Below the pieces are notes generated by a model, which saw nothing but the letters and a program-made list of their open reading frames with translations, had not been told where the DNA came from and searched no databases. The translations under genes and the position numbers were made by a program. DNA of 64,000 bases from a virus (Duplodnaviria > Caudoviricetes), in IMG/VR virus record IMGVR_UViG_2706795407_000001, positions 26,461 through 90,460 of that record, one strand, 5' to 3'. Of the stretch, positions 1 through 64,000 are shown piece after piece (position 1 is the stretch's first letter; every line of letters begins with the position of its first letter).

Positions 1-17
1 AGATAGACGCCTCTGAT

Positions 18-347
18 GTGGTGTCGGGCAAGCTGGACATCAATCGTATCCCTGTGGGTAATAGTGGGTCCACGGTGTGTGTTGGTAATGATTCGCGCCT
101 GTCGGACCAGCGGACACCCTCGGACAACTCGGTGACCCTGGCCAAGATTCAGGACGGTGCGATCACCAACGCGAAGATCAGTACCGGCGCGGCGATTGCG
201 AAATCGAAGCTGGCTTCGGATGTGCAAACCTCACTGGGTAAAGCGGATTCGTCGGTGCAGAAATCCGGCAGCGCGTCCGGGATGTGGATGGGCACCACCC
301 TTCCTGGTACCGGCACGGCGGGTGTGTTGTACGTGGTGGTGCCGTGA
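18..347 (+). CDS. Minor tail/tail-fibre-like protein, C-terminal part (gene probably starts upstream of the window)
   Basis: ORF with tail-fibre-like repeats (VGNDSRLSDQRTPSDNSVT, AITNAKI); stop overlaps next GTG start. Confidence 0.6.
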   Translation: MVSGKLDINRIPVGNSGSTVCVGNDSRLSDQRTPSDNSVTLAKIQDGAITNAKISTGAAIAKSKLASDVQTSLGKADSSVQKSGSASGMWMGTTLPGTGTAGVLYVVVP

Positions 348-1168
348 AAGTTTGGAACGGCACGGCGTTCGTTGACCCCACCGCGTTCAAAGTGTGGAAC
401 GGGTCGGCGTTCGTCAACCCTGAGTTGTACACGTGGAACGGGACCAGCTTTGACAAGGTGTGGCCGTCGTTTGAACCGTTCACGATCTCCAGCGAAGACC
501 CTGGCTACGAGGATCTGATCGACGAGCAGGTGCCCGAGGGCGCATCCGGTTGCTGGGTCACCCTCGGTGGTGCGGGCGGCGGCGGCGGCTCCGGCCGCAG
601 AGCCAACTCCGGCTACCGCTACGGCGGCGGCGGTGGTGGTGGCGGTGGCTACATCGACCGCGTCTGGATTCCACGCGCGTCTCTCGGCTCGACGTATACC
701 CTCGTCCGGGGCCTCGGTGGCGCCGGTGGAGCGCGGGCGGCGGGATCGTCCAACGGCAATAACGGCGCGCCCGGCGGCTCGACTGTGTTCTCGTCCGGCA
801 GCGTTTCCCTGACGGCTAGCGGAGGGGCAGCAGGCGCGAGGGGCACTAACTCGTCGTCCAGCGGAAGCGGCGGGGCCGGCGGTACAACCAGCGTCTCCGG
901 CGTATCCGCAACGGGCTATACAGGTGGTAAAGGCGGCAACGGCGGTAGTAACCCCTCTAGCGGGCAAAGCCGGACGGACGGTTCAGGCGCTGGCGGCGGC
1001 GGCGGGGGCGGCGTGCGTTCCAACGACAACAGCTTCAGCGGCGGTAGCAACGGAACCAGCTCCGGCCCCGCGGGGAACGGCGGCAGGGGGACTGACGGGA
1101 GCATAAACACGGGCGGATCAAACGCAGGCAGCGGCGGTGACGGCTACGTCCTGATCGAGTGGGAATAA
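344..1168 (+). CDS. Glycine-rich minor tail protein
   Basis: GTG at 344 overlapping upstream TGA; KVWNG repeats, long Gly-rich tract, ends GYVLIEWE; lies before lysis cassette. Confidence 0.75.
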   Translation: MKVWNGTAFVDPTAFKVWNGSAFVNPELYTWNGTSFDKVWPSFEPFTISSEDPGYEDLIDEQVPEGASGCWVTLGGAGGGGGSGRRANSGYRYGGGGGGGGGYIDRVWIPRASLGSTYTLVRGLGGAGGARAAGSSNGNNGAPGGSTVFSSGSVSLTASGGAAGARGTNSSSSGSGGAGGTTSVSGVSATGYTGGKGGNGGSNPSSGQSRTDGSGAGGGGGGGVRSNDNSFSGGSNGTSSGPAGNGGRGTDGSINTGGSNAGSGGDGYVLIEWE

Positions 1169-1174
1169 CCCCCG

Positions 1175-1372
1175 CTAACGGTTCGGGTCACCAGCAGCGC
1201 GGAGTTGATACACACGCTGCTTGGAAAGCTTCAGGGCGCGGCCAATGTCATGCCACGTGATGCCGTGGACAGTCATCGCCTCGTAGACGAGGGCAGCCAG
1301 TTCGGCATCAAGCTCGGCGATAGTCGCTGCGCGTTTCTGCCGGTTGGCGATCATGCGGTCGATGATTGTCAC
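1175..1372 (-). CDS. Small HTH DNA-binding protein
   Basis: 65 aa with HTH-like ITWHDIGRALKLSKQRVYQL. Confidence 0.75.
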   Translation of the reverse strand: MTIIDRMIANRQKRAATIAELDAELAALVYEAMTVHGITWHDIGRALKLSKQRVYQLRAAGDPNR

Positions 1373-1520
1373 ATCTAGGAGTGTATCTCAAAGAAACACT
1401 TGTGCACGTGGTCAAACGCGGTTAGACTCGCGTTCATCAACTTGAGACACCGCCCGGCGGGGCGATAGGCCTGAGAAACCAACCCCGCCGGACGGCCCAC
1501 CCCCAACAGGAGGCCCACCA

Positions 1521-1820
1521 ATGCTACGCACCACCACCGCGACTGTCTTCGCAATCGCCGCACTCGCCCTCGGAATACCCGCAGTCGCTGATGCCGCACC
1601 CGCCCACTGCGCGAATCACGGCACAGGCCACGGGCACATCTACAAACACGCCTGCGCTAAGGGTAGCGGCGGCGGCGGTACGGGATGGGTGATGGTGAAA
1701 AACGAGGACGGCACCCCGAAAACCATCGTCAAAGACGGCAAGAAGCATCACCTTTACAAGTGCAAGGCACGCTGCGGCGGCGGCAACTACGCCAAAACCG
1801 TCAAAGGCGAAGATCGTTAA
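1521..1820 (+). CDS. Small secreted protein
   Basis: RBS AGGAGG; signal peptide ending ADA-A; Cys/His-containing mature part. Confidence 0.7.
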   Translation: MLRTTTATVFAIAALALGIPAVADAAPAHCANHGTGHGHIYKHACAKGSGGGGTGWVMVKNEDGTPKTIVKDGKKHHLYKCKARCGGGNYAKTVKGEDR

Positions 1821-2167
1821 ACATTCCGCCACGCCAAACGTCGCACAATCAACGACACAGTAGGCGGTGTCACGTTGAACTCCCGCGCCAGCTCGGCCTG
1901 AGTGAAACCTGACGCATACAGGTGGCGCATGCGCACCACCTGCTCTGGCGTCAGCACATGAGAGGCGGGGAGGGTCCGCTCGCTGTAGACCCTCCTGGCC
2001 TTCTTGTAGCACGACAAACATAAGCCCTTGGCTTTATGCGGCGCGCCACAGTGATGACACGCCTCATGGCTACTGTCGCAACCCTCAACTTCACAGTTCA
2101 CAACCCCGCATCTTAACCGAGCGGGGTTGTTTCTGTATTCAACTTGGAGAAAAACTTTTGCTGGCAA
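1817..2167 (-). CDS. Zn-finger plus HTH protein (true start probably downstream of 2167)
   Basis: CxxC motifs (CHHC, CLSC) and C-terminal HTH TQAELAREFNVTPPTVSLIV. Confidence 0.55.
   Translation of the reverse strand: MPAKVFLQVEYRNNPARLRCGVVNCEVEGCDSSHEACHHCGAPHKAKGLCLSCYKKARRVYSERTLPASHVLTPEQVVRMRHLYASGFTQAELAREFNVTPPTVSLIVRRLAWRNV
2102..2134 (+). terminator. Probable intrinsic terminator
   Basis: AACCCCGC/GCGGGGTT stem followed by GTTTCT. Confidence 0.45.
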
Positions 2168-2448
2168 AAATAGCCTCCATCATCCTACCCATCCTCATCA
2201 GGGCCATCGGCGACTACCTGAAAGACAACCCCGACTTCGTTGACAGCATTGTTGACCGGCTGGGGGACAAACTGGGGGATCGCATCGCGGACCTGCTGCC
2301 CGATTTCTCCTCGCTGCCCGAGGATGTTGCCGAGCAGGTGGGCGGGCTTCTGTCCGGTCTTCCGCGAGAAATCGCTGACGCGCTTCACGGCGTTCTCGGT
2401 GGACTCCCGGTTGTGGGTGGCGCGTTCAGGAACATCCTGGGGGGCTGA
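2158..2448 (+). CDS. Hypothetical protein preceding lysin A
   Basis: 96-aa ORF, RBS GGAG, tightly packed before lysin. Confidence 0.65.
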   Translation: MLAKIASIILPILIRAIGDYLKDNPDFVDSIVDRLGDKLGDRIADLLPDFSSLPEDVAEQVGGLLSGLPREIADALHGVLGGLPVVGGAFRNILGG

Positions 2449-2455
2449 TCCAACT

Positions 2456-3868
2456 ATGGTGGCACGACTGAATGTAGAGTTTGCGAAACGCATTCTCTCT
2501 GACCGAATCGGCAACGCCTACGTGTACGGCGGTAACTGGGACCCGTTCAATCTCAAAACGGGAACCGACTGCTCGGGGCTGGTTGTCGACATCTGTGATG
2601 CGGTGCGGAACGGCACGAGGATGGCGTGGACGCGCCACGGCATGTCCACGGAGTCGTGGCGCCCGCCGTCGATGGGCGGGCGCGCAAACCCCAACAATGG
2701 GCCGTTCGGAACAGTGATGGTGGATCATCCGTCACAATTTCCTGACGATGCTGTTGTAAAAATCGCCATCCACCACGGTCCCGGCGGCGGTAGAAACTCG
2801 CACACCTGGTGTTCCGTCGACGGGATGCGTGGCGAGTCCGCCGGATCTAAGGGCTGCGTCACGGGAAGCGCTGCGCGCGACCCCCACGACACGTCATACG
2901 CCAACAACTGGTGGTATCTGCCCGGACCCATCGTTGAGGACGGAAGCCCCATCACCGAGAACCCGAACGCGGTCACCTGGGGGATCGACATCTCCAACCA
3001 TCAAGGCGAGATGGATTTGAACCGGGTCAAAGCGGAGGGCTTCGATTTCATCTGGTGCAAGGTGTCGGAGGGCGCGAACTATCGCGACCCTTTCTGGCCG
3101 GGTAATCGGGACAAGGCTCGTGAAGCGGGCCTGATCCTCGCCGGATACCACTACGTCCGCACCGGCGACCCAGCCGCGCAGGCACGGACCTTCGTCGAGC
3201 ACCTGGGCGATAAGTCAATTCCCGCCATGCTGGATTTCGAGGACGGATCGGGAAACATCGATCAGTTCTGGGCAGTTAAGGCAGAAATCGAGAAGCTTGG
3301 CGTCAGTGTGCGCCTTTCCTACATTCCGGACTGGTATTGGGAGCGCATCGGGAAACCCGACCTCTCAAAGGTTCCGGGACTAATCTCGTCCGAGTATGTC
3401 AGCGGCACGGGCTACGCATCGGTGCTGTACCCGGGCAATTCAAGCAACTTCTGGAAGGCCTACGGCGGCCGAACCCCCGACGTCCTGCAGTTCACCGACA
3501 GGGCGTTGGTGGCAGGCAAGTCTGTTGACGCGAACGCTTTCCGGGGCACACCAGACAAGCTGCGCCAATTGTTGGGCGCGGGAGGAGATGATCCTTTGGC
3601 AAATCCCGAAATCGAACGCATGGTGCGTGAAATTCACGGCTGCCTATTTAACAAAATTCCGTCCCAGTCGAAGTACAAGACGGCGGGGGAGGGCGCTCGT
3701 TGGCAACTCCACGAACTTATCAAGAATGACGATGCGCTTCTGCATGAAATGTACGTGGAGCGCCAGGCCATGATGGGCAATCCCGAGGCTCTAGCCCTTG
3801 TCAGGCGCGAAGCTGACAGGGGCGACAAGTGGGCAAAAGTTGTCCTCGAATACATTGAGGGGGAGTAA
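2456..3868 (+). CDS. Lysin A (endolysin): N-terminal NlpC/P60-like Cys-His peptidase plus GH25 muramidase
   Basis: ATG at 2456 in frame of ORF 2240..3868; YVYGG...TDCSGLV and HTW; WGIDISNHQG, KVSEG, YHY, MLDFED GH25 motifs. Confidence 0.85.
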   Translation: MVARLNVEFAKRILSDRIGNAYVYGGNWDPFNLKTGTDCSGLVVDICDAVRNGTRMAWTRHGMSTESWRPPSMGGRANPNNGPFGTVMVDHPSQFPDDAVVKIAIHHGPGGGRNSHTWCSVDGMRGESAGSKGCVTGSAARDPHDTSYANNWWYLPGPIVEDGSPITENPNAVTWGIDISNHQGEMDLNRVKAEGFDFIWCKVSEGANYRDPFWPGNRDKAREAGLILAGYHYVRTGDPAAQARTFVEHLGDKSIPAMLDFEDGSGNIDQFWAVKAEIEKLGVSVRLSYIPDWYWERIGKPDLSKVPGLISSEYVSGTGYASVLYPGNSSNFWKAYGGRTPDVLQFTDRALVAGKSVDANAFRGTPDKLRQLLGAGGDDPLANPEIERMVREIHGCLFNKIPSQSKYKTAGEGARWQLHELIKNDDALLHEMYVERQAMMGNPEALALVRREADRGDKWAKVVLEYIEGE

Positions 3869-4248
3869 TGCCCGCTGACGTTGACGTCAAAAACCAAATC
3901 GACGGAGTCCAGGCCGATGGCACACCTAGACCTTGGGCTTGGGTGCGTGTACGCGCACGCACGGTCCTCGGAAATCTGAAAAACAAGCCTTTCGCGCGGG
4001 ACATCAACGGGAATCCCGTTGCATCCACACCATCAGCTCTAGACCACATCATCGGCGCTTCAGAGCAGACCTCGTGGCGGTATGTCGCCTCGGACGGCAC
4101 CGTTTACGATCTGAAGGATTTCGTCATCGTGGCGATCGAGAAGATGATTGCCGAGACCGATCCTGCACAACTCGCCGAATACCGTGACAGGGCGTCCCGG
4201 CTGCGCCCCTGGCCTGCGGGATACGCGGGGAAGCCCGACTTCGAGTGA
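3868..4248 (+). CDS. Hypothetical protein between lysin A and lysin B
   Basis: 126-aa ORF coupled on both sides by start/stop overlaps. Confidence 0.7.
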   Translation: MPADVDVKNQIDGVQADGTPRPWAWVRVRARTVLGNLKNKPFARDINGNPVASTPSALDHIIGASEQTSWRYVASDGTVYDLKDFVIVAIEKMIAETDPAQLAEYRDRASRLRPWPAGYAGKPDFE

Positions 4249-5129
4249 GCGGGTTGTGGCCGGAAATCCGCGCCATGCTCAACGGCGAATTCTACATACC
4301 CGCCGGGACGATCATTACGGCAAACGGCACGGGCGTCCCTGACGGGTCGGGACCGGGGTTTAGTGCAGATTTAGCTCGGGAGCTGGACCGCCGCGCTGAG
4401 GGCATGTGGGTGTGGCGATGGATCAACTATCCCGCCGCAGTGTTTCCCATGCGTCCCAGTATCGGCATTCTGCGAAACAACCTGAAGGCGATGATCCGCG
4501 CCACGCCTGGCAGGCTTGTTCTATCCGCCTACAGCCAGTCGGCTATCGCGTTCGCCTACGTGTGGCGGGACGACATCCTCAACCCCAACGGGGAGCTGCA
4601 TCACCGCCTCGACGATATCGAGGCGATCATCCTGTACGGCGATCCGGTTCGTACGCCGGGTATTGCGTACGGAAACGAACTCGGGGGTGTCGCCCCTCCG
4701 GGCGAAGTGAATGGGCACGTGTCTGGCGGAATCGCTGGCCCGAACTGCCTTCGCCCGGAGGAATGCCTGCATCCGGTGACGGGACGCAGAGTCATCTTGA
4801 GCGTCGCTAATCCTGGCGACCTGTATGCCTCCGCGCCCGTGGGGGAGGTCCCATGGGTAGAGGAGACCGAGGTCGGCGCGCTGGAGACGATGATCTTCGA
4901 GGCGGTGATGGACTTCAATGGTCGGGACTTCTTGGCGTTCGCCAAGGAGATCGCCGAACTGTTCATCAAGCCCCTGTCTCAGGTGCTGCCGCTCGTTCAA
5001 GCGATCTGGAATGGGTTGACATTCCTGGGGCAGGGGTCTTCGGCCCCTCACTGGACATACAACGTAATGCCCGCCGCCGACTATCTGATCGAGCTGGGCG
5101 CAAACATTCGAGAGAGGGGGGTGGCATGA
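4245..5129 (+). CDS. Lysin B (cutinase-like/PE-PPE esterase)
   Basis: NYPAAVFPM, SAYSQSA nucleophile elbow, YGDP, GD, catalytic H near C-terminus; position in lysis cassette. Confidence 0.85.
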   Translation: MSGLWPEIRAMLNGEFYIPAGTIITANGTGVPDGSGPGFSADLARELDRRAEGMWVWRWINYPAAVFPMRPSIGILRNNLKAMIRATPGRLVLSAYSQSAIAFAYVWRDDILNPNGELHHRLDDIEAIILYGDPVRTPGIAYGNELGGVAPPGEVNGHVSGGIAGPNCLRPEECLHPVTGRRVILSVANPGDLYASAPVGEVPWVEETEVGALETMIFEAVMDFNGRDFLAFAKEIAELFIKPLSQVLPLVQAIWNGLTFLGQGSSAPHWTYNVMPAADYLIELGANIRERGVA

Positions 5130-5407
5130 AAATCTTCGGATATGAAGTAAGGGAAGTTCGCAAGTTCATCGCCGCTGCCGTAGGCGGTGCCGCGTCTGTC
5201 GCTAGCCAATTGTTGGCGATGGGTGACGTGTTGCCGCCCCAGGTGGCAAACTGGGCTACGGTGGTGGTGTCTGTAGCGACCGCTCTGGGCGTTTTTGGGG
5301 TGCCTAATCACACTCCCGGTACAATCACCCGTGACGAGCCTAAAAGCCCGTCAGAATCGCTCACAGAGCCCGCTAGAGTGCCGCGCAAGCGGCTACCGGT
5401 GATCTGA
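5126..5407 (+). CDS. Holin
   Basis: ATGA overlap with lysin B stop; two hydrophobic segments; RKFIAAAVG motif; GVFGVPN. Confidence 0.75.
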   Translation: MKIFGYEVREVRKFIAAAVGGAASVASQLLAMGDVLPPQVANWATVVVSVATALGVFGVPNHTPGTITRDEPKSPSESLTEPARVPRKRLPVI

Positions 5408-5409
5408 AC

Positions 5410-5718
5410 GTGAACGCACCGCTCAACGCTGACTCGTGGCTGGACCTTATCGCATACTTGATCATGGCGCTGTCTATGATCGGGGTTGCGGCCATCCCCG
5501 TATGGCTCCAGCGACGCAAAGTGAACGAAATCCATGACCAAGCTGTCAACTCTCACAAGGACAAGGATAATCTTCGTGACCAGATCGACCGTATCGAGTC
5601 GATCATGATCGAAGGGTTTCAGTCTGTGGATCGCCGCCTGGACCGTTTTGAGGGTCGCTTGGAGCGTGAGATTGATGAACGAATAGCTGCCGATAAGCAG
5701 CTTAGAAAAGGAGCTTGA
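5410..5718 (+). CDS. Membrane protein with coiled-coil tail (post-holin)
   Basis: One TM helix then charged coiled-coil; typical gene after mycobacteriophage holin. Confidence 0.7.
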   Translation: MNAPLNADSWLDLIAYLIMALSMIGVAAIPVWLQRRKVNEIHDQAVNSHKDKDNLRDQIDRIESIMIEGFQSVDRRLDRFEGRLEREIDERIAADKQLRKGA

Positions 5719-5750
5719 AACTGTTAGCTGAACCTTCAGCTACAAAGACT

Positions 5751-5819
5751 GCCGCCCAGGGCTGCTCTTCCAGTTATTCCCCGGCTGGAATTGAGCGCCT
5801 TGGGCGGCTTTTTTGTTTT
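5751..5819 (+). terminator. Intrinsic terminator ending the lysis operon
   Basis: GCCGCCCAGG/CCTTGGGCGGC stem with inner TTCCAG/CTGGAA helix, followed by TTTTTTGTTTT. Confidence 0.75.
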
Positions 5820-5856
5820 CGCCCCGTTTGGCCGATGGCTAGGCGGGGCGCTTTTT
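5820..5856 (+). terminator. Second tandem terminator
   Basis: CGCCCCG/CGGGGCG stem then CTTTTT. Confidence 0.6.
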
Positions 5857-6041
5857 GCGTTTCTGATTAGTTCGCCTTACGCCAGGCTGGTGCGGTACGG
5901 CTCGTACAGGTGTCCGTGTTGCATCAGCCTCTAGTCCGGACGTACATGTCCAGCCAGTGCTCGTAGCAGACCCACCCGCAGTAGTTGCGGTAGAATCCTT
6001 TCGCGCCGCATTTGCGACACCTTTTGTCCATAGTCTCCGCC

Positions 6042-6239
6042 CTATGCTGGGTTGCCGCGACTCTCACGCTTGCAGTTGTCGCAAACGGCATAGGGCCATT
6101 CGCGCTTGACAGCGCTGAACTTGGCCTGCGCCCCGGCCAGCGAAAAACTGCCGATAGGCTTGCACTCAAGCTCCTCGCGCCACTCGATCCGTAACGGAAA
6201 ATCTGGTCCGCAGTGCTTGCACCACACGTGTTCCTCCAT
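6042..6239 (-). CDS. Small Zn-ribbon hypothetical protein
   Basis: CKHC and CDNC motifs; in leftward operon. Confidence 0.55.
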   Translation of the reverse strand: MEEHVWCKHCGPDFPLRIEWREELECKPIGSFSLAGAQAKFSAVKREWPYAVCDNCKRESRGNPA

Positions 6240-6276
6240 GCCGATAATGCCGCCGCCTTCTGTCGGGCTACAGGGC

Positions 6277-6540
6277 CTAGGCTCCCACGTGCACCAGCCA
6301 TTCGGCGTCGGTCATGTATCGCTCAGGATCGCAGGCGCACGACTGAATCCAGCCGCCGTTCCAGTCCTCGCGCTGGTCGCGCAGGACGTGCTCACCGTTC
6401 GTAAGCGTGGAAATGAATCGCCGGTAGGCGATGTCGCGCGCCGCGTATTCGGCCTCGGCTCGCGCCAACTCCTTCTTGGCTCGGTCAACGTCTCGCTGCG
6501 CGTGGCCTCTCGCCGTGCCCAACTCGCCTAGTCTGTCCAT
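6277..6540 (-). CDS. Hypothetical protein
   Basis: 87-aa ORF with RBS GAGGA on minus strand. Confidence 0.6.
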   Translation of the reverse strand: MDRLGELGTARGHAQRDVDRAKKELARAEAEYAARDIAYRRFISTLTNGEHVLRDQREDWNGGWIQSCACDPERYMTDAEWLVHVGA

Positions 6541-7030
6541 GCCATCCTCTCGGTTTTCCGATAAGCTTGCGTTGCGTCAGGTTGTTACCTTGAGAACAGT
6601 CATCCATATCGTCTCCGCGATCCTGTCGATGAGCGTCTCGGACAACGTATCTCCGTACTCGTCCCGCAAGTCTCGGTGCATCAGCTCCAAGAACAGCTCA
6701 CCTTGCTCGTAGGTCATGCGATCTTCACCCGCATTTCTCCGTTCGTGTGTGGATAATTTCTCGTTCTGTCATACATTCCGTAAACAGGTTCCTCTTCAGC
6801 CTTTGGCCTGATCTTCGCGCAGGATATTCCTGGATTCTCAAACCATGTTCATGTCCCTCTCAAATATATAGGCCTGGTGAGATGTAGTCGTCCTCTATCG
6901 CTTCGACCACAGTCTGTGTCTGAATATATGCGGCTGTCGCGGCGTTCACCACCACAGCCCCTGCCATAGCGATCTTGCGCATAATCGGGAAGCCCATGCG
7001 GTGGCGAACGAACTTGTTGATGCTCATGGG

Positions 7031-7375
7031 TCACGCGCTCACTTCCGCAAACTCGGCCTCGAAGCGGTCAACGATGTCTGCTGGTATCCGCCCGCGATCC
7101 TTGACGGCGATGCCTTTCCGTTTCGCCCATTCTCGGATGGCGTTGTTCTGTAGTGCTTTCTCTGCTGGGGCCTTGTGTACGGTGGCTACCCGTCGTGGAC
7201 GCTTGTCCTGTACGACTGTGGCGGATTCGATGAATCCGGCGATGGCTTCGCGGAACTCGCCCATCGTTTTTTCTACGAGGTCGATTTTGTAGTGGATCCC
7301 GTCAAACATGAACTCGCGGGTTTCCGCCCCTTCGTCCCCTGTGATGTCATCGACAAGTGTCGTCTTCAGTGCCAT
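7031..7375 (-). CDS. lsr2: Lsr2-like nucleoid-associated protein
   Basis: ATG at 7375 (MALKTTLVDDITG), FMFDGIHYKIDL dimerisation domain, IREWAK...RGRIP AT-hook-like DNA-binding domain. Confidence 0.9.
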   Translation of the reverse strand: MALKTTLVDDITGDEGAETREFMFDGIHYKIDLVEKTMGEFREAIAGFIESATVVQDKRPRRVATVHKAPAEKALQNNAIREWAKRKGIAVKDRGRIPADIVDRFEAEFAEVSA

Positions 7376-7416
7376 TTGGCTTTCTCCTTTGCTTTTCGGG
7401 AATGTCCGATAAGACA

Positions 7417-7445
7417 AAGATAGAGACATTGCGATGGGATGTCAA
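7417..7445 (-). promoter_or_regulatory. SigA-like promoter for lsr2
   Basis: Minus strand TTGACA-17 bp-TATCTT. Confidence 0.6.
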
Positions 7446-7701
7446 CTAGTCAATGATCGGGGAAGTTTATTTGTCGAAACCGCTGGTCACGGCCTGTTCA
7501 TGTCTAGGTTTTGTTGACATTGCCCGCATACTTGGGTGCCGTGATACAGCCACTCTCCGCAGCCGTGGCAGATGTGGGTACCGTAGCGGCAGTGTTCGCA
7601 TCTGGGATCTCTGGCGGTTTTCGGCCCGTGCAGGGTGAGTGGCGTGACGAGCGTGATGACGTTCATTGCTTCATTCTTTCATTGTTAAGGAGTCCGCTTA
7701 A

Positions 7702-8139
7702 CTATGCTCGCACTGGCTGTCGCTTATGGAAGTAGAGCACAGGATGCTCACGGTAGAGGTCTTCGTCGTCGCATGAATCCTCATACAGCTCGTATCCGAG
7801 AAAGTCTCCCACATGCATGTCCAGGTGTGGTTCTATCCACTGGGTGAACGCTTCGACTTCGCTACTGTAGTTTTTGAGCGATGACGCGATGACCAGCTCG
7901 TTATGATACGGCGGCGACCAGTTGTCAGGGTTCTTTCGACGGAAGACGGGTTTACGGCTTTCCTGGTAGACAGCCCCGCCGCCGATGAATACCGACTCCC
8001 AGCGGGGGAGGGTGAAAAACTCGTGGTCATCGAACGGTGTCTGGAACCATCCTTCACCGTTGATGTTCTCGTCCAGCCAGTTTGTTACTGGTCCGCTCCT
8101 GACGTTGACCCTGAAGCACGCCTCCGTGTACATCCCCAT
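7702..8139 (-). CDS. Hypothetical protein
   Basis: 145-aa ORF, RBS GGGA, in leftward operon. Confidence 0.65.
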   Translation of the reverse strand: MGMYTEACFRVNVRSGPVTNWLDENINGEGWFQTPFDDHEFFTLPRWESVFIGGGAVYQESRKPVFRRKNPDNWSPPYHNELVIASSLKNYSSEVEAFTQWIEPHLDMHVGDFLGYELYEDSCDDEDLYREHPVLYFHKRQPVRA

Positions 8140-8146
8140 GTTTCCC

Positions 8147-8356
8147 CTAGAAGCCTGCTGTTCCCATGCCGCGCCAGATCGCGCGGAGATTAACCCACAG
8201 TCGCCACTTCAACACATGCCATCCATCTATCGGTTCACAGTGGCACTCATTGGGAGTTCTCCTGACCAGGTACCATCCATCATCCATCTTGATGGTGAAC
8301 ATGTCGCACAATATTGGTCCGCTGACGGGTTGGGTGAATGCCGCGCGATTGTTCAC
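8147..8356 (-). CDS. Hypothetical protein
   Basis: 69-aa ORF in leftward operon. Confidence 0.4.
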   Translation of the reverse strand: MNNRAAFTQPVSGPILCDMFTIKMDDGWYLVRRTPNECHCEPIDGWHVLKWRLWVNLRAIWRGMGTAGF

Positions 8357-8534
8357 AATTTCGCCTTATGTCGGGTTCACCTGGGGCCACGCATTGCCGC
8401 AGGGGCACTCATGCTCGCCGTCGTGCGTGTGATGCCGCCAGCAGTAGTGGTCGAGGTACTCGGGGTCTGGATTGCCGGGGCACTGCTCATTGCAGGCGCA
8501 GTCACAACACCGTCTCACCATGTTGTCGTCGCCA

Positions 8535-8831
8535 TCAGTCATCCACCCCCGGCAGGTGCAGCACGCGGGCAGGGAACTGGTCGGGGTCGAAGTCATAGGA
8601 CCCCTGACATGCCCCACCGTGTGCATCCAGGAGAACAACCTCGTGCCCGTATCGGTCGATGAGCTCGGCGAGCTCGTCCGCGTTCTCGATGGTGCGGGAC
8701 TTGTGCCACTCGGCGGCGATGGTGTCGGCAAGCATCTTCGCCGAACACTCTTCGCAATCACTCTTGTGTGCGAACATTCCAGCGTGGAGGGCTTTGCTCG
8801 CCACCTCGCGCAAGGTCGGATAGTCAGCCAT
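8535..8831 (-). CDS. Hypothetical protein
   Basis: 98-aa ORF overlapping neighbours. Confidence 0.6.
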   Translation of the reverse strand: MADYPTLREVASKALHAGMFAHKSDCEECSAKMLADTIAAEWHKSRTIENADELAELIDRYGHEVVLLDAHGGACQGSYDFDPDQFPARVLHLPGVDD

Positions 8832-9273
8832 GGTTAGTCTCGTTGTTGTTGGGGCAGCGTGGGTTTCCTGCGCATGTGCAGTCGATTCCGCCGCCGACGA
8901 TTTCGGGGCATTTGCCGCAGCACCCGACAGCTATTCGCAGTAGAGCGTGTAGGCGGTCGATTTCGTCGGCCTGGCGGGCCACGACGTCGACCCAGTAGCG
9001 GTACTCCCGCCCGTGCCAAGGGCAGGTTTCTTCGGGTCCGTTCGTCGTTTCCGGGTTGGTGTCGCAGATGCAGTCGCCGTCACGTTCCCGCTTCATGGCG
9101 CGCTGGCGTTCGACGTGCTCGACCCAGGGGCCACCGGCCCGCAACCGATCGATCTCTTCTGCCGTGTCGGCTATTACCTGCACGACCTCGGCGGCGTCTT
9201 CGATGTGCAGCAGCCTCGGGTCAGAGCTGACTCGCTCAAGCAGTTCGCGTGCCCGGTAGGCAACATCACTCAT
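8824..9273 (-). CDS. Hypothetical protein (Cys-rich)
   Basis: 149-aa ORF, ATGA overlap with next gene. Confidence 0.65.
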   Translation of the reverse strand: MSDVAYRARELLERVSSDPRLLHIEDAAEVVQVIADTAEEIDRLRAGGPWVEHVERQRAMKRERDGDCICDTNPETTNGPEETCPWHGREYRYWVDVVARQADEIDRLHALLRIAVGCCGKCPEIVGGGIDCTCAGNPRCPNNNETNHG

Positions 9274-9638
9274 CGGTCAGTCTTTCTCAGCAACTTGCGA
9301 ATGCGGAACATTCGCCGCTCACGGTCCACGCTCTCTTCGCGCGCCTCGTCGACCGCCTCACTCCAGATGCGGCTGGCGCTTTTGTCGCGGACGTGAAGAC
9401 GATGCGCTTCTTTTAACTCGTCCAGCTCGGCCCGCAGGCGCTCGTTCTCGGCCAGCAGTTCACTGACCAGTTCCGGCGCGGCAGCGATGAACTCGGCCTC
9501 TCTGGGCGAACGGCATAGCGCCTTCTGTGAGTCGGCGGCGTACACCCCCCACCCCTGTGGCAGGGGCTCGACATCCCAAGGTCGGTAGGGGTCGATGCCT
9601 GCGAGTAGTTCCCGCGCCCGGTCAACGATGTCACTCAT
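9270..9638 (-). CDS. Hypothetical protein (PW...AEFIAAAP mycobacteriophage family)
   Basis: 122-aa ORF with AEFIAAAPELVSELLAE motif. Confidence 0.65.
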   Translation of the reverse strand: MSDIVDRARELLAGIDPYRPWDVEPLPQGWGVYAADSQKALCRSPREAEFIAAAPELVSELLAENERLRAELDELKEAHRLHVRDKSASRIWSEAVDEAREESVDRERRMFRIRKLLRKTDR

Positions 9639-9769
9639 TGGTCGCCTTTCATGGAGTCGGCTTCGCTAACGGTCATAGACTTTCCGCATCGGCAGGTCCA
9701 TACGCCCGCTTTCACGTGCCAGAAGTGTTGACCGCAGCGCGTACAGAAGACACTCTGTGTCCAGCTCAT
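9635..9769 (-). CDS. 44-aa Zn-ribbon protein, paralog of 14175..14306
   Basis: Hand translation MSWTQSVFCTRCGQHFWHVKAGVWTCRCGKSMTVSEADSMKGDQ; overlaps both neighbours. Confidence 0.65.
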   Translation of the reverse strand: MSWTQSVFCTRCGQHFWHVKAGVWTCRCGKSMTVSEADSMKGDQ

Positions 9770-10095
9770 CGGTCGCCCCGTTCAGCAGCAGCGAGAATCG
9801 CCTGACGCACATTTGCGTATTCCGTCTCGCCGTACAGCGCATGGTCGGGCGGCTGGCGGTAGATGATGACGCCGAAACCCGCGAGCCACAGTGGACGTAC
9901 CGACCACCCCGTGTAAACCATCGCGGCCATTGATGCTCTGTTCAGGTCGAGATGTGCATTGCGGCGACGGAGCTTGAACATGCCATCCCCGTGCTCAAAG
10001 GTGAAGCGCAACAGCCAAGCCGATGCCGCCAGGACGAGGGATACCGCCAGCCAGATCCCCGCAGCCGCGAGCGCGCCGATCACGTAGTCACTCAT
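9766..10095 (-). CDS. Membrane-anchored hypothetical protein
   Basis: ATG at 10095 (MSDYVIG), N-terminal TM helix. Confidence 0.55.
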   Translation of the reverse strand: MSDYVIGALAAAGIWLAVSLVLAASAWLLRFTFEHGDGMFKLRRRNAHLDLNRASMAAMVYTGWSVRPLWLAGFGVIIYRQPPDHALYGETEYANVRQAILAAAERGDR

Positions 10096-10456
10096 GGCTG
10101 TCGCCCCGTTCAGCGGCAGCGGCAGCAGCCAAGAGTGCAGCGGCGTAAGAGCGTGCATCAGACGGCGAATCACACGGATTGGACACCCCGTTGCCGACGA
10201 TCTTCCCGTCAGAAGGCCGGATGTTGACTTCGCCGTCCCTGTACGGCTCCCCTCTCCACGATTGCGTTACAGGCCATACCGTCATAGACCCGTCCCAATT
10301 CTCTTTAGCTTCCGGCAGCTCGACCAGGGCGATACGGTTGTCCTTGAGCGCGGCGAGGATTGACCGCGCAATCATCGCGGACCCCTCGTCAGAGATGGTT
10401 GGCTTGAAGTACGCATTCAGCGCGTCAATCACAATAGACTCAATACGGTCGCTCAC
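10088..10456 (-). CDS. Hypothetical protein (LVELPE family)
   Basis: 122-aa ORF; resembles neighbour 10453..10800. Confidence 0.65.
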   Translation of the reverse strand: MSDRIESIVIDALNAYFKPTISDEGSAMIARSILAALKDNRIALVELPEAKENWDGSMTVWPVTQSWRGEPYRDGEVNIRPSDGKIVGNGVSNPCDSPSDARSYAAALLAAAAAAERGDSHE

Positions 10457-10800
10457 GATTCGGCCCCGTTCTCAGCGAGATTCGCGGCCTCTAGGAGGTC
10501 AGCGGCATGGATGCGTGCCTCGTGCGGATTGATGCGGTATACATGTTCGCACCGCGCACCGACTTCGACCTCGCGACCATTGACCCTGGTGAACGGGTAG
10601 TGATTCCACTGCGGTTCACTGTTCGGTCCCCAGTACTCGGACGGGCGTTCAGGCAGTTCCACGACCGCGAGTCCGTCCAACGCCAGGAGAACATCGGCTA
10701 GACGCGGTGCGACGGCCGCAGCGCTTCGACTATGAGGCGTGAGGTAAACCTCAAGCAGCGCACTCTCTAGCGCTTCGATGTATCGGGCGCGGATGCTCAT
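10453..10800 (-). CDS. Hypothetical protein (VVELPE family)
   Basis: ATG at 10800 overlapping xis stop. Confidence 0.65.
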   Translation of the reverse strand: MSIRARYIEALESALLEVYLTPHSRSAAAVAPRLADVLLALDGLAVVELPERPSEYWGPNSEPQWNHYPFTRVNGREVEVGARCEHVYRINPHEARIHAADLLEAANLAENGAES

Positions 10801-10994
10801 TCGTTCTCCTCTGCGAACTGGCTCGCCAGCCACGCGTCAACATCGCTACGCCGCGCCATTACCCGCCTGCCGATCCTGGCAAGCCTGAACGGTGCTTCAT
10901 TGACCTGCCGCCAGTAACGGATGGTGGCTAGGGGGATGCCGTGCTCTTCGGCGATTTCATCCAGCGTCATCAACGTCGGTTTAGTAAGTGTCAT
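10797..10994 (-). CDS. xis: Excisionase-like HTH (recombination directionality factor)
   Basis: LMTLDEIAEEHGIPLATIRYWR...RIGRRVM...DVDAWL MerR/AlpA-type HTH, divergent from integrase. Confidence 0.8.
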   Translation of the reverse strand: MTLTKPTLMTLDEIAEEHGIPLATIRYWRQVNEAPFRLARIGRRVMARRSDVDAWLASQFAEENE

Positions 10995-11149
10995 GCAGTG
11001 CTCCTACGTGAAGATGATGAAACCTATCGTAGCACACATGTCCTGAAATATGGATATGTCGCTATGAAGATGGATATCTATCCACTGTTGAGGATCGATC
11101 TTTGCAGGTCAGCGCGCCGCGAAACGGTATCTTTGCGTACGATGACCGT

Positions 11150-12373
11150 ATGCAGAACAGAACACCTGGACGTCACGGTGTAGCGGACATGTGGTATCGG
11201 GACGACGGCACCCCCACCAACCTCGCCACACCGGGATCGTCTAAAGAGCACCCTTCAGGGTCTGGTAGCCGCTGGCGGGCGTGGTACATCGACACCTCGG
11301 GGAAGCAGCGGACGAAGAAGTTCCCGACGAAGCGGATCGCAGAGAAGTGGGCGCAGGACAACGCCACCAAGATAGGCGAGGGAACATGGATAGCTCCCGA
11401 GGCGAGTAAGGAAACGTTCGCCACTGTCGCCGAAGAGTGGTTCGCCACCAAAGCTCACCGGGAAGAGATGACCCGATACGGGTACAGGAACCTCCTGGAC
11501 TCCATTGTCCTACCCAAGTGGGGGGGTGTCTCACTGAAGGCGATTCAGCATGTCGACCTTCAACGGTGGATAAACGACCTGTCCTTGACGGGGGAGTACC
11601 GCACCAAGGGGGAGGGTGGCTTTTCAGCGTCTAGAACTATCCAAGCCTATCAGGTGATGAATGGGGTGTTAAAGTATGCGGTTCGTACTGATCGGTTGGC
11701 GAAGAATCCCGCTGAGGGGATTGTATTACCGACAAAGAAGAAGGCGACACGTCAGAGGTATTTGACTCATGCCCAACTACAGGATTTCGCGGCCGAGATG
11801 GGTAGATTCGAGGGGCTAACCCTTTTGTTGGGGTATTGCGGGTTGCGGGTGAGTGAAGCTTTCGCACTGCGGGGTAGGGATTTGGGCGACCAGGAGGTGT
11901 TGGTGTATGGGGCTGTGACTTCGGTCCCGAAGGTGGGTCGGGTGGAGAAAGGGACGAAGACTCACCGCGCCCGCCATGTTCCTGTGCCTATGGTGGCGTG
12001 GAAGGCCATCAAAATACCGTCTGATTCGCACGCTCTCGTGTTTCCAGGTAGGTCTGGGCACATTACCCACGGGGAGTACCGTTGGGCGTTTGACGGGGCG
12101 CTGAGGGTCATGCAAGAGCGCACGGAGGCGCAACGAGCTTTAGAGATTGAACGAGACGGTAAAGCATCAACCCCCGTGTTCCCATCCATCACCCCGCACG
12201 ACTTGCGTCACACCTGCGCGTCCCTGGCAATCTCGGCCGGGGCGAACGTCAAAGCTGTCCAGAACCTACTGGGGCATGCTACGGCGGTGATGACGCTGGA
12301 CCTGTACGGGCATCTGATGTCCGACGACCTGGAGCGGGTGCGCGATGCGCTAGACGCGGCTGCGGAGCGCTAG
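11150..12373 (+). CDS. int: Tyrosine integrase (start uncertain, 11102-11189)
   Basis: Catalytic motifs GLRVSE, HDLRH, LLGH, LYGH; N-terminal arm-binding region. Confidence 0.95.
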   Translation: MQNRTPGRHGVADMWYRDDGTPTNLATPGSSKEHPSGSGSRWRAWYIDTSGKQRTKKFPTKRIAEKWAQDNATKIGEGTWIAPEASKETFATVAEEWFATKAHREEMTRYGYRNLLDSIVLPKWGGVSLKAIQHVDLQRWINDLSLTGEYRTKGEGGFSASRTIQAYQVMNGVLKYAVRTDRLAKNPAEGIVLPTKKKATRQRYLTHAQLQDFAAEMGRFEGLTLLLGYCGLRVSEAFALRGRDLGDQEVLVYGAVTSVPKVGRVEKGTKTHRARHVPVPMVAWKAIKIPSDSHALVFPGRSGHITHGEYRWAFDGALRVMQERTEAQRALEIERDGKASTPVFPSITPHDLRHTCASLAISAGANVKAVQNLLGHATAVMTLDLYGHLMSDDLERVRDALDAAAER

Positions 12374-12400
12374 CCGCTACGTCACCAAGTGGGTGCCCGA
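12374..12400 (+). repeat. Left copy of perfect 27-bp inverted repeat
   Basis: CCGCTACGTCACCAAGTGGGTGCCCGA is the exact reverse complement of 12796..12822. Confidence 0.95.
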
Positions 12401-12413
12401 CGGGCGGTGATCC

Positions 12414-12648
12414 GTATGCAAACCGTATGCTGCACCCAGCCGCACACCACTTAACAACAGTCAACAATAGTTAACCTGAACAGTGGTTTTTGACGTTCAT
12501 CGAACTATTCCCGCAGGTAGAAAACGCCAGATAAAAAAATTCAAAAGCCATTGGGCGCTTTTTGCTGCGCGAACATAGATGCAGTTCAGAGATTTGTTGA
12601 AGTTAACCACAGGAGGGTTGCAGTCTGGCTGTATGCACATAGTATGCT
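12414..12648. promoter_or_regulatory. Probable attP (arm-type repeats flanking a core-type inverted repeat)
   Basis: GTATGCA-N4-GTATGCT at 12414..12431 and 12631..12648; AAAAGC-CATTGGGC-GCTTTT at 12543..12562; directly downstream of int. Confidence 0.55.
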
Positions 12649-12659
12649 CTCTGAAGCCA

Positions 12660-12742
12660 GCCCGAATGGCGGAACGGAAGACGCGCCGGACTCAAAATCC
12701 GGTGTCCGCAAGGACGTGTGAGTTCGAATCTCACTTCGGGCA
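12660..12742 (+). tRNA. tRNA-Leu(CAA)
   Basis: GCCCGAA/TTCGGGC acceptor, CCGGA-CTCAAAA-TCCGG anticodon arm, long variable arm, GTGAG-TTCGAAT-CTCAC T arm; no encoded CCA. Confidence 0.9.
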
Positions 12743-12788
12743 CTCTGCAGCGGCGTCCGAGCCAACCACCTCGCGCTGGGTTTTATCG

Positions 12789-13202
12789 TTAGGCATCGGG
12801 CACCCACTTGGTGACGTAGCGGGTAACGGCGCGGTGCCCCCTCCCGCTCGTGGGGAGGCCGTTCTGGACGGCGATCTGGGCAACGTCTCTGCTGACTATC
12901 TGCTCCACCGTTTGGACTTGAACATCTATCCGCTCGGGGCGTTCACGCTCGTACTGGACCGCGTATTCGGCTGTGAGGCCGAGGGTTTCGACAATGGTGT
13001 CGGCGGTGCGTCGGTGGGAGCCATCGCACTGTGAGCATTCCCCCGCGTGACCGACGGGCTCGTGGTACTCACATGTCCAGCCCTCGCGTCGGAGCACTTC
13101 GGTGATGCCGTCGTGGATGGTCATGCGCGCTCCCGAAATAGGATGCCCGCGTTCTGCATGGCGGCGATGGCATCGGTGGCCTCCTGGAACCCGAGTCCGC
13201 AA
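12789..13202 (-). CDS. Hypothetical protein (true start probably internal, MTIHDG)
   Basis: ORF ending TRYVTKWVPDA; in leftward operon. Confidence 0.55.
   Translation of the reverse strand: MRTRVPGGHRCHRRHAERGHPISGARMTIHDGITEVLRREGWTCEYHEPVGHAGECSQCDGSHRRTADTIVETLGLTAEYAVQYERERPERIDVQVQTVEQIVSRDVAQIAVQNGLPTSGRGHRAVTRYVTKWVPDA
12796..12822 (-). repeat. Right copy of perfect 27-bp inverted repeat (inside 3' end of gene 12789..13202)
   Basis: TCGGGCACCCACTTGGTGACGTAGCGG. Confidence 0.95.
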
Positions 13203-13648
13203 GAACGCAGCGCGCTACCAACCTTGGTGAGGGTGTTCTCGTTGTAGCGCAAAGACTCACCCTCTTCTGCGAGTGCGGGGAATCGGTTGAGGAGATAGTG
13301 GGCGACATAGAGCGCCCATTGAGTCGAAGGGCAGAGGGGGTCAAAAGTCCCATGCTTCCCGTCGCCCCGATTCCAAAGCTCGCGGCCAATCCACACGGAT
13401 TCGGCGAGTTCGTTGATACGTTTCCCCCGCTTGGCTTTCGCATCCTGTTCCTGCTCGATGCGGTCGGCAAGCATGGAGAGGTCGCGCGGGGTGCGCGACG
13501 CTTCCTGGCTCCAGCCGTTGCTGATGGCGAGGCGACGCAGCACGTCGGCTGCGGTGCGGAGTTCTTCGGGTGTGGGTGTGGTCATGACAGTTCCTCGTCG
13601 GGGTAGATGAGTGGGTAAAGTTCGGCCAAAAAATCGTCTAGAGACCAT
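13121..13648 (-). CDS. Hypothetical protein (probable start MTTPTP)
   Basis: Long ORF in leftward operon. Confidence 0.55.
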   Translation of the reverse strand: MVSRRFFGRTLPTHLPRRGTVMTTPTPEELRTAADVLRRLAISNGWSQEASRTPRDLSMLADRIEQEQDAKAKRGKRINELAESVWIGRELWNRGDGKHGTFDPLCPSTQWALYVAHYLLNRFPALAEEGESLRYNENTLTKVGSALRSCGLGFQEATDAIAAMQNAGILFRERA

Positions 13649-13827
13649 CCGCCGATAGGGTCTAGTTCAAACTTTGAAACCAGATTCCGAATGGGATACA
13701 GCGCTTCACTGGCAGCGGCGACCTCACGAGGGGTGGCGAGAGGCGTGTTCGCTCCTCTGGTAATTGCCACCTCGGGATGAGCCTTCCTCCATGCCCGTTC
13801 TGCCGCCTTAACCGCTGGGTCAGGCAT
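13582..13827 (-). CDS. Hypothetical protein (DPAV...EAL.PIR...LIY family)
   Basis: Paralogous to 13954..14175. Confidence 0.65.
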   Translation of the reverse strand: MPDPAVKAAERAWRKAHPEVAITRGANTPLATPREVAAASEALYPIRNLVSKFELDPIGGWSLDDFLAELYPLIYPDEELS

Positions 13828-13953
13828 CGTGAGTATCCTTCCACGACAGTTCGATGCCAGAATTAGGTCGGTTACAGAACTCGATGAAATCGTCGTGCGC
13901 CCTGCCAGCGTCGACGTAAACGGTGTATTCCTCGTAAGTCTCGACTTCGTCGG

Positions 13954-14175
13954 TCATTTCATCTCCTCGATGGTGTAGATCAACGGGGCGAGATCGTCGA
14001 GAAGTTCGTCGATCCAGGAGCATTCGCCCGAATGCCGTTCTGACCACTCCCGTATCGGCTTCAGCGCCTCGCGGGCAGCGTTTTCGGCATAATGGAACGA
14101 CGAATGCGGCGGCAGTATCAAACCAACTTCTGGCCCAATCGCTCGTCGAACAGCTTCGGTCACGGGATCACTCAT
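13954..14175 (-). CDS. Hypothetical protein (DPV...EALKPIR...LIY family)
   Basis: Paralogous to 13582..13827. Confidence 0.65.
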   Translation of the reverse strand: MSDPVTEAVRRAIGPEVGLILPPHSSFHYAENAAREALKPIREWSERHSGECSWIDELLDDLAPLIYTIEEMK

Positions 14176-14306
14176 CAGGCTCCCTTCGTAGAGTCGGCTT
14201 CGCTAACGGTCATCGGTTTTCCGCAGCGACAGGTCCAGACACCCGCCGCTACATGCCAGAGGCTTGATCCACAGCGCGTGCAGAAGGCTTTCTGCGTCCA
14301 ACTCAT
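14175..14306 (-). CDS. 43-aa Zn-ribbon protein, paralog of 9635..9769
   Basis: MSWTQKAFCTRCGSSLWHVAAGVWTCRCGKPMTVSEADSTKGA. Confidence 0.65.
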   Translation of the reverse strand: MSWTQKAFCTRCGSSLWHVAAGVWTCRCGKPMTVSEADSTKGA

Positions 14307-14551
14307 TATTCTTCTACCAGCTTTCCATTCTTTATCGTCAGTACGGGTTTGTCGAACGCGCCGCCGATCAGCTCCCACGTTTTGCGTAGATCATCAATAT
14401 CTTCCCAAAAGTCAAGATTGGGATTATCGCTGGCGAGTGTGGCCTGTCCGCTCTTCTCTTCATAGTAGACTTCGCGGATTCCGTAGAAGGGGTAGATGTC
14501 GCCGAGAGTGTTTTGTGCGTGTTCTTTCACTACCCGATAATTCCAAGTCAT
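14306..14551 (-). CDS. Hypothetical protein
   Basis: MTWNYRVVK...YGIREVYY; start/stop overlaps. Confidence 0.7.
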   Translation of the reverse strand: MTWNYRVVKEHAQNTLGDIYPFYGIREVYYEEKSGQATLASDNPNLDFWEDIDDLRKTWELIGGAFDKPVLTIKNGKLVEE

Positions 14552-14907
14552 AACCGCACCTGACTGGACGGGTCGTAGCCGATGATGCTGCGGATAGCTT
14601 CACCCAGCGCCCCAACATAGCGCAATGTCACGTCGGTGTATTTTCCGCAGGCGCAGCGGCACCCTGTGGCGTTCAACCCAACCTCGTTTTTGTTGCTGGT
14701 GAACGTCCCGTCGAACATGTCGTACGACACCTCTTCGACCACGACACCCTCGGGAATGACCCAATGGCATTCATCTGCGTGTTCCCATGCGTCGTAGTCC
14801 GTCCAACCGTAGGGGCTCACGCCGCCCCACTCTTCAATGAGGACTTTCTGACCCTTCTCGACTAGGAGTCGGCGGATACCGTCTTTGATTTCCTGCTCAA
14901 CACTCAT
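14548..14907 (-). CDS. Hypothetical protein
   Basis: 119-aa ORF, ATGA overlaps. Confidence 0.7.
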   Translation of the reverse strand: MSVEQEIKDGIRRLLVEKGQKVLIEEWGGVSPYGWTDYDAWEHADECHWVIPEGVVVEEVSYDMFDGTFTSNKNEVGLNATGCRCACGKYTDVTLRYVGALGEAIRSIIGYDPSSQVRL

Positions 14908-15089
14908 GATTTTGCCTCTTCGATAGCTTTTACAACCCTGTCCACATACGCCATAGCCTCACCGTGGGTTTTGAACGAATGCCCTGGGAGACCTTTCCCG
15001 AACCATCCGCCACGGTCCACCGCGTACCACGGCTTGTCCATGCATCCCCCTAAGGGCCATTTGCCGACCCGCCACTTATGGCTGCTCAT
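14904..15089 (-). CDS. Hypothetical protein
   Basis: 61-aa ORF, ATGA overlaps. Confidence 0.6.
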   Translation of the reverse strand: MSSHKWRVGKWPLGGCMDKPWYAVDRGGWFGKGLPGHSFKTHGEAMAYVDRVVKAIEEAKS

Positions 15090-15355
15090 GCTTCTAGGTC
15101 TCCCTCTAGCCAGTCTGGCCTGTAATCTTCGTCCCAGTGAATGACAGATCGGGCGGGAAGCTCCGCGCCATCCCTAAAAATCGACGAGATTCCGCACCCG
15201 TAAAGATCCCCAATGACGACAGCCTCGAATACAAGATTCCCGTCCGGATCGTTGACATAGATCCGTTCGTAACGTTCCGCGTCGTAGATTCTGTAGGCTA
15301 ACTGGACGAGTTTCCATGCTATCCACCGGCGGGGGCCGAGCTTTATTTCGCCCAT
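15086..15355 (-). CDS. Hypothetical protein
   Basis: ATG at 15355 with RBS GAGAGGA. Confidence 0.6.
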   Translation of the reverse strand: MGEIKLGPRRWIAWKLVQLAYRIYDAERYERIYVNDPDGNLVFEAVVIGDLYGCGISSIFRDGAELPARSVIHWDEDYRPDWLEGDLEA

Positions 15356-15415
15356 CGGTCCTCTCCTCGTTCGTACCTCTTGTGGTTGATTTCTCTGCTG
15401 ATTGTAGTACATGTA

Positions 15416-15429
15416 TCCACAAAAGTGAA
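15416..15429. promoter_or_regulatory. Operator family A (variant) overlapping -35 of a leftward promoter
   Basis: TCCACAAAAGTGAA; minus strand reads TTCACT-17 bp-TACAAT. Confidence 0.6.
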
Positions 15430-15636
15430 CACATATCTATGCGGGTGGTTTCGTATCACTGGTTAGGTGGTAGTGCGCGCCGCATCGATACGGCCTCATG
15501 TGCTGAACCTGGGCGGATTTACGAGCCTGGTAGAGGCTGGTGTAGCGCGCTTTGTCGGGGTTGAAGCATGTTGCCGGTTCGATGCTGGATAGTGCTTTCT
15601 TCAGTTTCATTCGGCGCTGGAGTAGTCTGCTCATCC

Positions 15637-16362
15637 TCAGCTCCAAAGCATGGGCATGAGGTCTACGAAATCGTGCCTAGCCTGCTGGATGCGCTCGCGG
15701 TACTCGTCCTCGCGTTGATGAAAAGCCTTATAGATGGCTTCCTGCGCCGAGTTGGCCCTTTTAAGCAGCATCCGCCCGTCAACGTATTCAAAGTCGTCTT
15801 TCGGCGACCATCCTGGAGGTTGAAGTATCGCCATCTCTTCATCGGTGAATGTCGGCGATTCCTCGGATAGGCGTGCGATCACATCCTCGTAGCGTTCACG
15901 ATTGTCCTCGTTGTCGCACACGCTGTAGTCCAGGTGATACCGCAGCGAGGCGATGGCGAGGTCATTGAAGCTGGAATCAAACTCGTCAAGAATCCAGTTC
16001 AGATTGCGCAGATACTCTGGGCCGCCCACGAGGGTGAGATAGTCCTTGCCTGCGGTGGAAAAGGTGACCTGCCACCTTTTGGTCAACGGGACACGAAGCC
16101 AACGCTCTTGACATCTCCCTCGGGAGAATCCCGTGCTGGTGACTTGCCGGAAGTTGTCTACCCCGATGGCGAACCATGGGGTTCGGATTTCCTGTCTGGC
16201 TTTACGGAGGCGGGAGATACCCCAACCTTTCCATGACCAGTTACGGTCCGACTTCATGAATTCGCTCAGGGCTGAGGTGAGAATCGCGCGCCACCTCTCG
16301 TGGAACTGTGGCGGAACCTTCAAGGGCTCATCTTCTGCGATGGTTACTGTCTCATCTTCCAT
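15637..16362 (-). CDS. Hypothetical protein
   Basis: 241-aa ORF, RBS AGGAG. Confidence 0.7.
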   Translation of the reverse strand: MEDETVTIAEDEPLKVPPQFHERWRAILTSALSEFMKSDRNWSWKGWGISRLRKARQEIRTPWFAIGVDNFRQVTSTGFSRGRCQERWLRVPLTKRWQVTFSTAGKDYLTLVGGPEYLRNLNWILDEFDSSFNDLAIASLRYHLDYSVCDNEDNRERYEDVIARLSEESPTFTDEEMAILQPPGWSPKDDFEYVDGRMLLKRANSAQEAIYKAFHQREDEYRERIQQARHDFVDLMPMLWS

Positions 16363-16501
16363 GTTGGACTCCTATAGTGCGTATTGGGGTCTATTTGCGC
16401 CTGTGGCGGGTTTTTATTGTTTGCTGGATAGATTGTACCCGGCATGGGTTTTTAATCGCTCTGTGTTGCGTTTAGGGTGGTTTTATTCATTTTTCTGTTT
16501 A

Positions 16502-16537
16502 GAATCCCGCCCCGCCTTTTTTGACGGGGCGGGATTC
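16502..16537. repeat. Perfect 13-bp hairpin
   Basis: GAATCCCGCCCCG / CGGGGCGGGATTC, 10-nt loop, no adjacent U tail. Confidence 0.8.
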
Positions 16538-16585
16538 CACCTTGCCTTGCCTAACCATGCCGAGCCTGACCAGGCGAGGCCCCGC

Positions 16586-16732
16586 CTAGTCGAACAGCTC
16601 GCCATGGCTGACACTGCGCTTGCCATCGTTCAACCGGATGCGCGGATTGCCGTTACCCGGAGTGCGCCACACCGTGCCGTCGAAACCAACGAACACGACG
16701 TTCGGCTTATTGATGTCGGTCAAGCGGTGCAT
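16586..16732 (-). CDS. Small hypothetical protein
   Basis: ATG at 16732 (MHRLTD), RBS GGAG. Confidence 0.5.
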   Translation of the reverse strand: MHRLTDINKPNVVFVGFDGTVWRTPGNGNPRIRLNDGKRSVSHGELFD

Positions 16733-16825
16733 GTCGTCTCCTTGCGGGTTGATCGGCGGGGCGTTCTGTTTCTGGGTATTCAACGGTTCGCTGGCCCCGC
16801 CGTTGATGCAGACTCTAGCACACGA

Positions 16826-16841
16826 CTCCACAAAAGTGGAT
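16826..16841. promoter_or_regulatory. Operator family A
   Basis: CTCCACAAAAGTGGAT, identical to 18902..18917; upstream of minus-strand -10 TAGAGT. Confidence 0.7.
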
Positions 16842-16929
16842 GCCCATCCTCAAAAAAATATGAAAATCCCAAACCATACAAAAAAGCCCCCTCACCCAAG
16901 ACGGGCAAGGGGGCGGCGAGCCACGGGGG

Positions 16930-17520
16930 TCAGCTCCAGGCGGGCCACTCCCCACTGCCACCCACGAAAGGCACCGCCAAACCCTCCGCTGCTTCCCGCT
17001 CGGCGTCAGCCGAAGCGGACCCACTACCCAGCTCTCCACAACCATCCATGACATACCCTGGCGTAGCTTCTACGCCAGTATCTCTTTGTTCCTTTAGAGA
17101 CGGCTCGAATTTTAGGCCATATGTATGGCTCGAATTTTGAGCCATATGGGTGGCCTCGTGGCGCGCAATCTCGTCCTCCATATGGCTCGATTTTGAGGCC
17201 ATACGATGCGACCGGTGCATCACATACTCGTGCCGGTACACGTGGCCCGTCTCCGACCGGTACTCGACCTGCCGCAGCCATCCCGTCTCGACAAGATTCC
17301 GTATCCCGCTGGCGACTGTGGCGCGCGACATTCCCGTCGCGGTGGCGATGCTGCGCTGATTAACCTCCCAACCATCCGACAACGACAACAGGTATGTTCC
17401 GACGCGGAACCCGTTCGCGGACACGTCGGTGTCACGGATGAACCCGTTCGGTATCCGCGTGTACTTGTCGTGAGGGGATTCCCCCAGGTGTTTGATGGTG
17501 GTGGGCTTTTTGTACGCCAT
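16930..17520 (-). CDS. Winged-helix replication-initiator-like protein
   Basis: KYTRIPNGFIRD...SIATATGMSRATVASGIRNLVETGWL wHTH pattern of phage initiators; internal iteron-like repeats. Confidence 0.6.
   Translation of the reverse strand: MAYKKPTTIKHLGESPHDKYTRIPNGFIRDTDVSANGFRVGTYLLSLSDGWEVNQRSIATATGMSRATVASGIRNLVETGWLRQVEYRSETGHVYRHEYVMHRSHRMASKSSHMEDEIARHEATHMAQNSSHTYGLKFEPSLKEQRDTGVEATPGYVMDGCGELGSGSASADAEREAAEGLAVPFVGGSGEWPAWS
17100..17202. repeat. Three 21-bp iteron-like palindromic repeats
   Basis: ACGGCTCGAATTTTAGGCCAT (17100), ATGGCTCGAATTTTGAGCCAT (17125), ATGGCTCGATTTTGAGGCCAT (17182). Confidence 0.85.
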
Positions 17521-17558
17521 GATGTCCCTACTGGTTGGGGATTACCCGTACCACTATT

Positions 17559-17576
17559 GCAGGTGTTGACACATAT
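17559..17576. promoter_or_regulatory. Operator family B
   Basis: GCAGGTGT-TG-ACACATAT, fits CTAKGTGT-NN-ACACMTAR consensus; upstream of initiator-like gene. Confidence 0.55.
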
Positions 17577-17577
17577 G

Positions 17578-18327
17578 TCACGCTTTGACGCCGTGGAGTA
17601 GTTTTTGGAATCCGCGCATCTTCTGCATCCACGAGTGGGCGGATGTCAGCGCGAACCCCGCACCACACAGGCAGGCGAAGCCCCACACGAAATTGGTGGT
17701 CCAGTCGATGTCCTGTAGGGGTGGCGCGAACGCTGTCACAACCCGGACGATGCAGGCCATGATCCCGCACCAGCATGCGAGCAGGTAAATGTTGGCGATA
17801 CGGCGGGACCGGGGGTCTTCACGCAGGATGGACAGGGCACGTATCCCATATCCGAGCAGGTAGGTGAGGATTCCGCACAGCAGCAGCCAGTACATGTTGA
17901 GCCAGAGGTCAGTGGGCACGTCGAAGAAGTCGGGCATGTAGATTTTGACGCCGTTGCCGATTGAGAACAGTGCCAGCAATAGTGGGATGCAGATGGTGGC
18001 TGGCCGTTCCACATACTGTTTGAAGTTTTGTTGCAAGCGTTCTTCTGGGTCGAGTCTACCGAGGGCGTTGTATACGACTGCCGAGGCGGCGACGATGTAG
18101 AGGTCGTGGCCGATGTAGTCCTCTAGGTTCCATTCACCGGTGCATCGGTGTAGCCAGTGCCCGATGGTTTGCGATGCGGCGGGGGACATGAGGATGACTG
18201 CCCCGCCTTGTAGTGCGATGTTGAGTGTGGCTGCTACCTCCCATCTGCATCCCCAGGTGAGGCGGCGTATCCAGAGCGACCAGGTGATGCAGATGAGGGT
18301 GGCGACGAGCAGCGCGGTTAGAGCCAT
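17578..18327 (-). CDS. Polytopic membrane protein downstream of repressor
   Basis: ATG at 18327 (or 18366); about 7 hydrophobic segments; likely co-transcribed with repressor. Confidence 0.75.
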   Translation of the reverse strand: MALTALLVATLICITWSLWIRRLTWGCRWEVAATLNIALQGGAVILMSPAASQTIGHWLHRCTGEWNLEDYIGHDLYIVAASAVVYNALGRLDPEERLQQNFKQYVERPATICIPLLLALFSIGNGVKIYMPDFFDVPTDLWLNMYWLLLCGILTYLLGYGIRALSILREDPRSRRIANIYLLACWCGIMACIVRVVTAFAPPLQDIDWTTNFVWGFACLCGAGFALTSAHSWMQKMRGFQKLLHGVKA

Positions 18328-18409
18328 TGGCGGTTGGTTTTCTACGAAAAGGGACCGTTCATGCACGGAGTCGGTCTAACCATAATCTTAGAAAAACAAG
18401 ATCGCCAGA

Positions 18410-18802
18410 CTACAGTGGCGAGTTGCGGGCCATGTTGGTTCGCCGCTCTGACTTCAGGTCAGCTTGCGCACCCCGTCGGGCCCCCTTCCTCGTGGCGAGC
18501 CTCGTAGGGTGGGATTGCCGGAGGTATTCCTCCATTTCGCGCACCTGGTCCTCGTTGACCAGCCCGAACCGGAGCTTCAACTCTCCTGCGGTCATGCCGA
18601 CGCTTTCGAGGTCCAACCCTTCAGCGATGAGATCGATCTCATCGGCGCTGGGGTAGTCGTCTTTGGCTGCGCGGAGGTAGTAGGACTGATTGAACCGTCC
18701 TAGTGCGGCTTGAATGTCCTTGACCTGCAGTTCGCCCTTGAACACTTCAATGACAAGGAACTTCTGCAGTTCGTATCCGGTCTCGCGGTCTGTGCGTGCC
18801 AT
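18410..18802 (-). CDS. Putative immunity repressor
   Basis: Divergent from a cro-like HTH gene; XRE-like helical pattern (VKDIQAALG...PSADEIDLIAEGLDL). Confidence 0.6.
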   Translation of the reverse strand: MARTDRETGYELQKFLVIEVFKGELQVKDIQAALGRFNQSYYLRAAKDDYPSADEIDLIAEGLDLESVGMTAGELKLRFGLVNEDQVREMEEYLRQSHPTRLATRKGARRGAQADLKSERRTNMARNSPL

Positions 18803-18901
18803 GTCCCGAATCTTAGTCTCATGTTTTGTTCAAGCACAAGTGTTCCGACCTGCGGATATTGACTTGGCAACGGGCAGATTCGTCTCATTTTGAGGTTTAG
18901 T

Positions 18902-18917
18902 CTCCACAAAAGTGGAT
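18902..18917. promoter_or_regulatory. Operator family A in repressor/cro intergenic region
   Basis: CTCCACAAAAGTGGAT overlapping TCCACA-18 bp-TAATCT rightward promoter. Confidence 0.7.
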
Positions 18918-18939
18918 AGGTGGTGCTAATCTTGGGCAC

Positions 18940-19245
18940 GTGCCACAGTTCATCGACGACCCCAGGTGGTCAACGGAAAACGTCTCGAAAATCATGCAAC
19001 ACAACGGGATCCACAGTCCTGCGGACTTGGCAAAGGCGATACCGATCAGTCGCGCCACGCTCTATCGGGCGTTTGGGACGAATTGGTCAGGCAGAGCAAC
19101 GGAACGGTTGGTTGAGGCCATCGCCGTCCGGTTCAGGGTTCCGTCTTACCTACTCGTGAAGGAGTCGCCATGCTCTGCGCCGCAGCCCACCAAACGTCCC
19201 GAGAGCGGCAAGAGAAACCGCTCAGGGTCGAGGGGTGACCGGTGA
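18940..19245 (+). CDS. Cro-like HTH protein
   Basis: SPADLAKAIPISRATLYRAF HTH; first gene of rightward arm. Confidence 0.7.
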   Translation: MPQFIDDPRWSTENVSKIMQHNGIHSPADLAKAIPISRATLYRAFGTNWSGRATERLVEAIAVRFRVPSYLLVKESPCSAPQPTKRPESGKRNRSGSRGDR

Positions 19246-20024
19246 CTAAGAATCTTGTCAACCCGTTCCTGTCGAACTTGGGGTTTGTCCCCGATGAGAC
19301 GGTGGAGTACGCGCCCGGTCGGAAACTTGACGTGTTTCTCCCCGACAACCCCGATGGCGCGCCAGTGCTGATGTTCGTGCCGGGCGGGGCTTGGGTGATC
19401 GGTTCCCGAAAGTTTCAGGGCTACGGATTGATGTCTCGCCTGGTGGATCAGGGGTGGATATGCGCGTCCATCGACTACCGGACCGCCCCAAAGGACCGGT
19501 GGCCTGCCCCGTTTGAGGATGTTCGGCTCGCCTACGAGTGGATCGCTGACCATCGCTGGACATATGGCGCTGGCCCCGTGCTGGCGGTGTCGGGGGCGTC
19601 GGCCGGGGCACACATGGCATCACTGCTGGGCCTGACTCATGCCCGAACCCCCGACGCGGTGGTTTCACTCTATGGCGTTTACGACTGGACTTCTTCTCGT
19701 CTTGATCATTGGTTGATCAATCGCTTCGTGGAGACGGTGGTGGCGAGCCGTGACAAGCAGGCGTTGCGGGAGGCGTCTCCGATTCATCACGTGACGGATT
19801 CTGCGCCGCCGTTTCTCATCCTGCATGGGGATAGGGATTTGATCACCCCGGTGTCTGGGGCGAGATTGTTCTATAACCGACTGGACGATGCTGGTGTGCC
19901 GGTGTGGTACCACGAGGTTGCGGGCGCTGTCCACGGTTTTGATTTGTTGGATCATGGTCAGGCTAATCGGGCGATTGATTCTATCGATCTTTTCCTTTCC
20001 GGCATTCAGGAGATGGCAGCGTAA
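19242..20024 (+). CDS. Alpha/beta-hydrolase (esterase/lipase)
   Basis: PGGAW oxyanion motif, SGASAG nucleophile elbow, HGDRD and HGF. Confidence 0.85.
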   Translation: MTKNLVNPFLSNLGFVPDETVEYAPGRKLDVFLPDNPDGAPVLMFVPGGAWVIGSRKFQGYGLMSRLVDQGWICASIDYRTAPKDRWPAPFEDVRLAYEWIADHRWTYGAGPVLAVSGASAGAHMASLLGLTHARTPDAVVSLYGVYDWTSSRLDHWLINRFVETVVASRDKQALREASPIHHVTDSAPPFLILHGDRDLITPVSGARLFYNRLDDAGVPVWYHEVAGAVHGFDLLDHGQANRAIDSIDLFLSGIQEMAA

Positions 20025-20473
20025 TGAGCCTCTTTGAAGGCGCGCACCGATTAAACAATGTAAATCATGAAGACTACTGCAGGGTAGAAGGATGCGACCG
20101 ACCCCGGATCGCGAAAGGTATGTGCGCGATGCATCGCGGGCGCAAGGTACGGGGAACTTATTTGTACGGCCCGCCCCGCAGTGGACCGCGACCCTACTTC
20201 GACTGGGCAGCATGCGGAACACCCGCCCAGGCCCGTAAGCATTACCGACTCAACATCCCCATCTGCGAGCCATGTAAAGAGGCGGATAACCATCGCCGTA
20301 GGGAACGCTCTATACCGGGGCGCGTGTCAGGCCCATGGACTGCGGATGAGGATGCGCAGATTTGGGACGGATCGGTGCGGGACGTTGCCTTAAAGCTGGG
20401 CCGGTCTTCCGATGCGGTAAGAAAGCGCCGCGCACTATTGAAACAGAAACGAGGTAATGCATGTTTGCGGTGA
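20024..20473 (+). CDS. Zn-finger/HTH hypothetical protein
   Basis: CRVEGC..KGMCAMH, CGT...ICEPC, C-terminal HTH. Confidence 0.6.
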   Translation: MSLFEGAHRLNNVNHEDYCRVEGCDRPRIAKGMCAMHRGRKVRGTYLYGPPRSGPRPYFDWAACGTPAQARKHYRLNIPICEPCKEADNHRRRERSIPGRVSGPWTADEDAQIWDGSVRDVALKLGRSSDAVRKRRALLKQKRGNACLR

Positions 20474-20838
20474 CGAGAACGTCATGGCAGGCCGAAGGGG
20501 CGTGCGTCGGCATCGACAAGCCGGACATCTTTCACGACGATGAAGATGACGCCGCGCAGGCTGAAGCTAAGGCAATATGCGCCATCTGCCCCGTGTGGCA
20601 GGAATGCTTGTCATACGCCATGGTCAACCCCGATCTGACTGGCATTTGGGGCTGCTATAGCGAGGGGGAGAGGTATTCGGCGCGGATCGGGCATCGCCAG
20701 CTCCTAGGCCCCGCGTTCTGCGACTGGTGCGATTCAGCGTTCATTCCTACACGTGTTGGCATGCGCTTCTGTGGCGATAGGTGCAGGAAAGCGCACCACA
20801 AAGTAGAAAAGAACGCGAATATCCAACAACCCGCATAA
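20461..20838 (+). CDS. whiB: WhiB family transcription factor
   Basis: Four Cys (C, C..C, C) and GIWG turn; extra C-terminal CDWC/FCGDRC finger. Confidence 0.9.
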   Translation: MFAVTRTSWQAEGACVGIDKPDIFHDDEDDAAQAEAKAICAICPVWQECLSYAMVNPDLTGIWGCYSEGERYSARIGHRQLLGPAFCDWCDSAFIPTRVGMRFCGDRCRKAHHKVEKNANIQQPA

Positions 20839-21012
20839 CCGCGTGGTAAGCTAGTTTCACAGCTCGCCAAACAGGCTAGAGCAAACAAAGACTTGAAACA
20901 TCCGGCGCATAGTCGCCAACAAATCAAACATATACAGACTCACTCCCAGGGTATGCGTAGGCCGCAGTAACGGCAGATCGGCGCGGGTGGGTTACAAAAT
21001 ATTCAAGTGAAC

Positions 21013-21132
21013 GGGTAAGACTGGTCACAGGAACCCTTATTTCAGGGTTGCCCATCAGGATTACTCCTGGTCGTTAGCCCCTTTCGGCGCGTAGACCCCG
21101 CTTTTCGCGGGAGGATTAAACCTTTCTTACCC
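21013..21132 (+). ncRNA. Candidate multi-branched structured RNA
   Basis: GGGTAAGA/TCTTACCC closing stem enclosing four hairpins; non-coding context. Confidence 0.4.
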
Positions 21133-21207
21133 AAAAACTATTGCAGATGGTATGGGCGATATTTTTCGCCTTGACCACCCCCTTTGCGGGGTGAGGGAGA
21201 ACTGCAA

Positions 21208-21261
21208 GCGCACAGCCGGGATGGTCCGGCACTTCTGTCAGGTTCAACTCCTGTGTGCGCA
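21208..21261 (+). ncRNA. tRNA-like mini-RNA lacking an anticodon arm
   Basis: GCGCACA/TGTGCGC 7-bp acceptor, GCCGG/CCGGC arm, CAGG-TTCAACT-CCTG T arm. Confidence 0.4.
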
Positions 21262-22099
21262 CGAATCGCGAAGGGTATCGAGCCGGTCAGCTTCAGGCTG
21301 AATGACGGAACCTCTTCGCGATTCTCTTGCCCCTTGAAAAATCGGGAGGTTTCATGCTGTCTATGTTCGATCCTTACCAGAAGGTTCTTATTGCAGCCTA
21401 TAGGGCGCTGGCGGATGCTGAGCCTCCTAGCCGCGCGGAGCTTCGCGAGCTGCCGCAGTCATTGAATGCGCGGACGGTTGAGCACCTTCGCCCCGCTCTG
21501 CGGGAGCTGTCCCGCTCGGCGGGCGTGCACATCGGGAATTCTGATTGGGGTAGCAGTGGACATTTGTTGCCACGCCAACGACAGGTCCGGGTCACCAAGT
21601 CGCGTTGAGTTTCTGGCGGAATTGATTTATCTAACTTCACATCAAGACGGTTATGGACGGTCTTGGCGCTCGGTCACCGACAAACAAAGGTGGCGCAGGG
21701 TTGCTGGGGCCGTCCTTTCCGCATTAGGGGATTGAATGATTGAACTTATCGTGTTCGTTGTGATCGCCGCGTTGGCCTGTTTCGGCGCATGCAAACTTAA
21801 GGACTTCTAGTGACTAAAGATTCGTTCATCCGTGAGGCTCTGGCGGATGTTCAAAGCCTCAAGTCGGACATCATGGCAGCGCTGGGAAACAGCACTTCGG
21901 ACATGTTTTTGAAGGCCAGTTTCGTTGCCGGTTGTGACAGTATTGACGAGAACTTGAAACGAGCATTGGTGTCATGAGCGCTTACGGTTCTGCCGCTATT
22001 GGCCTGATGGTCGGCGCGGGTTCTTTGTGTGTCGGCGTTCCTTTGATTGTTTCCGTGTTCATCGCCGCGCTTGTCGGTATAGCAGTATTGGTTGGATAA

Positions 22100-22327
22100 A
22101 TGACTGAAGTACGTATCAGGCATGAAGACGATGCTTCTAGCGCGTTCCTTGCGGATGTTCCTGTCGGCGAGGTTGGTGATGTGATCAGGTCTCTTGCCGA
22201 TTGGGGTGTGGAGCTGCGCACCACCGAAGATTGTGTTGATTGGCGGGGCAAGTCGCTTAGCGGTTCATTCGTGTATGACCAGGTTCGCGACTCTGCTTAT
22301 TTCGAGATTGTGCTGAGCGATGAATAA
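22100..22327 (+). CDS. Hypothetical protein
   Basis: 75-aa ORF in rightward arm. Confidence 0.6.
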   Translation: MTEVRIRHEDDASSAFLADVPVGEVGDVIRSLADWGVELRTTEDCVDWRGKSLSGSFVYDQVRDSAYFEIVLSDE

Positions 22328-22489
22328 GTGGAGCGTCCGCAGGTGGAATGGCGTGTGGGGTATTTACGAGCCAGGCCGTACTTGGCCTCTGGATTCTGAG
22401 GCGGACCACGCTTGCGCGATGGAGGTTGCGCGGCGGTACGCAATCTTTGACGAATTGGTTAACGGCCACCTGAACATGGAGGTCGACTA

Positions 22490-22792
22490 GTGGAAAGTCC
22501 GAAGCACCGCCAGGTCGAGGTGCAGGGCGTTCTGGTCGATGAGGGTATCGCTGGGCTGTTGCGTCGCCTGTGGGCGCGGGACATGCAGACCGACGCCTCG
22601 TGCCAGGGCGGACCGGGCTCGGCGTATCTGATGTTCTCTTTCCTGGAGGATGCGGTTGATTTCCTCAAGGGCAGCATCGAGGCTCTGGATTTCTACGGGT
22701 TCGACCTTGCGCCGTTCTCATCCCCTGACGGTCCGAGGGGCCGGGTGATTTTCCCGCCCGAGGCTATCGGCGCTCTTGAGGAGGTTTGGTGA
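22490..22792 (+). CDS. Hypothetical protein
   Basis: RBS GGAGG; VDEGIAGLL...TDASCQG motif. Confidence 0.65.
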   Translation: MESPKHRQVEVQGVLVDEGIAGLLRRLWARDMQTDASCQGGPGSAYLMFSFLEDAVDFLKGSIEALDFYGFDLAPFSSPDGPRGRVIFPPEAIGALEEVW

Positions 22793-23091
22793 GGTACGAG
22801 ATTTTCTATGACCGCAAGAGCGCCCGATACCGCGTTCAGGCAGGCGAGGGTGAACAGTCTTCGTCTTATTTCCACCATATCTGGTCGTGGCTTGGTGAGG
22901 CTGTTGAGCCGGGTGACACGATTTATTGGAGTATTGATGCGTAGGTGGCTTGTTAAGCGATGGCCCTCCTATCGAGGGTTGGAGTGGGGCGTTTATGACC
23001 CTGATTACCCGTATGGTTCTCCGTGGGATTCGGCGGATACTCAGCTTGAGGCAATGGAGTTGGCGCGGAAGTACGCTATCTGCGGGAAGGT

Positions 23092-23355
23092 GTGGGAGTC
23101 ATGACTGCCCCACTGATTGAAGTGGTGGATCTTAGCGACTTCGAGTTCAGTATTCAGTGCGAGGAACCGGGCTGTAGGGATACTGCCGATGTTATGGCTA
23201 AGGGATGTTCTGACCATGACTTTCACGGGTTGTGTTTCTATCATTTGGCGGCCGTGAAGAAGCGTTTCGATAACGGTAGACACAAGACCGTGTGCGATGG
23301 ATGTAATCGTCCGTGGTTGTTTTTTGAGACGCATTACACGGTTGCCGATATCTGA
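23092..23355 (+). CDS. Zn-finger hypothetical protein
   Basis: Multiple Cys/His motifs. Confidence 0.55.
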   Translation: MGVMTAPLIEVVDLSDFEFSIQCEEPGCRDTADVMAKGCSDHDFHGLCFYHLAAVKKRFDNGRHKTVCDGCNRPWLFFETHYTVADI

Positions 23356-23366
23356 CTTGGAGCGCA

Positions 23367-23750
23367 ATGGATGAAGTTTTCACCCCGCTAGACGATCTGC
23401 GCACACCACTGGAAATCACTAATCGTATGCAGTGGGTTCTGCACTATCTGCGGAAAGCAACCTATGTGATCAATGAGTTGCGGGACGATTTCGTGGAGAA
23501 AAAGAACGCCTATCTGAAGGCCTCTAAAACTTTCCAGATCAGCATCGCCGGTCAGGGGAGTAGGGAGGATCGGGAGAATAGGGCGCAGATTGAGCATTGG
23601 GAACTGTACGAGGCCATGACGGTAGCGGAGAAGGCTTTACAGTTCGCGCGGGAAAAGAAATCTGACCTTGAGGCGGAGCTGTCGGCTATTCAGTCGGAAA
23701 CTAAACTTGTGATCGCCGAGCAGCAGTTGGCGGGACGGATCGGCGCATGA
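23367..23750 (+). CDS. Coiled-coil hypothetical protein
   Basis: 127-aa ORF, RBS GGAG. Confidence 0.7.
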   Translation: MDEVFTPLDDLRTPLEITNRMQWVLHYLRKATYVINELRDDFVEKKNAYLKASKTFQISIAGQGSREDRENRAQIEHWELYEAMTVAEKALQFAREKKSDLEAELSAIQSETKLVIAEQQLAGRIGA

Positions 23751-23847
23751 GTTTCGACAATCAGATTCGCCTGTTTATTCTGGGCGCGGTCATTCTCTGG
23801 ATTCTGCTTGACCTGGCGATGCGGGAGAATAGTTACGGAGCCCGTCG

Positions 23848-24171
23848 TTGACGGGGTTTTCTGCCACTACCCGAAACATCATCCTTGAGAGAGCGGATTT
23901 CGTCTGCGAGTTGTGCGGGGCCAACAGTGTAGAGAACCTGCATCATCGGAGGGCGCGCGGGGCAGGCGGATCAAAAAATCCGCAAACCAATACACCGGCT
24001 AACGCTTTTGCTGTCTGTTTCGAGGATCATGCGCGCATCGAAAGTTACCGCGCTAAAGCTCTAGAGAATGGGTGGCTTGTTCGGCAGGGGAAGAATCCTG
24101 CGGAGGTTCCCATTCTTTACCGTTCTCGGTTTGCGTTGTTGGATGAGTTCGGCGCGGTCCACTACATCTAA
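23848..24171 (+). CDS. HNH endonuclease
   Basis: CELC, LHHRR, N, CFEDH. Confidence 0.8.
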   Translation: MTGFSATTRNIILERADFVCELCGANSVENLHHRRARGAGGSKNPQTNTPANAFAVCFEDHARIESYRAKALENGWLVRQGKNPAEVPILYRSRFALLDEFGAVHYI

Positions 24172-24179
24172 AGGTTGTC

Positions 24180-24458
24180 ATGGTTGAGCAATTCACTGCT
24201 ATAGCGGATTGTCCTAAATGTGGGCGTGTAGCTGTGCATTGGTTGGATTCGCCGCGACACCCTACAGAGCAGGATTGGGCCGATTATGAGCGCGCGATGC
24301 GCGAATACGATCCGTTTGAAGAGTGTCTGGTCCGGAATTGGGCGGGGGATGTAGTGAAGCGGATGCCAGCAATTCCGCCACCCAAGCGGCCGGTCGATGA
24401 GGACGGTTCCGTTACGCGGGTGTGCGTTGACTGTGGTCACAGATGGGGCGTGGAATGA
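24180..24458 (+). CDS. Zn-ribbon hypothetical protein
   Basis: CPKC...CVDC. Confidence 0.6.
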   Translation: MVEQFTAIADCPKCGRVAVHWLDSPRHPTEQDWADYERAMREYDPFEECLVRNWAGDVVKRMPAIPPPKRPVDEDGSVTRVCVDCGHRWGVE

Positions 24459-24473
24459 AAGGGGAGCTAGATC

Positions 24474-24758
24474 ATGACAGATGTTCTAGTAGATCCCATT
24501 GCGGAGTTGGGGGAACAGTTTTCTGATGACATCCCGTGCGGCGGGAACATCTTCCCCCTGTTGAGGGATTGTCCTGACCAGGCTCCCGCAGTGTTTATCA
24601 GTGTTCACGCATCGTGTGACGCCGCTGATCCGCAGGACTTGAAGTGCGCGGATTGTTACGCCATCTGGCTTCGCGCGCATAAAGACAAAGGCACATTGTT
24701 CATCAGTTGTACTTGCAGGGTGAGGATGCGCCCAGAGGACTGCTATAGGCCGATATGA
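24474..24758 (+). CDS. Cys-rich hypothetical protein
   Basis: 94-aa ORF, RBS GGAG. Confidence 0.6.
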   Translation: MTDVLVDPIAELGEQFSDDIPCGGNIFPLLRDCPDQAPAVFISVHASCDAADPQDLKCADCYAIWLRAHKDKGTLFISCTCRVRMRPEDCYRPI

Positions 24759-25198
24759 GTGATAAAAAACGCGAATGTATTGACTGCATAGAAGCGGGTA
24801 TCACGACCGGCAGGGACGCGCCCCATCCAGGTCCCAGATGCGCCACCCACTGGCGGGCGAAGAAGAAAGAACGCAGCCAGACTGCCAGGGCTCGCCGCTG
24901 GGAATCGGTTTATTCCATCACTGCCGAGCAGTACGCCGCCATTCTTGAGATTCAAGGCGGGGTGTGCGGATGGTGTGGCAGAGCCAATGGCAGAACAAAA
25001 GCCCTATCTGTCGACCATGATCATTCTTGCTGCGATGGCCCGACTAGCTGCGGTCGGTGCGTTCGCGGGATTTTGTGCGGTCCTTGCAATGTCCATTTGG
25101 GTTACATTAGGGATTCTAAAGAGGCGGTGGAGAGGATCGCCGAATACCTCAAGAACCCACCGGCGAGGCGAGTGCTTGACATTTGGCGTGGCGAATAG
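24755..25198 (+). CDS. Endonuclease VII (Holliday junction resolvase-like)
   Basis: QGGVCGWC, VDHDH, VRGILCGPCN. Confidence 0.9.
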   Translation: MSDKKRECIDCIEAGITTGRDAPHPGPRCATHWRAKKKERSQTARARRWESVYSITAEQYAAILEIQGGVCGWCGRANGRTKALSVDHDHSCCDGPTSCGRCVRGILCGPCNVHLGYIRDSKEAVERIAEYLKNPPARRVLDIWRGE

Positions 25199-25252
25199 GT
25201 TCGCGCGGATTCCCAACTAGCTAATTGACAAATAAACATAGGAGAGAGTTCA

Positions 25253-27235
25253 TTGCTTTCGTTCCGTCTATCCGACAACTTCCTGGAACCGTACAAAACT
25301 CTTGAACCCGACTGGGGATGGTCGGACGCGGCAGGCAACTCCATCGGAGAACTTACCTTTGTCCGCACCTATTCGCGGGCAAAAGAGGACGGGTCAAAGG
25401 AACGCTGGTGGGAGGTTTGCGAGCGTGTCATCAACGGAATGTACTCCCTACTAAAAGACCACTGCCTCGCACACAGGCTCGAATGGAACGGAAACAAGGC
25501 GCGATCATCCGCCCAAGAAGCCTACGACCGTATGTTCCATTTCAAGTGGACCCCGCCGGGGCGCGGACTATTCCAGATGGGCACACCGCTCGTCATGGAA
25601 CAAAAGAACGCCGCCAGCTTGCAGAACTGCGCGATGGTGTCCACGGGGGACATGGAACGCCACGATCCCGGCTATCCGTTCGCTTGGACCACCGAGGCAC
25701 TGATGCTCGGCATCGGGGTGGGGTTCGACACTCTGGGCGCGGGCAAGTTCGACGTGCTCCAGCCCAGCGACACGGTAGATGCCTACGAGATACCCGACAC
25801 TCGTGAAGGTTGGGCTATCTCGGTCGGAAAGCTCATCAACTCTTACCTGAAACCGGGCAAGGGCAGGGTTGAGTTTGATTACAGCCTGATCCGCCCGCAC
25901 GGCGCTCCGATCAAAACATTCGGCGGCACCGCGTCAGGACCAGAGCCTTTGCGTGAAGGGCATGAGCGCATCCGCAAGGTGCTGGATGAGAATGCCGGGT
26001 CTCCACTGTCAGCGAAAACCATTGTGGATATTCAGAACATTATCGGCACGTTCGTCGTGGCGGGCAACACCCGGCGCAGCGCCGAACTCGCATTGGGATT
26101 GCCCACTGACGAGGGTTTTGTGGACCTGAAAAACAGTGAGGTCTACCCGGAGCGGCCCTGGGCGTTCATGTCGAACAACTCCATTTCCGCAAGCGTGGGT
26201 ATGGATTATTCACCGTTTGTTGCCAATACGGCCATGAATGGTGAGCCGGGGTATGTGTGGTTGGATACTGCCCGCAAGTTTGGTCGTTTGATTGATCCGC
26301 CGGATTATAAAGACGCTCGAGTTGCGGGGTTCAACCCGTGCGTCGAACAGCCGTTGGAGTCATACGAAAACTGCTGTCTTGTGGAGGCGCATTTGAACCG
26401 CGCGGAGTCTAAAGAGGATTTTCTGCGTACCCTCAAGTTCGCTTACCTCTACGGGAAGGCTGTCACACTCTTGACCACGCCGTGGGAGAAGACGAACGCG
26501 GTGATGCTTCGCAATCGCCGTATCGGGCTTTCTACGACTGGTGTGGCAGGGTTTGTGGAAGAACACAGTCTGGCCGAGTATCGGGCGTGGGCCGATGAGG
26601 GTTACAAGCGGGTGTCTCACTGGGATACGACGTATTCTGAGTGGTTGGGCATTCGTGAGTCGATTCGTAAGACGACGGTGAAGCCTTCGGGTTCGGTGTC
26701 GTTGTTGTCGGGTGCTTCGCCTGGTGTGCATTGGCCTCCTGGTGGCGAGTTTTTCGTTCGGGCTATCAGGTTTGGTGCTCATGACAATACTTGGCGGCTG
26801 CTCGAAAAGGCGGGATACAAGGTTGAGGATGATGTTTATTCTCCGAACACGAAGGTGGTGTTTTTCCCGCTGCGGTCGAGCGTGAAGCGTGCGGAGGGGG
26901 ATGTCTCGATTTTTGAGAAGATTCATCTTGCGGCGGAGGCCCAAAAATACTGGTCCGATAATGGTGTTTCGGTGACTGTCTCGTTCAATCCTGATACTGA
27001 GAGCGATGCTGTTGGTCAGGTGCTGAGCATGTACGAGGGGCAGTTGAAAGCTGTTTCGTTCCTGCCTATGGGCAATGAGGTGTATGAGCAGCAGCCGTAT
27101 ACGCGGATCACTGAGGCTGAGTATGAGGCGTTGTCTGCTGGGTTGAGGCGTGTTGATTTGGCCGAGTTGTATAACTCGCCAGAGGATGCTGTGGGTGAGG
27201 TTTATTGCACCACGGATTCCTGCACGATTCAGTAG
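25253..27235 (+). CDS. nrdJ: Class II (adenosylcobalamin-dependent) ribonucleotide reductase
   Basis: TPPGRG, QNC, NPCVEQ, TTVKPSG, C-terminal CTTDSC; monomeric type, no beta subunit nearby. Confidence 0.9.
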   Translation: MLSFRLSDNFLEPYKTLEPDWGWSDAAGNSIGELTFVRTYSRAKEDGSKERWWEVCERVINGMYSLLKDHCLAHRLEWNGNKARSSAQEAYDRMFHFKWTPPGRGLFQMGTPLVMEQKNAASLQNCAMVSTGDMERHDPGYPFAWTTEALMLGIGVGFDTLGAGKFDVLQPSDTVDAYEIPDTREGWAISVGKLINSYLKPGKGRVEFDYSLIRPHGAPIKTFGGTASGPEPLREGHERIRKVLDENAGSPLSAKTIVDIQNIIGTFVVAGNTRRSAELALGLPTDEGFVDLKNSEVYPERPWAFMSNNSISASVGMDYSPFVANTAMNGEPGYVWLDTARKFGRLIDPPDYKDARVAGFNPCVEQPLESYENCCLVEAHLNRAESKEDFLRTLKFAYLYGKAVTLLTTPWEKTNAVMLRNRRIGLSTTGVAGFVEEHSLAEYRAWADEGYKRVSHWDTTYSEWLGIRESIRKTTVKPSGSVSLLSGASPGVHWPPGGEFFVRAIRFGAHDNTWRLLEKAGYKVEDDVYSPNTKVVFFPLRSSVKRAEGDVSIFEKIHLAAEAQKYWSDNGVSVTVSFNPDTESDAVGQVLSMYEGQLKAVSFLPMGNEVYEQQPYTRITEAEYEALSAGLRRVDLAELYNSPEDAVGEVYCTTDSCTIQ

Positions 27236-27349
27236 TTGAGCGTGGGGGTCGAGAGACCGGTAACGGGCTAGTGAGAGCTGTAGAGGGTCTTACTGCTTCC
27301 TGGCCGACCCCCCATGGACTGACCGATAACTAGAGAGGGGATTGAGGGT

Positions 27350-28075
27350 TTGAAGGTTGCGCTGATCGCTGCGACACAAATTGATGTTGGCGCGCTCAAG
27401 GGTATTGGTTATCGGCCTGCCGATTTCCACGATGATGGTGATGATGTTTTCGGCGATTATGATGCGGATGAGCTATCGGAATTCGCTGGCCGCAACTGCT
27501 ACCGCTCGTTCGACCGGCCCAATCCCGCCACACGGGAGAATGCTGACTATCTGAAGCACATCCTCGATGTAAGCCACGAGTCTGTGCTTGAGCACGCCTC
27601 GGCTACGTTCTACATCGAGGCCAGCCGGTCGGTGCTGACCGAGCTAGAGCGACACCGCCACCTGTCGTTCTCGGTTGTGAGTCAACGGTATGTGGACGCG
27701 AATAGCCTGCTGTGCAACATACCGCCTGGCATCAACAACGATGAGGTAGACCCGGACTTCGACCTCTCGGATCGGATGTGTGATTACTACCAAGACGCGC
27801 TGAGGTTCTACAACGAAATTGTTGAGTATCTGACGCGGCAGGGCAAGTCGCGCAAGCAAGCGCGAGAAGCCGCTCGCTCCGTCCTGCCCAACATGACCGA
27901 TAGTCCGATGGTCGTCACCGGTAACCACCGGGCGTGGCGGTACGTGATCAAGGCCCGCTGGCACGAGGCGGCGGACGCCGAGATTCGTGGGTTGGCGGGG
28001 GAGTTGTTGAAGCGGTTGCGGGAGATCGCCCCGAATTGTTATCAGGATATTCCTGATAAACCGTATTCGTATTAG
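27350..28075 (+). CDS. thyX: FAD-dependent thymidylate synthase
   Basis: HESVLEH, RHRHLSFSVVSQRY, GNHRAW. Confidence 0.95.
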   Translation: MKVALIAATQIDVGALKGIGYRPADFHDDGDDVFGDYDADELSEFAGRNCYRSFDRPNPATRENADYLKHILDVSHESVLEHASATFYIEASRSVLTELERHRHLSFSVVSQRYVDANSLLCNIPPGINNDEVDPDFDLSDRMCDYYQDALRFYNEIVEYLTRQGKSRKQAREAARSVLPNMTDSPMVVTGNHRAWRYVIKARWHEAADAEIRGLAGELLKRLREIAPNCYQDIPDKPYSY

Positions 28076-28371
28076 GGGCGTGGTTAATGCGACTTCTGCT
28101 GCTTCCCGTGTTGATAGTTACCGCTGCTGTTCATTCCGCTAGCGGCTGGGTCCTAAAAAAGCTGGAGGGGTGGATGTGAAACATTCTGACGATGGCCTGC
28201 TAAGCCCGCCATTTGAGGGCAGGGTGTTTGTGGGGTGCGGCGCTATCTACCGCCTGGGCGATGGTCCTATCCACATTCTCGACAGGGTAGTGGGGGAACC
28301 CGATTATATCGGCAAGCATCGCCTCGAAGGGGCACCATTCGCGACAGACCGAAAATGATGGGGGGAGTGCT

Positions 28372-28941
28372 TTGCCGTTAGAGTTCCGTTGCCGTTCAGG
28401 TCCGCGCTGCATAGCCAAAACCCCCGACGGCGCGGCACTAGTATCCCGCGACACCCTTTGTCACCAATGCTGTTCCTACATTCAGTCAATGTTGGATGAG
28501 CTGCCCAAAATTCTTCATGTCCTGCCAGCGTGGAAGGGCGGCATTGGCGGGGAGTCAGGGGAGGCTAAGGTGTCGTCCTCAAAGAATGCGCCGCCTTGCC
28601 CGTTGAGGGTGGAGATTGTGGATTTGGAGTGCGAGATTCGCGCGGCGCTCCGCCACATCAAAAAAACCCGCATTGTCGATCTAGTCAATATGCAGGATGG
28701 TTTCTATTGGGCTTTCGTCGTCAGGAAACTGTACGAGAAGGCCGATAAGGCTATTGGGTTGACTAGGCATTGGTCGCCGCGCCTGGCCCCTTGCCCAGGG
28801 TGTGAACAGAGAACTTTGGGCAACTGGGCGGGGAATGACATTATCAACTGTCAATCGTGCGGGACTGTTTTGTCCCGCGATGAGTACATCAAGCACACTT
28901 TGCAGATTGTTGCAAGCCAGAAAGGCAAACCGAGAAAATGA
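28372..28941 (+). CDS. Zn-ribbon hypothetical protein
   Basis: N-terminal Cys cluster and CPGC...CQSC. Confidence 0.65.
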   Translation: MPLEFRCRSGPRCIAKTPDGAALVSRDTLCHQCCSYIQSMLDELPKILHVLPAWKGGIGGESGEAKVSSSKNAPPCPLRVEIVDLECEIRAALRHIKKTRIVDLVNMQDGFYWAFVVRKLYEKADKAIGLTRHWSPRLAPCPGCEQRTLGNWAGNDIINCQSCGTVLSRDEYIKHTLQIVASQKGKPRK

Positions 28942-29642
28942 GTCTCAGTAACCCTCGCGCCACCGTCAGTCCCGTCAAGAAGCATTTCCGGTTCAAGGGG
29001 CAGACCGGTGAAATCGCGTACTACGATAAGGACGCTAAGCAGGAAGTGAAGGTGGAAACCCCCTTCAGATTCACTGTGCTCGATGTCACGTCCTCTATCC
29101 GGGGTTGGGATGATAATTCCCAGTCAGGAGTGTGGGCGAACGAGGTCCGCGACCTGCGATCCGACATTCTGCGTGTCCGCTCCAAGGGGGGGCTTATCGC
29201 CGAAGGTTTATACGCCACGATCAAGGAACGTGTGCGTGGTCGCGGCGGAAAATTCGCCAACATCGCCTACATCGCCTACAAGGACGGCGACGAACTGGCC
29301 ATCGGAACTGTCACGTTCGTTGGTTCGTCCCTGTCGGCGTGGATCGAGTTCACGAACGGTCGCCGGATCGACTCTGATCCCGGCGTGGTGATCAAGGGGT
29401 TCGCGGAACAGAAGAAGGGCGCGACCACCTATTACTCGCCCCTGTTTGAACGCATGGACGTGTCGGGGGAGACGTTGCAGCGGGCATCGGACCTGGATGT
29501 GGAGTTGCAGGCGTATCTGAGTGAGTCGCTGAAGGCCCAGGATGAGGTTGCGCCGCAGGAGCCGCGCGACGAATCGCCGTGGGGCCAGGTTACGGGCTCG
29601 TTTGGTGGCGGTGCAGACCTGACGGCGGCTGCCCCCTTCTGA
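28938..29642 (+). CDS. Putative single-stranded DNA-binding protein
   Basis: Beta-rich core with low-complexity tail ending in PF; located in replication cluster. Confidence 0.55.
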   Translation: MSLSNPRATVSPVKKHFRFKGQTGEIAYYDKDAKQEVKVETPFRFTVLDVTSSIRGWDDNSQSGVWANEVRDLRSDILRVRSKGGLIAEGLYATIKERVRGRGGKFANIAYIAYKDGDELAIGTVTFVGSSLSAWIEFTNGRRIDSDPGVVIKGFAEQKKGATTYYSPLFERMDVSGETLQRASDLDVELQAYLSESLKAQDEVAPQEPRDESPWGQVTGSFGGGADLTAAAPF

Positions 29643-29701
29643 CCTGTCGGTGGGGCGCGCACACCACAATCACGCGCAACAAACTTTCATAGAGGAGGAT
29701 C

Positions 29702-30457
29702 GTGCGCCAGTTTTCAACATGCGCCACGTGTGGCGACATCCTGCAAGTCACATGGGTGGGGCAACTCACTCACCCCACATGCAAACAGACAGATGAAGAG
29801 GTCAAACTTCGGGCGTTCGTGGATGCAGCACAGCGCGGCGACGATAAGGCAGCAGACAAGTTGGCATCCGAGTTGAACGAATCTGCACCTGCGGTCTCGC
29901 TGGGTTCCGCCGCCTTGTGGTACGCGAGCGTTGGGTGGAAGGTATTCCCTTGCGCAGTCGGTGGGAAATTGCCTGCGATTCCCTCGGCCCACCGTAAGGG
30001 TGACCCATTGGAGGGACGGTGCCAGGGCGAGTGCGGGCAGCTGGGGCACGGCTTGTATGACGCGACTTCCGACCCCAATCTCATCAAACAGTGGTGGAGC
30101 ACGCGGGACTACAACATCGGCATCCGCACCGGGCTCACGTTCGACGTTATCGACCAGGATGGCCCCGTCGGCGTGAAGACACTCGCCATGTGGAGCGACG
30201 AAGGAAGCCTGCCCGATGTTCACGGAAAGGTTTCTACCACCCGCGAGGATGGCGGAATGCATCTCTACATTCTCCCCACAGGCGCGGGAAATAAGGCGCG
30301 GATGGATAAACATGAGAACCCTCCTGGCGGGATCGATTATCGCGGCCAGGGTGGATATGTATTAGCTCCTCCGTCGATCGTTGACGGGAAGCGGTACACA
30401 TGGATGTCTAAACCTTCGCCCGAGATTATGGGGAGGGCTCATGCGCAAGCTTCGTGA
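29702..30457 (+). CDS. Bifunctional DNA primase/polymerase (Prim-Pol domain)
   Basis: GWKVFPC, NIGIRTG, DVIDQD, GMHLY, DYRGQGGYVLAPPS. Confidence 0.9.
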   Translation: MRQFSTCATCGDILQVTWVGQLTHPTCKQTDEEVKLRAFVDAAQRGDDKAADKLASELNESAPAVSLGSAALWYASVGWKVFPCAVGGKLPAIPSAHRKGDPLEGRCQGECGQLGHGLYDATSDPNLIKQWWSTRDYNIGIRTGLTFDVIDQDGPVGVKTLAMWSDEGSLPDVHGKVSTTREDGGMHLYILPTGAGNKARMDKHENPPGGIDYRGQGGYVLAPPSIVDGKRYTWMSKPSPEIMGRAHAQAS

Positions 30458-30997
30458 CAGACTGCTAGATTTGCCTGGGCCTTGGTGGACTATTTCGGCG
30501 TGCAAACCGTTCTCGCCGGTCTGTTTACTTGAGACGGTTTTGATGGAATTGTTTCCTATGACGTTCGGGTTTCATTCGCGCAATGTGAGTCATTATCGTG
30601 ATACGTGGGTGTCTCGTTGGCATGACTGGTCTGTGGATAGGTATTGGCAGCGGAAGTACCCGGAGGGTTACGAATAATGGAATTTCAACTTGCGATGATC
30701 ACTACATCGCTGGCTATCATCAGTCTCATTCTGTGCTGTATCGTCTTTAAGCTTCAGGACCTTATTGAGGTACTGCAATGAACGAGCTTTATGGCCTGGA
30801 GGCATCACTCCGAAAAGAGATTGATCGGCTAGTTGACGACATGCGGTTAGGCAACCCATACAGTACGGACGCTTTCTCGTGGGGCGGCGACTCAAGATTT
30901 TTCGATTCATGTTTACCGAAGAGAGAGCATTCAATATCACGCTGGAGCCGCTTCCCACGTTCGATGAGCTTTGGGAGGCTGCGTGAGGAGACTTTGA

Positions 30998-31222
30998 ATG
31001 ATTAGCGACCTGTCTAAAGAAGAACTTGAAGCGCTCGCTAAAGCGGTGGATTTGTGGGACCAGATTTGCTCCGTTCTATCCAAGGTTGAGGCTTACCCCC
31101 GTAACGGCTCTGTGCTGCATATTGACACAGAACGTCAACCAGGCCACCTGGGGTGGATTGGCTACTCAGATAGTGGGGTGGTGGCGTTTCAGCCTTCGGA
31201 GGCCGACCTTGAGATGCGATAG
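30998..31222 (+). CDS. Hypothetical protein
   Basis: 74-aa ORF, RBS GAGGAG. Confidence 0.55.
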   Translation: MISDLSKEELEALAKAVDLWDQICSVLSKVEAYPRNGSVLHIDTERQPGHLGWIGYSDSGVVAFQPSEADLEMR

Positions 31223-31348
31223 GTGCGGTGCCCGAGCCTTGTGGCAAGCAATCTTGCGCAGTGGTAGGGAATTGCTTTTTTGCGGTCACCATTACCGTGA
31301 GCATGAGGTGGGGTTGACTGCTAAGGGTGCTGAGATTAAGGCGGTGCT

Positions 31349-31630
31349 TTGACCGAGAGTCTTATTGCAGAGGTTCGCGCGGCGCTAACACATAAAGTCC
31401 CTGGCGTCGGAGATGTTCCAGCATTTAATATCAGGGCTGAACTCGCGTCTCGCTTATTGGCTGCGCTTGTCGAATCCGAGACGGATCGTGCTGACGCGAT
31501 CGCATCGGCTAACGATTGGGCGGAGCTGTATGCGGATGTTTGCGACGAACGAGACGCCTACAAGCTCGAAATCGAACGCTTAAGGGCAATGCAGCGGCTT
31601 GACGTTAAAAGTCCGTCTACGGGGCAATGA
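31349..31630 (+). CDS. Hypothetical protein
   Basis: 93-aa ORF. Confidence 0.55.
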   Translation: MTESLIAEVRAALTHKVPGVGDVPAFNIRAELASRLLAALVESETDRADAIASANDWAELYADVCDERDAYKLEIERLRAMQRLDVKSPSTGQ

Positions 31631-31639
31631 GAGGGCAAT

Positions 31640-31828
31640 ATGAGACTGCTGAGACTCGTCGCAACACTGGAACTGGACGAGAAACTGTTCCCCGCCGATG
31701 ATGACGAATGGTTGATTGATTGGGTTTTGCAAAATCCCGCCAACCAGAAAGAATGGTTATCCCTGTTCTCTGCCGATGTCGGCGACATGTTGGGTGAAGT
31801 GTCTGTGGAATCGGTGTCAGAAGGCTGA
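31640..31828 (+). CDS. Hypothetical protein
   Basis: 62-aa ORF with RBS. Confidence 0.55.
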   Translation: MRLLRLVATLELDEKLFPADDDEWLIDWVLQNPANQKEWLSLFSADVGDMLGEVSVESVSEG

Positions 31829-31886
31829 CCTAATCGCGCGCGCCCCGCATATATAGAACTTTGACAACAAAATCATTGGAGCTTCT

Positions 31887-32783
31887 ATGGCTAAACTAAC
31901 CATTTCAGGCACAATTCCGGTAGCCCAGTACGCAAACGTAACCCCCAGTTTCGACGTAGAAGCCGATACACACGAGGCTGCGGTAGAACTAGGGCTGAAG
32001 CAGCTCCAAGCCATCTGGGACCGCGTGGGACAGAAGCCTCTGGAGGTCCGTGGCGAGCAGCCTGCAGATCGACCGATGGGCAAGGTCTACACCTGTGTAG
32101 CATCGGGGACTAAGGTCTCGTTCGATAAACGTTCTCATCTTTACGGTGATGGGAAATGGTTGTCGGGGTCGAAGTTTTGCAGCATGTACAAGGCTGAGTT
32201 CCCGGCTGAACTTATCTCTCAGAAGATGGCTGACAAGACCGGAGGCAAGGTTACCGCTGAGGATATCCGCGCCATGTGGGCAAAGAAAGGTGAAGCCTCG
32301 TCGTCCTACGGCACCGCTTTGCACGCGGCCCTAGAGTTGTACGGGGTGTACCGCAACGTTTCGTTGGCAGTGAAGGGCAGCCTCGAATCATGCCTGCATG
32401 ACAATCCAGGTTTGACGCATGTTGTGGAGAAGTTCTTTGAAGGCCGTGATGATGAGGTTGCCTTGTATGAGGCGTTCGTTGCGGACGAGAAGCGTCGCAT
32501 GTGTGGGTTCATTGACCGGTTGCAGCGGGTGGGTGAGAAGTCGGCGCGAGTCCAGGACTTCAAAACCAACACTTCCGTGCTGGGTAAAGAAACCATCCTA
32601 GAACCGTTCAAGGATAAGGTTCCGAACACTACTCTCGGATCGTATTTCCTTCAGCTCTCGTTCTACGCGAACATTCTTATCGGTCATGGTTGGGAGGTTC
32701 CGGGGATTGATGTTTTCCACTGGGATGGGAACGAGTGGGTTACGTACAGTTCGGATGTGGTCGACATTTCAGAGGCTCTGTGA
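31887..32783 (+). CDS. PD-(D/E)XK exonuclease (RecB/Cas4-like fold)
   Basis: GTALHAALE, GFID, VQDFKT, QLSFY. Confidence 0.8.
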   Translation: MAKLTISGTIPVAQYANVTPSFDVEADTHEAAVELGLKQLQAIWDRVGQKPLEVRGEQPADRPMGKVYTCVASGTKVSFDKRSHLYGDGKWLSGSKFCSMYKAEFPAELISQKMADKTGGKVTAEDIRAMWAKKGEASSSYGTALHAALELYGVYRNVSLAVKGSLESCLHDNPGLTHVVEKFFEGRDDEVALYEAFVADEKRRMCGFIDRLQRVGEKSARVQDFKTNTSVLGKETILEPFKDKVPNTTLGSYFLQLSFYANILIGHGWEVPGIDVFHWDGNEWVTYSSDVVDISEAL

Positions 32784-32807
32784 TGTTGTCCTGTAAACTG
32801 TCGCTCT

Positions 32808-34148
32808 ATGGAGGAATACGTGGAGAAGAGTAACGGTCGTAGATATATCGGCAGTGATGTCTACACTGAGGCGCGTAAGCGTATCGCGTGGACGTTCGAC
32901 AACTTCGAGCGGGTCTACCTGTCATTCTCCGGCGGTAAGGACTCAGGTGTTCTCCTCAACCTCGCGTTGCAGCACATGGAGGAGACGGGCGAGACACGCA
33001 AGCTCGGCATCCAGATCATGGACAATGAAGCCAACTATGAGTTGTCCCTAGAGTTCATGCACCGCATGATGCGTAAGCATGCCGACAAGCTGGACATTTA
33101 TTGGTGCTGCCTGCCCATCACGCTTCCCTGCACGGTGTCCAGTTATGCGGTGGACTGGCAGTGTTGGGGGGAGCAGGATAAGGACCGCTGGATACGTCCA
33201 ATGCCTACCGATCCGTACATTGTTAACCTGGAGAACCATCCGTTCCCGTTCTTTAAAGAGAACATGCATTATGATGCGTTTTGGGATGGTTTCTCTGAGT
33301 GGTATTCGCAAGGTAAGTCGTGCGCGAACATGATCGGCATTCGCGCGTCAGAAAGCCTGAACCGTTTCCGGGCGATCATGAACGACCGGAAAGAAATGCT
33401 CGGCGGACACTACTGGACCAAACGAAACACCGAACACACTTACAATGTGTACCCAATCTACGATTGGAAAGGTGAGGATATTTGGATCGCCAACGAAAAG
33501 TTCGACTGGGACTACAACAAGCTGTACGACATCTTCTACAAGGCGGGGATTCCGCTCAGTAAGATGCGTGTGGCGTCACCGTTTATGTCCGAGTCGAAGA
33601 GTTCGCTGGGGATGTATCGGGTGATTGATCCGCACGTGTGGGCGAAGCTGTGTGCCCGCGTTGGTGGGGCGAACTTTGTCGCCCAATACGGTAAACAGTT
33701 GTCTTACCGCTCGTTCACCCTCCCGAAGGGGCACACGTGGGAGTCGTTCACGAAGTTCCTCTTGGATACCCTGCCGGAAGAGGTGGCCGCAAATTTTAGG
33801 CAGCGCTTCGACCAATCGATTGAGTTTTGGGGCTCGGTCGGGCGCGGACTCCCCGAGGACATCATTGCCGACCTGGACCGCATTGGTGTAGATTACCGGA
33901 TCAACGGCACCACACCGCACGGCGGCAATCATTTGCGTCGAGTGGTGATTGAGGTTCCGCCGGATCATTTGGATGAACTGCGAGCCCACCCCAGCATGGT
34001 TACTAGCTGGAAACGGTTTGCGATCACGATTCTGAAAAATGATCACACCTGCAAATATCTGGGTCTGCAGCCTACGCAGGAGCAGCAGGCTAGGCAGAAG
34101 CAGATTCAGGCCAAGTACAAGTCACTGAATGGGAGGGCGACTAAATGA
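32808..34148 (+). CDS. PAPS-reductase-family/DUF3440 protein (YbdN/IbrA-like)
   Basis: PP-loop SFSGGKDS, GIRASESLNR, YPIYDW, C-terminal SWKRFAITILKND. Confidence 0.85.
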   Translation: MEEYVEKSNGRRYIGSDVYTEARKRIAWTFDNFERVYLSFSGGKDSGVLLNLALQHMEETGETRKLGIQIMDNEANYELSLEFMHRMMRKHADKLDIYWCCLPITLPCTVSSYAVDWQCWGEQDKDRWIRPMPTDPYIVNLENHPFPFFKENMHYDAFWDGFSEWYSQGKSCANMIGIRASESLNRFRAIMNDRKEMLGGHYWTKRNTEHTYNVYPIYDWKGEDIWIANEKFDWDYNKLYDIFYKAGIPLSKMRVASPFMSESKSSLGMYRVIDPHVWAKLCARVGGANFVAQYGKQLSYRSFTLPKGHTWESFTKFLLDTLPEEVAANFRQRFDQSIEFWGSVGRGLPEDIIADLDRIGVDYRINGTTPHGGNHLRRVVIEVPPDHLDELRAHPSMVTSWKRFAITILKNDHTCKYLGLQPTQEQQARQKQIQAKYKSLNGRATK

Positions 34149-35044
34149 AGGTGATCAAGGGGAGTGACCTTGAGTCGATGGGTCGGGCGATGGAGTTCAC
34201 GCCAGGCGGATTCTTTAGTCACCGGTTTCTGCTGGAGGAGGATGGCCTCGGCTATACTGTGACCCGCACTACGATCCCTGAGTGTCAGCCGCAGCGCTGG
34301 CATTACCCCGACCATCTTGAGTCTTGCTACTGCGTTTCCGGTGTTGGTGAGCTGGTCGATTTGAAGACTGGTGAGAAGCATCGGATCGAACCTGACACCC
34401 TTTATGCGCTCGATAAGCATGATGAGCACACTTTTCAGGCCATCGGCGGGCCGGTAACACTCATCTGCATGTTCACCCCCGCTCTGCGGGGGAATGAGGC
34501 GCATAAGGACGGGCACGACTACCGGAGCGATCTGTCGCCCGTGTACGCGGTGCGTTCCGTTCCCATTGAGAAGGTGACGGCGAACGATTACAACCCCAAC
34601 AGTGTTGCCCCGCCCGAGATGGAACTGCTGGAAACGTCCATCTGGGAGGACGGTTACACTCAGCCGGTTGTCACGGTGTACGACGAAGAGAATGACAAGT
34701 ACATCGTGGTTGACGGTTTCCACCGTTACCTCACACTGCGGAACTCTGAACGTATCCGCGAGCGCGAGCGTGGAATGCTGCCGGTGGTGGTGCTGCGTAA
34801 AGATATGTCGGATCGCATGGCTTCGACCATCCGCCATAACCGTGCGCGCGGCTCTCACAACATTGAACTCATGTCGCAGATCGTGGCCGAACTGGTCGAA
34901 ATGGGCAAGGGCGATAGATGGATCTGCCAACATATCGGCATGTCGCCAGACGAGCTACTGAGAATGAAACAGGTCACCGGCCTCGCATCCTTGTTCGCAA
35001 ACAGGGAGTTTTCCGAGGCGTGGGAGCCGGAGAGTGACGAGTAA
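34145..35044 (+). CDS. Fusion: N-terminal ectoine-synthase (EctC)-like cupin plus C-terminal ParB/Srx domain (YbdM/IbrB-like)
   Basis: WHYPDHLESCYC and YALDKHDEH cupin motifs; ANDYNPN, DGYTQP, VDGFHR, RHNRARG ParB/Srx motifs; ATGA overlap with upstream gene. Confidence 0.85.
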   Translation: MKVIKGSDLESMGRAMEFTPGGFFSHRFLLEEDGLGYTVTRTTIPECQPQRWHYPDHLESCYCVSGVGELVDLKTGEKHRIEPDTLYALDKHDEHTFQAIGGPVTLICMFTPALRGNEAHKDGHDYRSDLSPVYAVRSVPIEKVTANDYNPNSVAPPEMELLETSIWEDGYTQPVVTVYDEENDKYIVVDGFHRYLTLRNSERIRERERGMLPVVVLRKDMSDRMASTIRHNRARGSHNIELMSQIVAELVEMGKGDRWICQHIGMSPDELLRMKQVTGLASLFANREFSEAWEPESDE

Positions 35045-35408
35045 GCAGATATACAGGATCACATATCCGAACGGGAAAATCTATGTCGGCATGGACTTGA
35101 CCGGGGACCGGTTGTACATCGGCAGCCCCAGTCTTCGGTCAGTCATTGCCGACGACCTCGGTATTGATCCGAACGTTTTCCCGAAACGTCCGTTAGCTCG
35201 TTCGACCGTTGTCGACGGGGCGGAGGATGACTACACGCTTTCGTTCCCGAATTTGGGTTTGACGTTGCGGAAGGAAATCCTTTGGGAGTCTGACGACGCG
35301 TCGGACGACGAGGTGCGATCCATGGAAATGGAGTTGATTCGCGCCACCAGGGCGTGCGACCCCGATATCGGGTATAATCGATCCCCCCGGAGGTGGATTG
35401 AAACTTAA
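35034..35408 (+). CDS. GIY-YIG-family endonuclease
   Basis: QIYRITYPNGKIYVG, conserved Glu helix, GYN. Confidence 0.7.
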   Translation: MTSKQIYRITYPNGKIYVGMDLTGDRLYIGSPSLRSVIADDLGIDPNVFPKRPLARSTVVDGAEDDYTLSFPNLGLTLRKEILWESDDASDDEVRSMEMELIRATRACDPDIGYNRSPRRWIET

Positions 35409-35796
35409 ACAAGTCTGGCATCCCGTTCATCAATGGGAAGAGGTGGCCCACAACATGTGGGGCAAGGTTGACGACAGGGCAGCCTACCTCGAAAAAGCCA
35501 TACAGTTCACGGGCAACCACGAACTGTATGGCTTTTTTATGCGCAGGGTATGCAAGGAATGGCCTATCAGCACCGAAAACGCGTTCACCGATCCCCACTT
35601 GAACCATAAGGCGTGGGTGGGCCATGCGGCGTGCGCGCTAGCCATGGGGTGTCCAGAGGATATAGTTCGTAAAGCGTGGAGTTACTTGTCGGATGAGCAA
35701 AAACTATTGGCAAATTCAGAAGCAAGCGCAGCAATATCCGACTGGCGTAGGGCCTACATCGCGAATAAAGGCCTATGTGAAGATGTGGCAGGATAG
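35398..35796 (+). CDS. Hypothetical protein of the DUF3440 module
   Basis: 132-aa Trp/His-rich ORF overlapping both neighbours. Confidence 0.7.
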   Translation: MKLKQVWHPVHQWEEVAHNMWGKVDDRAAYLEKAIQFTGNHELYGFFMRRVCKEWPISTENAFTDPHLNHKAWVGHAACALAMGCPEDIVRKAWSYLSDEQKLLANSEASAAISDWRRAYIANKGLCEDVAG

Positions 35797-35983
35797 ATGC
35801 TACGGCGACAACATCCCCGATGAGCTGCCGGATGGACTATTGTGGTCGGGTCGAGCCCCCTCGTGGAAAGCTATAGCGATTTGTCTTCTGCGGAATGATT
35901 TCAGGTTGCACAAGTTGGGGTACACGACCGAGCCTGGCGATTGGGCTCGGGCTGCCTTGGAGATGGCGAAGCGCAAGGGGTAG
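35693..35983 (+). CDS. Stand-alone homologue of the DUF3440 C-terminal region (start uncertain)
   Basis: PSWKAIAICLLRNDFRLHKLGY aligns with TSWKRFAITILKNDHTCKYLGL of 32808..34148. Confidence 0.65.
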   Translation: MSKNYWQIQKQAQQYPTGVGPTSRIKAYVKMWQDRCYGDNIPDELPDGLLWSGRAPSWKAIAICLLRNDFRLHKLGYTTEPGDWARAALEMAKRKG

Positions 35984-36099
35984 ACGGGTTGTGGGCGCAT
36001 CCGCACTTGGGGCAGGATTCGCCGAGGAGGCGACCATCTTTCAGGTACATCCATCCCAGTGTGACCATGGCTTCATCTTATCGTGCGGGTGGGCAAAAG

Positions 36100-36135
36100 A
36101 AAATCCCCCTAACCGTTTGGGGCTAGGGGGATTTT
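36100..36135. terminator. Bidirectional terminator
   Basis: AAAATCCCCCTA/TAGGGGGATTTT between convergent genes. Confidence 0.75.
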
Positions 36136-36136
36136 C

Positions 36137-36334
36137 TTATCCGATGATCTCGCCGGTAGCGGGGTGGCGGAGAGGCGGCCGGTTCTTGTATGCCTCGGTG
36201 GCGAACCATGCTTCGCGGGCTTTCTCGTAGCGGCGAACCGGGTTGCCGGTGTAACGTGCGCCGTCGCGGTAGGCGTCGAGGGCGTTGCCCGCGTTGACGT
36301 ATTCGTTGAACACGGCCTGGTCGGTGGGGTTCAT
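36137..36334 (-). CDS. Small leftward protein, paralog of 62063..62359
   Basis: AGNALDAY.DGA...AW.AT..Y.NR shared; own promoter, operator and terminator. Confidence 0.7.
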   Translation of the reverse strand: MNPTDQAVFNEYVNAGNALDAYRDGARYTGNPVRRYEKAREAWFATEAYKNRPPLRHPATGEIIG

Positions 36335-36371
36335 TGCTGCTCCGTCCTTTCTTTTTGATGAATTTTCCCTA

Positions 36372-36407
36372 GCTTAACCCTTGGTTAGGCTAGGTGTCAA
36401 CACTTTG
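36372..36407 (-). promoter_or_regulatory. SigA promoter with operator B
   Basis: TTGACA-18 bp-TAAGCT on minus strand; CTAGGTGT-CA-ACACTTTG at 36390..36407. Confidence 0.75.
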
Positions 36408-36418
36408 ATTAGAGGGTT

Positions 36419-37837
36419 ATGGAGTCTTTCAAAGACAAACTGTTCACATCCAAGCCTTCGAGACCTGAGCCTACGGGTCCAATGGTCGTGCCTAGCGATT
36501 CGTACACCAAGAGCGCCATGGACAAGGAGCTTGAGGTGCTTGCGAGCACTGTCGTCGGGCGCAATAACCAGTTGAACATTTCCGCGCTCAAGTTGGCGGG
36601 GCTACCTATAGATAGGTGGACCTTGCGGCAGAAGCTGATCGAGGCTTGCGAGGTTAACGGATTGACTCAGGATGATGGTGGATACTTGGGGGTTGAGAAG
36701 ACGATTGATTCAGCGTTCGGGAAGGCGGATCGCGACGGCCCCAGAATGATCCCTGAGCGCCCCGCTCAGCAATCAGATGCTCCACGGATGCCATCGGTCC
36801 AAGCTGCGGAGAACGCGCAGCAGGAGGCGGGCGGAGGGGGAGATAACCCCTTTGGCGATACCCCGCCCGTGGACGGTGCGAATTGGATGTTCGATGCCGA
36901 CGACACGGTGGTTGAACTATGGGGTTCCTCCGATCAGATCCTATGGGCCGAAGGGGAGGCCCTGATGATCTGCGGTGGCATGGGCTTGGGGAAGTCAACT
37001 CTTGCAGGAATGCTACTGAGGGCGCAACTGGGGTTGCGGGACACTGTTCTTGATCTTCCCGTGACCCCGGTGGATAAACCCATACTTTACCTCGCCATGG
37101 ATAGGCCCCGGCAGTTGAGGCGTGCTATGCGGCGGCAGTTCAGCGAAGAGGAAAAGGAACTTATCGCGGGAAAGCTGCTCATCCGCCCAGGGCCGCCTGT
37201 GATGGATATGGCGATTGATCCGTCCTTGTTGGCGCGGATGGCTGAAGCGGTAGGCGCTGGCGTCGTCTATGTGGATTCACTCAAGGACGCTGTTGTCGGC
37301 TTGTCTGCTGATGAGACGGCGGCAAATTACAACCGGGCTAGACAGAAGTTGCTAGCTAGTGGTGTTGAGGTGTGCGAGTTGCACCATACCCGTAAGCCTT
37401 CGGCGGAAGCGCCTGGTGGCATTTCCTCGGTGTACGGCTCGACGTGGTTGGCGAGTGGGGCAGGTTCAGTGATTCTTTTGTCTGGCGAGCCTGGTGATCT
37501 GGTGGTGAAGTTTCGTCATGCCAAAACTCCCGCTAACGAGGTTGGCCCGTGGCATCTGTTGCTTGATCCTGAGCGGGGCGAGTTCGCGGTTCAGAAGTGT
37601 GATCTGCTGGTGGTTGCGCGAGGTTGCGGTTCTGAGGGGTTGTCGGCGGATGAGGCGGCGAAAGTTCTCTATGACACTCGACGCCCGAGCGCGTCGGAAA
37701 AGAAGAAAGCAGAACGTCAGCTTGCGAATCTGGAGTCTAAGGGGTTGTTGACGCGGGTGGCTGGGCGCGGAGGTGATGTGTTTTTCCCTATCGAGAACAG
37801 GTTGCAGGAGTCGCAGTTGTCGGGCGAGATGTTCTAA
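36419..37837 (+). CDS. Replicative helicase (AAA_25/RepA-like) with N-terminal primase-accessory domain
   Basis: Walker A GGMGLGKS, Walker B YVDS, HHTRK, GS..LA; N-terminal GRNNQLN motif. Confidence 0.8.
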   Translation: MESFKDKLFTSKPSRPEPTGPMVVPSDSYTKSAMDKELEVLASTVVGRNNQLNISALKLAGLPIDRWTLRQKLIEACEVNGLTQDDGGYLGVEKTIDSAFGKADRDGPRMIPERPAQQSDAPRMPSVQAAENAQQEAGGGGDNPFGDTPPVDGANWMFDADDTVVELWGSSDQILWAEGEALMICGGMGLGKSTLAGMLLRAQLGLRDTVLDLPVTPVDKPILYLAMDRPRQLRRAMRRQFSEEEKELIAGKLLIRPGPPVMDMAIDPSLLARMAEAVGAGVVYVDSLKDAVVGLSADETAANYNRARQKLLASGVEVCELHHTRKPSAEAPGGISSVYGSTWLASGAGSVILLSGEPGDLVVKFRHAKTPANEVGPWHLLLDPERGEFAVQKCDLLVVARGCGSEGLSADEAAKVLYDTRRPSASEKKKAERQLANLESKGLLTRVAGRGGDVFFPIENRLQESQLSGEMF

Positions 37838-38213
37838 TTAGATAGGATACCTCTCTTTTGACGTGTGATGTATGTGACCTTCCTGAGAATCATTCGGGTT
37901 GTTATAGATGGTTTGTTGATGCGGAAACGTTTGATTGGATTGTTTCCAAACTGGAGGAAGAGTGACTGGCAGTTCTGAAGTCATGGGGAAGTTTGACGAT
38001 ATTCAGCGAAACTATCTTAGTGCATATATCCGGGTGATCGGGATGGTTGGTGGCGATGTTGGGAAAGATATTGCTCACCATATTGCCAATATTGAGTGGT
38101 TTTTGCTTCATGGCGGCATGTTTAACCCGCCCGATTGGTTGATTGACCAGGTGCGAGACAGTTTGAGGGACGAGTGAGTAAATGGTCAACCCACATGGGA
38201 TTGAGGAAACCTG

Positions 38214-38585
38214 ATGGCAGATAAGCTACGTGTAGAACTCTACTCTGTTGACCTGGGGATTAGATCTGCCATCCGCGAGGCTTTCACGGGCGCGGGATAC
38301 GAACTGATCGAGTGGACCGATACATCCAGGCCATTGCGGACAGATATTGATGAACGTCAGCAGCCTGGGGCTATTGGTAGGTTGATGTTGCCTGATCGCG
38401 TGGATGCGGTCGTGACGAAGACTTCGCTTAGTAGGTCGGTTGAGGGGTTGGCGGCGACGCAAGGTTTGAAGCAGGGGCGGAACGATGTTTTCGCTTATGT
38501 TCTACCCGAGGCGCTTCCCGCCTTGAGGGCGAAGCTCGACAAGCTCGGCTCGCTTGTGATCGTGGGCGGTGACCAGGCTCGATGA
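38214..38585 (+). CDS. Hypothetical protein
   Basis: 123-aa ORF, RBS GAGG. Confidence 0.65.
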   Translation: MADKLRVELYSVDLGIRSAIREAFTGAGYELIEWTDTSRPLRTDIDERQQPGAIGRLMLPDRVDAVVTKTSLSRSVEGLAATQGLKQGRNDVFAYVLPEALPALRAKLDKLGSLVIVGGDQAR

Positions 38586-38791
38586 GAATCGAAGAGATGC
38601 GGCTCATGTCGGATGCACTGCGGGAGCTTGCGGGCGACCCTGATGTTAGCGTGAAACTTATCCATTTCTCGGATTTTTTGAGCGACTTGGCTGACGCGGG
38701 GGATGAAGTACTCGGGTCGAATCAACTGTTTCCCGATTTTAGTCCGATTCAGAATGTGATTAATCGTATTGAGAAATTCTGAGAGGATTCA

Positions 38792-39100
38792 ATGGGCGAA
38801 GCTGTGGAGCAGCTAGAACAAAGGGTCGCTCGCAAGTGGGCGCAGGCCGCTTATGCACGCGGGGCATTCGACGCCTCATCGTTCGACGCTGGCGAATGGT
38901 TTGACACTAACATTCAGTGGGGTGGGGAGGGGCCTGATGTTCCGCAGTTTCCTCGTGAACAATGGGCGAGTTACCCCGCTAAGCGTGCTCTTGTTTTGAC
39001 GATGCTGGATCGCGCATTGGATTCCGAAGATGTTTCAGACGAGTTGTGGATGACTATTTGCTATGCCATGTGGTATGGCGGTAAGACGAGGATCGCATGA
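38792..39100 (+). CDS. Hypothetical protein
   Basis: 102-aa ORF, RBS GAGGA. Confidence 0.65.
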   Translation: MGEAVEQLEQRVARKWAQAAYARGAFDASSFDAGEWFDTNIQWGGEGPDVPQFPREQWASYPAKRALVLTMLDRALDSEDVSDELWMTICYAMWYGGKTRIA

Positions 39101-39283
39101 GTGACTGGGAATATAGATACCGCTACGCATCGACGCTAGGTGAACGGTACGCGCTGCCGCTCCACTTCACGCGTCTAGGGGATGCGCAAGCGCATAAGCG
39201 GCAGGCTGACAAGTATCTCACCGGATTAACGGGGCATGACTCTATGCGCATTGAAGAACTGGTAGACGGAGAATGGGTGGCGC

Positions 39284-39691
39284 ATGAGTGACTATTTCGT
39301 TATCCATGTCGGTAGGGGTACCGATGGGGGTTTTGGGGATTACTCCCCTCCTTATTGGTCGGAGAAGCCTGTAGAGGTTGATGGTCGAACGATCTGGTTC
39401 GCCGATGAGTCGGAGGCAATTGCGGCGGTCGAACAACTTAACACCATGGCTAGAGATGACTTCTACAACGCGGGTCACGGCGGGTTATATACTGGCGATT
39501 TCCCTATCGAGTATGAGGTGCGCCGCATCACCCCACCTAAAGGTGACGCTTGTCTCTCGACGGAGGCTGTGAGAATGGTTTCGGCCGCGCATGCCAGCAC
39601 TTGGCGCGCATCATCGTGGGGGGATGATTGCTGCGAGGAGTGTGGGGGTTTCGGCCATGCCGGATGGCCAGACTGCGAGGACGATGATTGA
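39284..39691 (+). CDS. Hypothetical protein
   Basis: 135-aa ORF overlapping previous gene. Confidence 0.6.
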   Translation: MSDYFVIHVGRGTDGGFGDYSPPYWSEKPVEVDGRTIWFADESEAIAAVEQLNTMARDDFYNAGHGGLYTGDFPIEYEVRRITPPKGDACLSTEAVRMVSAAHASTWRASSWGDDCCEECGGFGHAGWPDCEDDD

Positions 39692-39825
39692 AGCGCCAAA
39701 TCTTGCCGCTGAGACTGTTCGGGGAATCGTAGCGTTCCGCCGGTTGCGGAAACATGCAATATTGCGAACGCGGGTTCGGCGCGAACTCTTCAAAACCGCT
39801 CATTTTAAATCTAACGTGAGGAAAA

Positions 39826-40527
39826 TTGATGCCTGAAACTACCCCTGAGCAGTTGAAAATCTTGGCTGAAATCGAAAAACTCAAAGCCGAGGCCGAAACG
39901 CGACTCACCCTGGCGGAAGCCGAGGAAAAGGAGCATCAAGCTATCATTCAGGCCCTGTCCCGCAAAAGGGAGGAGCGCCTAGAGCGCTGGACTGACGCGG
40001 CGGACATCTACAATCGCGTGTACTACTTCAACACTGAAGTGTCCGTCAAATCCGTGGATGCGATGTTGGGAACATTGCATTCATGGCACCGAATGGACCC
40101 CAACGCCGACTGGGATATCATCATCAACAGTCCCGGGGGTAGCGTTGTTGAGGGGATGGCGCTGTTCGATACGTTGAGTTCGTACTCGCTTCGCGGTGAT
40201 GGCACCCACAAAATAACGATCACCGTTCGCGGATATGCGGCTTCGATGGCCGCTATCATTTTGCAAGCTGCGGATGTGCGCCGGGTCGGCAAAGAGTCCT
40301 ACATCATGATTCATGAGGGCAGCATCGGCGCGGTGGGTAGTGCGGCGGAAGTGCGCGACACCATGAAGTGGGTCGAAAAGATGAGTTCGCGGATTGCCAG
40401 CATTTTTGTGGAGCGTTCGGGCGGGAAAACCACTCTCAAACAGTACAAGGCGGGTTGTGATCGCGCCGACTGGTGGCTTGATTCTGATGAGGCCTTGAAG
40501 CGCGGTTTTGTGGACGAGATTGGCTGA
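39826..40527 (+). CDS. clpP: ClpP-like serine protease
   Basis: IINSPGGSV, AASMA (catalytic Ser), IMIHE (His); N-terminal coiled coil. Confidence 0.85.
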   Translation: MMPETTPEQLKILAEIEKLKAEAETRLTLAEAEEKEHQAIIQALSRKREERLERWTDAADIYNRVYYFNTEVSVKSVDAMLGTLHSWHRMDPNADWDIIINSPGGSVVEGMALFDTLSSYSLRGDGTHKITITVRGYAASMAAIILQAADVRRVGKESYIMIHEGSIGAVGSAAEVRDTMKWVEKMSSRIASIFVERSGGKTTLKQYKAGCDRADWWLDSDEALKRGFVDEIG

Positions 40528-40563
40528 ATCACGGCTGGCTGATGGGATGAGGAACGTGATTTT

Positions 40564-41109
40564 ATGAGTAGGCAGATTTGGGTTGTCGACGTAGAGTCAA
40601 CGTCGCTAGATCCCGACGCCGCACCATTGGAGATTGCCGCAGTCAATATTGACACGGGCGAGGAATTTCGCGCGGTACCCCATATCGCCCAGGCTCAACT
40701 CTCTAAGGCTGACCCTGATTCTTTGAGGGTTAACCGTTATTATGAGCGGGGCGTGTTCAAGGACATGCTTGAGACGGTCGAGGCGAACAAGAACATTTTC
40801 GACTGGTTGAAGAACATTCTGCAAGATCAAACGTTGGCGGGTAGTAACCCTAGCTTCGATGCGGGCATTCTGTCCCGTCAGATCGCCACAGGCGGCCTTT
40901 TAGGCACACCCTGGCACCATCGCCTATTGGACCTTTCCGCGTACGCTATGGGCGTCCTGGGACTTGAAGAACTACCGGGCTTGGCCAAGGTGTGCGAGCT
41001 GGTAGGTGTGACGAATGATGATCCGCATTCGGCGTTGGGGGATGCGCGCGCCACAGCGGAATGCTTCAGGCGGTTGAGAGAGTGGGCTGACCAGAACAGG
41101 GTGCGATGA
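40564..41109 (+). CDS. DnaQ-like 3'-5' exonuclease (DEDDh)
   Basis: VVDVEST, GSNPSFD, HSALGDA. Confidence 0.85.
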   Translation: MSRQIWVVDVESTSLDPDAAPLEIAAVNIDTGEEFRAVPHIAQAQLSKADPDSLRVNRYYERGVFKDMLETVEANKNIFDWLKNILQDQTLAGSNPSFDAGILSRQIATGGLLGTPWHHRLLDLSAYAMGVLGLEELPGLAKVCELVGVTNDDPHSALGDARATAECFRRLREWADQNRVR

Positions 41110-41363
41110 GCGATACTTTAGACAAATTTCCTGAGCCCGTGCGGTCGCAATGCCGCGCCATGATAGCCGAGCGTGATCTTGAGATAGAGCGGGCGCGGGC
41201 AGACAAAATGCTCGAAGACAGCAACATTCTGTATGAACTCAAGGGTTGGCTACGTCTTTGTGGCGATAATTCTGCTGGTCATGAAGAGTTTTATCGGTGG
41301 GCTTGCCACTACATCTTCGGCGACGAGATGCCATCGGAGGATTGATGAGACTACCTGCGAAAA

Positions 41364-41627
41364 ATGGCGATGGAAAGAACTGACTATCAGTACGTGGCGG
41401 GCCATATAGACTCGGACGACCCGCAAAATCTAGGGGACTACAGCATCGGGCGGCGGGGTAGTAATAGCCAACCTGGAGCGTACTACCACTATAACTCGAG
41501 GACGGGGCGTCTCATGAATCGCTGCGCCCTACTGAACATCTCCAAGGGCTCACGCATCTATGCGGAATGCTTGAAGGCAATCTTTAGATTGCAGTTAGAG
41601 GAATGGGATGGCACGCGTTGTCCGTAG
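41364..41627 (+). CDS. Hypothetical protein
   Basis: 87-aa ORF. Confidence 0.5.
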   Translation: MAMERTDYQYVAGHIDSDDPQNLGDYSIGRRGSNSQPGAYYHYNSRTGRLMNRCALLNISKGSRIYAECLKAIFRLQLEEWDGTRCP

Positions 41628-42172
41628 ACCCTGATGATGTTGTGCCTAAGTTCGGCAAGGATGACAACCTAGAGGCTAAGGCCGACAGGTTGTTGTCAAA
41701 AGGCGTAGGTAAGAATAAGCGTAGCACCCAGCGTGACAAAGAAAAAATGCTACACGAAGCTGGACTGCTAGAAGTTGACGACCTCGACGCCTACGATCCA
41801 ACGAACTATTGGAGCACTCAGGATGCCCCAAACGGTGAAATCTTGATGAGTCCGAACAGTGTCGTGAAGGTAACTCCATCCATAGGTTCTGACGTGGGGG
41901 ACGGGAACGTCCGGGCGCGCAACCTAAAGCTGTCTCGACGCCGCGCTCTGATGCATCATGTCGAAGATGAGGACGACTGGGGTGGCGATAGAGAGTTCAT
42001 TCCTCTACTGGGGGTGAACGAGGGTCGGCGAAAAACCTGCACGAAATGCGGTCGCAGTAAGCGTGTCGAGTTCTTTTCGTCAGATTCTCGCAACGTGGAT
42101 GGGGTTCGTTCTTGGTGCAGACTATGCGACAAGGCGGAAGCTAAAGCGCGTTACGCGAGAAAAAAGCGCTAA
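41603..42172 (+). CDS. Hypothetical protein with C-terminal Zn finger
   Basis: KTCTKC...WCRLC. Confidence 0.6.
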   Translation: MGWHALSVDPDDVVPKFGKDDNLEAKADRLLSKGVGKNKRSTQRDKEKMLHEAGLLEVDDLDAYDPTNYWSTQDAPNGEILMSPNSVVKVTPSIGSDVGDGNVRARNLKLSRRRALMHHVEDEDDWGGDREFIPLLGVNEGRRKTCTKCGRSKRVEFFSSDSRNVDGVRSWCRLCDKAEAKARYARKKR

Positions 42173-42512
42173 AACCCGTTTGACCTGCAAATATATGAAA
42201 AATAGGACCTTTGCCTATAGTGAGGGGGATAAAAGCATTCTTTTATTTTGGGCTTCGGGGCAGCCGGATAACCTCGTGAGCATTCCGCCAAACAACCGGC
42301 ATTCACGTCAGAGTCTGGGCACGCTCCCTTGATTGGTCGCAGTGTGCCCTTGCCCCAGGGAGTGGGGCGCGCCCTTCTCTAATATCCACTCCCTGGGGCC
42401 TTCTCTTGTTTAGGGGGTGTGGCATGACACGATGCCCTCATTGCGGCGCGGAACCGTACATCGGCGGTTCCCACTACCGGAAAAACCCGTACAGCAGTGA
42501 CACGATTCCCGT

Positions 42513-42809
42513 GTGCAAGATTCCCCACGCCAAACCCGCTTCTCCGGGTTACCTCTCTTTGGGGGAGGCGGAGTGAGGGTCAGTGGATGGGCGCAGGTTT
42601 CTGCGTTCATTGTTGGCTACGAAATTTTGCACAGCAAGGATGGTCGGCTTCTTTCCGAAGAGGCAGATATTTTCATTGCTCGACATCCGGTAGTGGCTAG
42701 GTTGGTGATTTGGGGTGCCGGTTTGCTGCTGACAGCCCATGTCGCCAACTGTGTGCCCACCCATCTTGACCCCGTTTCCAAAACGTTTTGGAGAAACCTT
42801 TTCAGCTAG
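42513..42809 (+). CDS. Small membrane protein (true start probably downstream)
   Basis: YEIL...LLSE...HP...WG...LTAHVAN pattern of mycobacteriophage membrane proteins. Confidence 0.55.
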   Translation: MQDSPRQTRFSGLPLFGGGGVRVSGWAQVSAFIVGYEILHSKDGRLLSEEADIFIARHPVVARLVIWGAGLLLTAHVANCVPTHLDPVSKTFWRNLFS

Positions 42810-42849
42810 GGTACCGGCGCGATGCCATGCCCCGACGATTGGCTAACAA

Positions 42850-43143
42850 GTGCCTGTGTATGTTTCAGGTCCAATGTCTAAAAGGAAAGACTATAATTTC
42901 CCGAAGTTCCATGCTGTAGCTGCGGAGCTTCGCGCGCAGGGTAAAGAGGTGGTTAATCCCGCCGAACTAGCCCACAATGACGATCTAACTAAGGATTGGT
43001 CGTTCTATGTCCGCGAGGATTTGCGCGCCATGCTGGACTGCGACGAGATCGTTCTCCTGCCCGGTTGGCGGGGGTCCAAGGGCGCACGGCTGGAGTTGCG
43101 TGTTGCTAAGGCATTGGGGATGCGGGTGACGGAATGGGCATGA
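42850..43143 (+). CDS. DUF4406 (nucleoside deoxyribosyltransferase-like) protein
   Basis: VYVSGPMS, NFPKF, NPAE, LLPGWRGSKGARLE. Confidence 0.8.
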   Translation: MPVYVSGPMSKRKDYNFPKFHAVAAELRAQGKEVVNPAELAHNDDLTKDWSFYVREDLRAMLDCDEIVLLPGWRGSKGARLELRVAKALGMRVTEWA

Positions 43144-43484
43144 CGTTTTCCGACTATCAGCGTCGCTCTGCGGCTACGGCTATCTATCCTGGCGCGGGCG
43201 ACCCCGGCAGCGTAGAGGGGCTTGTGTATGCGATCCTCGGGCTATCCGGGGAGGCGGGCGAGCTTGCCAATAAAGCTAAGAAAATCCTTAGGGATGACCA
43301 CGGCGTGATTGGTGACGCTGCACGTGCGAAGCTTACGGACGAGCTATCCGATTGCGTCTGGTATTTGGCGGCGGTGGCTAGGCAGTTGGGCGTCAACCTG
43401 GATGCCGTTGCCGAGTCGAATCTCGCCAAGCTTGCTGATCGTGCCGAGCGTGGCGTGTTGCAGGGATCGGGCGATAACCGATGA
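43134..43484 (+). CDS. mazG: MazG-like nucleotide pyrophosphohydrolase
   Basis: GLSGEAGELANK...DELSDCVWY. Confidence 0.85.
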   Translation: MGMTFSDYQRRSAATAIYPGAGDPGSVEGLVYAILGLSGEAGELANKAKKILRDDHGVIGDAARAKLTDELSDCVWYLAAVARQLGVNLDAVAESNLAKLADRAERGVLQGSGDNR

Positions 43485-44047
43485 GCAAGGCTGGACCGTT
43501 TACCTTTAATGATGATGGCACTGTCGAAGCGTCGGCAGAATGGCTGCATTTTTCACCCAAAGGTCCGAGTGAACCATTCAAGGTGGAGTCAGTCGTGCAG
43601 CTCATTACAGAGTCCAACGAACGCTCCACTAAGGACACTAACCCGAAGGATGCTATCGGGGTCACTAAGGCTCCGTTTTCTACGGTTCCCGCCCAGGTGG
43701 TGGCTGAGGCTGGCCTAGCCCTGCTTGAGGGCTCCTTGAAGTACGGCCGTCACAACTATAGATCGGCGGGGGTGCGGGCGAGCGTCTACTATGACGCAGC
43801 GTTCAGGCATCTCACCTCCTTCTGGGAGGGTGAAGACATCGACCCTGATAGTGGTTTGCCGCATGTGGTGAAAGCTATCGCCTGTTTGATGGTGCTTCGG
43901 GATGGTCAGATTCAAGACAATTGGGTTGATGATCGTCCGCCGAAGAATCCTGCGGGTTGGGTGCAGGAATTGAATCGTAAAGCTAAAGAGCTTTTGGATC
44001 GTTATCCGAATCCTGTGCCGCCGTATACCGAGGTTGACAATTCATGA
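43481..44047 (+). CDS. DUF5664 dATP/dGTP diphosphohydrolase-like protein
   Basis: KYGRHNY, YYDAAFRHL, GEDIDPDSGLPH. Confidence 0.85.
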   Translation: MSKAGPFTFNDDGTVEASAEWLHFSPKGPSEPFKVESVVQLITESNERSTKDTNPKDAIGVTKAPFSTVPAQVVAEAGLALLEGSLKYGRHNYRSAGVRASVYYDAAFRHLTSFWEGEDIDPDSGLPHVVKAIACLMVLRDGQIQDNWVDDRPPKNPAGWVQELNRKAKELLDRYPNPVPPYTEVDNS

Positions 44048-44242
44048 AGTGCGTTCTGGCGGTCTGGCTGGAATCTTTAGATAGCGAGGATCAAGCTGCT
44101 TTTAAAAGGGCCGCTACCACGATGAGTCGCGCTGACCTGTATGGTGCTATTTGTGCGGCGTCGGGTTCTCGCCCGTTCGGGCTGACTGCGCTTAAGCAAC
44201 ACTTGAATCTTCGGTGTTGCTGCAACTGAAAGGAACCCAGCA

Positions 44243-45073
44243 ATGGGTGCACTCGCTAAGATTTTGAACGACGCGCCAGGTAAAACGATTACTGAGGGCG
44301 TTCGTAGCCGTATCCTCATTTTGGATGTGGAGCGCCTGCCGGGTATTACTAAGCAGTATTGGTGGGATCGCGGCGACCTTAAAAACCGTTACATTCATTA
44401 TGAGACGGTGGAGCGGGAGCCTCGCACCACGATTGTGTGCGCTAAGTGGTATGACTCGCCTGATGTCATTCAGCTTGCGGAGTGGGATAAGGGCGGCAGG
44501 AAGAAGTTCCTCAAAGAGGTTCATAAACTGCTTCAGCAGGCCGATATTGTCGTGGGGCATAATGTTGACCAGGCGGATTTGCCTTGGCTTCGCGGCGACA
44601 TGCATATTGAGGCTGGACTGCCGCCATTGCCGCCGTTCAAGACGGTTGACACGTTGAAGGTGTTGCGGACTGAGTTCAAGTCGGGTGCGCCGTTCAAGTC
44701 TTTGGATGCGTTCTGTCAGATTGCAGGGATTCCGTCCAAGACTGATGCGTATGACCGTCATGCGATGGAGCGGGCGGTGGAGGGTTCGATTGAGGACCAG
44801 GAGCGGTTGACTGCTTACTGCGTGGGGGACGTCCTAGCTACCCAGGGTTTATACGATTTTCTACGCCCACATATCCGTAATCATCCCGCGCTGCTTGTGG
44901 ATGGCTCGGATAGCTTGACGACGTGTAACCGTTGTGGATCTCAGACTAAGCCTATCGCTAAGCGGTATGTGGCGAATGTGATGACGTATTCGATGCAGCG
45001 TTGCACGAATTGCGGCGGGCATTCCAGACTCTCTATTGAGCCTCAGCGGATGAGTATCGCAAGGGGTGTCTGA
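44243..45073 (+). CDS. RNase H-like 3'-5' exonuclease (DEDDy) with C-terminal Zn ribbon
   Basis: ILDVE, GHNVDQAD, YCVGDV, CNRC...CTNC. Confidence 0.8.
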   Translation: MGALAKILNDAPGKTITEGVRSRILILDVERLPGITKQYWWDRGDLKNRYIHYETVEREPRTTIVCAKWYDSPDVIQLAEWDKGGRKKFLKEVHKLLQQADIVVGHNVDQADLPWLRGDMHIEAGLPPLPPFKTVDTLKVLRTEFKSGAPFKSLDAFCQIAGIPSKTDAYDRHAMERAVEGSIEDQERLTAYCVGDVLATQGLYDFLRPHIRNHPALLVDGSDSLTTCNRCGSQTKPIAKRYVANVMTYSMQRCTNCGGHSRLSIEPQRMSIARGV

Positions 45074-45151
45074 TGAACGTATTTTGGGCAGCCCGCTGGG
45101 AGGCGGTCTACGAGGATTCCGACGACCTCACCTGGACGGAGGATATTCACG

Positions 45152-45349
45152 ATGCCGTCTATTGCGAATAAGTTCAAGGTCGGGGATCGCATCGTTTGCG
45201 AGACGGCCAGCGGCTGGAAATATGAGGGTGTCGTCAAAAGCGTGGATGCTGGTTCCGACACTGTGACATATACGTGTGTTGATCCTGTGTGGCGGGATTG
45301 TCGTTTTGATTATTTGCCCGCTGAGGCGGCTGATGGTCTGGAGCTTTAA
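45152..45349 (+). CDS. Small SH3-like hypothetical protein
   Basis: KFKVGDRIV motif; RBS GGAGG. Confidence 0.55.
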   Translation: MPSIANKFKVGDRIVCETASGWKYEGVVKSVDAGSDTVTYTCVDPVWRDCRFDYLPAEAADGLEL

Positions 45350-45352
45350 GTA

Positions 45353-45442
45353 TTGAGATTTACGGGTTCAATATGTTCCATAGATGATGACGAATGCAAT
45401 TACGGGAAGTCGCCGAGGCTCAGGCGTGGAATGTGTGTTAAG
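45353..45442 (+). pseudogene. 5' exon-like fragment of interrupted HNH endonuclease gene
   Basis: TTG start after GGAG; encodes MRFTGSICSIDDDECNYGKSPRLRRGMCVK, a Zn-repeat like those in 47452..48516; joins in frame at TAAG. Confidence 0.8.
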
Positions 45443-45534
45443 TGTTTGCGCACTTCCTGCAGTTGATTGAGGCAGCGAGGGCGCAGCGGTGAAGACGAGC
45501 CACGCGGTGCGTCTGGCGGAGGAGGGCCAGTCTG

Positions 45535-46380
45535 GTGGATGACCGGCGGTGGCATGAGTTCGTAGACGCTCAGCGCGAGTATTGGTGGCAGAAGGTGCGG
45601 TTGGGCGTGTTGTGGGCGTTGTTGTCGGCGGGCCGCGACGGCACGCTGGAGCCGGACTGGCGGGTGGTGTGGGCTGAGCGGACCGCGGAGGCGGTGCGGG
45701 CAGCGCGCGCCGGCGAGCCGGACTGGTTGTCGGTGGATGCTGCCCAGCATGTGCGCGCGGTCTATCCGTGGCCGCGGGTGGGCCCGGAGGTGCCGCTCCC
45801 GGTGGCAGTGCTGGCCGGCGTGCAGGAACTCTTGAGTGCTGCGGGCGAGGCTCAGGAGCCCGAGCCGAGCCTGGGCGACGGCGAGATCGTGCTGCTGGTG
45901 TTGCGTGACCTGGCGGAGAACACCGCCGGCGACTGGTGGCTGTGGGAGCCGCGCGCGGCGGCGACGCCGATGGTCACCCCTGCCCAAGCCGTCCGAAGCT
46001 GGTGGTCGGCTGCGGTGGAGGTGATCGACGCCGAGGAAAGCTGGGATCTGAAACGGGAGGCAACGCTGCGCGACAGCAGCATGCGGCACGATGCTTGGGC
46101 CCGTGAGATGTCGGACTGGGCGCGGGGCACGGCTCGCGTCCGGGAGCAGGCGCAGCAGAAGCGCGACCTGATCTGGGAGAGTGCGACCGCCGCGGCGACA
46201 GCATTGGATCGGGCGGCACCGACACCTGGCCCCGAGCCGGTGCTGGGTGGCTGGTTGCTGGCCGCCGAGCACCGCGTCCGGCAATGGCGCGATAAGACTG
46301 CTGCCGAGGCTCATTTGGCGGAGCTGGCTGATCCGGCCTACCGGGAAAAGCTGGAGCGGATACCGGAGTACTGGAGTTGA
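45535..46380 (+). CDS. Trp-rich hypothetical protein (cassette gene 1)
   Basis: 281-aa ORF, RBS GGAGG, GTG start; no recognisable catalytic motif. Confidence 0.7.
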   Translation: MDDRRWHEFVDAQREYWWQKVRLGVLWALLSAGRDGTLEPDWRVVWAERTAEAVRAARAGEPDWLSVDAAQHVRAVYPWPRVGPEVPLPVAVLAGVQELLSAAGEAQEPEPSLGDGEIVLLVLRDLAENTAGDWWLWEPRAAATPMVTPAQAVRSWWSAAVEVIDAEESWDLKREATLRDSSMRHDAWAREMSDWARGTARVREQAQQKRDLIWESATAAATALDRAAPTPGPEPVLGGWLLAAEHRVRQWRDKTAAEAHLAELADPAYREKLERIPEYWS

Positions 46381-46565
46381 ACACACCGAGGCGCCCGCCC
46401 ACCCACGACGAGGCCGTGACCATCGCCGTGGCGGCGAGCGGCCTGGCCGGCCATGATGTCTCGCCCGGCGCGATGGATCTCCTCGACCGGATCGGCCGCG
46501 GCGAACTGAGCTACGACCAGGCCGTCGCCGAGGTTATCGCGGAGTTCGGGCAACCTGCCGAGTGA
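46377..46565 (+). CDS. VbhA-like antitoxin
   Basis: AVAASGLAGHDVSP.....L.RIGRGELSYDQAV pattern; no Fic gene adjacent. Confidence 0.65.
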   Translation: MNTPRRPPTHDEAVTIAVAASGLAGHDVSPGAMDLLDRIGRGELSYDQAVAEVIAEFGQPAE

Positions 46566-46599
46566 CTCCCTTCTGACTGCTACCATGGGTGGTGCCTGT

Positions 46600-46665
46600 T
46601 GCGTTGAGCTTCAGGAAGTGAGCCCGAGACCCGGCCGGACGACCGTGGCGCTCGGGCTTCGCGAT
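46600..46665 (-). ncRNA. Candidate DUF3800-associated structured RNA
   Basis: Immediately 3' of DUF3800 gene: CGCGAAG, AGCCCGAG/CTCGGGCT stem, inner CGGTC/GGCCG helix, CACTTCC tail. Confidence 0.5.
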
Positions 46666-46667
46666 TT

Positions 46668-47201
46668 TTAGACGTCTCGGGTGACCGTGACGGCGGGGTT
46701 GATGAGCTTGCGCCAGTCGCCCCCTTTGGCCCAGCACCAGGCGATCGCATCGGGGATGGCCAGCAGCGCGTCGGTGTGTGGGCGTTTGTGCTCGTAGCGC
46801 AGGGTGTCACGGCAACCGGTAGCTCGGGTGTACTCGATGAGTTTCTGGTTGTCGAAGTTGACCATGGTCTCGTCCTCGTCGAGAACGATGTGTGCGTTGA
46901 GCGTGGTGGCATGGTCTTCGATGAGAGCGCGTAGACAAGCTGAGCGGCGCTGGCGCTCGTTGCGATGCTGGGCTCCGGCGCGGTACACGGTGGCTTGTAC
47001 GCCGGCGTCGACGAAGGCTTGAGCGATCGTGCGTTTGCGGCCGTCTTTCTCGTCCTTCATATGCAGGTAGCGCTGTCCGGGCAGGAGCAGACCGCGGACC
47101 ACCTGGCGCAGGGCGGTGAGGTCCGTCGTGATGTGGACGCTGGCCACGAGCAAATAGTCGCGCTGTTTGGTCTCGTCGACGTAGATGTGGCGCGCGCTCA
47201 C
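46668..47201 (-). CDS. DUF3800-family RNase H-like protein
   Basis: IYVDE at N-terminus, LHMK, VLD, LAIPDAIAW. Confidence 0.7.
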   Translation of the reverse strand: MSARHIYVDETKQRDYLLVASVHITTDLTALRQVVRGLLLPGQRYLHMKDEKDGRKRTIAQAFVDAGVQATVYRAGAQHRNERQRRSACLRALIEDHATTLNAHIVLDEDETMVNFDNQKLIEYTRATGCRDTLRYEHKRPHTDALLAIPDAIAWCWAKGGDWRKLINPAVTVTRDV

Positions 47202-47415
47202 GGCAGGCTCCGAGCATTCGGAAGCTTCGCTGAGCGGGCCGCCGGCTGGGCGGTGGTGACGTGGCCGTGGGAATGGTGGGTTTGTGGCTTCACACCGATT
47301 ACTGGCGTGAACTCGCTCAGTTCGCAGGTTCCAGGAGATGGTCCGCGGCCGCGTGAGCGAGTCAACGGTGCGATGCGCAGTCCTACTTGCATGCGGGGAA
47401 CGTTAATGAGCAGGG

Positions 47416-48516
47416 GTGCACACGTCGGTGATCAGTGGCTTTCTCACTAAGCACTATGGGCGCTGGCAGCGGGCGAACTCAAAGGCGACTGAGTGTAGCA
47501 TTGACGACTGCGAGCGTCCATCTATTGGTCGCGGTTGGTGCAGTACGCACTATGGTCGATGGCAGAGAACCGGCGATCCCCTAGGACTTCTTCGAGGGAA
47601 ACCACGAAGTGCGGATTGTTCCGTGGCTGACGAGGACTGCGATTACGGCAGTAAGGGTCGGCTCATCAAGGGGATGTGTCAGCGGCACTACGCCCGAATG
47701 TACAGATCCGGCAGCGTGAAAGCCTTCTCCGAGAAGGAATGCGTCAACTGCGGCACCCAGTTTGTCGCTCGATCGCGAAAAGCGATAACTTGTTCACGGA
47801 TATGCTATTCAAGATATGTACATGGACGGGGAGACAAGTCGTGTGTCCGATGCGGAACGGGCATTAGCCATCTTGTCGGGCCTGTTCAGTACTGCTCAGA
47901 CGATTGCCGCGCGGCGGGTCGTCTGGCGACGGAGGAATCTGAGGGTACGCGTCCGTGCGAATCGTGCCGGAGGCCGATGGTTGTCTCTTACGCGCTACAG
48001 AAGTATTGCAGCACAGCATGCAACGCCTATGCGCAGAGGCACCCCGGCGAACAGAGGATGGTCAATCGAGGGTGCGTGATTTGCGCCGAACCGCTTTCCG
48101 ACAAAAAGGTTAGCGCAAAGTACTGCTCAGAAAAATGTCACACCAGGGCCGCTTACGACAAAAAGCGTCATCGACCGGCGGAATTGAACTGCGAGCTTTG
48201 CGATGCTCCATTCAGGACCAAAATGGCTCGCCAGCGATTCTGCAACCCGAAGTGCGCGGGAGCCTGGCACAAGCAGTCGAGAAGGTATGCAGGTGGACCA
48301 TTCGTTGAGCATGTGTCCATCTCTGTTCTGGCTGACAGGGATGGCTACGTCTGCCAGTTGTGCGGCAATCCTGTTGACATGAGCCTGCGCTTTCCGGATT
48401 CCGGCAGCGCGTCGATGGATCATATCATGCCCGTGTCGCTCGGCGGCGAGCACTCTTACGCCAATACGCAATTGGCGCACCTTTTTTGCAATATTCGCAA
48501 GGGAAATCGGATTTAA
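47416..48516 (+). CDS. HNH endonuclease, 3' part (native sequence from 47452; first 12 codons supplied by the cassette end)
   Basis: Many CxxC repeats; C-terminal CQLC, MDHIMPVSLGGEHSYANTQLAHLFCN. Confidence 0.85.
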   Translation: MHTSVISGFLTKHYGRWQRANSKATECSIDDCERPSIGRGWCSTHYGRWQRTGDPLGLLRGKPRSADCSVADEDCDYGSKGRLIKGMCQRHYARMYRSGSVKAFSEKECVNCGTQFVARSRKAITCSRICYSRYVHGRGDKSCVRCGTGISHLVGPVQYCSDDCRAAGRLATEESEGTRPCESCRRPMVVSYALQKYCSTACNAYAQRHPGEQRMVNRGCVICAEPLSDKKVSAKYCSEKCHTRAAYDKKRHRPAELNCELCDAPFRTKMARQRFCNPKCAGAWHKQSRRYAGGPFVEHVSISVLADRDGYVCQLCGNPVDMSLRFPDSGSASMDHIMPVSLGGEHSYANTQLAHLFCNIRKGNRI

Positions 48517-48794
48517 AAATCCATGGCGAGAGGCTTCTCCTGATGGAGAATGACAACAATGAATGCGATTGCATTGGCGAGGGTGACATTATCCTTCGGG
48601 AATTGCGAATCGTTGAGATCCTGTCCGCCGAGGATGGGGAAATATATAAAATAGACCTATCCCACGATGGCGGCGGCGAGTTGCCTACTGATGGTTACCT
48701 TTTGTTGGCCGAGTGGGCAAAAAGCCTTGCTACAGCGCCGATTATCGCCGATTTGGTGATGGGCTATGTTCAGTCTCTTGAGGATGATGAATGA
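48486..48794 (+). CDS. Hypothetical protein (start probably downstream)
   Basis: Acidic ORF. Confidence 0.5.
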   Translation: MQYSQGKSDLKIHGERLLLMENDNNECDCIGEGDIILRELRIVEILSAEDGEIYKIDLSHDGGGELPTDGYLLLAEWAKSLATAPIIADLVMGYVQSLEDDE

Positions 48795-49076
48795 TTCCGT
48801 GTCATTGTTGTGAATCGTGCAGTTGTGGATGTAACGGCGAAGATTAAGGATTCTGAGGGTGAAATTCTCGCAGGTGCGGGACACGCTAATCAAATACATT
48901 GACGATGATGTAGACCATGACAATCCTGCCACGCCACGCTGGCTGTCGCCGTACAGGAGCGGGTTCCTCATCGCCAAGGGGCGGGATGAGACGCCGTTTC
49001 GGCCGGTGCAGCGTAAGCGCGCCAGCCGGGTACGGAAGCGCCTGCCTGGCGTGAGCATTCCCAAGGCGATCCAGCC

Positions 49077-49313
49077 GTGGAGGGCGAAATGATCGACACT
49101 GTGCGTCATCGCGGTACCCCTGCCGAGCCGTGGGCGAAACCGGGTGAATACGGGGTGATCACCCGTACCGATACGGATCGACTCAGAATTACCCCAGGCT
49201 ATCATGGCTCGCCGTCTCTTGCCCATGTGGCGTGGGCCGATGGTACGTACCACACGTGGGAGTTGCTATCCAGTTTGGCGTTTGTCGGCAAGGGGAAGCG
49301 GAACACTGGATAA
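49077..49313 (+). CDS. Hypothetical protein
   Basis: 78-aa ORF overlapping neighbours. Confidence 0.5.
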   Translation: MEGEMIDTVRHRGTPAEPWAKPGEYGVITRTDTDRLRITPGYHGSPSLAHVAWADGTYHTWELLSSLAFVGKGKRNTG

Positions 49314-49836
49314 GAAGTGTAGCGGGTGTCAGGAACGGAAACCTTTAGAGGATTTTTATAACAATAGGGCGCAGCCAGACGGTAAATCGAATAATTGTCG
49401 CCCTTGCGTCAAGGAGTATGTGCGACGAAGGCACGAAGCCAACCCTAATGCGAGACGCGAGGAAAGCCGCCGGTGGCGTGAGCTTAACCCCGAGAAAGAG
49501 CGCGAAGCCCAGGCTAAATGGTACGCCTCAAATCGTGACAAGTGCTTAGACGGAAATCTACGACGGAAATACAAGTTGTCACTTGAAGGATATTACGCGA
49601 TGCTCGCTGCCCAAGGTGGGGTATGCGCCATTCCTGGCTGCGACACTCCGAGCACTCCCGACAAGCGGTTACACGTAGATCACGATCATTCCTGCTGCAG
49701 CGGGGTCGTAAGCTGTGGAGTATGCGTTCGAGCACTGCTATGCAGCGACTGCAATCAGGCATTGGGGTTTTCGCGTGACGATGCGGACCGGCTGCGGGGC
49801 ATGATTGATTATCTTGAGAGATGGAGCGCTCGATGA
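49204..49836 (+). CDS. Endonuclease VII-family protein with N-terminal Zn finger (start probably near 49305)
   Basis: KKCSGC, YKLSLEGYYAMLAAQGGVCAI, VDHDH, VRALLCSDCN. Confidence 0.85.
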   Translation: MARRLLPMWRGPMVRTTRGSCYPVWRLSARGSGTLDKKCSGCQERKPLEDFYNNRAQPDGKSNNCRPCVKEYVRRRHEANPNARREESRRWRELNPEKEREAQAKWYASNRDKCLDGNLRRKYKLSLEGYYAMLAAQGGVCAIPGCDTPSTPDKRLHVDHDHSCCSGVVSCGVCVRALLCSDCNQALGFSRDDADRLRGMIDYLERWSAR

Positions 49837-50171
49837 GGAGAAAGAGTGGCTAGTCATTCTTGCTCTGTGTGTGGCGAGCCCTTCGATAAGGGTGAGCCAC
49901 GCATCACGGTGAGCGGCCAGCCTCTCCACCCGTGGTGCGATTTGTCAGAGTCCGCGCCTTCGTTCTGCGACGTGCCGGGGTGCGGGTTCCGCTGGACTTA
50001 TCATCGCGGGGAGTGTGTGGTTTGACTGAGCGTGAGTGGCAGCGCCCCCTTTCGCCCGAGAAAATTGAGCAGTTGCGTATCGAGTTCGAGATACTGAAGG
50101 CTCGATACGCCCCGCTTACTCGACGGGGCCGGATGAGGAATTTTTGGGATACCCCGACATTGGGATGAGTA

Positions 50172-50930
50172 ATGATTGAGCCTAACCGTCTCATGGTGGC
50201 GGGCGATTGGCATGGAAATCTGGGCTGGGCACGTAATGCTGTCAAATATGCTGACCAGAATGGTTGCGACGTTATTGTGCACGCGGGCGATTTCGGCGTG
50301 TGGAATGACAATCAGCATGATAACGAATATCTGCGTAAGCTTCAGGCCGAACTAGTCGAGTATGGCGTCACCCTGTATTGGGTGGATGGTAACCACGACT
50401 CGCATGAACGTATCGCCGCCCACATGCCCAGTAGCCACACCCCTTGGTCATTCCCTGAATATCCGAACATCATTCACCTGCCCAGAGGGTACCGGTGGGT
50501 GTGGTTCGGTAAAACATGGATGGCACTCGGCGGGGCCGTCTCGGTGGACAAGATGCACCGCGCTGAGGGTAAATCCTGGTGGGCGGGGGAGACCTTAACT
50601 CTAGAGGATGTTGAACGCGCTTCACGGGGCAAGGTGGACGTGATTATCGCTCACGATTGCCCGTTCGGCGTGCGCATTCCAGGCGTCGGTCCAGCGTCCG
50701 AGGGCGGAAATGGTTGGCCGGTGTGGGTGTTGCAGGAGTCTGAGGAGCATCGCCGCCTGGTTCGGGCTGTGGTTGAGTCGACTCGTCCCACGCTGTATCT
50801 ACACGGGCATTACCATCTTCGGTATCAAGCCTTTTATCAGTATATTGATGGGGCGAGATGCTTGGTTCAGGGTTTAGACTGCGACGGCTCGTCGATGGAT
50901 AGAAATACGCTGTTCATTAATCGGGAGTGA
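50172..50930 (+). CDS. Calcineurin-like metallophosphoesterase
   Basis: GDWHG, AGDFG, DGNHD, AHDCP, HGHYH. Confidence 0.9.
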   Translation: MIEPNRLMVAGDWHGNLGWARNAVKYADQNGCDVIVHAGDFGVWNDNQHDNEYLRKLQAELVEYGVTLYWVDGNHDSHERIAAHMPSSHTPWSFPEYPNIIHLPRGYRWVWFGKTWMALGGAVSVDKMHRAEGKSWWAGETLTLEDVERASRGKVDVIIAHDCPFGVRIPGVGPASEGGNGWPVWVLQESEEHRRLVRAVVESTRPTLYLHGHYHLRYQAFYQYIDGARCLVQGLDCDGSSMDRNTLFINRE

Positions 50931-51139
50931 TTATGCGACGGTGCTTAGCGCGTTTTCTGCACCGCATTGCTAACCTCGTCTATGACGATGAGTGCCGAGA
51001 AAATGTCGACGTGTTAGACGAGTACGGTATTCAGCGTTGTCACATCGAGATCGCGGGGGACGACGATCACGGTTTCGATTTGGCGTCGAACAATCTACCT
51101 CAAGGCTGGCGCCTGCGGGTGGATGAGCGGGAGGTCTGA
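50927..51139 (+). CDS. Hypothetical protein
   Basis: 70-aa ORF overlapping previous stop. Confidence 0.5.
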   Translation: MIMRRCLARFLHRIANLVYDDECRENVDVLDEYGIQRCHIEIAGDDDHGFDLASNNLPQGWRLRVDEREV

Positions 51140-51323
51140 TTGATTTCGGATACTCACCAGGATCGCGGGGATACTCGCCTGCCGGGTTCGTTGATTGTTG
51201 AGCTGCAGGCGTTGGCCTACCGCATGGAGCGGGGTAGGGCTGCTCCGAGAGATTTGACCTATCTGCTCGCCAAGTATGGGTGCCTGGATAACACTAATTT
51301 GGGCACCTTTTGACCGAGCATAA

Positions 51324-51388
51324 TCGCCTAGCCCAGCAGGAATGGGCGACCTGAAAAAAGGTCTCTGGTTCGAGTCCAGGTAGGCGAG
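51324..51388 (+). tRNA. Degenerate tRNA-Phe-like (pseudo-tRNA)
   Basis: TCGCCTA/TAGGCGA acceptor, CTGG-TTCGAGT-CCAG T arm, GACCT-GAAAAA-AGGTC arm with abnormal loop, almost no variable loop. Confidence 0.45.
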
Positions 51389-51529
51389 CCCGTGGGCTCT
51401 CCAGCCACCCTGACATGAGAGCATCTGGCCCAGCATTCTAAGCGGTTGATAAAGCCTTGAAATGGGCAGAAACGCCTTTCGGGCGTCCCGCGGAGTCCGC
51501 CCAGCTGGGGAATAACTGCGGACCTAGGG

Positions 51530-51823
51530 GTGGCACCTTTTAACCGAGCGCGTGATGCGCTCATGATTGCCCGTGATGGGCGGAAAGTAGGCGTGATGCC
51601 TCGTGACAATTTCTTGATGGATAGCCCCGAGAGCCGAGCTTTCGTTTCGGTCGGCTGGTCTAAGCATGACCAGTTAGTGCAGGTCGGCGTGACGCTGGAG
51701 CCTACAGTGAAGGGCGACCCCGAATACTCCGCGTGGGCAGACTTTCCCGACCGCGAGACTATCAATGGGCTAATCCGCAGCTTGCGAAAAGCCCGTGATG
51801 CTGCGTTCGGCAAGGACGCATAG
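51530..51823 (+). CDS. Hypothetical protein
   Basis: VQVGV...L.RETINGLIRSLRKARDAAFGKDA mycobacteriophage motif; start uncertain. Confidence 0.6.
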   Translation: MAPFNRARDALMIARDGRKVGVMPRDNFLMDSPESRAFVSVGWSKHDQLVQVGVTLEPTVKGDPEYSAWADFPDRETINGLIRSLRKARDAAFGKDA

Positions 51824-52037
51824 AGGTTTAAGGCAACTACCTCTTGTGGTTGTCTTCGGTTAGTTCGCCCCGACTGAATGCGAGCATGAGCCCAGTACCT
51901 AGCGGTGCTGGGTCTATCGAGGCTGGCGTCGAGCCCGCGTAGCGAATCGGCGCAAGGCGCGCGGGTGATCGTCTGTCGGTGGTTCAAGCCGTCACTCCCG
52001 CTTTGTCGGGTTGTAGCCGACCGACGCGCGCCATCTT

Positions 52038-52111
<74 letters not shown>

Positions 52112-52247
52112 CGAAATGGCTGGACGACCGTAGAAGCCGGTCGGTCGTGAAAGGCTCCGAATTGGGTGCCAGCCCCTAGGTCGGAGGCTGCATCGACACG
52201 CGGCGCTGGAGTGTCGACGGCAAAGCCCACCGTTACCGGGCTCGTAA

Positions 52248-52320
52248 TGGCCCGTAGCTCAATTGGCAGAGCGCCCGACTGTTAATCGGGTGGTTCCAGG
52301 TTCGAGTCCTGGCGCGCCAG
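52248..52320 (+). tRNA. tRNA-Asn(GTT)
   Basis: TGGCCCG/CGCGCCA acceptor, CCCGA-CTGTTAA-TCGGG, CCAGG-TTCGAGT-CCTGG. Confidence 0.9.
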
Positions 52321-52606
52321 CGTATTCCCCTCTCATTGCGTCCCTCCCGTTCAGCGGTGACACCGAGAGGGGTTAGATTCTTTAGCCCTCTGTATTGCGG
52401 TGTAGGGGGAAGTGCAGGCTAGGATTACCCGCAGGAATGGCGGGGCCTAGTCGGCGCGGCGCTTCTTTGGCTGGCCGAGTCATATAATACGGTCCCCGTA
52501 TGGGTTCCACGGGGTGACGGTTCTCGACGGAGAGCCAAACGGGCCAGTATTCCCCATGCTCAAATGTGACGCGCCAAGACCGCCCACAAGCCTCTGGGGT
52601 TAAACT

Positions 52607-52831
52607 TTAGAACCACCTGATCCGAGTCACGTATTCGGATAGTTCGGGTGTTGCGGGGTGTGCGGGGAACTCCAGCCATCCATCTCCGGTCGCATGGCTG
52701 CGGCCTTGTTCGCGGTCGGTGATCCGCTTCCGGTTGGCGGTGGACACCGTGTAGGTGTCGAAGCTGTAGCGGATGAACTGTCCATTGTCCAGACGTCCGT
52801 ACTCGACTTCTTGGATGAGCTGTTGACCCAT
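52607..52831 (-). CDS. Hypothetical protein
   Basis: RBS AGGAG; upstream TTGACG-18 bp-TAGGCT promoter. Confidence 0.65.
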   Translation of the reverse strand: MGQQLIQEVEYGRLDNGQFIRYSFDTYTVSTANRKRITDREQGRSHATGDGWLEFPAHPATPELSEYVTRIRWF

Positions 52832-52918
52832 TGCGTTCTCCTTGTCGATTGCTTGTATGCGTTGAGCCTATAGCGGATCTAGCGTATGCGTCAACTCACA
52901 TTGGATAGCGCAATATTC

Positions 52919-53269
52919 CTAGACGATATCGAATCGTAGTGTCTTCCCGTTCACTTGTACGACCAGTTCGGCGGTGCCTCCCGCCCCACGCACATATTTC
53001 TCAAGCGTGGAGAGCTTGATGTCTGCCCGGTTTTCGAGCTGGTTGATGGTTGAGGCGATTCCTGGCCCATCTTTGTAGCCCATTGATACGCCTAGTTCTA
53101 GTTGGCTCATGCGGGCGGCTTCGCGGATGGCGGCAAGGTCGAGCGCTGGAGGGCTGGGGGTAGGGGGTTGTTCTCTCTGGCGTGCTCGTCGCTCTAGTTG
53201 GTAATGCTTGCCGCATAGCCCCCCGACGAACGCGGGGCGGGAGCATTTTTGACACTTGCTGGTGTTCAC
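52919..53269 (-). CDS. XRE-family HTH protein with N-terminal Zn finger
   Basis: LAAIREAARMSQLELG...INQLENRADIKLSTLEKYVRGAGG. Confidence 0.8.
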   Translation of the reverse strand: MNTSKCQKCSRPAFVGGLCGKHYQLERRARQREQPPTPSPPALDLAAIREAARMSQLELGVSMGYKDGPGIASTINQLENRADIKLSTLEKYVRGAGGTAELVVQVNGKTLRFDIV

Positions 53270-53282
53270 GCTTGCTATTGTC

Positions 53283-53501
53283 TCACGTGTTCAGTTCGGC
53301 CATGAGTATGCCTGCCTTGATCTGTGCGGCTCTGGTGTTGTCCCAGAGTTCTCCTAGCTTTTGGGCGCTGTAGCCGTCGGCTAGGTGGTGAAAGACAGCG
53401 TGGAAAGCGGTGGATATGCCGATTGAGTAGGCTTGGCGTTCGCTGTCGCCCATTGTGGATGTGTCGTTGGCTATTTTCTGGTTGATCATTTTTCTGTTCA
53501 C
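53283..53501 (-). CDS. Hypothetical protein
   Basis: 72-aa ORF. Confidence 0.5.
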   Translation of the reverse strand: MNRKMINQKIANDTSTMGDSERQAYSIGISTAFHAVFHHLADGYSAQKLGELWDNTRAAQIKAGILMAELNT

Positions 53502-53874
53502 TCGTTGGGATTGTTCATTAATGTTGAACAGTTGAACATTGCGGCTTCGGCTGCTTGCATAGCTTTTTCGCGGCTAGATTCCCGACCCGACGCCAAGACT
53601 TGGGTGTCGCTTTCGATGCGCCAGTGGTAGTCGGTTGGGGTTTGCGGCACCTGGACCCATGCGTTTGTGTTGGTTGAGTTCGAGTCGCCAGATTCCGTCG
53701 TGGTCGAATCCGGTGAACCATTCCCATTTCATCAGTCACACGCCTCGCAGCCGTGTCCGGTCGGGTAGTGGTCGGACTCTCCCATGTGGGACAGGTCGCG
53801 GTACCCGGTCGCGCGGTTTAGCCGGACTTCGATGGACCCGCATGCGGTGCACATTCCGTAGACGGGTTCTTTGG

Positions 53875-54066
53875 TCATCGTTCTGTCTGCCGTTCGATTT
53901 GAAACTTGTCGTAACGTCGGGCGGTACGCACCCCGCCTTCTTTGTAGCGGAGGATGATGTAGCGGGGGTTAAAGGCTAGCCTCGCGCTCTCGATTTCGAC
54001 GGAGTGCCCGTTTTTGGTGATGATGTCGCCAGGGCGTAGGTCACCACCTGAGATTGTCGTTTTCAT
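53875..54066 (-). CDS. Small SH3-like hypothetical protein
   Basis: DLRPGDII motif. Confidence 0.55.
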   Translation of the reverse strand: MKTTISGGDLRPGDIITKNGHSVEIESARLAFNPRYIILRYKEGGVRTARRYDKFQIERQTER

Positions 54067-54079
54067 TGTTCGTCTCGAT

Positions 54080-54322
54080 TCATATCAACCCCATTCTTTC
54101 GGCGGATTCTTCCGCCTCTCGTTTGGCCGTTTCCAGATCATCGGCATATCCGAAGTCCAGAACCTTGCCGCATACGTTATCCTCAACGGTCCATCGGTAG
54201 GCATTCTCTGCGCCTTCAATGGGTGCTGCCCACGCGTTGCGCCGGTCCCCGTTCAGGCGAGCGCAGTGCTTTGAGCCGCCAACAAATCCGGTAAACAGTT
54301 CCCAGTTCATATTAAGCTCCAC
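54080..54322 (-). CDS. Hypothetical protein
   Basis: 80-aa ORF downstream of promoter/operator. Confidence 0.6.
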   Translation of the reverse strand: MELNMNWELFTGFVGGSKHCARLNGDRRNAWAAPIEGAENAYRWTVEDNVCGKVLDFGYADDLETAKREAEESAERMGLI

Positions 54323-54358
54323 TTTCTCATCTTGAGCCCCTAATGTCGGGGGCTGTTG

Positions 54359-54395
54359 AGTTTAAGCCCTTTAGCATCTATGTGTCAATACCTAG
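54359..54395 (-). promoter_or_regulatory. SigA promoter with operator B
   Basis: TTGACA-18 bp-TAAACT; CTATGTGT-CA-ATACCTAG at 54378..54395. Confidence 0.75.
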
Positions 54396-54640
54396 GTTGT
54401 GAGGTAGATGCGGTACAGGTCGTTGGATAGTTCCTCGTTGTCGGGGTGTCGCCAAACTGCCGCCCATCGGGCGTCTAGCTCATCTAGGAGCTGTTGAAGG
54501 CGTTGTTTTGACTGGCGCTGGTAACTGGGCTTCAGCATGACCGTGGGGTGCCATATATGCGCCTCCAGTTCGTCGGCCACTGTGTGCAGCTCGATGGTGG
54601 ATATTGTGGCGAGGTCTACGCTCGCGTCGAACATTTTCAT
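54392..54640 (-). CDS. Hypothetical protein
   Basis: ATG at 54640 (MKMFDAS). Confidence 0.5.
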   Translation of the reverse strand: MKMFDASVDLATISTIELHTVADELEAHIWHPTVMLKPSYQRQSKQRLQQLLDELDARWAAVWRHPDNEELSNDLYRIYLTT

Positions 54641-55600
54641 GCTGCCACCTCGATGCTGGTCTGCGGCGGGACGCTGGCCCCGATTGCACCACCGATGATC
54701 ATGGATGCGATGATCAGCCATCCGATGCCGATGGACTGTGACATTGGTTGATCCTTTCTATTCTGCGGTTACGGCGGGCGGTTCGTGGGGTACTGCGTAG
54801 ATGAAACCTATACTGGCTGCCATTGCGAATTGAACGAGCAGGATGGCGATCACTACTTTGATAAGGGTCGGCACTTCAATCTGTTCGATTCGTTTCATTG
54901 AAGAGTCCTCTCGCAGCGGGTTTGGTACCAGATGGTGCGGGCCGTTTCGATGTAGCGTGTGCGCATGCTGTTCGGCATGAGCGCCCAGTAGAATCCATCA
55001 CGGTTGGCGTGGTATTCGGCTAGGTATCGGATCATCGTCTCGGCCTCCATGCGGTGTGTCCGAGCTTGCGACTGTCCCGCATGGACTGCATGATTTCGAC
55101 GTTCATTTGCTTTCTCCTTAACTGTTGTGGTCGTCTGCCATGATTTGCGCGGTATGATCGCGGAGGCATCCACGTGACCGCCAGCCGCACGGGCAGACCG
55201 CAATGTGCGGGTATCGTCCCGTGGCGTGTTCGACAGTCGCGCGATGCACCGTTTTGAACATGTCGAACGAATTGAGGTAGGCGATAGTGTCGTCTACCGT
55301 TGCGCTGGCCTGCGGTTTAATCGGGCGATTCATCGTCCGCCCCACATCTGCGCGAGACGTTCGCCGGTCATGGCGCGAAGTTCTCGGATAGTCTCGGGCG
55401 AGGACGCGTGACAGTTGAGGCAGCGATTTTTTGGGAAAATCTCTAGCGGGTCAACGCTAATGCCGCAGTCGGTGCACGTGAAGGTTGTCACGTCGTTCTC
55501 CTTAATTGTGGTAGGTGATTCCGATACCGGCGACGGTAGCGATGCCGACAATTCCGCTGATAATGATCAGATAGGCGATAGTGATTGCGTCCATGCATCT

Positions 55601-55637
55601 AGTATGTGCTGACGACTAGCTATGTGTCAACACCTGT
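55601..55637 (-). promoter_or_regulatory. SigA promoter with operator B
   Basis: TTGACA-18 bp-CATACT; CTATGTGT-CA-ACACCTGT at 55620..55637. Confidence 0.75.
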
Positions 55638-55799
55638 AAGGATTTTTTGAGCTTCGCGGATGATCGTTTCTGCGTCTTGCGGGTTTGGTAGCCCTTGGGC
55701 GTAGGCGATGGCCAGGCGCGCGTTGTAGCGTTGCGCTGGTCCCGGTTTTCCCGCTAGCGCCATGTCGAGGCGTCGGCGTGCTTGGTTCATCTTTTCCTC

Positions 55800-64000: not shown

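Follow-up and report, generated by a model that had tools for sequence, protein, structure and literature searches.

Organization of the locus

The window, a stretch of 64,000 nucleotides from a 90-kb phage genome, holds an operon of five overlapping genes (g1 to g5), as the sequence-only reading had proposed for 32808-35983, and the operon is closed by a bidirectional intrinsic terminator 113 nt past the g5 stop codon (Table 1). The overlaps between successive genes are 4, 11, 11 and 104 nt in the ORF calls, which places the start of g5 104 nt inside g4. The terminator is an 18-nt inverted repeat (36097-36114 and 36121-36138, 94% complementary, 6-nt loop) preceded by an A-run and followed by a T-run, and it abuts the stop codon of a convergent minus-strand ORF; a simple terminator scan did not flag this repeat. 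The operon lies between an exonuclease and a helicase gene, near genes for RNR, thymidylate synthase and prim-pol, and the phage has no clamp gene. With megablast, the locus matched none of 50,697 phage records. Dozens of loci hold conserved homologues of g1, g2, g4 and g5 in this order, and we therefore regard these four as real genes.

Table 1. Features of the operon and its terminator, in window coordinates.
Feature	Position	Strand	Description
g1, IbrA-type PP-loop ATP-pyrophosphatase-fold protein	32808..34148	+	446 aa; PAPS_reduct + DUF3440
g2, cupin + ParB/Srx fusion	34145..35044	+	299 aa
g2 N-terminal domain, EctC-family Fe-cupin, residues 1-129	34145..34531	+	PF06339
g2 C-terminal part, IbrB-type ParB/Srx (DGFHR, RHNRARG) + HTH-like tail	34532..35044	+	phrog_2159
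g3, stand-alone GIY-YIG-fold protein, insertion	35034..35408	+	124 aa; I-TevI fold match
g4, all-alpha conserved partner	35398..35796	+	132 aa; TTG start
g5, small paralogue of IbrA C-terminal (DUF3440-C) motif	35693..35983	+	96 aa
Bidirectional intrinsic terminator	36097..36138	both	closes g1-g5 operon and convergent ORF 36137-36334

An IbrA/IbrB pair in a distinct form

The g1 protein matches the Pfam families PAPS_reduct (PF01507; 1.5e-10, 41.8 bits, cut-off 22.5) and DUF3440 (PF11922; 6e-55, 186.3 bits, cut-off 25), as well as phrog_2302 (4e-126). Its PP-loop is intact, as had been claimed (SFSGGKDSG at residues 39-47, with SGGKDS at 41-46), and among 91 homologues with identities of 36-100% the SGGKDS motif, C101 and C415 (the latter in NDHxCKYxG) are kept in 97% or more. 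A CysH-type PAPS/APS reductase acting in sulfur metabolism was considered for g1 and rejected, with scores of 20.4 against a cut-off of 154 (NF002537) and 18.8 against 254 (TIGR02057). When searched against the PDB, the IbrA profile returned only spurious WD40 matches and a weak match to the PP-loop of LarE.

The C-terminal part of g2 matches PHROG 2159 'ParB-like' (8e-92) and also ParB-DNA-methyltransferase fusions (phrog_498, 8.7e-10), while the scores for Pfam ParB_N (residues 136-200; 3e-4, 21.2 bits, cut-off 26.3) and for the ParB partition/CTPase model TIGR00180 parB_part (18.6 bits, cut-off 58.45) fall below threshold. It is 57-96% identical to unfused IbrB proteins of phages and bacteria from several phyla, and for those of gut bacteria and of Streptococcus, Fusobacterium and Pseudomonas phages the range is 57-74%. 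A PAPS_reduct-DUF3440 gene adjoining a ParB/Srx-HTH gene is the arrangement of IbrA/IbrB in the E. coli ECOR-9 island, of K-12 YbdN/YbdM, and of PHROGs 2302 and 2159; the invariant PP-loop and two cysteines are common to the window and the known pairs. The earlier assignment to the YbdN/YbdM type was thus right, and by homology g1 and the ParB part of g2 are an IbrA/IbrB pair. Its form is distinct in that the window adds an EctC-type cupin, elsewhere fused or adjacent, together with g4 and the g5 mini-protein.

The pairing of a ParB-superfamily protein with a DNA-acting PP-loop enzyme of the PAPS-reductase fold recalls DndB/DndC and BrxP of BREX type 4, and the sequence-only reading had drawn on Dnd/Ssp systems as a parallel. 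The operon might accordingly carry out DNA phosphorothioation, with IbrA as a DndC-like sulfur inserter supplied by host IscS. The shared fold, the two invariant cysteines of IbrA and weak DndC matches of g1 (PADLOC, 1.7e-5, 22 bits; TIGR03183, 14.8 bits) speak for such a role, as does the IbrB DGxHR motif, which is like that of DndB. The analogy nevertheless proved to rest on the PAPS-reductase fold: the likeness is at the level of the fold (15-22 bits, with cut-offs near 290 and that of TIGR03183 at 290.4), the accessory proteins are different, and no cysteine desulfurase, DndD/E or SspBC homologue is present in g1-g5. In PADLOC, g1 gave weak DndC and BrxP fold matches and the other four genes nothing. 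EctC, g4, g5 and the EctD of a relative (see below) would moreover have no place in sulfur insertion. Nothing supports phosphorothioation, which we consider highly improbable.

The g2 cupin belongs to the EctC family

Residues 1-126 of g2 match Pfam Ectoine_synth (PF06339; 1.3e-32, 113.1 bits, cut-off 27), and the domain aligns with the EctC structure 5BXX (6.5e-20). E59, Y87 and H95 correspond to the EctC metal ligands E57, Y85/84 and H93/92 of 5BXX and 5ONN (ligand positions from PMC5924519), and all three are invariant in 40 relatives; S25, R27, T42, Y54, C108 and F110 are invariant as well. Gene 2 therefore is what it had been taken for, an EctC-like cupin with its metal ligands joined to a ParB/Srx domain. 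The cupin fold, the Glu/Tyr/His triad and most pocket residues are shared with EctC (5BXX, 5ONM-5ONO). In contrast to EctC, the g2 cupin has F in place of W21 and T in place of N38, lacks ectAB partners, is joined to a DNA-binding domain, and scores 118.1 bits with the NCBIfam ectoine synthase model NF009806, below the cut-off of 128.

The reported absence of ectA and ectB from the window extends to the whole 90-kb genome, where no EctA, EctB or EctD model (TIGR02406 and TIGR02407 among them) found a match; the loci of relatives that we examined likewise have no EctA or EctB, though relatives carry EctD. Close cellular relatives of the cupin include orphan EctC-like genes that lie in a Streptomyces biosynthetic cluster. 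We conclude from its sequence that the g2 cupin is a true member of the EctC family whose catalytic pocket is intact, and we place it among the 'solitary EctC-type' proteins, to which no function has been firmly assigned (PMC5924519).

g4 and g5 are conserved partners

The g4 family comprises 275 protein clusters and has no Pfam family. Its AF2 model is confident (pLDDT 94), and neither Foldseek against the PDB (E>1) nor the VIA-wide search (best Z 4.1) gave a fold match; BFVD holds only one close homologue (58% identity) and the ESM Atlas no informative relative. As modeled, g4 is a conserved all-alpha protein with a confidently predicted fold that has no match in the structure libraries searched. 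It has many invariant Trp, Glu, Asn and His residues, which suggests ligand binding. A g4 gene accompanies the cupin in 13 of 13 cupin loci and is found in only one of 78 unfused loci.

Comparison of the g5 and IbrA families with hhalign aligns g5 to IbrA residues 382-430 (93.6%, E 2e-7), and the g5 homologue of locus L095 passes the DUF3440 cut-off; by this homology g5 is a free-standing copy of the motif at the IbrA C-terminus. Its MSxNYWQ start is conserved, and L014 has a g4-g5 fusion. Expression of the two as a +1 frameshift fusion was considered and set aside: 70 of 70 g5 homologues have a start codon at MSxNYWQ, and the upstream frame is closed just before the g5 start where it was read (L003, L007). 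The true conserved partners are thus g4 and g5, a point that the sequence-only reading had missed, as it had the occurrence of the cupin as a gene by itself and the EctD of relatives.

The g5 protein of the window ends in AKRKG and has no tail of the beta-clamp-binding type (QL[SD]LF or QLxLxL-type looked for). Of 66 unique tails among its relatives, 37 have Qxx[LMI][FLI] no more than two residues from the C-terminus, as compared to 1.1% of shuffled sequences, and about 19 more of the 66 end in QLELPL, so that most g5 relatives carry a C-terminal peptide (QxxLF or QLELPL) with putative clamp-binding function. These tails, an early-region position and the invariant Trp, Glu, Asn and His of g4 would also fit a complex that serves host takeover or anti-defense with no DNA marking, by binding the sliding clamp or consuming a host metabolite or signal and so blocking replication or immunity. 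Against this, the operon has no PADLOC match beyond the weak ones of g1 and no similarity to known anti-defense proteins, and unfused IbrAB operons are fixed in the chromosomes of gut Alphaproteobacteria and Bacteroides, a setting that does not point to a weapon aimed purely at the host. We regard this role as decidedly unlikely.

g3 is an insertion in the module

Searches with g3 itself found no match in Pfam, PHROG or NCBIfam, none among phages by tblastn, nothing meaningful among PDB sequences with either the single sequence or the profile, and no GIY-YIG match with Foldseek against the PDB. The AF2 model (pLDDT 89) has as its best VIA-wide match the catalytic domain of I-TevI (1LN0; Z 7.9, rmsd 2.4 Å, 80 of 92 residues), with three more GIY-YIG enzymes in the top eight (9U75, 1YCZ, 2WSH), and Pfam GIY-YIG matches four of 42 family members, g3 not being one of them. 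On this model g3 has a GIY-YIG fold. In the family Y7, Y17, E98 and N115 are nearly invariant; there is no conserved Arg at the position of I-TevI R27, and R80/K81 are conserved elsewhere in the sequence.

Alignment of the DNA with L011 and L176 stops at 35032 and resumes at 35410. Thus g3 is a precise 378-bp insertion, next to which the TTG start of g4 was created, and it is missing from L011, the closest relative. A g3-type gene is present in only four of about 100 operons, at two different gene junctions. The sequence-only reading had cast the GIY-YIG protein as a modification-sensitive partner, a view to which the best homologue (55% identity, at the same g2|g4 junction in L176), two more distant homologues between g1 and the cupin (L152, L169) and a structural neighbor, the GIY-YIG restriction enzyme 9U75 (Z 5.1), which is specific for 5hmC, lend some weight. 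However, about 96% of the operons lack the gene, its position varies, and members of its family (about 600 representatives) are also found away from such operons; the catalytic Arg typical of these enzymes is not conserved, and there is no DNA-binding domain. A modification-aware nuclease partner is therefore not supported, and we give that role a small probability. Like the free-standing homing endonucleases of the I-TevI/Seg type, g3 stands alone between conserved phage genes and is sporadic in distribution; it differs from them in its 124-residue length and the two missing features just named, and any cleavage activity is putative. It is probably a selfish element.

Distribution and variants of the five-part module

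The sequence-only reading knew of no characterized EctC-ParB fusion and called for a survey of its distribution. The implied rarity is not borne out: the fusion is common, with more than 120 protein clusters and 191 IMG/VR contigs, and is already annotated in GenBank (MN313256). This record, Pseudoalteromonas phage XCL1123, has all five components in the order seen here (identity to the window of 67% for g1, 80% for ParB, 59% for g4 and 49% for g5) under the names 'PAPS reductase' and 'ectoine synthase/ParB multidomain protein', annotated but never studied. In contrast to the window, its cupin and ParB are two separate CDS, g3 is absent, and the module stands just upstream of the portal gene.

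Wherever the flanking sequence allows, g1, cupin, ParB, g4 and g5 are found together in all 80 IMG/VR loci. Cupin and ParB are fused in 64 and split in 13 of these (64/77 fused); the cupin has a gene of its own in L001, L012-L014 and L095, and the gene order is shuffled in L012. In contrast, g4 and g5 are missing from 76 of 78 unfused IbrAB loci examined. The five components remain associated across fusions, fissions and reshuffling of the genes, and on this sequence evidence they make up a subtype of IbrAB consisting of IbrA, cupin, IbrB, g4 and g5. In relatives the module mostly lies in a replication or nin-type early region and not beside late genes, and DNA methylase genes are close to it in L007 and L176.

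The L176 operon also holds a bona fide EctD (TIGR02408, 376 bits, cut-off 336.5) that matches the 17-residue EctD signature perfectly, and that of L103 a PhyH-family oxygenase, an ectoine-hydroxylase-type gene. Viral ectC/ectoine synthase genes have been read as auxiliary metabolic genes for osmoprotection (PMC12647753, PMC13079714), and a cupin that simply makes ectoine for the infected cell would be in keeping with the conserved EctC pocket and the EctD of L176. Such a role is nonetheless very improbable here: the phage has no ectA or ectB, the cupin is fused to ParB/HTH in most loci and always lies inside an IbrA-g4-g5 operon, its score is below the ectoine synthase cut-off, and its close cellular relatives include the orphan genes mentioned above.

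A candidate role in marking DNA

Taken together, our data lead us to propose, tentatively and at somewhat less than an even chance, that the module is an ATP-dependent, DNA-directed machine that marks DNA with an ectoine-type small molecule, in a distinct five-component IbrA/IbrB subtype. IbrB would place the complex on DNA, and in most relatives g5 may attach it to the beta sliding clamp of the host by way of the QxxLF or QLxLPL C-terminal peptide. IbrA would use ATP to adenylate a carbonyl or carboxyl group, and the cupin would make, open or cyclize an ectoine-type (N-acetyl-diaminobutyrate/tetrahydropyrimidine) molecule as the group that is transferred or processed. The outcome would be a covalent mark on replicating phage DNA, which would probably protect it from host nucleases. 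A DNA-directed role is suggested by the ParB/Srx and HTH regions, the position among replication and nucleotide-metabolism genes, the clamp-type tails of relatives and the nearby methylases, and the module probably acts on replicating DNA. A catalytic cupin is suggested by the invariant triad and pocket and by the oxygenases of L176 and L103, ATP use by the intact, nearly invariant SGGKDS, and a linkage of the five parts by their co-occurrence. To this extent the DNA-directed part of the adenylation-driven modification proposed earlier fits, whereas its phosphorothioation analogy does not. That the operon writes specifically an ectoine- or N-acetyl-diaminobutyrate-derived group, adenylated by IbrA, positioned by IbrB and coupled to the fork by g5 and the clamp, we consider decidedly unlikely. 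Since core IbrAB works without the cupin in most lineages, ectoine-type chemistry cannot be its core reaction.

Several points count against marking: the g5 of the window lacks the clamp-type tail, the clamp reading as a whole is drawn from a short peptide motif, ParB_N is below the Pfam cut-off, and the phenotype attributed to IbrAB is regulatory rather than one of modification. In E. coli ECOR-9, IbrAB reportedly activates prophage eib genes, and we know of no other experimental phenotype. The module may thus be a regulator of phage or prophage gene expression in which IbrB binds DNA, IbrA assists, and the cupin senses the osmotic state of the host through ectoine or a precursor. Phage homologues carry the annotation 'co-activator of prophage gene expression' or are named IbrA/IbrB, the tail of IbrB is HTH-like, the XCL1123 module precedes the portal gene, and ligand-binding cupins are common in regulators, g2 itself having a weak AraC_binding match (E 0.04). 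A sensor, however, would not need the invariant Fe triad and pocket; the PP-loop is also invariant, a true enzyme, EctD, joins the L176 operon, the usual position is away from late genes, and 60-96% identity of the ParB domain across phyla would be unusual for a promoter-specific regulator. We consider regulation unlikely, while giving it appreciable weight.

Implications for the IbrA/IbrB family

To our knowledge, IbrA/IbrB (YbdN/YbdM in E. coli K-12) is among the most widespread phage and bacterial gene pairs without known biochemistry, and in the literature on IbrA/IbrB, DUF3440, YbdN/YbdM and ectoine synthase with ParB we found no biochemical study of the pair or the fusion. The subtype ties IbrAB to enzymes of well-understood chemistry, EctC and, in a relative, EctD, and the tails of relatives may also tie it to the sliding clamp. 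With the EctC-like cupin joined to an IbrAB pair that probably acts on DNA, viral 'ectoine synthase' genes are probably something other than simple aids against salt stress, and virome matches of this kind that were published as auxiliary metabolic genes for osmoprotection may often be the cupin of an IbrA-g4-g5 operon. If the operon does write an ectoine- or N-acetyl-diaminobutyrate-derived group, such a mark would represent a novel class of DNA hypermodification, with a compatible solute as its building block, and would open the long-unsolved IbrA/IbrB (YbdN/YbdM) family to chemical study for the first time.

Genomic setting of the five-gene locus

The locus sits within the replication and nucleotide-metabolism block of a phage whose IMG/VR record (90,460 bp) is rated complete by CheckV. 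Its genes, g1 to g5, are five ORFs on the + strand with successive overlaps of 4, 11, 11 and 104 nt, and a bidirectional terminator lies 113 nt beyond g5, common to the operon and to a convergent ORF that has no PHROG match. Directly upstream of the start of the helicase gene, at 36368-36394, there is a 12-nt inverted repeat (CCTAGCTTAACC / GGTTAGGCTAGG), which could be an operator or other regulatory site.

Features of the locus and its surroundings (window positions unless another locus is named)
Feature	Position	Remarks
ribonucleotide reductase gene	25253	upstream of locus
thymidylate synthase gene	27350	upstream of locus
prim-pol gene	29702	upstream of locus
PD-(D/E)XK exonuclease gene	31887	upstream of locus
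g1	32808-34148	IbrA-type
g2	34145-35044	cupin + IbrB-type ParB/Srx
g3	35034-35408	GIY-YIG-fold
g4	35398-35796	all-alpha protein
g5	35693-35983	IbrA C-terminal-motif mini-protein
bidirectional terminator	36097-36138	18-nt inverted repeat, A and T runs on flanks
convergent ORF	36137-36334	65 aa, - strand
DnaB-like helicase gene	36419	downstream of locus
DnaQ-like exonuclease subunit gene	40564	downstream of locus
MazG-like pyrophosphohydrolase gene	43481	downstream of locus
orphan 'ectoine synthase'	6001-6375	124 aa; L092-L094 (Streptomyces genomes)

An IbrA protein and an EctC cupin fused to IbrB

The g1 product is of the IbrA type (PAPS_reduct, 1.5e-10; DUF3440, 6e-55; phrog_2302, 4e-126) and has the SGGKDS motif. 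The PP-loop, C101, and C415, the cysteine of the motif NDHxCKYxG in the C-terminal segment, are each kept in at least 97% of 91 IbrA homologues. In g2, residues 1-126 form an Ectoine_synth domain (1.3e-32) and the ParB/Srx part is IbrB-type (phrog_2159, 8e-92), with Pfam ParB_N giving 21 bits only, under its cut-off. The metal ligands of solved EctC (5BXX, 5ONN; ligand identities in PMC5924519) correspond to E59, Y87 and H95 of g2; compared with these structures R27, T42 and Y54 are retained, W21 is replaced by F and N38 by T. Across 40 relatives (67-88% identical), the metal triad and S25, R27, T42, Y54, C108 and F110 are all invariant. The ParB domain of g2 is 59-74% identical to chromosomal IbrB copies (L015-L091) from gut Alphaproteobacteria, Bacteroides, Alistipes and other bacteria, a cross-phylum conservation that is unusually strong.

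The sequence-only reading had described the overlapping genes and shared terminator, an intact PP-loop in g1, and in g2 an EctC-type cupin with a Glu/Tyr/His pattern fused to ParB/Srx, all of which are borne out. The lack of ectA and ectB that it noted in the window extends to the entire phage genome, where models of EctA, EctB and EctD gave zero matches. It knew of no characterised EctC-ParB fusion; our literature search likewise found no biochemical characterisation of such a fusion or of IbrA/IbrB. Phosphorothioation, an analogy drawn in the same reading, is matched at the level of the fold and no further.

Five parts are retained through fusion, fission and shuffling

The architecture of g2 (PF06339+PF02195) was recovered in at least 120 protein clusters by protein search; the cupin-ParB fusion is common, one of the states in which a five-part system occurs. 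By tblastn over the loci fetched from assemblies, g1, the cupin, ParB, g4 and g5 occur together without exception, and g3 is confined to the window. A g4 profile scan of IMG/VR gave 191 contigs, and 80 loci were kept. Wherever the flank is long enough for the order to be judged, these read g1-cupin-ParB-g4-g5, the cupin being fused in 64 and a gene of its own in 13. The cupin is also its own gene in Pseudoalteromonas phage XCL1123, in whose GenBank entry a 'PAPS reductase' adjoins an 'ectoine synthase/ParB multidomain protein', and in L012, L013, L014 and L095. The order in L012 is g4, g5, g1, cupin, ParB, and in L014, whose contig falls in the bin of a Gallionella MAG, g4 and g5 form a single 217-aa protein (3853-4503).

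Among the best 80 IbrB-bearing loci of species-representative bacterial genomes IbrB is unfused in 77, and tblastn found a stand-alone g4 or g5 in none of these 77. The sole exception among unfused loci is Pseudomonas phage Amjad_SA (L010, OP917824), the only locus seen having g4 without the cupin; its genes at 2474-7528, all annotated 'hypothetical', run ParB-HTH protein, IbrB, g4 homologue, IbrA and SF2 helicase. Because fusion, fission and shuffling all retain the whole set, these comparisons provide strong evidence that g1, the cupin, ParB, g4 and g5 work together.

The g4 family comprises 275 protein clusters, has no Pfam family and is invariant at many Trp, Glu, Asn, His and Asp positions. 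Its predicted AF2 structure is confident (pLDDT 94) and all-alpha; neither Foldseek nor VIA-wide (best Z 4.1) gave a match in the PDB, BFVD yielded one close homologue alone (58% identity) and the ESM Atlas nothing.

The GIY-YIG gene is an insertion

The DNA homology of the window to its closest relative, L011 (g2 88% identical), and to a second relative, L176 (g1 82%, ParB 85%), ends at 35032 and restarts at 35410, with a gap of 26 bp at the g3 position in L011. This break shows g3 to be a precise insertion of 378 bp, along with which the start of g4 was replaced, now being TTG. The family of g3 numbers about 600 representatives; the predicted g3 model adopts a GIY-YIG fold (I-TevI best, Z 7.9, followed by PD-T4-3, UvrC and EndoII), and Y7, Y17, E98 and N115 are conserved and the canonical Arg is not. 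The best homologue lies at the g2/g4 junction of L176, related genes lie at the g1/cupin junction in L152 and L169, and one further family member adjoins an MFS transporter gene. The sequence-only reading had made g3 a modification-sensitive partner: the predicted fold agrees with its GIY-YIG assignment, and the partnership is disfavoured, since with so sporadic a distribution and so variable a position a selfish homing-type element fits better. The repeated association leaves some room for a function with the operon.

A probable association with ectoine-type chemistry

The g2/g4 junction of L176 also holds a 73-aa ORF and an EctD-type gene (3097-4008). The latter exceeds the cut-off of the ectoine-hydroxylase equivalog TIGR02408 (376 bits against 336.5) and contains FYWHSDFETWHAEDGMP, an exact match to the published 17-residue signature F-x-W-H-S-D-F-E-T-W-H-x-E-D-G-M/L-P; by these sequence criteria it is a bona fide EctD within a phage IbrA-cupin::ParB operon. 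Downstream are a C5 DNA methylase gene and HNH genes. In L103 a PhyH-family oxygenase gene stands between g1 and the cupin-ParB gene. Given the EctD of L176 and the oxygenase of L103, the cupin probably handles an ectoine-like small molecule, and probably does so as an enzyme rather than a sensor.

The cupin-ParB protein of L103 (3515-5014) and protein P0106 are longer forms, of 499 and 483 aa, in which an insert of ~190 aa separates the two domains; that of L103 has weak, sub-threshold matches to SAM methyltransferase folds (FtsJ, Methyltransf_31, E ~3e-3).

Among the closest stand-alone cellular relatives of the cupin are orphan EctC-like proteins of a Streptomyces biosynthetic cluster containing a ketosynthase, an AMP-ligase, carrier proteins, Trp-pathway-like enzymes and an acyl-CoA dehydrogenase, with ectAB absent from the 6-kb flanks of the orphan gene. 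EctC-family cupins are therefore used beyond ectoine synthesis. Two viromics papers (PMC12647753, PMC13079714) assign viral ectoine synthase genes to osmoprotection; plain osmoprotection is a possible role, which the operon context makes doubtful.

An overlapping mini-protein with a putative clamp-binding tail

In profile-profile comparison the g5 family aligns to the very C-terminal end of IbrA, residues 382-430 (93.6%, E 2e-7), with Leu at the position equivalent to C415; one g5 homologue passes the DUF3440 cut-off. The protein begins with a conserved MSxNYWQ, 104 nt into g4. A start codon stands at this position in all 70 homologues examined, which rules out a frameshift product and marks g5 as a conserved out-of-frame overlap.

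Bacterial beta-clamp-binding motifs take the form of a pentapeptide, QL[SD]LF, or a hexapeptide, as in QLSLPL of Hda. A Qxx[LMI][FLI] motif lies no more than 2 residues from the C-terminus in 37 of 66 unique g5 tails (1.1% of shuffled tails), and about 19 further tails end in QLELPL; these we take to be the two forms of the clamp motif. The phage encodes no clamp gene, so the putative target would be host DnaN.

The window g5 ends prematurely, without a clamp-type motif and about 6-10 residues short of its closest relatives, whose tail QPTLF/QPSLF is missing (35981-36030). Judged by alignment to the DNA of L011, this site seems to hold ~43 inserted nt with a TAG in frame, and EEATIF, encoded downstream in another frame, may be a relic. 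In L152 (4074-5333) the g5 frame extends to 420 aa, the ~320 extra residues having no Pfam match.

A proposed role for the operon

With all points combined, we favour the operon as an ATP-dependent, DNA-directed marking complex using an ectoine-type small molecule, which in most relatives would be coupled to replication. Inferred in this model are what IbrA acts on, which way the cupin reaction runs, binding to the clamp, and a DNA adduct of any kind. Regulation in the classical IbrAB sense and an anti-host role are possible alternatives to such a marking complex. Overall, the observations of the sequence-only reading hold and its interpretation does so in part. The five-part form of IbrAB is new and well defined, already present in public annotation and never analysed, and it offers specific testable leads.
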